From an uncultured virus (IMG/VR IMGVR_UViG_3300035436_000128) (lineage: Duplodnaviria; Heunggongvirae; Uroviricota; Caudoviricetes), in the IMG/VR virus record IMGVR_UViG_3300035436_000128, positions 62,001-85,685 of that record: 23,685 nucleotides of DNA; one strand, written 5' to 3'. Shown piece by piece: positions 1 to 23,685 of this stretch. A program made the translations under genes and the position numbers. The notes below the pieces were generated by a model. That model saw only the letters and a list, made by a program, of their open reading frames with translations. It was not told the origin of the DNA and ran no database searches. Within the stretch, counting starts at the first letter, position 1. Every line of letters starts with the position of its first letter.

Positions 1-1987
1 CTCCTATACTGACGGCTATGATACCGTCTATAAGAGATAGGTCAGACATTATTTGGCTGTGCAACACGTCGTCGACAACCAAAATGCTGTGTTGCACTAA
101 ATCAGCTTGGCCAACCGACTGTTGCTGCAGGATGCCTGTTAACTCAAGTAGGCCAGCCTGCGTCAGCAGCAACTGGTCCAGGGATTGTGGCTGGACCATG
201 GCGGTGGCTGACACCACAGCCTGCACCGTCAACGACAATTCGCCCAACAAGTGGTGCTGGAGGACCCCCGACACAGTCAGAATATTGTCCTGTGACAACA
301 GTGTAGCGTCCAAGGTTTGAAGTTGAGAGACGTCCGACAAACTTAACGTACCCTGTTGCGTCAGCCCTATGGACGATACCAGCTGAGCCTGACTCACACT
401 GCTAAGGGCCAGCATTGCCTCAAAGGATAAGGAAGGCACTTCCATGACTTGGGTTTGTGCGACGTTTGACGGAGCGACTATGCTGCTCTGGGTCAGGTTT
501 ACGGTGGCAATCGCTTGGCTTTGATCTACAGCACTAGGATTGACAGACCCCGATTGAAAAACGTTAGGCGAGGACAGTAGTTGTGCGTTGGTTACACCGG
601 TCAATATCAAACTAATCGACTGAGCAAGATTTGGTGCGGACAACAGCTGCCCTTGGGCCAGCCCAGACACCTGAAGGTTAGCCTGCTGTGTGAGCGACAC
701 TGTCGACAAAACTTGTGGTTGGGTTATGGACGCTGCAACCAATACCGCCTGCTGAATCACATTTAAGACGCCCAACACCTGGGCCTGAGACATACCCTGG
801 ACTGACAGCAGGGATTGTTGCAGCAAGCTTACCTGGGCCAACACTTGGCCCTGTGATAGACCATGGACCGACAACAACACCTGCTGAGTTAAGTCCAGGG
901 CAGCCAGCACCTGTGCCTGAGACATATCCTGTATGGATAGCAGGGACTGCTGTACTAGAGAGACTGCGGATGCTAGTTGTCCTTGGGTCAACGAGCTTAC
1001 TGACAGCGTCTGGCTAACAGTTAGCGCGACACTTATGATAGTGTGAGAGTGTATCCAGGAGGATGTTTCATGATAAACACCTCCAACTCCCTCGCACCAT
1101 TGCTTAGTCAGCGGTCCGCCATTGTTTTGGTACCACTCATCGGCGTAGACTGGCCAGCCATCAAAATCGCAGTAAGCCATGCCTCCTGGCATTTGTAGAG
1201 GCGTGTCCATCGCGAGCAAAGGTGAGCTTTGAACCTGCGCCTGAGACATATCCTGTATATCGAGAAATACGGATGAACCTGCACCCATATCAAAATAGAC
1301 AATTCGTTTTTCAGGTTGAAAAAGTTGCTGTGGATTTCTCGCTATACTTATCTTTTCGGCGTCAGAGAGTCTGCCATAAAATATGGCTGTCCATGCTATA
1401 GGGCTATCCCAGAACCTCCAGGGCGTTGTTACGTTTGCACCAGAACCTACATATATTGGAAATGCTTTTCTGGAGGGTAATGTAAGTGTGCCAGAGTTGG
1501 AAACTATATTGCCGTTCTGATGTATATAACCAACTCTATTGGGTCCAGCCACGGAAGCAGCCGATACTTCGGCGAAGTATGTTAAAGGGATGCCCGCTAC
1601 CGGTAGATCAACATTCACTTGTAGATTGGATGGGGTGTATGAGGTTAGTTGTAAAACGCTGCTTGATCTTAGAACAAGTGGTTCTAAAATCCCCCCATCA
1701 TAGGGGGTTGCGATAGCATACTTAAACTCGGTCAGGCCTACGGGCGTTGTACTGACTCCCGAAACCAAAATAGTTAAGGATTCGTCAGACCAGTTTTGTA
1801 TAGCCCTTTTATACTGTGCTCCTGAAAATACATCTGCTTGTAAGTTTCCCGCTACCCCCAAGCCTAAAGCAGAAGCATTGGCAACCTGCTTGTTAAAGAA
1901 AGGGCTATTTAAGAAATGAATCCTCCCTTTCCAAGCATCCGCAATATCTACAGGATTCTTATGGTTTGCCAGTATTAACTGAGACAT
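1..1987 (-). CDS. Fibre/spike-like virion protein, 3'-truncated by the window edge: N-terminal LamG/concanavalin-like domain followed by about 16-17 repeats of 22 aa
   Basis: Translated by hand. ATG at 1987 overlaps the upstream stop (TAATG) and the frame is open to base 1 (MSQLILANHKNPVDIADAWKG...). 'AWTAIFYGRLSDAEKISIARNPQQLFQP' resembles the C-terminus of phage LamG-like domains, then come repeats such as GLSQGQVLAQVSLLQQSLLSVQ / GMSQAQVLGVLNVIQQAVLVAA. Confidence 0.8.
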   Translation of the reverse strand, partial: MSQLILANHKNPVDIADAWKGRIHFLNSPFFNKQVANASALGLGVAGNLQADVFSGAQYKRAIQNWSDESLTILVSGVSTTPVGLTEFKYAIATPYDGGILEPLVLRSSSVLQLTSYTPSNLQVNVDLPVAGIPLTYFAEVSAASVAGPNRVGYIHQNGNIVSNSGTLTLPSRKAFPIYVGSGANVTTPWRFWDSPIAWTAIFYGRLSDAEKISIARNPQQLFQPEKRIVYFDMGAGSSVFLDIQDMSQAQVQSSPLLAMDTPLQMPGGMAYCDFDGWPVYADEWYQNNGGPLTKQWCEGVGGVYHETSSWIHSHTIISVALTVSQTLSVSSLTQGQLASAVSLVQQSLLSIQDMSQAQVLAALDLTQQVLLSVHGLSQGQVLAQVSLLQQSLLSVQGMSQAQVLGVLNVIQQAVLVAASITQPQVLSTVSLTQQANLQVSGLAQGQLLSAPNLAQSISLILTGVTNAQLLSSPNVFQSGSVNPSAVDQSQAIATVNLTQSSIVAPSNVAQTQVMEVPSLSFEAMLALSSVSQAQLVSSIGLTQQGTLSLSDVSQLQTLDATLLSQDNILTVSGVLQHHLLGELSLTVQAVVSATAMVQPQSLDQLLLTQAGLLELTGILQQQSVGQADLVQHSILVVDDVLHSQIMSDLSLIDGIIAVSIG

Positions 1988-2469
1988 TACGCATCAGTTC
2001 CAATTAGAGAATGAGGCCTCCAACCAATAACGTTTCCAGAGCCTGCTAGAGAAACATTAGCTCGATTTCTAAACCCCCATCTGTATTTGCCTGGAGGGAG
2101 TTGGATATTTCTTACAGTTATGTTTTGGGCCACCGTTGAGCCAGAGGTTACCCCCACCCCTACAAAGTATTGGTTGTTTTCTTGCCTGTCCGTTGTTACG
2201 TCACCCATCCAGTTTGGATAGTTTGTTCCATCAACGCAAGGGACTAGGTAACATTCGATTGTTGAATCGGTCCCTGCAAAAGCTGCACTTGCGAGCTCAA
2301 TCTCAAGATCGCATAAATAATACTTATTCGTGGAGTTATCTATCTCATCGGACAAACTTGTCCACTCGTCATTGGTTAACCCGTTTAATACTTGAGCTTG
2401 CCCCCCAGTCCAAGTTATTGCAGACAGCGAGGCGAGATAACCACTTGTCTTAGTTGTAAAAGTAGTCAT
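1987..2469 (-). CDS. Hypothetical protein, beta-rich, probably virion-associated
   Basis: 160-aa ORF translationally coupled to both neighbours (TAATG overlaps), within the late operon. Confidence 0.75.
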   Translation of the reverse strand: MTTFTTKTSGYLASLSAITWTGGQAQVLNGLTNDEWTSLSDEIDNSTNKYYLCDLEIELASAAFAGTDSTIECYLVPCVDGTNYPNWMGDVTTDRQENNQYFVGVGVTSGSTVAQNITVRNIQLPPGKYRWGFRNRANVSLAGSGNVIGWRPHSLIGTDA

Positions 2470-2918
2470 TAGTTACCCCCTAATCTTGCAACTGCAATAT
2501 CATTCTCAGTCGGATTTATCCCCAGTTCTTCAGCTCTGCTTATAGTTTCAGTTGCAAGGTAGAGCAGGGTGGCTTTATGCACCTCAGTGAAGTCAGGGAT
2601 AAGCTCCTCTTCGACCAGATCGTCTAACATGGCAATGAACTTCGCTTGAACTTCTGGGATGGTCAGGTCGAAGGTTGGGAAATCCTCTAAAGCTAAAGAT
2701 ACCGCTCTACAGGAAGCTGCCTGACTATCCTTAATCGGAATCCGCAGATCGATCAAGCTGAAGTATTGTTTAATACTATGGGAAGATATTTTTCCTAATC
2801 TTGAGATGTCTTTTCGATTAAGAATTGAGAGGATAACCCCATCCTGCCCAGACAGTATATAAGGGGCAATCTCCTCTGCTAGAGGTCCTGCTGTAAGTTC
2901 TTGGTTTAGATTAGTCAT
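2469..2918 (-). CDS. Hypothetical protein
   Basis: 149-aa ORF overlapping its neighbours in the same operon. Confidence 0.75.
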   Translation of the reverse strand: MTNLNQELTAGPLAEEIAPYILSGQDGVILSILNRKDISRLGKISSHSIKQYFSLIDLRIPIKDSQAASCRAVSLALEDFPTFDLTIPEVQAKFIAMLDDLVEEELIPDFTEVHKATLLYLATETISRAEELGINPTENDIAVARLGGN

Positions 2919-3156
2919 ATTCCATCTCGTTTTTGTGTCTGGACATTACCCGTCCTGCGTTGCTCAAGTCGTTGAAATAGGAGCTGCGGCAGTGTTTGTG
3001 GTCCCAGAAAAATATGAGGTCGATTACCTCTATAGCCCACTTGGTTTGAGTTCTGTAAGCCCGACCAGACAGGCACTCATCAGGGTGCCCATTTAAGAAA
3101 ATGGTGTTTATCGATTGACTAATTACATTTCCGACCCTTCCTAAATAAGCACGCAT
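2911..3156 (-). CDS. Small phage hypothetical protein
   Basis: 81 aa with 'GHPDECLSGRAYR...IDLIFFWDHKHCRSSY', a pattern I recall from small phage proteins; GAGGTG SD upstream. Confidence 0.75.
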   Translation of the reverse strand: MRAYLGRVGNVISQSINTIFLNGHPDECLSGRAYRTQTKWAIEVIDLIFFWDHKHCRSSYFNDLSNAGRVMSRHKNEMEYD

Positions 3157-3158
3157 AA

Positions 3159-3551
3159 TTACACCTCTTTTGTATCACAACGAGTTAAAAAACGAACCCT
3201 GTCCAGCAGTCTGACGGTTCTACTCACCTCCACGGCCCCCTTGTGACGCTCAAAAGTTGCTGTTTCAAGCTGGGGCTCGGCTTCCAATAAGCGTAAGCAC
3301 AAATCCAGGTGGTGGTGGTTCTCGAACCTATGACCTACTTTAACACCAGCCCCCTCAGCCCCCATAAACACTAATCTTGTAAGGTGTGCATTATTACCCA
3401 GGATACGGACCGCACAGGAACCTACGTAGCGGGGGAGCATCCTAAACGGTGTGTGAATATCAACAGGCTCCGAGTAAAATCTTGCGGAGTACATCACACC
3501 ATCTGGGCAACCTCTGCACTCCTTCAGGAGAATACAATACGACGTAGTCAT
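3159..3551 (-). CDS. Hypothetical protein
   Basis: 130-aa ORF with 2-bp gaps to both neighbours. Confidence 0.65.
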   Translation of the reverse strand: MTTSYCILLKECRGCPDGVMYSARFYSEPVDIHTPFRMLPRYVGSCAVRILGNNAHLTRLVFMGAEGAGVKVGHRFENHHHLDLCLRLLEAEPQLETATFERHKGAVEVSRTVRLLDRVRFLTRCDTKEV

Positions 3552-3553
3552 AC

Positions 3554-3946
3554 TTACAACCCCGAGAGGTTGCTGTCTGGAAAATCCGGCATCAGGTCAG
3601 TAGCTCTGCGACCCCTATGTCGGCTTTCTGAAGATGCCATGCCCATCACGACTTGCTCTAGCCTGGGTAAGATGTCGTTCAGCCTCTCTATACTGGCGTT
3701 TAGGCGGATGACAGCCTCTCTATTTTGGTGCAGGGCTTCCCGCTGAGATTTCATCTCCTCCCAAATATCCTTGTGGGTCTCGTCGATCCTAAGGATGTCG
3801 TTCGTGTGCTGCCGCTTCATCCCCTCCAATTCCATTTTGAGGGTTCTGTTCTCGGCGTTGACGGCCTTCGTGTACAGGGTTGCGACCATGCCTCCTACCG
3901 CGAGTGCTATGGTGGTCAACCAGTTAATATCAACGTCAACAGTCAT
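3554..3946 (-). CDS. Single-TM, coiled-coil protein next to the endolysin (possible lysis accessory/holin-like)
   Basis: N-terminal hydrophobic stretch WLTTIALAVGGMVATLY, then a heptad-like helix; abuts the lysozyme stop. Confidence 0.6.
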   Translation of the reverse strand: MTVDVDINWLTTIALAVGGMVATLYTKAVNAENRTLKMELEGMKRQHTNDILRIDETHKDIWEEMKSQREALHQNREAVIRLNASIERLNDILPRLEQVVMGMASSESRHRGRRATDLMPDFPDSNLSGL

Positions 3947-4465
3947 TTAGTTGCCCTCGTCAGGTGTTAAAAACAATTGCCTCTCGGCTTCCCGGCGCAA
4001 GGTTAAACCTCGCAACACCTTCCCGCCTGACTTATTCCATAACAGGAAGGCAGCCGCCGCGCCTGTGACGTCACCTGCGTTGAGTCTCTTTAACACCGTC
4101 GATCTACTCAAGGCTCCCAGTCCTATGTTATAGGCCAAGCTTACGAGAGCAGAGAATTGATTACTGGTGACACCCACCTCTAACAGGTTGGAAACGCCCT
4201 CGGCAAACTTGGCTGTGTCTTCCTTGAGGGACTGTTCTGCTTGGTCCTCTGATATGGAACCATACTTTGCGTAGGCCTCAGATCGGCCCTTGGGCCCTCG
4301 TAGGAAATCACCTTGAGCATTTGTCAAGGCTCGACCCCAACCTATGGTCCAGATACCTGCTGGACACATCTTCGGTTGTAAGCCTATGGTAGCCAAGTCC
4401 CCGTCGTGCAAGGACTCAAACTTCTTGATTAGGGCTAAACCCGCTGCATTAATTGACGTATTCAT
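3947..4465 (-). CDS. Endolysin, GH24 phage lysozyme
   Basis: Motifs 'GLALIKKFES...CPAGIWTIGWG', 'NQFSALVSLAYNIG', 'FLLWNKSGGKVLRGLTLRREAERQLF'. Confidence 0.95.
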   Translation of the reverse strand: MNTSINAAGLALIKKFESLHDGDLATIGLQPKMCPAGIWTIGWGRALTNAQGDFLRGPKGRSEAYAKYGSISEDQAEQSLKEDTAKFAEGVSNLLEVGVTSNQFSALVSLAYNIGLGALSRSTVLKRLNAGDVTGAAAAFLLWNKSGGKVLRGLTLRREAERQLFLTPDEGN

Positions 4466-4495
4466 GGCTGCGAGTTTACCGGTTAATTCAGGGGT

Positions 4496-4687
4496 TTACA
4501 AGTCGGCTAGGTCTCTGCAATCGGCGCAGCACCAGCGTCGCTGGTCTGGTACCGGGTCTCCGCAAGTCCAACAGAACCCCGATTCATTCACGGGTATTTG
4601 GTTGGCTTTCTTGCGGATGTTGGCGACCGCAGCATCGAGCAGCTTCTGCTCCATCTGAACACTGTGGTCGGTGTCTATCTCGTCCAT
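4496..4687 (-). CDS. TraR/DksA-like C4 zinc-finger protein
   Basis: 63 aa; acidic N-terminus MDEID, a helix, then CWTC...CADC. Confidence 0.75.
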   Translation of the reverse strand: MDEIDTDHSVQMEQKLLDAAVANIRKKANQIPVNESGFCWTCGDPVPDQRRWCCADCRDLADL

Positions 4688-4923
4688 TAATCTAAGACTT
4701 TGAACAAGCCCGCTTCGATTTGATGGCGGACGAATGCATTGTCGGGACTGTTCAGGTCTAAGACCTCCACCACTCTACCTTCCGGAAACAGCGTCCCTGT
4801 GACGGGGTGTCGCAACCTACCTGCTAAAACTTGGATTCGTGCAGGCTTGGTTTCCGCAACTGGATCGGTAACTGGATCGGTAACTGGATCGGTAACTGGA
4901 TCGGTTTTTGGTTTTAAAGCCAT
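4687..4923 (-). CDS. Hypothetical protein with (TDPV)4 linker
   Basis: 78-aa ORF with AGGAG SD, just downstream of the capsid terminator. Confidence 0.75.
   Translation of the reverse strand: MALKPKTDPVTDPVTDPVTDPVAETKPARIQVLAGRLRHPVTGTLFPEGRVVEVLDLNSPDNAFVRHQIEAGLFKVLD
4858..4905. repeat. 12-bp tandem repeat AACTGGATCGGT x4
   Basis: Four exact copies read directly; they encode TDPV repeats. Confidence 0.95.
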
Positions 4924-4934
4924 AATGTTCTCCT

Positions 4935-4962
4935 AAAAAAAGGGGCACCCGAAGGTGCCCCT
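4935..4962 (-). terminator. Rho-independent terminator after the major capsid gene
   Basis: Minus strand reads AGGGGCACC-TTCG-GGTGCCCCT-TTTTTT (C-UUCG-G tetraloop plus U tract). Confidence 0.92.
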
Positions 4963-4977
4963 AGTAAACCCCAACTA

Positions 4978-6171
4978 TTAAGCTGCCAGAGTCAAACCTG
5001 TGAAGGCTTCGTCATACAACTTAACCAATGAGATACCGAAATCAAAGCGCATTGCACGGCTTCTACGCAATGCAAATTCTTCAATCGCGCTGTAACTCGC
5101 AGTTGTGTTGGTGATTTCGTGTAGACCGAAACGACTGTCGAAACCCACCAAACGGTTGGCACCGATGGTACTGGTTGGCAATAACAACAAGCGTGGGCTT
5201 GGCAAGCCCATGTTCTCGATGGAGTAGTCCACTGGGAAAGACGCCTGACGTGCTGAGTTGTCAGTATCGCTTGTTGGTTTGTTGGTACGGCTATCCACGT
5301 CCAAAGCGGCGTCGATGTCGCCCAGGATGTGTGTGATAGTCATTTTTTGGTAGTTGGCTCTCAACCATTTCACAAACGCTCTGTGAGTGAGTTTCACACC
5401 ACCTGTCACCGCTGAATCGAAAGTAGAGGCATTGGCAAAAGCCACCGCACTGATACCGAAGTCTATATCTCCACCGATAATATTCGCCATATCTTCTTCG
5501 ATACGACGAATACGCTCACCACGGGCCTGAGACGCCAACGCGATACCCACCAAGTCGATAGCGGTGGCCTGCAAAGCTTGGTCCGCGATTTGCAAACCGA
5601 TGGCTTTAGTTGGAATGGTGTAAGACTTTTCGCTCAGAGTGATAGACACCATGGTAGCAGGCTCAGCCAGCTGACCAATTGGTTGTGCAGAGGAACCTTC
5701 TGGTGCGGTTACGTTGATCAAAGGTTGGTCAGCGCGAGGACCAGTTACCGAGGTACGCATTGCAATAGCACTCTCCCAAGGAGACAGGTAATCTTCCTTG
5801 CTAGAGGTCAAAGTCTCGTTGATCATTTGCATCATGATTTCGGGGAACAAGATGCGACCAGCGGTGGTTTGACGATCAGAGCCATTAGGTCGAACGATGG
5901 TGCCTGCGTGTTTTTCCAGGTTACCATGATAGATTTCCTTCATGGATGTAGCAGGGATACCACGAGCGGTGTCAGCTCTTAAGCGGATGCCGGCAGACTG
6001 GATCATTTGCTCAAATGCGGTCGGGGCTCCCACCGGAGTAGGGTACTTGGTCGCATACAATTGGCTAAGCGACAATTGTTGCTCGCCTGCTTCCATATAA
6101 TGGGTGACATCCAATGTGACTGTTTTCCGCTCACCGGTCACGTCTACAAAACTAACTTCGTTTTCTTTCAT
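4978..6171 (-). CDS. Major capsid protein
   Basis: 397 aa; position in the order portal-protease-decoration-MCP; SD upstream and terminator downstream. Confidence 0.85.
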   Translation of the reverse strand: MKENEVSFVDVTGERKTVTLDVTHYMEAGEQQLSLSQLYATKYPTPVGAPTAFEQMIQSAGIRLRADTARGIPATSMKEIYHGNLEKHAGTIVRPNGSDRQTTAGRILFPEIMMQMINETLTSSKEDYLSPWESAIAMRTSVTGPRADQPLINVTAPEGSSAQPIGQLAEPATMVSITLSEKSYTIPTKAIGLQIADQALQATAIDLVGIALASQARGERIRRIEEDMANIIGGDIDFGISAVAFANASTFDSAVTGGVKLTHRAFVKWLRANYQKMTITHILGDIDAALDVDSRTNKPTSDTDNSARQASFPVDYSIENMGLPSPRLLLLPTSTIGANRLVGFDSRFGLHEITNTTASYSAIEEFALRRSRAMRFDFGISLVKLYDEAFTGLTLAA

Positions 6172-6185
6172 GTTTAACTCCTGAA

Positions 6186-6635
6186 TTAGATTTTTTCGAT
6201 CAAGACCAAGTCGCCAGCAACGCCGGTTCCTGTCATGTTACGGATCACCCGCCACTTGAAGTTAGCAGGGGCACCCTGGATAACTTTTGGATAGGTATTC
6301 GCCGTCCCCAAAGCCGCTGAAGTTCCCGCCACACACAACTCACCGACGATCAGTGTACCTGTTTGGGCGGCATCCACTTGGGCGATCATACGCTTGTCAC
6401 GTCTGACTGAGCCAAAGCTGAAACCGTCGTTGACGGTATTGGCCTCAACGGAAGACACGAAACCTTCGATCTCGTCGTTGGCGGCGCACAGCACGTAGTT
6501 GTTGTTGGCTGCCATTTTAACGGGCTTGCCGATGTCTTTGTCGCTGAACTTGCCGGAGGCATTAACCCCCAAAGCTGCCGAGACCACATCTGCATGTGGG
6601 CTGTTGACTAATTCAGTAAATACGAATGTGGTCAT
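6186..6635 (-). CDS. Head decoration / capsid cement protein
   Basis: 149 aa, Gly/Ala/Val rich, between protease/scaffold and MCP (lambda gpD position); GAGGT SD. Confidence 0.7.
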   Translation of the reverse strand: MTTFVFTELVNSPHADVVSAALGVNASGKFSDKDIGKPVKMAANNNYVLCAANDEIEGFVSSVEANTVNDGFSFGSVRRDKRMIAQVDAAQTGTLIVGELCVAGTSAALGTANTYPKVIQGAPANFKWRVIRNMTGTGVAGDLVLIEKI

Positions 6636-6655
6636 TTTTAATACCTCTTAGTGGA

Positions 6656-8101
6656 TTACTTGGATTTGTTGAATCGTGCCAAATCCATCAGGATTTGTTC
6701 GTTGTGTTTCGCCAGCGCACTCATAGCAGTATCTTCCTCAGCGGACTCGTCCACTTGGGCAGATACCCGGCCACCAACGGGGAATCGTTTGCACAGTTGG
6801 GCATCCACTTGCGCATGTTGCTGAACCAGAACACTGGCATCCAGAGACATTAAAGAATCGGTATCCGAGGCTGAACTGCCCAAGGCTACTTGACCTCTTT
6901 GGATGGTCTTTACAACAATCGCTTTCATGGATTCTGTATTGGCACCCAACTGGGTCAATTGAGTTTCAGCCATTGACAACTTGGCTTTGGCTTCACCTAA
7001 TTGAGTGGTCAGGTTGGTCACCAGTTTTGTGAAGACACCTGCTGAGGCTTCTTGCTCACCCGTATCTTCCTGCTCATCAACTTCATCGGTTGACTCGTCG
7101 GTTGACTCGTCGGTTGACGCAACCTCTGGGTCTTCCACCGCCTGCTCGTTTTCCAACGCGACCGCTACCGGCACACCAGAGGCGATAGCCGCTGCCGCCT
7201 GCTCCGAGATTTGTTTCTTTTTCATATCTACCCCTAGTGAGTTTTGATAATTCATTGTATTTTCTTCACTTTCTTCTGAAAGTGCAATAAAAACTTCACG
7301 GAAAGTCTTGACACCGTCGATCAGACCTTTATTCAAGGCGTCCGCCGCATACCACACGTCACCCGTGGCAATTTCCTTAGCCACGTAGTCTCTAGCCATC
7401 CCAGTATTCTCCGTAATGGCATCCACGAAAAACTCATGACTCTGGTCTATGTCGGCCTGGATTTTCTCCCTGGCTTTATCAGTCAGTTTCTCGTAGGGGC
7501 TTCCCAGCGCTTTATTGGGCGCCGACCGCAACACAGTCTTGGTTATACCTGCTGCATCTAGCATGCCTTTGACTTCTGTATGAACCGCAATCACACCCAA
7601 GGAGCCCACCTGAGCCATCGGGGTTGCATAGAAGGAGTCAGCCGCTGTAGCCAACCACAACCCTCCTGACATGGCTCGATTGGATGTAAAGGATACAGTG
7701 TCATACTCCTCTGCCAAGTCCTTGATGAACTGGGAAGCGTCCTCCACACCAGAAACCGTGCCACCGGGGGTGTCCCAATCCAGGATAAAGGACGTGGCGT
7801 TTTGGGCTATACCTGATTGGATAGCCTCTTTGATGTCCTCGTAGCCTACAAAACCAAACCACTTGCCCCAAATACCGGCCCTGCCTTGTTCCATGGGTCC
7901 AGTGATACTGATAATAGCGACGTTACCCCTAACATCCGTCATCCAATGCGACTTGTCCTCATCGTCTTCCCAGTCAGATGCTTTCTGTCTCAGTTCATCA
8001 GAGGCTTCGTCAACCTTCTGGTGTGCCAGCAGTAGGAGCTCATGAGCGACTTCATCTCCAAGCCACATTTCAGTCTTAAGGTTTACCTTGTCTTTAGCCA
8101 T
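6656..8101 (-). CDS. S49 (SppA/lambda gpC-like) prohead protease fused to a scaffold domain
   Basis: Motifs DTPGG, AMSGGLWLA, GSLGV, NKALGSPY; acidic/coiled-coil C-terminus. Start set at ATG 8101, which has a GGAGG SD. Confidence 0.9.
   Translation of the reverse strand: MAKDKVNLKTEMWLGDEVAHELLLLAHQKVDEASDELRQKASDWEDDEDKSHWMTDVRGNVAIISITGPMEQGRAGIWGKWFGFVGYEDIKEAIQSGIAQNATSFILDWDTPGGTVSGVEDASQFIKDLAEEYDTVSFTSNRAMSGGLWLATAADSFYATPMAQVGSLGVIAVHTEVKGMLDAAGITKTVLRSAPNKALGSPYEKLTDKAREKIQADIDQSHEFFVDAITENTGMARDYVAKEIATGDVWYAADALNKGLIDGVKTFREVFIALSEESEENTMNYQNSLGVDMKKKQISEQAAAAIASGVPVAVALENEQAVEDPEVASTDESTDESTDEVDEQEDTGEQEASAGVFTKLVTNLTTQLGEAKAKLSMAETQLTQLGANTESMKAIVVKTIQRGQVALGSSASDTDSLMSLDASVLVQQHAQVDAQLCKRFPVGGRVSAQVDESAEEDTAMSALAKHNEQILMDLARFNKSK
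7087..7118. repeat. 12-bp tandem repeat (CGGTTGACTCGT, about 2.7 copies) encoding STDE repeats in the scaffold linker
   Basis: Read directly; the protein shows STDESTDESTDE. Confidence 0.85.
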
Positions 8102-9569
8102 TGGGATTGCCTCCTCCGTTGGATGTAGCACTTCCTTTAGAGGTGCCTTCGTTTAGTGATTTTTGTTGGGCACCGTCTTTATCGGTGACCATGTCTTTTG
8201 GTTGTGCCGGCGCCAGCATGCTATCCATGAATCCCGTACCAGAAAGGTTAGGTGCTCCTGGTGCTCTGGGGAAGGTGCCGGTTAAGTGAGCCGCTTCGTC
8301 GTCGGTGATGTACCCCGCCGATAGTTTCCGCATAATGTTCATAAAGTCGACGGACCTGTGGGCAGACAACTCGCTCTCAGGACGGAGGTCTACTGACTTG
8401 AATCGGAACTTGATATAACTGTCGGTACCGGCTACCAAGCGAGTGGCCAGAGTCAACGCCCTGCTCATCACGGTTTCGACGGGTCTGCGAACACCCTCGA
8501 CCATCTTCAGGAATACCAGTGACTCCGTGTTACTCAAGGACTGAGAGCCACCTATACGCATGCCCAATACAGAAGGCATGGTCTTCAGGGCTGACGCTAA
8601 CATGCCTGACAGGGTGTCCAGCATGCTGGAGTAATCTGCTTTGTCGCCGGCCGCCGAAATACTGTCGATCTCTGCACTGTCGTACATTACCACGGCGTCT
8701 TCGGGGTTAAGGTCTTTTAACAGGTCTTCGATCTGTGACCGGGTCGCTTCAAAGAACGCTGACATCTTATCAGCATCCGCTAATGTATCTGGGTCAGCCA
8801 TTTTAGCTACAGCCTCTTGGACAACCCTGACCACCATTCGAGTGTGCCCAGTCCTGCGTATAACCTTGAAGATGTCTTCCAGCAGGCCTTGGTACATGTA
8901 CAGCATGTTTAAAGCCGACTCGAAAGGCGACCTCGGAAAGATGCTGTTGCTTTGTTGGGCATGAGATGCGTAGAAGATCGTGGGCAAGTCCAGCGGAATC
9001 TTATCCCCCCCACCCGCAGGTATCTGCTGTGGGTAACGTCGACCTGTTGCTTTTGATACCCATTCAATCGTGTTGATGGGTATCGACACGATCTCCTCTG
9101 GTAACTGGAATTTGTTCAGGACCAACTCACCCATACAGGCACCAGTCTGGAGGACCTCTTTGATCATGGTTTCCAGGAGTGCGTCCAAGGCCTGCTTGCT
9201 TGAAAACCCCTCGGTGTAATCGTATAGGGTGTCCAGGGAGGCTAACACCGACTGGACCGCAAGCGTTGCAGCGGGGTCAAACTGGTGCGTACCGGCTGTG
9301 TAAGCGGTGACGGTATAGCCAGAAGACATACCCAACTGCAGGTAAGCGTTCAGGGCTGCAGAGAAGGTGCCGTCTGTCCTTGTGAGAATCCTAATGGCCG
9401 TTGTGACTGGCTGGGTTCTCAAATCCGAGATGGACGTGTTAAAGTAAGACCGCTCTGTATCGGTTATCGTAGCGCCTTCTGTTTTACGGTAACCCACATC
9501 CGTCACAGGCACTTTAGTCGCAACGACTCTTCGCGGTAAAGAAATTGGAGGGGCTTCGGCCATAAACAT
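8094..9569 (-). CDS. Portal protein
   Basis: 491 aa, first gene of the head operon, immediately upstream of the protease; size and synteny fit. Confidence 0.8.
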   Translation of the reverse strand: MFMAEAPPISLPRRVVATKVPVTDVGYRKTEGATITDTERSYFNTSISDLRTQPVTTAIRILTRTDGTFSAALNAYLQLGMSSGYTVTAYTAGTHQFDPAATLAVQSVLASLDTLYDYTEGFSSKQALDALLETMIKEVLQTGACMGELVLNKFQLPEEIVSIPINTIEWVSKATGRRYPQQIPAGGGDKIPLDLPTIFYASHAQQSNSIFPRSPFESALNMLYMYQGLLEDIFKVIRRTGHTRMVVRVVQEAVAKMADPDTLADADKMSAFFEATRSQIEDLLKDLNPEDAVVMYDSAEIDSISAAGDKADYSSMLDTLSGMLASALKTMPSVLGMRIGGSQSLSNTESLVFLKMVEGVRRPVETVMSRALTLATRLVAGTDSYIKFRFKSVDLRPESELSAHRSVDFMNIMRKLSAGYITDDEAAHLTGTFPRAPGAPNLSGTGFMDSMLAPAQPKDMVTDKDGAQQKSLNEGTSKGSATSNGGGNPNG

Positions 9570-9625
9570 CGCTCCGGTTGGAATTGTTAATTAACTCAAT
9601 AACTAAAGATTATTACATAACTGAC

Positions 9626-10081
9626 ATGAATACACCTATAGTTGGCAGCAAGTCCGATTACTTGCGTAACCTCGATGAGATCAACGACTGTCTGCTCGAC
9701 CTGGAGGAGATGTCCATGTTCCTGACCCCTGAACATAAGAAGCGGCTGCGTAAGTTGGTGGTCGACCAGACCGATGACACCATGTTTGGGGTAGACGAGG
9801 TCGAGGCCCAGTTCTTGATGGTCAAGAAGATCAGAGACCGGTTGGTTTCTTCAGACGGTCACCTTCTGGAGGAGGCTGACGTTAAACAAATCTCGGCTTT
9901 AGTGAGTGCTTCCAACTCTCTGATCAGCTTGTACTTCCGTAATCAAGGTATGATCGACCACCTCAAAGAGGTGTCCACGTTGAGGGAAGCCGTGACGGTT
10001 GCGATTCGGGAACTGGATCGGGATGCTCAAGCCAAGTTCTTCAACACGTTCGATAGGATCACAGGAGGTAGTCGTGATTAA
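9626..10081 (+). CDS. Putative terminase small subunit
   Basis: About 150-aa helical protein upstream of terL; first ATG at 9626; function inferred from position only. Confidence 0.5.
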   Translation: MNTPIVGSKSDYLRNLDEINDCLLDLEEMSMFLTPEHKKRLRKLVVDQTDDTMFGVDEVEAQFLMVKKIRDRLVSSDGHLLEEADVKQISALVSASNSLISLYFRNQGMIDHLKEVSTLREAVTVAIRELDRDAQAKFFNTFDRITGGSRD

Positions 10082-10126
10082 CGACTGGCTTGTTCTACTT
10101 ATTATCATTTTCCTGTTGGCGACGGC

Positions 10127-10306
10127 ATGATTAAAGTAACCATATGCGTTAACCAACGGTGCCCCCTCCGGCACCGTTGCGGTAAAGTCTTTGAGCCTCA
10201 AGAGGTACAGGGTACTATAGCTTACAAATTCTTCCACCCGACTCGGGATCAGGGCGGACAGGTTAGTTGTGGTGAGTTTAGTCAGAAGGTGTCGCATGGC
10301 CGGTAA
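10127..10306 (+). CDS. Small Cys-rich (Zn-binding?) protein, below the ORF-track cutoff
   Basis: Hand translation MIKVTICVNQRCPLRHRCGKVFEP...VSCGEFSQKVSHGR, 59 aa; fills the gap before terL and overlaps its start. Confidence 0.65.
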   Translation: MIKVTICVNQRCPLRHRCGKVFEPQEVQGTIAYKFFHPTRDQGGQVSCGEFSQKVSHGR

Positions 10307-11975
10307 TCTTATTTCCAATTTCAGGGAGTCCCTACAGGCTCAAGTGGATAGGTCCTCTTTGGTGACCTCCGACTGGATAGTCTCCAACTTCACGCACCCC
10401 AGGGATGACAGAAGGAACTGGTCGTGGAAGGATCATGAGTTCCAAATTGATATAGCCGATTGCGATGACAGGGAAGTGGCCGTTATCAAACCCGCTCAGA
10501 CGGGTTTGTCGACTTTACAGATACGTCTGATTCTGGCCTTCCTGGCTCAACATGACTACCTGAAAGCGGCTTACGTCCTGCCCACGTCTGCCTTCGCCCG
10601 GGAGTTCACACAAAGCCGGTTCAACCCAGCCATTGAGTCCAGCCCTAAGATCGCAGGATTGGTGTCGAGTGACACCGACAACACCTCTATCAAGAAGATA
10701 GGCTCCTGCTTCCTTATACTTCGAGGTACGTCGGGCACCACCTCCGCCATCTCTGTCGACTTAGACCTCCTGATCGTAGATGAGCTTGACTTCTGTTCTC
10801 AAGATGTTCTCTCCTCCTTCAGCTCAAGGTTGCAGCACTCGGACCTGAAACTTAAACGAGACTTCTCGACCCCAACCTTGCCCGGGTTTGGGATTTCGGC
10901 TAAGTATGCGGAGTCCTCGCAGGCTGTGAGGATGGTCAAGCACGATGTCTGTGGGCATTGGGTTAACCTGTCTTTCTTCAGTGACGTGGTGATTCCTGGG
11001 TTCGACCAAGCGACGTCCGATTTTAGGGTCGACCACCTGCCGTTCGTCGATGTCTCTCAGGCTTGGTACAAGTGCCCTCATTGTGGGCATGCTGTTACTG
11101 AGGCCAACCTTGCCGATCCGGACAAGAGGAGCTGGGTGGATAAGCACCCCGGCCACTTCCGGAAAGGCTTCCGGGTAACTCCTTGGGATTTGGTCAAGTA
11201 CAACCCTTTGGCAGAGGTCCTTGGGGATATCCGTAAATATCATTACGGAGATTGGGTTAATTTCAGGACAGGTTTGGAGTTTGAGTCCGCCGACAACTCC
11301 TTCATGGAGTCCGTGATCGACCGTAACACGGTTATCAACCCTGTTGCCTTAGATACCTTATTGGCAGGAGGGTATTATGGCCTGTTTATCGGGGTCGACT
11401 TGGGTAAAGTGGCCCATTTGGTGGTGGGCGCAGCCTCGGAAAAGGGGTTGGATATATTGTGTGCAGTGCAAATAGACGTCTCAAAACTGCCCGATCAGAA
11501 CCTTGGTAAGCTGCTTGTGAAGCTCTCAAGGGCGGTTAGGTGTCCACGGCAGGTGGTAGACAGCATGCCGGACTACTCCGTAGCGCTGCATTTACATGCC
11601 ATGAATTGTGGTTTTGGCGCCGTTTATGGCACGAATTCCTCGAATTTGGACATTTATGTGTGGGATGAGAAGAAGGGTATGGTCAAAATGGACCGAGACC
11701 TCCACTTTGACGACCTCGCCGGGGCTGTCAACTCGGGAAAAATACGGTTTCCAACAGACCAACCCCTAATGAAGCAGCATCTGTCCGTAATGAAGAAGGC
11801 CTCCGTGGAGACAGCCAAGGGTAAGGTCAAGAAATGGGTTTCGACCTCGACCGAGGACCACTTTGGCCATGCGTTAGGGTATTGCTGGGCTGCGTATGCT
11901 TCGATTTCGGAAAGGTATGTGCTGACGCCCTTGATTATGCCACCGAGCGTGGGCAAGGTTAGGCTGAAAACTTGA
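10296..11975 (+). CDS. terL: Terminase large subunit, lambda gpA-like family
   Basis: Walker A-like KPAQTGLST, Walker B LLIVDELD, STPT coupling motif, CPHC, nuclease IGVDLG and DHFGHA. ATG at 10296 with AAGGTG SD. Confidence 0.93.
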   Translation: MAGNLISNFRESLQAQVDRSSLVTSDWIVSNFTHPRDDRRNWSWKDHEFQIDIADCDDREVAVIKPAQTGLSTLQIRLILAFLAQHDYLKAAYVLPTSAFAREFTQSRFNPAIESSPKIAGLVSSDTDNTSIKKIGSCFLILRGTSGTTSAISVDLDLLIVDELDFCSQDVLSSFSSRLQHSDLKLKRDFSTPTLPGFGISAKYAESSQAVRMVKHDVCGHWVNLSFFSDVVIPGFDQATSDFRVDHLPFVDVSQAWYKCPHCGHAVTEANLADPDKRSWVDKHPGHFRKGFRVTPWDLVKYNPLAEVLGDIRKYHYGDWVNFRTGLEFESADNSFMESVIDRNTVINPVALDTLLAGGYYGLFIGVDLGKVAHLVVGAASEKGLDILCAVQIDVSKLPDQNLGKLLVKLSRAVRCPRQVVDSMPDYSVALHLHAMNCGFGAVYGTNSSNLDIYVWDEKKGMVKMDRDLHFDDLAGAVNSGKIRFPTDQPLMKQHLSVMKKASVETAKGKVKKWVSTSTEDHFGHALGYCWAAYASISERYVLTPLIMPPSVGKVRLKT

Positions 11976-12074
11976 GTTTGTTTAAATCCCGTTTTTTCAA
12001 AGTGGGTGGGATATGTCGAGGGGTGCTCCCACCCCCTTCTGGTGTCGAGTCGATACAAAAAAGTACCCTGGGTC

Positions 12075-12091
12075 CGCACCATCTTGGTGCA
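12075..12091. promoter_or_regulatory. NtrC-type binding site 1
   Basis: CGCACCATCTTGGTGCA versus consensus TGCACCA-N3-TGGTGCA. Confidence 0.75.
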
Positions 12092-12115
12092 AAACGGCCT
12101 AAACACCACCAAAAC

Positions 12116-12132
12116 CGCACCATCTTGGTGCA
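12116..12132. promoter_or_regulatory. NtrC-type binding site 2
   Basis: Identical to site 1, 41 bp downstream (about 4 helical turns). Confidence 0.75.
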
Positions 12133-12139
12133 CCACGCC

Positions 12140-12152
12140 TAAGTCGTTGATT
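12140..12152 (-). promoter_or_regulatory. IHF site
   Basis: Minus strand AATCAACGACTTA matches WATCAANNNNTTR exactly. Confidence 0.75.
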
Positions 12153-12238
12153 TACATCACATTATTTTACTTGACATTACTAAAACACCTTTTTTCTGTA
12201 TAAATTTTATACAATTTTAACTTTGTCAAGCACTTTCG

Positions 12239-12255
12239 TGCACCAATCTGGTGCA
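12239..12255. promoter_or_regulatory. NtrC-type binding site 3
   Basis: TGCACCAATCTGGTGCA, perfect 7-bp arms. Confidence 0.8.
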
Positions 12256-12291
12256 CCATAAGCATATAAGCTAACGCTAATAATCCTTTAA

Positions 12292-12304
12292 AATCAATAA
12301 CTTA
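12292..12304 (+). promoter_or_regulatory. IHF site
   Basis: AATCAATAACTTA matches WATCAANNNNTTR exactly, with an AT-rich 5' flank. Confidence 0.8.
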
Positions 12305-12319
12305 CAGAGTTTTTCGAGT

Positions 12320-12335
12320 TGGCATGATTGCTGCA
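12320..12335 (+). promoter_or_regulatory. Sigma54 (RpoN) -24/-12 promoter
   Basis: TGGCATGATTGCTGCA = GG-N10-GC; predicted +1 near 12346, 35 nt before ATG 12381. Confidence 0.8.
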
Positions 12336-12380
12336 TTATTTTAGGCTCACCCTACCTTCTTTTTTTTTGGAGTCATAACC

Positions 12381-13151
12381 ATGAACGCTCAAACTACAGT
12401 TACCCTGTCAATCGTTAGCCTTAAGTCAATCGACCGAGATATAAACACGCTTGTTTCCAGCTTAGGAAAAGCCGAAGACAAAATATTATCCATATGTAAT
12501 TCAATACTTACCGGGGCAAGCCAAGCTACCACGCAAAAAGATGTTAACGCTTTCTATCAGAAAGCTGCCACGCTAGCTGATAAGCTGGCTTTTTTCGGAA
12601 AACAAAAAACAGTAATAGCCTTTTTTAAAGGCAAAATCCCGCACAATATCAGCGCGGGTAAAGATGGGCATTACAAGCTAAGTAAGCTTGACACAAGCTT
12701 AATAAAATCAGCTGAAACCTTGCAAGCCGAAAAGGATAAGGCGGCCGATAATCGCGCGGCAGCTACGATTAAACGGCAAACCGAGCAGGCAGAAAAAGCC
12801 GCCAAACTGGCAAAATTCAGCGAGATGGAAAAACAATTGAATGACGTTCAATTGTCAGATAAGACTGAATTAAAAAAACAGCTAAACAGCATTAAAAAAC
12901 TGGCTGAAAAGGCTGAAATAGAAGCCACGGCAAACAAACAAGCGGCTGAAAAAGCTGGTAAACAAGCTGCCGTGGTTGCGAGTGAACTAGACGCGGCCAA
13001 ACTGGTTATAAAGGAATTAACCGATAAATTACACGACGCAGAAAGGATTACCGCTACCATGTCCGCGCGGATAAAATCAGATGCTGAGCTGATAGCATCA
13101 CTCAAGGCCGAAGTTAAGGCCTTGAACCGTATAGTCAACAAGGCCGCCTAA
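12381..13151 (+). CDS. First early-type gene, Ala/Lys-rich coiled-coil protein
   Basis: 256 aa, GGAG SD, long heptad-like C-terminal half. Confidence 0.85.
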   Translation: MNAQTTVTLSIVSLKSIDRDINTLVSSLGKAEDKILSICNSILTGASQATTQKDVNAFYQKAATLADKLAFFGKQKTVIAFFKGKIPHNISAGKDGHYKLSKLDTSLIKSAETLQAEKDKAADNRAAATIKRQTEQAEKAAKLAKFSEMEKQLNDVQLSDKTELKKQLNSIKKLAEKAEIEATANKQAAEKAGKQAAVVASELDAAKLVIKELTDKLHDAERITATMSARIKSDAELIASLKAEVKALNRIVNKAA

Positions 13152-13160
13152 TCGCTGCCA

Positions 13161-13224
13161 ATAGTCCCGGATTAATCCGGGACTATCTCAAACAGTGTTA
13201 ATTAACACTGTTTGAGATAGTCCC
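13161..13224. repeat. Two overlapping perfect palindromes (26 bp at 13161-13186; 46 bp at 13179-13224)
   Basis: ATAGTCCCGGATT|AATCCGGGACTAT and GGGACTATCTCAAACAGTGTTAA|TTAACACTGTTTGAGATAGTCCC. Confidence 0.95.
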
Positions 13225-13623
13225 TAGCGCAAGGAGTCGCGCGGCAAGTCTATGGACTTGTTTTCCTATGCTGCCCAGCTGGGCAGTAATAAGGCGTTAG
13301 TCATTGCTAAAACCTTGCACGTTCATTTAATGAGTGCTTAACCTAGCAAGCTGATTATTCGAGAGAATTACACGCAAAACCGATGTTATACACTTTTATT
13401 TATTGGTTCCTCTGTTCTACCATTGTAGAAAACGTGACAATAAAAAAGGCGTATAGTCTGGAAATCTGGCCTAATCGTTAACTGATACAGAAAAAGGTTA
13501 ATCGTTAGGCAGTGGGTAACCCCTTAACGTGTTTGCAATGGTAGCAAGAACGGCCAACCCAATGGCCGTGCGTTTTGGTGATTCCCTATAGTCTATAAAT
13601 TATTCACTATAGGGAATCACCAA
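13225..13623 (+). ncRNA. Candidate structured non-coding RNA
   Basis: No ORF in the track; at least 7 helices, some nested and with bulges; ends at a terminator. Confidence 0.45.
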
Positions 13624-13624
13624 C

Positions 13625-13660
13625 AAAAGCCGCAAGATATTCTAATCTTGCGGCTTTTTT
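13625..13660 (+). terminator. Rho-independent terminator
   Basis: AAAAGCCGCAAGAT-ATTCTA-ATCTTGCGGCTTTTTT. Confidence 0.9.
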
Positions 13661-13699
13661 ATGCCCTAAACTTTTAGCCTAATTAGATAAGGAATCTTT

Positions 13700-14098
13700 A
13701 TGAACACCCACCACATAAAAGCAAACCACACTTTAGCCCACAAAGCCAAACCGTTGGTTCAAGCCTTGTTCGAAGAGCATGGCGACGTTTTTATCGCCGT
13801 CCGTGGTTTGGAAACCGAATACGAAAACGGCGAAACAGACGAACGGGTCTACACCGTTTCCCTATGCCCCAACCAAGAACAAGTTTATGCCTATGAATGG
13901 CAGTATGTCTCTGCCAAGGAATGGCTGGAACACTATGAAACCCCACAATTTGGAATTGTAGACGGATACGGCAGGGAATGCTTTTCTACACGTTTTAAAA
14001 CCTTGAAGGAAGCCAAGGACGCTTTACAAGCCTTCGTCCTGGGCAACGACGAGCCACACAAATATTATGAACTTGATGTTCATAACTTCAGCATATAA
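13700..14098 (+). CDS. Hypothetical early protein
   Basis: 132-aa ORF, AAGGA SD. Confidence 0.8.
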   Translation: MNTHHIKANHTLAHKAKPLVQALFEEHGDVFIAVRGLETEYENGETDERVYTVSLCPNQEQVYAYEWQYVSAKEWLEHYETPQFGIVDGYGRECFSTRFKTLKEAKDALQAFVLGNDEPHKYYELDVHNFSI

Positions 14099-14123
14099 CC
14101 AACCAACCTTTTGGAGCAATCAA

Positions 14124-14489
14124 ATGAAAAAATTGGCATTCATAACCCGCCACACACCAACCCCAGCCCAGTACAAGCTTGCATCTGAGCAAGGATTCGA
14201 GCTTGATTTTGTGGGCGACAGGGACGCTTTTAGTTTTAATCCTGAAGAGTTTCAGGATTATGACGGCGTTGTCGTTGTGCATCCCTGGATGGCTCTTCAG
14301 GCCACAAGATGGGTGAACTTCATCGGCGTTTTCGAAAACGCCAACCGGGCGCCTGAAGGTGAAAGGCCTTCATTCGAAGCAGTGGCCTTGCACGTCATGG
14401 AAATGCCTCATTCGATTGAGGCAAACCTATACAAGGAAGTAATGGGCCTGGAAGCCCTGGAGATGGCAGAAAGGGATTTGACCTCATGA
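14124..14489 (+). CDS. Hypothetical protein with a motif pattern reminiscent of Csx15/Csx16/Csx20-type proteins
   Basis: GGAG SD; starts MKKLAFITRHTPTPAQ. The family call is tentative. Confidence 0.75.
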   Translation: MKKLAFITRHTPTPAQYKLASEQGFELDFVGDRDAFSFNPEEFQDYDGVVVVHPWMALQATRWVNFIGVFENANRAPEGERPSFEAVALHVMEMPHSIEANLYKEVMGLEALEMAERDLTS

Positions 14490-14662
14490 TTTCCATCTAT
14501 TCCGAGTCTGGCTTTTCATGCCAGTTTCAAAACCTGGATGCCGCGATTGAAGCGGCAAGGGATTACATATTTGCAAGGATGTGCAAGTGTGACCTTTCTG
14601 CAAGGGTTTGCATCATCGTAAAGGGAGTTTTTCTCAAGGCGTTAACTTGGGAAGACATTTGA
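14486..14662 (+). CDS. Hypothetical protein (58 aa, not in the ORF track)
   Basis: ATGA overlap with the upstream gene; MISIYSESGFSCQF...ALTWEDI. Confidence 0.6.
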   Translation: MISIYSESGFSCQFQNLDAAIEAARDYIFARMCKCDLSARVCIIVKGVFLKALTWEDI

Positions 14663-14689
14663 TAAATCTAATATCGAAGGAAACAAACC

Positions 14690-14941
14690 ATGCGAACGAA
14701 AGAAGAAATGCGAGCTGCAAGGCAGCTCGCAAGGGAAAACTGGAAGTCCCTAGACTTCCAAATAAATGACGAGCTTCTGGAGAAGTTCGATAAATTGCCA
14801 CAACAACATCATTGGTCGGCAAATATAGTCAAGGATGGAACCTTGACTATAACAACCTTCAGGCATGGGTTGTACGACTTGGCCGAAGCTAAAGAAGAGA
14901 TGGATAATTTTGTTAAGTTATTAGGCGACCCAATAAACTAA
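14690..14941 (+). CDS. Hypothetical protein
   Basis: 83 aa, AAGGA SD. Confidence 0.75.
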   Translation: MRTKEEMRAARQLARENWKSLDFQINDELLEKFDKLPQQHHWSANIVKDGTLTITTFRHGLYDLAEAKEEMDNFVKLLGDPIN

Positions 14942-15172
14942 ATGAACCTTCATCACGCCATTTTGGCCGAAGCCGCAAGGCTCGGCCAAACATTCGAAGG
15001 AATCGCAGGAATGAAGCGATTCCACGTTGTAATTCCAGGGTCGGGCGAAGGATTTGCCCAAACCTTGGCAGAAGCCGAAGCTTCGAAGGCCGCCGCCGAA
15101 GATATTATTCGGCGCCACAACCTCGATTTCGAAGCAACCGTCATTTCAACATTTCAACAATACTTGAAATGA
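14942..15172 (+). CDS. Hypothetical protein
   Basis: 76 aa, abuts the previous stop. Confidence 0.6.
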   Translation: MNLHHAILAEAARLGQTFEGIAGMKRFHVVIPGSGEGFAQTLAEAEASKAAAEDIIRRHNLDFEATVISTFQQYLK

Positions 15173-15425
15173 CATTAAAAATATCCATTTACGAAGCCGC
15201 CGAAGGCCGAAAATCGGCGGCGGAGTCATTTTCAGGCGGCGGAGGATCAACGTTAAACTTTTCCAAAAATCGGCAGGGATATATTACAGGAAAAGTGCAA
15301 AAAGTAAGGGAAATTAAAGGTACGAACAAGGCTCTTTAAAGAAAAATAAATTACTGAAATCATTTATCTTTTTTTTTAGCCTTTTTTTAGGGTACCTATA
15401 TTAGCATTCCTGAATATTTCCGTTG

Positions 15426-15482
15426 ATGTAATATATCCCTACCCCTATCACTTTTTTCGGTAGGGGTAGGGATATATTACAT
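15426..15482. repeat. Perfect 22-bp inverted repeat with a 13-nt spacer
   Basis: ATGTAATATATCCCTACCCCTA-N13-TAGGGGTAGGGATATATTACAT. Confidence 0.95.
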
Positions 15483-16287
15483 AAAATCGAAAAGTAGTTT
15501 TCAAAAAGTGCCTTTTTCAGAACCCTATTTTTCGAAGCTCCCACCTTGACCTGCCTAGGTTTTTTATTCTTCTACCTGCCAAAAATGGCCGATTTTCACC
15601 GATTTTTGGCCTCCAAGTTTATAGAAGTAAGTTCCCCGATTATTGAAGGATTTCAACCACATAGTTTTCTTTTAAACTTTTTGGCCGAAATCCTCAAAAT
15701 CGGGGTTATCGAAAATAAAAAGCCACTGAGTAATGACGTTATTTCACAGCCTTTATCTTTTTAGAAGTATAAAAGACGAAAATCCTAACGTATTTCGCTC
15801 AGTGGACCCCTATTTTCGTACTTCTATAAATAAAAAACCTGAAAAAAAACGCTAGGGAAAAATTCGCATGAATTTGGACAAAAGCACATCTGCAGTCCCG
15901 ACCCTTGCCCCGCAAAACAGCACCAAAAACACCCCTCAAGCCTTGTTGTTCTATGGGTTTCGAAGGCTTTTACTAACACAAAAGCCACTGAGTCTAGCCG
16001 CACGACTTCTGTAAAATACGATAGGACTATATTACAGTGCTCAAAATCGGCTGTTTTTCAGCCGAAAACAGCCAAAAACAGCAGGCCACTGAGTTTGTAA
16101 AAATATGTTAGGTCGTGTTTGCGAAATTTTCCCTGCCACTTTTAACGAAAGTTCTACCTCTTAACTCAGTGGCCTGCGCTCCCACTTAGAGCCTGAAGGC
16201 TTTAGGGTACCCGAATCGGGTACCCTTAGAGGCTCTAGGATTTTGCTGTTTGATGGGTCCACAGACTCTAACGTATTTTGGTAGAAC

Positions 16288-16319
16288 TAACTGTGAGATT
16301 CACAGTTATAATGTACATC
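16288..16319 (+). promoter_or_regulatory. Putative promoter: TATAAT overlapped by the palindrome TAACTGTGA-GAT-TCACAGTTA
   Basis: TATAAT at 16307-16312; GTTATAATnTACATC recurs at 22994-23008; no consensus -35. Confidence 0.55.
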
Positions 16320-16343
16320 ACCAACACTATAGGAGTCGATATA

Positions 16344-17015
16344 ATGACCAATCTAGGAACCATAAACGAAGCCCAAGCTAGGGATTTCATAAAGCACCGA
16401 CCTGAAACCTTCCAGGTAGAAGGAGGCATCCCACTTGAGATAGACCTCCTAAAAATATGCAAACACTTGCATATACCTTATGGGAGGGCCTATCGGCCCC
16501 AGCCTGTCCAGATGATTCGAAGGGATTTCTTCGAGTATTACACCATCCTGCGGGACATTCAGAAAACCCCGTGGGAGATATTCGAACTCGACGGAGGTTG
16601 GACTGGCGTCAGCCCTGCAGGGGACGTTATCGTGAGGGAAGCATTAGACCAAGGGATATGGTCGGATTTGTGGAAGCGGTGGCCTGTGAAGGAGTTTTAC
16701 AAGCCCAGCTCCAAAATCGTACCACTCTATCGGTGGCCGGCCTTCTGCACCAAGGACCAGATAGAGGAGTTCTATCCGGACGTTGACTTTAAAGACGTCC
16801 AGAAGGCCCATCGAAAGATTGGAACCTTCAAGGCAGCCTGGACGGGGACGTCTACGTCTCACGCTCGGCCTAGCGTGTACCAGAAGGTTATCGTCCACCT
16901 TCTGCATCTTGGCGTCCACATGGAAAGACCTACCGTGATGGACGTCCATAACCTAGCCCTGAAGCATGGGGTGTACAAGGTATACCCCTACGCTGTAGGA
17001 CCTAAATTTAGATAA
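16344..17015 (+). CDS. Hypothetical protein
   Basis: 223 aa from the ATG after an AGGAG SD. Confidence 0.8.
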   Translation: MTNLGTINEAQARDFIKHRPETFQVEGGIPLEIDLLKICKHLHIPYGRAYRPQPVQMIRRDFFEYYTILRDIQKTPWEIFELDGGWTGVSPAGDVIVREALDQGIWSDLWKRWPVKEFYKPSSKIVPLYRWPAFCTKDQIEEFYPDVDFKDVQKAHRKIGTFKAAWTGTSTSHARPSVYQKVIVHLLHLGVHMERPTVMDVHNLALKHGVYKVYPYAVGPKFR

Positions 17016-17038
17016 CTGTGAAAAGTGGGAGAAACAAC

Positions 17039-17359
17039 ATGTCACTCAATATCGAAGTAGACGGCACCGTCTACAAACCCGTCTACAAACCCAGCTGTAT
17101 AGGTTGTGCTTTCGAGTACGACAACCCGAGATGCTCGAAATCCCAAGAGGTGGAAGAGTGCAGTCACCATATCTGGGTACCGAAAGACCACACCTACGTC
17201 TGTACCAGATATGGGTGGTATATCCACTCAGATAGTGGGGAGGTTCTCAGACATGCCTTGTCTGAGAAGTTTGGTCCCGCCCCAATTCATGTCGAAGGCC
17301 CTAATACTTATTGGTACTTGGATGGGTTTGATAACCCAGTTAGGGAGGATTCAGAATGA
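17039..17359 (+). CDS. Hypothetical protein, Cys-rich N-terminus
   Basis: GGAGAAACAACATG start; CIGC...C...C. Confidence 0.75.
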   Translation: MSLNIEVDGTVYKPVYKPSCIGCAFEYDNPRCSKSQEVEECSHHIWVPKDHTYVCTRYGWYIHSDSGEVLRHALSEKFGPAPIHVEGPNTYWYLDGFDNPVREDSE

Positions 17360-17706
17360 AAATCATTTTTGGGAACACAGCACCACCACTCACCCTAATG
17401 GACCTAAATCTTGACGGGTTCTTTTATAACTACCTGAAGAAAGCCAACGACGACATCGAGAAGGCCGTCGAGGAGGTATTAAAGGTATTCGGAAAGACCG
17501 AGACCAGCCTCTGGACCTGCAACCCTCTCATACCCAACTACCTGGATGACGATGTTGCCCGGGAGCTGATCTACATCTACATCGAAGGTCAGCTGATTAA
17601 GTTCGGGGATGATGAACACCTGTGCAAGAAGCTCCAGTTCATGGGGCCTGGAGAAGCCCTGGCCGATGATGGCCGGATATGGCCAAAGGGGGAGACAGCA
17701 GAATGA
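17356..17706 (+). CDS. Hypothetical protein
   Basis: 116 aa, GGAGG SD, ATGA overlap. Confidence 0.8.
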   Translation: MKIIFGNTAPPLTLMDLNLDGFFYNYLKKANDDIEKAVEEVLKVFGKTETSLWTCNPLIPNYLDDDVARELIYIYIEGQLIKFGDDEHLCKKLQFMGPGEALADDGRIWPKGETAE

Positions 17707-17894
17707 AACCGAAACAAAACTGGTTCCAGACACTTAATGCCTCCCTTGCATCTGAAGGGTTGGTGGACTTATGGCCTCTTGGCAGAAACATAGCCTATGG
17801 CGAGACTGCTAGAGTCACAACAGATGACAGACTTATCTCTGTCACAAGAGAAAACGATGGCCGTTATGAACGGCCAATTCATTACAAACTGTGA
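17703..17894 (+). CDS. Hypothetical protein
   Basis: ATGA overlap, GGAG SD; MKPKQNWFQTLN. Confidence 0.75.
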   Translation: MKPKQNWFQTLNASLASEGLVDLWPLGRNIAYGETARVTTDDRLISVTRENDGRYERPIHYKL

Positions 17895-17905
17895 GATTCA
17901 CAATT

Positions 17906-18103
17906 ATGAACAGTCTCAGAATCCGCCAAACCACTCTTGACATGATCCTTGACGCCCAAGGCTGGCACGTCAGTGGCAACATGATAATCGACAACAAAAA
18001 CCAGCGGGTCGGCACTATCGAAGGCACCGACCCTTACACATTAACAGTAAACAAAGATTACCTGTGCGTCATCCTTGCGGGTAAGAGAACGGAGGAAGTA
18101 TGA
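17906..18103 (+). CDS. Hypothetical protein
   Basis: Fills the gap in the array; the start may instead be GTG 17891. Confidence 0.65.
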   Translation: MNSLRIRQTTLDMILDAQGWHVSGNMIIDNKNQRVGTIEGTDPYTLTVNKDYLCVILAGKRTEEV

Positions 18104-18345
18104 GTATCGAAGACCTAGTAAAAAGAAAGTACCAACTTGAAAACCAAATCAAGCTCCTGACCTCAATGCTGGACGACAAGCGATACTGGGTGCTGACGGT
18201 GGGGAACACCCAGCACAATGATGTAAGGTCTTTTACTGAAGAAGCCGTCCAGGCACACTTGGACAAGCTTTCCACCGAACTTGACCAAACGGTAAGCCTT
18301 CTACAGAAGGCTTACCGTTATCTCGAAAACCAGGGGGACTTATGA
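18100..18345 (+). CDS. Hypothetical coiled-coil protein
   Basis: 81 aa, GGAGG SD, ATGA overlap. Confidence 0.75.
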   Translation: MSIEDLVKRKYQLENQIKLLTSMLDDKRYWVLTVGNTQHNDVRSFTEEAVQAHLDKLSTELDQTVSLLQKAYRYLENQGDL

Positions 18346-18560
18346 GCGAATCCAATTACGAATGGCTTTGCCGCAGGTTTAAACAGTCCTACCACGATGA
18401 CGCTGTAGACACACCCAGCATCGTCGCTGCAGGTATCGTCGGCCTTTCCAAAGGACGTCGAACCATTCAGTTCATCCTTACCTCACGGGATGAGTCGGAC
18501 ACCATCTTCGACCTGGACAAGGTCATTACGCAATACAGAAAGGGGAACCCACATGAATGA
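18342..18560 (+). CDS. Hypothetical protein
   Basis: 72 aa, ATGA overlap. Confidence 0.7.
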   Translation: MSESNYEWLCRRFKQSYHDDAVDTPSIVAAGIVGLSKGRRTIQFILTSRDESDTIFDLDKVITQYRKGNPHE

Positions 18561-18639
18561 AATCGACTATTCATCCTTACCCTACAGGATGAATCAGACA
18601 GCATCCTCGACCCGGATAGGGTCAGAAAGGAGAACCCTG

Positions 18640-19020
18640 ATGAATGAACTCATCCAAAAATTAAGAAGCTTTGCAGCTGGGGAAACCACGCCTGACTGGG
18701 AAGAGGATGGGTTGTGTTTCTTTCTCGAACATTTGAGTCCTAGCGGCTTTGTCCGCCTATTAAGAGAATCGTACCAAAGCTGGCCGCATTACAGCGGTAA
18801 CCATACCTACCCAGTACCCTCGCCTGAAGAGGCCTGGACACCGAAGGCCATGTACTGGGCAACCCATAACAAATGGGAAGGCGAGTATGGTGACCTTAGA
18901 CGTGACCTCTGTCGTCACTTTGCCGATTACTTGGAGAACCAACATGACCTGGAGAGCCTCAATGACCTGGAGAGCCAACATGACCTGGAGAACCAACATG
19001 ACCTGGATTACCCTCTGTAG
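18640..19020 (+). CDS. Hypothetical protein, paralog of 21516-21863
   Basis: AGGAG SD at ATG 18640 (alternative in-frame start 18553); shares WPHYSG..PVPS and YGDLRRDLCRHFADYLE. Confidence 0.8.
   Translation: MNELIQKLRSFAAGETTPDWEEDGLCFFLEHLSPSGFVRLLRESYQSWPHYSGNHTYPVPSPEEAWTPKAMYWATHNKWEGEYGDLRRDLCRHFADYLENQHDLESLNDLESQHDLENQHDLDYPL
18931..19002 (+). repeat. 18-bp tandem repeat x4, each unit containing GGAG-N7-ATG
   Basis: TTGGAGAACCAACATGAC / CTGGAGAGCCTCAATGAC / CTGGAGAGCCAACATGAC / CTGGAGAACCAACATGAC. Confidence 0.95.
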
Positions 19021-19210
19021 GAGAACCAACGACCCTAAACTCCGGGACATCGAACGGCAGTTGGACGAGATGGAAATACCACATCGAAGGCATGGGGAAT
19101 CATTCCATGCCCCAATCCTGCAGGTACCTGAGGAGTTGTACGATCTGGCTAACACCATCCTGACGCTTGAGTATGACGACATACCCGACGATGACCCGAG
19201 GTTCATATGA
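18998..19210 (+). CDS. Hypothetical protein (MTWITLCRRTNDPKL...)
   Basis: Starts at the last repeat unit; further in-frame ATGs at 18944, 18962 and 18980. Confidence 0.7.
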   Translation: MTWITLCRRTNDPKLRDIERQLDEMEIPHRRHGESFHAPILQVPEELYDLANTILTLEYDDIPDDDPRFI

Positions 19211-19253
19211 ACCATAAATAGCACCCAAAGTTATTCACGACCCGGAGGGGCTT

Positions 19254-19448
19254 ATGAGAAGCAGAAGACTAGACTTAATGATGGCCGAACTGGCTATAAC
19301 TGAAACCAACCACCCAACCGATAGGCTATCCCCGACTGCAACCAACCACGTTTACATAGTGGACGTGCCCGACATGCAGGAAACAGCTTTTCCACACAGG
19401 TTCAAATCCAAGTGTAAGAAACATCGCCGCGAGGCGAGGGGGTGGTGA
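19254..19448 (+). CDS. Hypothetical protein
   Basis: 64 aa, GGAGG SD. Confidence 0.65.
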   Translation: MRSRRLDLMMAELAITETNHPTDRLSPTATNHVYIVDVPDMQETAFPHRFKSKCKKHRREARGW

Positions 19449-19449
19449 T

Positions 19450-19881
19450 ATGTCTCTTGAGATAACACTCGACGGCAACGTCCTAACCGTGGTCGAGGTG
19501 ACCCATTCCTTCGTAGCAACAACCCGTACCTACTGGTACTACAACATATCCACCTGGATGAGTTCATCCACAGGTAAGAAGGACTCCCCAATCGATAGGC
19601 AAATGCGTCAGGAACAAATCGACTGGGTGGAAAAATACTACATCCCGAAAGTAAAACCCCTTGCCACATTGGTCGACCGAGTGAGAGTCGAAGTGACCCA
19701 GGGTTGTGGCGCGTACCCCAAAGGTTGCCAGTTTTATGCAGGAAAACATGACCTGTTCACCGACATGCGTCGGAGCGGCATCGACACCATACACCTTAGC
19801 GGCAGGCCTGACTTATCAGGCCTGCCGGAGGACCAACCCTTGCCCATCCACCCTGGGTATAAGGCTTTTATTTTAGGATAA
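19450..19881 (+). CDS. Hypothetical protein
   Basis: 143 aa, GGTG SD. Confidence 0.75.
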
Positions 19882-19976
19882 CTGTGAATTTCACAGAAGT
19901 ACCCGGTTCGGGTACGACGTTAACAACACACAGAAGTACCCGATTCGGGTACTTCACAACTTTTAGGAGAAACAAC

Positions 19977-20453
19977 ATGAACACAATCAAAAACGAAGAA
20001 GCCCCTGCCTATGGCGCAGAGGACGAAGCCATCCTCAAACAAGCCAAAAACATTCTCCTTAAGAGAATGAAGAAGCGGGGGATCGCCATGACTGACCCGG
20101 GCATAGTCAAGGACTACCTGACGCTACAACTCCAAGAGCTGGAGCACGAGCAGTTCCATGTCCTATTCCTGGACAACCAACACAGGCTAATAGCCTGTGA
20201 AATGATGTTCAAAGGTACGATAGATGGGGCCAGTGTCTACCCCAGGGAGGTCATGAAACGAGCGTTGCATTGGAACGCAGCCGCTTTGATCCTTGCCCAT
20301 AACCATCCGAGTGGGCTACCTGACCCATCACAGGCCGACATAACTATCACCGGAAAGCTCAAGGACGCCATGGCTTTGATCGATGTCCGAATCCTTGACC
20401 ACTTCATCGTGGGCGACGTAGTGTCCGCATTTTCTGAAAGGGGGTTGATATGA
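19977..20453 (+). CDS. radC: RadC-like JAB-domain protein
   Basis: [45 protein letters not shown]. Confidence 0.95.
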
Positions 20454-20770
20454 GATACATAGTGACCCTGCATCAAATCATAACCTACCGCTGCTTAGTG
20501 GAAGTCGAGGCCTGCAACACTAAGGAGGCTTTTGAGAAAGCCGTGGCTACAAGCCCTAAGGATTGGCAAGTCCATACCCGATCAAAAATTACGTTGCCTG
20601 TGGATGTGGCAAATGGCATTGAACAAGTGCCCTACACCTTCGAGGACCCAAGCCCAAGGCACCCAGTTGAAGACTGGGTGCTTGAGGTACAAAACCGTGA
20701 CACCTGCCTTGGGTATCACGAATGGGTCGAACACAGAGAGGAGTCGTGCCGCTTTGATCCTTGCTCATAA
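20450..20770 (+). CDS. Hypothetical protein
   Basis: 106 aa, ATGA overlap with radC. Confidence 0.75.
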
Positions 20771-20785
20771 CCCTGGAGAAACAAC

Positions 20786-21133
20786 ATGAACACATTTAAC
20801 ACATTGAATATCGCAATCATCGGCGCTTTCATGATGGAAGGCATGCGAGACTTATCCTTGTCCCTACCTCCCATCCATTACGAAACGATACTGGATGCGT
20901 GGGACCAAGGGGCTTTAGAACTGGTTAGGGAGATGGTCTATTACGCTGAGTTTGTTGAGCAGCAGCACCAAGCACACGATGATGCCGACCCTGGGGCAGT
21001 GTTTGACTACGTCGTATCGAACCGATTTGGTATGTGGTTTGGTCGTCGTATAGCCGAGCACGATGCACCTACCGAGGACGAATGCAAAGCTGAAATCATA
21101 CGACTCGTGGGTGAATGGCTGGGGGAAATATGA
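20786..21133 (+). CDS. Hypothetical protein
   Basis: 115 aa, GGAGAAACAACATG start. Confidence 0.8.
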   Translation: MNTFNTLNIAIIGAFMMEGMRDLSLSLPPIHYETILDAWDQGALELVREMVYYAEFVEQQHQAHDDADPGAVFDYVVSNRFGMWFGRRIAEHDAPTEDECKAEIIRLVGEWLGEI

Positions 21134-21519
21134 ACCTAAAAGTTCTAAAGTTAGAATCCTGGATGCGCTTTGACCTAAGCTTCTACCCGGAGGAGTATAG
21201 CAACCTGGATCGTATCGAACCCATTGTTAATCGCCACGGGTACTACTGCTACAACGGTTACGTCTGGTTCGAATGTGGTAAGGGAACGTTCCATATCAAG
21301 GACGGGTTTGAGTCCTTTAATCTGTCCTTGAGTATGCTACAGCACAAGCACCTGAGAGAGGAAGAGGAGCAGGCAATTCTTCTGCTAAGACGGGCCAAAC
21401 TGTTACCAAAATCCTTGTTGGAAGTCCTGAAAATGGAGCACTTCCTAAAGGACATACGTGCCAATCGAACTGACATGGGAAAACGATTTATACACTTTAA
21501 AAGGAGCAATGGTATATGA
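21130..21519 (+). CDS. Hypothetical protein
   Basis: ATGA overlap; MNLKVLKLESW. Confidence 0.75.
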   Translation: MNLKVLKLESWMRFDLSFYPEEYSNLDRIEPIVNRHGYYCYNGYVWFECGKGTFHIKDGFESFNLSLSMLQHKHLREEEEQAILLLRRAKLLPKSLLEVLKMEHFLKDIRANRTDMGKRFIHFKRSNGI

Positions 21520-21863
21520 GCATAACTGAAGTCATCGAAAAACTGCGACTAATCGCAACCGACCCAGAGTACCCTATAAACTGTAGGGTTCATGGTCTTT
21601 GCAGCTTACTACAGGATATGGACCCAGTACACGACCTAGCCGGTATGCTCTACTTCTGCCTAGACACATGGCCCCACTACTCAGGCGACTACAACTTCCC
21701 TGTCCCTTCCCAGAGCGATCTGGACGCTGGCAGCTATTACCTGCGTTGTGACGACAAGTGGGAAGGCAACTATGGTGACCTGCGCCGCGACCTCTGTCGT
21801 CACTTTGCCGATTACCTGGAGAAGACCGAGGAGCTATTACCTGATAGTGAACAACCACTGTGA
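21516..21863 (+). CDS. Hypothetical protein, paralog of 18640-19020
   Basis: Shared motifs with that ORF; ATGA overlap. Confidence 0.8.
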   Translation: MSITEVIEKLRLIATDPEYPINCRVHGLCSLLQDMDPVHDLAGMLYFCLDTWPHYSGDYNFPVPSQSDLDAGSYYLRCDDKWEGNYGDLRRDLCRHFADYLEKTEELLPDSEQPL

Positions 21864-21888
21864 ATTTCACACTTCTTAGGAAAACAAC

Positions 21889-22215
21889 ATGAACGAAGAC
21901 CTAAAACAACCCGAGGGCCTTAGCCCTCTAGGCATTGCAGCCTATGACTGCATTATGAACTTCCTGGTCAAAAACAACCTGACCAACACCGGTGGGTGCC
22001 CTGCATTTAAGTCCCCACAGGAATGGCGGGACCGTGGGGAAGAATGCTGCCGGTATTCCCACCTTATCGTCGTCTATGACGGTGGTGACCTGCGCGAAGC
22101 TTTTATGGAAGACGAGTGCTATACAGTGACAGAGAAATTGGACCATGCCTTAGAGGGTCTGGGCCTTTACTTTGAACATGGTACCAATTGGTACGGAGGG
22201 ATTTATGAAATCTAA
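21889..22215 (+). CDS. Hypothetical protein
   Basis: 108 aa, AGGAAAACAACATG start. Confidence 0.8.
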   Translation: MNEDLKQPEGLSPLGIAAYDCIMNFLVKNNLTNTGGCPAFKSPQEWRDRGEECCRYSHLIVVYDGGDLREAFMEDECYTVTEKLDHALEGLGLYFEHGTNWYGGIYEI

Positions 22216-22348
22216 ATACTTTTGGGTTCGCTGGTACAGGCGATGGGCCTGCCGTCGAGCCTACAGCAAACTCAACCAAGAAGACCGCCAAATAGCTCAA
22301 TACCTTGGCATCGACCCCGACACGCTTATTCGAAGGGGCCTCCTATGA
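22205..22348 (+). CDS. Small basic hypothetical protein (47 aa, not in the ORF track)
   Basis: GGAGG SD; MKSKYFWVRWYRRW...LIRRGLL; ATGA overlap with the next gene. Confidence 0.6.
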   Translation: MKSKYFWVRWYRRWACRRAYSKLNQEDRQIAQYLGIDPDTLIRRGLL

Positions 22349-22857
22349 GAGAACTCCTCATAAAACTCAGAGCTTGCCAGGATGCCCTCGACTGGGTTGG
22401 TGACAAAACCCTGCAAGAGGCATGGGAAACCTGCCCCCGAGGGGACTGGATGCTGTGGTTGTATAGGCGGCTCTACCCGGATAACGTAAGGGAGCTGACG
22501 TTGGCAAAAGCGCATTGTGCCAAGACCGTCTGGCACCTGATGAAGGACGATCACAGCCGGAAAGCCGTGGACATGGCGATAGCGTATGGAGAAGGGAGGG
22601 CTACTTTAGAGGAGTTGAGTATACCGGCTTCCGAGGCCTACCTTGTCGCGCACTCTGCACATAAGCAGGTTAACAACCTCTACTTTGAAAGACCAGAAGC
22701 GGCTTTCGAGCTGTACCCTCATGCGGTTGCGGCCTCAGCTGCCTACGCTGCCGTAGAACCTACAGCCATGTCATCGGCTGCTGCAGCTTCTGCCATACCA
22801 CAGCATCAACAATTAACAGCCGATATTTGTCGGCAATATTTGAGGATAGACCTATGA
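22345..22857 (+). CDS. Phage hypothetical protein, Ala-rich helical
   Basis: MRELLIKLRACQDALDWV...AWETCPRGDWMLWL; true start likely 22345. Confidence 0.75.
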   Translation: MRELLIKLRACQDALDWVGDKTLQEAWETCPRGDWMLWLYRRLYPDNVRELTLAKAHCAKTVWHLMKDDHSRKAVDMAIAYGEGRATLEELSIPASEAYLVAHSAHKQVNNLYFERPEAAFELYPHAVAASAAYAAVEPTAMSSAAAASAIPQHQQLTADICRQYLRIDL

Positions 22858-23000
22858 TCTCCATTGCACTCCGCGTAGCCATCATTGTCTTGCTTGCCTT
22901 ATGGGTAGGCAAGCAAGCTAAGGAAGCCCTGCAGGTACCCGAATCGGGCACTTCGTCCGGTTTAAAAGTACTTCCTATTTATTCAGAAAGTAAGTTATAA
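22854..23000 (+). CDS. Small putative membrane protein (48 aa, not in the ORF track)
   Basis: GAGG SD, ATGA overlap, MISIALRVAIIVLLALWVG. Confidence 0.5.
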   Translation: MISIALRVAIIVLLALWVGKQAKEALQVPESGTSSGLKVLPIYSESKL

Positions 23001-23016
23001 TTTACATCGAGGTGAT

Positions 23017-23640
23017 GTGATGTACACAATCCCAGAAGAAATGCCAATCGAACAGCGCCGAACATTCCTGCATGACTGTGACAAGTTGGTCGGCATGTTC
23101 GGCGCCGAAAAGATCGATGAACTATTAATGACCTTTCCTTTGCAGAAGTTGCTGGAGGTCCGTCATGAGGAGGTGAACCACCGCAACCCCCAGCAGAGAC
23201 CCCGATCTGATGAAATATACCTGGGTACCGAACCCAATTACGTTACCAGCTACAGGATGATAGATGGCAAGGAGTACAGCCGCACAGACAGAGCCAATTG
23301 CCACCACTATCTTGCACCCAATAGAGTGCAACACTGCGACATGCCGACCCACATATTGAAGCCGGCCATGTTATGGCGCTGGCCGTGGCTGTCCGAGTTC
23401 AAACTGGCAGTCTACTCAAAACTCGACGAGTTCTATGTGGAAGTGGGAGTAGGCATCCTACAGAGCCTGTACGTTCCGTTTGAGGCCATGACAACAGGCC
23501 AATTCCACTTGGTGAGGGACAGAGTTGACACCTACTTCCGGTGGTACACCAAAGACAAAACTACCTGGGGGGATTTCAAAGACCTCCCAGAAACCGTGAA
23601 ATTTATGGAGGCATTTAATGCAAATCTTGGAACCCGGTGA
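23017..23640 (+). CDS. Hypothetical protein
   Basis: 207 aa, GAGGTG SD, downstream of a TATAAT. Confidence 0.8.
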   Translation: MMYTIPEEMPIEQRRTFLHDCDKLVGMFGAEKIDELLMTFPLQKLLEVRHEEVNHRNPQQRPRSDEIYLGTEPNYVTSYRMIDGKEYSRTDRANCHHYLAPNRVQHCDMPTHILKPAMLWRWPWLSEFKLAVYSKLDEFYVEVGVGILQSLYVPFEAMTTGQFHLVRDRVDTYFRWYTKDKTTWGDFKDLPETVKFMEAFNANLGTR

Positions 23641-23685
23641 ATACCGGACCCGTGACGGTCGCACTGTGACCGTCTCTGAAGTAAA

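What the first reader, a model, noticed from the sequence alone, without database searches (positions are those of the whole stretch)
12075..12380. Complete NtrC-enhancer / IHF / sigma54 promoter in front of the phage's first early-type gene: possible nitrogen-status gate
Seen: three 17-bp palindromes (12075, 12116, 12239) matching TGCACCA-N3-TGGTGCA, two exact IHF cores (12140 on -, 12292 on +) and GG-N10-GC at 12320-12335. With +1 near 12346, the proximal IHF site is centred near -48 and the proximal palindrome near -99; the second IHF site lies between the distal pair and the proximal site. Established: this is the layout of enhancer-dependent sigma54 promoters, and NtrC~P reports nitrogen limitation. 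Inference: the phage couples its first transcript to host nitrogen status (or to a related enhancer-binding protein) rather than to a constitutive sigma70 promoter. I do not know a described phage example.
Basis: partly seen in the sequence, partly recalled or inferred. Interest (0 to 1): 0.9.

Follow-up and report, generated by a model that had tools for sequence, protein, structure and literature searches.

The report
NtrC/IHF/sigma-54 promoter cassette in phage
An 85.7-kb uncultured phage carries, ahead of one gene of unknown function, a control region built like the bacterial nitrogen-starvation promoters glnAp2 and glnHp2, so this gene is probably switched on by the host's nitrogen-limitation regulator.

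Summary
The window holds three exact GCACCA-N3-TGGTGC dyads, the only three in the 85,685-bp phage genome. E. coli K-12 has three in 4.64 Mb, two of them at glnAp2 and glnHp2. Both IHF cores of the window lie in this gap. The TGGCAT-N5-CTGCA box sits 45 nt before the ATG.

A relative contig (TerL 83% identical) keeps the module:
- 30 of 30 NtrC core positions are identical.
- 11 of 12 sigma-54 positions are identical.
- Only 144 of 247 other aligned positions are identical.

Spacings between the elements change in 11-bp steps (30/41/52 and 74/63). The phage encodes no activator, no Fis-type HTH and no sigma-54, and I found no sigma-70-like promoter.

My best reading (about 0.65) is a host NtrC~P-, IHF- and sigma-54-dependent promoter. 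It probably drives a single exchangeable gene closed off by strong hairpins, not the whole early programme.

The host is unknown and there is no RNA evidence. One low-depth contig lacks site 3.

Prior art exists: a sigma-54-like promoter in Pseudomonas phage YuA and NtcA promoters in cyanophages. This scan also noted similar islands in other phage DNA. My six literature searches found no NtrC-enhancer phage promoter in print.

The parts
12075..12091 (.). NtrC-type dyad 1 (CGCACCA-TCT-TGGTGCA), centre about -263
   Evidence: The core GCACC/GGTGC is identical in the relative L004 (TGCACCAAAACGGTGCA).
12116..12132 (.). NtrC-type dyad 2, same 17-mer as dyad 1, centre about -222, 41 bp from dyad 1
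   Evidence: The dyad 1 to dyad 2 spacing is 52 bp in L004 and 30 bp in a contig of run X5, which has an 11-bp deletion at 12098.
12140..12152 (-). Distal IHF-like core (AATCAACGACTTA); weak part of the model
   Evidence: It is not conserved at the equivalent place in L004.
12197..12213 (.). Perfect AT-rich palindrome TGTATAAA-T-TTTATACA, unexplained
   Evidence: It lies in the 21-nt block TTCTGTATAAATTTTATACAA, identical in window and L004. In the viral-contig scan, 10 of the 11 loci found lacked any dyad and only the relative's own contig had them.
12222..12231 (.). Conserved block TTTGTCAAGC next to dyad 3, unexplained. It overlaps a 4-mismatch pseudo-dyad at 12226-12242, offset 13 bp from dyad 3.
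   Evidence: The two glnHp2 sites in E. coli are also offset by 13 bp. This is a resemblance only.
12239..12255 (.). NtrC-type dyad 3 (TGCACCA-ATC-TGGTGCA), perfect consensus, centre about -99
   Evidence: Its 15-mer is identical to the exact site upstream of E. coli glnH. It is conserved in L004.
12292..12304 (+). Proximal IHF-like core (AATCAATAACTTA), centre about -48
   Evidence: L004 has an exact core at about -51 on the opposite strand.
12320..12335 (+). Sigma-54-type -24/-12 element TGGCATGATTGCTGCA; predicted start near 12346
   Evidence: L004 has TGGCATGGTTACTGCT, with 11 of 12 specified positions identical. The same TGGCAT-N5-CTGCW variant lies just upstream of E. coli argT, zraS and ddpX.
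12369..12372 (+). Ribosome-binding site GGAG after a T9 run
   Evidence: T-run plus GGAGT is conserved in L004.
12381..13151 (+). Cargo gene (256 aa, P0001): N-terminal domain plus a K/A/E-rich tail, function unknown
   Evidence: No family was found. There is only a weak DUF3102 lead. In the relative an unrelated 216-aa gene takes its place.
13153..13229 (+). Very stable hairpin cluster after the cargo gene; probable end of the unit
   Evidence: -41.1 kcal/mol, z -9.6. It has no T-run here. The relative has three tandem hairpins at the same place, the first a canonical terminator.
13625..13664 (+). Canonical intrinsic terminator (14-bp stem plus T6) just before the next gene at 13700
   Evidence: -21.1 kcal/mol, z -7.4.

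Best explanation
This is an enhancer-dependent sigma-54 promoter that the phage borrows from its host's nitrogen-stress system.

Proposed mechanism:
- Phosphorylated host NtrC binds the three 17-bp dyads, one at about -99 and a same-face pair at about -222 and -263.
- Host IHF bends the DNA at about -48.
- The NtrC oligomer contacts sigma-54 RNA polymerase closed at TGGCAT-N5-CTGCA and opens it. Transcription starts near 12346.
- The transcript covers one exchangeable gene of unknown function (12381-13151) and probably ends at the hairpins behind it.
- The gene would therefore be expressed mainly in nitrogen-limited host cells.

Shown here: the sequence elements, their rarity, their conservation and phasing, and the lack of phage-encoded factors.

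Inferred: binding by NtrC and IHF, sigma-54 dependence, the start site, the terminator function, and that the unknown host has these proteins.
For: 1. Rarity. There are 3 exact GCACCANNNTGGTGC in 85.7 kb, all within 180 bp. E. coli K-12 has only 3 in 4.64 Mb. Two lie upstream of glnA and glnH, and the third lies between potF and potG. Dyad 3 is the same 15-mer as the glnH site.

2. Consensus. TGCACCAnnnTGGTGCA is the published NtrC consensus (passages in PMC8743547; Table 1 of PMC4987338).

3. Footprint against relative L004 (TerL 83% identical). NtrC cores are identical at 30 of 30 positions, and the central N5 at 7 of 15. Sigma-54 specified positions are identical at 11 of 12, and the spacer at 2 of 4. 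The rest of 12060-12380 is identical at 144 of 247 aligned positions, with 13 more in gaps.

4. Phasing. The dyad 1 to dyad 2 spacing is 41 bp in the window, 52 in L004 and 30 in a contig of run X5. Dyad 3 to GG is about 74 bp in the window and about 63 in L004. All changes are 11 bp, one helical turn.

5. IHF. An exact core lies between dyad 3 and the promoter in both phages, at about -48 and about -51.

6. Box variant. TGGCAT-N5-CTGCW lies 32-84 nt upstream of E. coli argT, zraS and ddpX, in the right orientation (3 of 13 genome matches). These genes are listed as sigma-54 targets.

7. Position. It is the only high-scoring -24/-12 site of the genome outside an ORF, 45 nt before an ATG with an RBS.

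8. No alternative promoter. No sigma-70-like promoter faces the gene in either phage.

9. No phage factors. Six-frame searches found no HTH_8 and no Sigma54_DBD. Sigma54_activat gave only a sub-threshold Walker-A-type hit of 11.6 bits in the 944-aa ORF.

10. The binder is not the cargo. The cargo gene differs between the two phages while the dyads stay.

11. Predictive value of the dyad. Of 80 viral-contig loci with an exact 17-mer dyad, 13 have a near-perfect sigma-54 box within 400 bp, against 0 of 80 in reversed controls.
Against: - The -24/-12 match alone is no better than chance. It also departs from consensus at -21 and -15.
- The host is unknown, so the presence of NtrC, IHF and sigma-54 is assumed from distant relatives that infect Pseudomonas and Vibrio.
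- There is no RNA evidence.
- Conservation rests on one relative contig plus short public-run contigs whose full sequence I could not see. Only 1 of the 12 substitutions in the X5 contig was listed.
- One low-depth contig of run X2 (depth 4.3) joins 12180 to 12321. It therefore lacks the AT palindrome, dyad 3 and the proximal IHF core, and it has a rearranged dyad 1.
- The distal IHF core is not conserved.
- The geometry differs from glnAp2. There is a single proximal dyad, and the pair lies far upstream.
- Distant named relatives (PMBT3, SHOU24) have no dyad cluster.
- Several other viral contigs carry arrays of the same dyad with no sigma-54 box scoring 18 or more within the 400 bp fetched on each side (L052, L077, L086, L110; L060 has only 18.5). 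In phages the dyad may therefore also serve another purpose.
- Two conserved blocks (12197-12213 and 12222-12231) are unexplained.
Confidence: 0.65

Rival explanations
1. The dyads are operators, iterons or recognition sites for a protein other than NtrC, for example an unrecognised phage DNA-binding protein, a replication initiator or a packaging protein. On this view the -24/-12 match is a coincidence.
For: Arrays of the same 17-mer dyad occur in other viral contigs with no sigma-54 box scoring 18 or more within 400 bp (L052, L077, L086, L110). The -24/-12 motif alone is not significant. The module lies next to the terminase gene. Most phage ORFs have no family.
Against: The dyads equal the NtrC consensus at exactly the positions that NtrC reads, and they vary in the spacer. 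Exact copies are as rare in E. coli as in the phage, and two of the three there mark Ntr promoters. The -24/-12 block is itself conserved (11 of 12) in a poorly conserved region. The module stays with the downstream gene when a 1.7-kb homing-endonuclease insertion separates it from terL in the relative. No Fis-type HTH is encoded. The 11-bp indels fit looping.
Confidence: 0.13
2. NtrC does bind, but the main role is not activation of the cargo gene. The three high-affinity sites, multiplied by phage replication, would titrate NtrC~P and blunt the host Ntr response. Alternatively, they repress a promoter that I did not recognise.
For: The sites are consensus-strength. Large dyad arrays in other viral contigs look more like sinks than enhancers, for example 7 sites in L112. 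NtrC sites at glnA overlap an upstream promoter region (recalled knowledge; the layout is seen). The conserved AT palindrome and TTTGTCAAGC between the dyads are unexplained.
Against: A conserved -24/-12 box, an IHF core and helical phasing relative to the promoter are not needed for a decoy. No sigma-70-like promoter overlaps the dyads on the gene's strand.
Confidence: 0.1
3. The promoter is sigma-54-dependent but is driven by another host enhancer-binding protein with an NtrC-like recognition helix. It would then report a signal other than nitrogen status.
For: The host is unknown. Many proteobacteria have several NtrC-family activators (general knowledge).
Against: The dyads match the NtrC consensus exactly. 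One is identical to the glnHp2 site. Other activators listed in PMC4987338 Table 1 have different sites.
Confidence: 0.07
4. The elements are a chance assembly of motifs with no function.
For: IHF cores and -24/-12 matches occur at chance frequency in the window.
Against: Three exact 12-base dyads within 180 bp cannot be chance. At equal base frequencies about 0.005 exact matches are expected in 85.7 kb (my arithmetic), and the genome holds none elsewhere. All elements are conserved in a diverged relative.
Confidence: 0.01

Closest known systems
E. coli glnHp2 (NtrC- and IHF-dependent sigma-54 promoter of glnHPQ)
   Same: NtrC dyad(s) upstream, an IHF core between enhancer and promoter, and a -24/-12 box, seen directly. 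The exact 15-mer GCACCAATCTGGTGC is shared with phage dyad 3.
   Different: In glnHp2 two overlapping dyads sit about 96-109 bp upstream of the GG, and the IHF core ends 6 nt before TGGCAC. The phage has one proximal dyad (about 74 bp from GG), a distal pair, and an IHF core that ends 15 nt before TGGCAT. It is also a phage gene rather than a host transport operon.
E. coli glnAp2 (NtrC enhancer at -140 and -108)
   Same: Two strong dyads on the same face of the helix (32 bp apart; 30, 41 or 52 bp in the phage lineage). Activation from a distance at a sigma-54 promoter.
   Different: glnAp2 needs no IHF site (recalled). Its strong pair is proximal, while the phage's pair lies at about -222 and -263.
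Sigma-54-like promoter of Pseudomonas phage YuA
   Same: A virulent phage with a promoter assigned to host sigma-54 (passage in PMC10914365 citing Ceyssens et al. 2008b).
   Different: The passage I read names no enhancer, NtrC sites or IHF site. I did not see the original 2008 paper. YuA is not a detectable relative of this phage in my searches.
NtcA-dependent promoters of marine cyanophages
   Same: Phage genes placed under the host's global nitrogen-stress regulator (passages in PMC3037559).
   Different: The NtcA site there is GTA-N8-TAC. That it is a CRP-family activator of sigma-70-type promoters, without enhancer, looping or sigma-54, is recalled. Those sites are numerous per genome (1-16), whereas here there is one module.
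Earlier notes of this scan on sigma-54-type modules in other phage DNA
   Same: A sigma-54 + IHF + NtrC island in a T4-like phage (e1-5788576), and sigma-54 cassettes in other large phages (e1-5496779, e1-5831853, e1-6112602), listed.
   Different: They are on other genomes and were not checked by me. There is no sequence overlap with this module.

Membership tests
Sigma-54 (RpoN) -24/-12 promoter | GG and GC doublets separated by exactly 10 nt, within TGGCACG-N4-TTGCW | tested here: met
   TGGCATGATTGCTGCA at 12320-12335 matches 10 of 12 specified positions. The consensus wording is recalled.
Sigma-54 (RpoN) -24/-12 promoter | The match is statistically distinctive on its own | tested here: not met
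   15 matches at up to 2 mismatches against 14.07 expected in shuffles. It ranks third in the genome by my ad hoc score.
Sigma-54 (RpoN) -24/-12 promoter | Placed upstream of, and co-oriented with, a gene, with no sigma-70 alternative | tested here: met
   It lies 45 nt before ATG 12381, which has an RBS. No sigma-70-like site faces the gene. The other top-scoring sites lie inside ORFs.
Sigma-54 (RpoN) -24/-12 promoter | Conserved in relatives | tested here: met
   11 of 12 specified positions are identical in L004, against 58% in the surrounding region. This rests on one full relative only.
Sigma-54 (RpoN) -24/-12 promoter | rpoN-dependent transcription start about 12 nt after the GC | not testable with these tools
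   No RNA holder is certain, and only contigs were available.
NtrC (GlnG) enhancer | 17-bp dyad TGCACCAnnnTGGTGCA | tested here: met
   13 of 14, 13 of 14 and 14 of 14 specified positions match. The consensus is from PMC8743547. Positive control in E. coli K-12.
NtrC (GlnG) enhancer | At least two sites on the same face of the helix, upstream of a sigma-54 promoter | tested here: met
   Dyads 1 and 2 are 41 bp apart, and 52 and 30 bp apart in variants. All three dyads lie upstream of the box. The pair is farther upstream than in glnAp2.
NtrC (GlnG) enhancer | Bound by NtrC~P, with activity dependent on ntrC and nitrogen limitation | not testable with these tools
   This needs EMSA or footprinting and reporter assays.
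NtrC (GlnG) enhancer | The host encodes NtrC, sigma-54 and IHF | not testable with these tools
   The host is unknown. Distant named relatives infect Pseudomonas and Vibrio. The phage itself encodes none of them, but it does encode an HU/IHF-family protein.
IHF-assisted looping | An IHF core WATCAANNNNTTR between enhancer and promoter | tested here: met
   Exact cores lie at about -48 in the window and about -51 in L004, on the opposite strand.
   Present at 12140 in the window. No core at up to 1 mismatch lies at the equivalent place in L004.

The most novel reading that the evidence does not exclude
The module is the entry point of the whole 53-kb rightward gene block, reached by read-through or antitermination past the hairpins. 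Productive infection by this lytic-type phage would then be conditional on, or strongly boosted by, host nitrogen limitation sensed through NtrC~P. The many NtrC-dyad arrays in other uncultured phage contigs would then be the same strategy, a widespread and undescribed class of phage enhancers that read the host Ntr state.
Probability: 0.12. Interest if true: 0.85.

Novelty: new variant of a known kind. Interest (0 to 1): 0.62.

Why it matters
Phages are known to wire genes to host nutrient regulators (cyanophage NtcA), and one phage (YuA) has a reported sigma-54-like promoter. An NtrC enhancer with an IHF bend and a sigma-54 core in a phage of a (probably) proteobacterial host turned up in none of my six literature searches.

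If it works as read, a virus uses the host's ATP-dependent, tightly off-by-default enhancer machinery as a nitrogen-starvation sensor for an exchangeable cargo gene. That would be a compact natural example of infection programmes that depend on host physiology.

The module matches E. coli consensus elements, so it can be tested directly in E. coli without knowing the host. The survey suggests that NtrC dyads next to sigma-54 boxes are frequent in viral contigs. I did not separate host-flank cases from phage DNA.

Tried and rejected
**Relatives**
- blastn of the module and megablast of the whole window against 50,697 phage records: no match.
- The cargo protein in viral contigs: 8 pattern hits, none a relative.
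- The AT palindrome as a DNA pattern: 11 loci. Only the relative's own contig held dyads, and I take the other 10 to be chance matches.
- My pattern had a fixed 2-nt gap that could not match L004, and it found 0. The corrected variable-gap pattern in metagenome contigs also found 0.
- TerL alignment in metagenome contigs: 102 pattern hits, none a relative.
- The second-gene alignment in viral contigs returned only the same relative.
- TerL in GTDB genome contigs: 2 weak and irrelevant hits, so no host clue.
- Distant named relatives PMBT3 and SHOU24: no dyad cluster.

**Expression**
- No RNA holder is listed with certainty. Run X5 is labelled RNA-Seq but is probably DNA, and it is kept as contigs.

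**Other features in the region**
- No tRNA. No credible Rfam family in 11500-17000; the only hits were sub-threshold eukaryotic miRNA models.
- The module has no similarity to E. coli genomes.
- The hairpin after terL (12000-12038) is not significant (z -1.1).

**Cargo function**
- Nothing from PHROGs, Pfam or PDB sequence search.
- The Atlas gives only weak DUF3102 leads, below 0.85 for the family rows.

**Readings considered and dropped**
- A sigma-70 reading of the conserved TTGGCA... block: poor -10 elements in both phages (my inspection).
- The dyads as terminators: on the + strand there is no T-run after them.
- The cargo protein as the dyad binder: the cargo differs between phages while the dyads stay.
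Full report
**What the DNA is**

The window is bases 62001-85685 of an 85,685-bp IMG/VR virus record. It has a 141-bp terminal overlap, which means a circular assembly, and 50% G+C.

The genome has three gene blocks:
- A leftward structural block running from the portal gene, through the protease and major head protein, to the tail genes.
- Two rightward genes that end with the large terminase (window 10269-11975).
- About 53 kb of rightward genes beginning at window 12381 and running across the record's ends. They include an SNF2 helicase, an HU/IHF-family protein, DHFR, ThyA, a family-A DNA polymerase, a ligase, dUTPase and an SbcCD-like pair.

The finding lies in the 405-bp gap between terL and the first gene of this long block, which has 40% G+C. 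The nearest named phages infect Pseudomonas (PMBT3, Lana, UAntarctica) and Vibrio (SHOU24 and others). They share only 31-38% protein identity. The host is therefore unknown but probably a gammaproteobacterium.

**Check of the observation**

- GCACCANNNTGGTGC occurs exactly three times in the window (12076, 12117, 12240). It occurs nowhere else in the 85.7-kb genome.
- The IHF core WATCAANNNNTTR occurs only twice in the window, and both copies are in this gap. The count itself is not unusual.
- TGGCATGATTGCTGCA (12320-12335) has the GG-N10-GC spacing and 10 of 12 consensus positions. As a lone motif it is not better than chance: 15 matches against 14.07 expected, and third in the genome by my ad hoc score.
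- It is, however, the only one of the top three outside an ORF. It sits 45 nt before an ATG that has a GGAG ribosome-binding site.

**Is the dyad really an NtrC box?**

The published consensus is TGCACCAnnnTGGTGCA (passages of PMC8743547; Table 1 of PMC4987338).

As a positive control I ran the same pattern over E. coli K-12. The 4.64-Mb chromosome holds only three exact copies:
- One lies upstream of glnA, at the strong glnAp2 site, with a one-mismatch partner 32 bp away.
- One lies upstream of glnH, at glnHp2, with a one-mismatch partner 13 bp away.
- One lies between potF and potG.

The glnH copy is the same 15-mer as phage dyad 3. A phage 54 times smaller than the E. coli chromosome thus carries as many perfect boxes, all within 180 bp.

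The phage's -24/-12 variant (TGGCAT-N5-CTGCW) has 13 matches in K-12. Three of them lie 32-84 nt upstream of argT, zraS and ddpX, in the right orientation. These genes are listed as sigma-54 targets in the two papers above.

**Conservation**

One relative contig (G001, 19 kb, TerL 83% identical) is collinear with the window. It holds the same module in front of its first rightward gene.

In the alignment:

| Positions | Identical |
|---|---|
| GCACC/GGTGC cores | 30 of 30 |
| Central five bases of the dyads | 7 of 15 |
| Specified sigma-54 positions | 11 of 12 |
| Sigma-54 spacer | 2 of 4 |
| Rest of 12060-12380 | 144 of 247 aligned, plus 13 columns in gaps |

An exact IHF core lies between dyad 3 and the promoter in both phages, at about -48 and about -51, on opposite strands. 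The distal core at 12140 has no counterpart.

The spacings differ by whole helical turns:
- Dyad 1 to dyad 2 is 41 bp in the window and 52 bp in G001.
- It is 30 bp in a 334-nt contig of public run X5, which has an 11-bp deletion at 12098.
- Dyad 3 to the GG is about 74 bp in the window and about 63 bp in G001.

A contig of run X6 covers 12173-12384 with six substitutions. Its only indels are single bases downstream of the -12 element.

In G001 a 1.7-kb insertion carrying an HNH/NUMOD4 homing endonuclease, with its own leftward sigma-70-like promoter, separates terL from the module. In X5 a 434-nt replacement sits at the same place. The module therefore travels with the downstream gene, not with the terminase.

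**What the promoter drives**

The first gene differs between the two phages. It is 256 aa in the window and 216 aa in G001, with no BLASTP similarity. Both have an N-terminal domain and a lysine/alanine-rich tail. Neither has a family. There are only weak DUF3102 leads.

Behind the gene lie very stable hairpins:
- In the window, -41.1 kcal/mol with z -9.6.
- In G001, three tandem hairpins at -59.4 kcal/mol with z -11.7, the first a canonical terminator.
- In the window, a further canonical terminator at 13625-13664, just before the next gene.

The next genes are again homologous between the phages. I therefore read the unit as a self-contained cassette of enhancer, IHF site, sigma-54 promoter, one exchangeable gene and terminator.

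I found no recognisable promoter for the genes after 13700. Read-through from this promoter therefore cannot be excluded.

**Who supplies the proteins**

Pfam scans of 66 ORF translations of the left part of the genome and 31 of the window, plus six-frame family searches of the whole genome, gave these results:
- No Fis-type HTH (PF02954).
- No sigma-54 DNA-binding domain (PF04552).
- For the activator AAA+ domain (PF00158), only an 11.6-bit Walker-A-type hit inside the 944-aa ORF.

The factors must come from the host. The phage does encode an HU/IHF-family protein (genome 23690-24046), which might assist bending later in infection. That is an inference.

**Results against the reading**

- The -24/-12 box is unremarkable by itself.
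- The host is unknown.
- No RNA data exist. Run X5 is labelled RNA-Seq but is probably DNA, and it is held as contigs.
- Only one full relative exists, despite six further searches for relatives.
- One contig of run X2 (depth 4.3) joins 12180 to 12321, which removes 140 bp holding the AT palindrome, dyad 3 and the proximal IHF core. It also shows a rearranged dyad 1. I cannot tell a real variant from an assembly error.
- PMBT3 and SHOU24 have no dyad cluster.
- The 17-bp palindrome at 12197-12213 (inside a 21-nt conserved block) and the block TTTGTCAAGC are conserved and unexplained.
  - Eleven of the 80 listed loci have two or more exact copies. Twenty-seven of 80 have two or more by the looser core pattern.
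  - Thirteen of 80 have a near-perfect sigma-54 box within 400 bp, against 0 of 80 in reversed controls. This supports the dyad as a marker of sigma-54 promoters.
  - Several arrays (L052, L077, L086, L110) show no box scoring 18 or more in the fetched 400 bp (L060 only 18.5), so the dyad may have other uses in phages.
  - I did not separate host flanks from phage DNA in this survey.

**Comparison with what is known**

- The layout works like glnHp2 (NtrC, IHF, sigma-54) and glnAp2 (same-face pair).
[quoted passage not shown] It cites Ceyssens et al. 2008b, which I did not see.
- Pectobacterium phage Q19 has a putative sigma-54-like factor, called from HHpred at E-value 0.67 (PMC7693777).
- Cyanophages carry multiple NtcA promoters (PMC3037559).
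- My six full-text searches listed no paper describing an NtrC enhancer in a phage. Supplements were not consulted.
- This scan has already noted sigma-54/NtrC-type islands on other phage DNA (notably e1-5788576). Those notes are unchecked. They share no sequence with this module.

**Verdict**

The best explanation (about 0.65) is a host NtrC~P-, IHF- and sigma-54-dependent promoter for one exchangeable phage gene. This is a new variant of a known kind: phage genes wired to host nutrient regulators, and sigma-54 promoters in phages.

Noticed in passing
window 15722-16173: Four exact copies of GCCACTGAGT (three on +, one on -) cluster in and next to the 513-bp gap at 15765-16277. There are no other exact copies in the 85.7-kb genome. 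They could be iterons of an origin or a phage-specific regulatory motif.
   Followed up: partly
window 12197-12213 and 12222-12231: A perfect 17-bp AT-rich palindrome (TGTATAAA-T-TTTATACA) and the block TTTGTCAAGC lie between NtrC dyads 2 and 3. Both are identical in the relative, and no factor is assigned. On the - strand they give TTGACA with a TAAAAT only 14 nt away, which is too close for a normal sigma-70 promoter.
   Followed up: partly
window 13152-13699; L033 14997-15717: A long non-coding stretch follows the cargo gene in both phages. It is full of hairpins, and in the relative they share a TGTGAAAT(T)TCACA-type core. In the window a canonical terminator closes it at 13625-13664. There may be a small RNA between them. 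No Rfam or tRNA hit was found.
   Followed up: partly
L004 5676-6362 (- strand) = L033 13253-13939: An HNH_3/NUMOD4 homing-endonuclease gene with its own TTGACG-16-TG-GATAAT promoter is inserted between terL and the module in the relative. Run X5 has a 434-nt replacement at the same spot (window 11975-12008). This looks like an insertion hot spot.
   Followed up: partly
genome 26788-28452 (L010 7788-9452): The thymidylate synthase ORF is 554 aa and has an I-HmuI/NUMOD-like endonuclease domain in the middle. This suggests an intron- or intein-type insertion in thyA.
   Followed up: no
genome 23690-24046 (L010 4690-5046): The phage encodes an HU/IHF-family DNA-bending protein (PF00216, E 1.8e-30). 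It could act at the IHF-like sites of its own promoter region.
   Followed up: no
L112, L062, L048, L060, L089, L077, L052 (IMG/VR loci): Other viral contigs hold dense arrays of exact TGCACCANNNTGGTGCA dyads, up to 7 in 300 bp. In L112 and L062 they sit beside perfect or divergent sigma-54 boxes (TGGCACGGATCTTGCA). They also carry shared GTGAGCGCTCAC palindromes. These contigs look like a separate phage group with an elaborate NtrC-box region.
   Followed up: partly
E. coli K-12 NC_000913.3 894945-894959: One of only three exact NtrC-consensus 15-mers of the chromosome lies in the 94-bp potF-potG gap, inside the operon rather than in front of it.
   Followed up: no
window 9569-9578: The leftward portal gene and the first rightward gene (probably the small terminase) start only 8 bp apart. 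Their divergent promoters must therefore lie inside coding sequence or far away.
   Followed up: no
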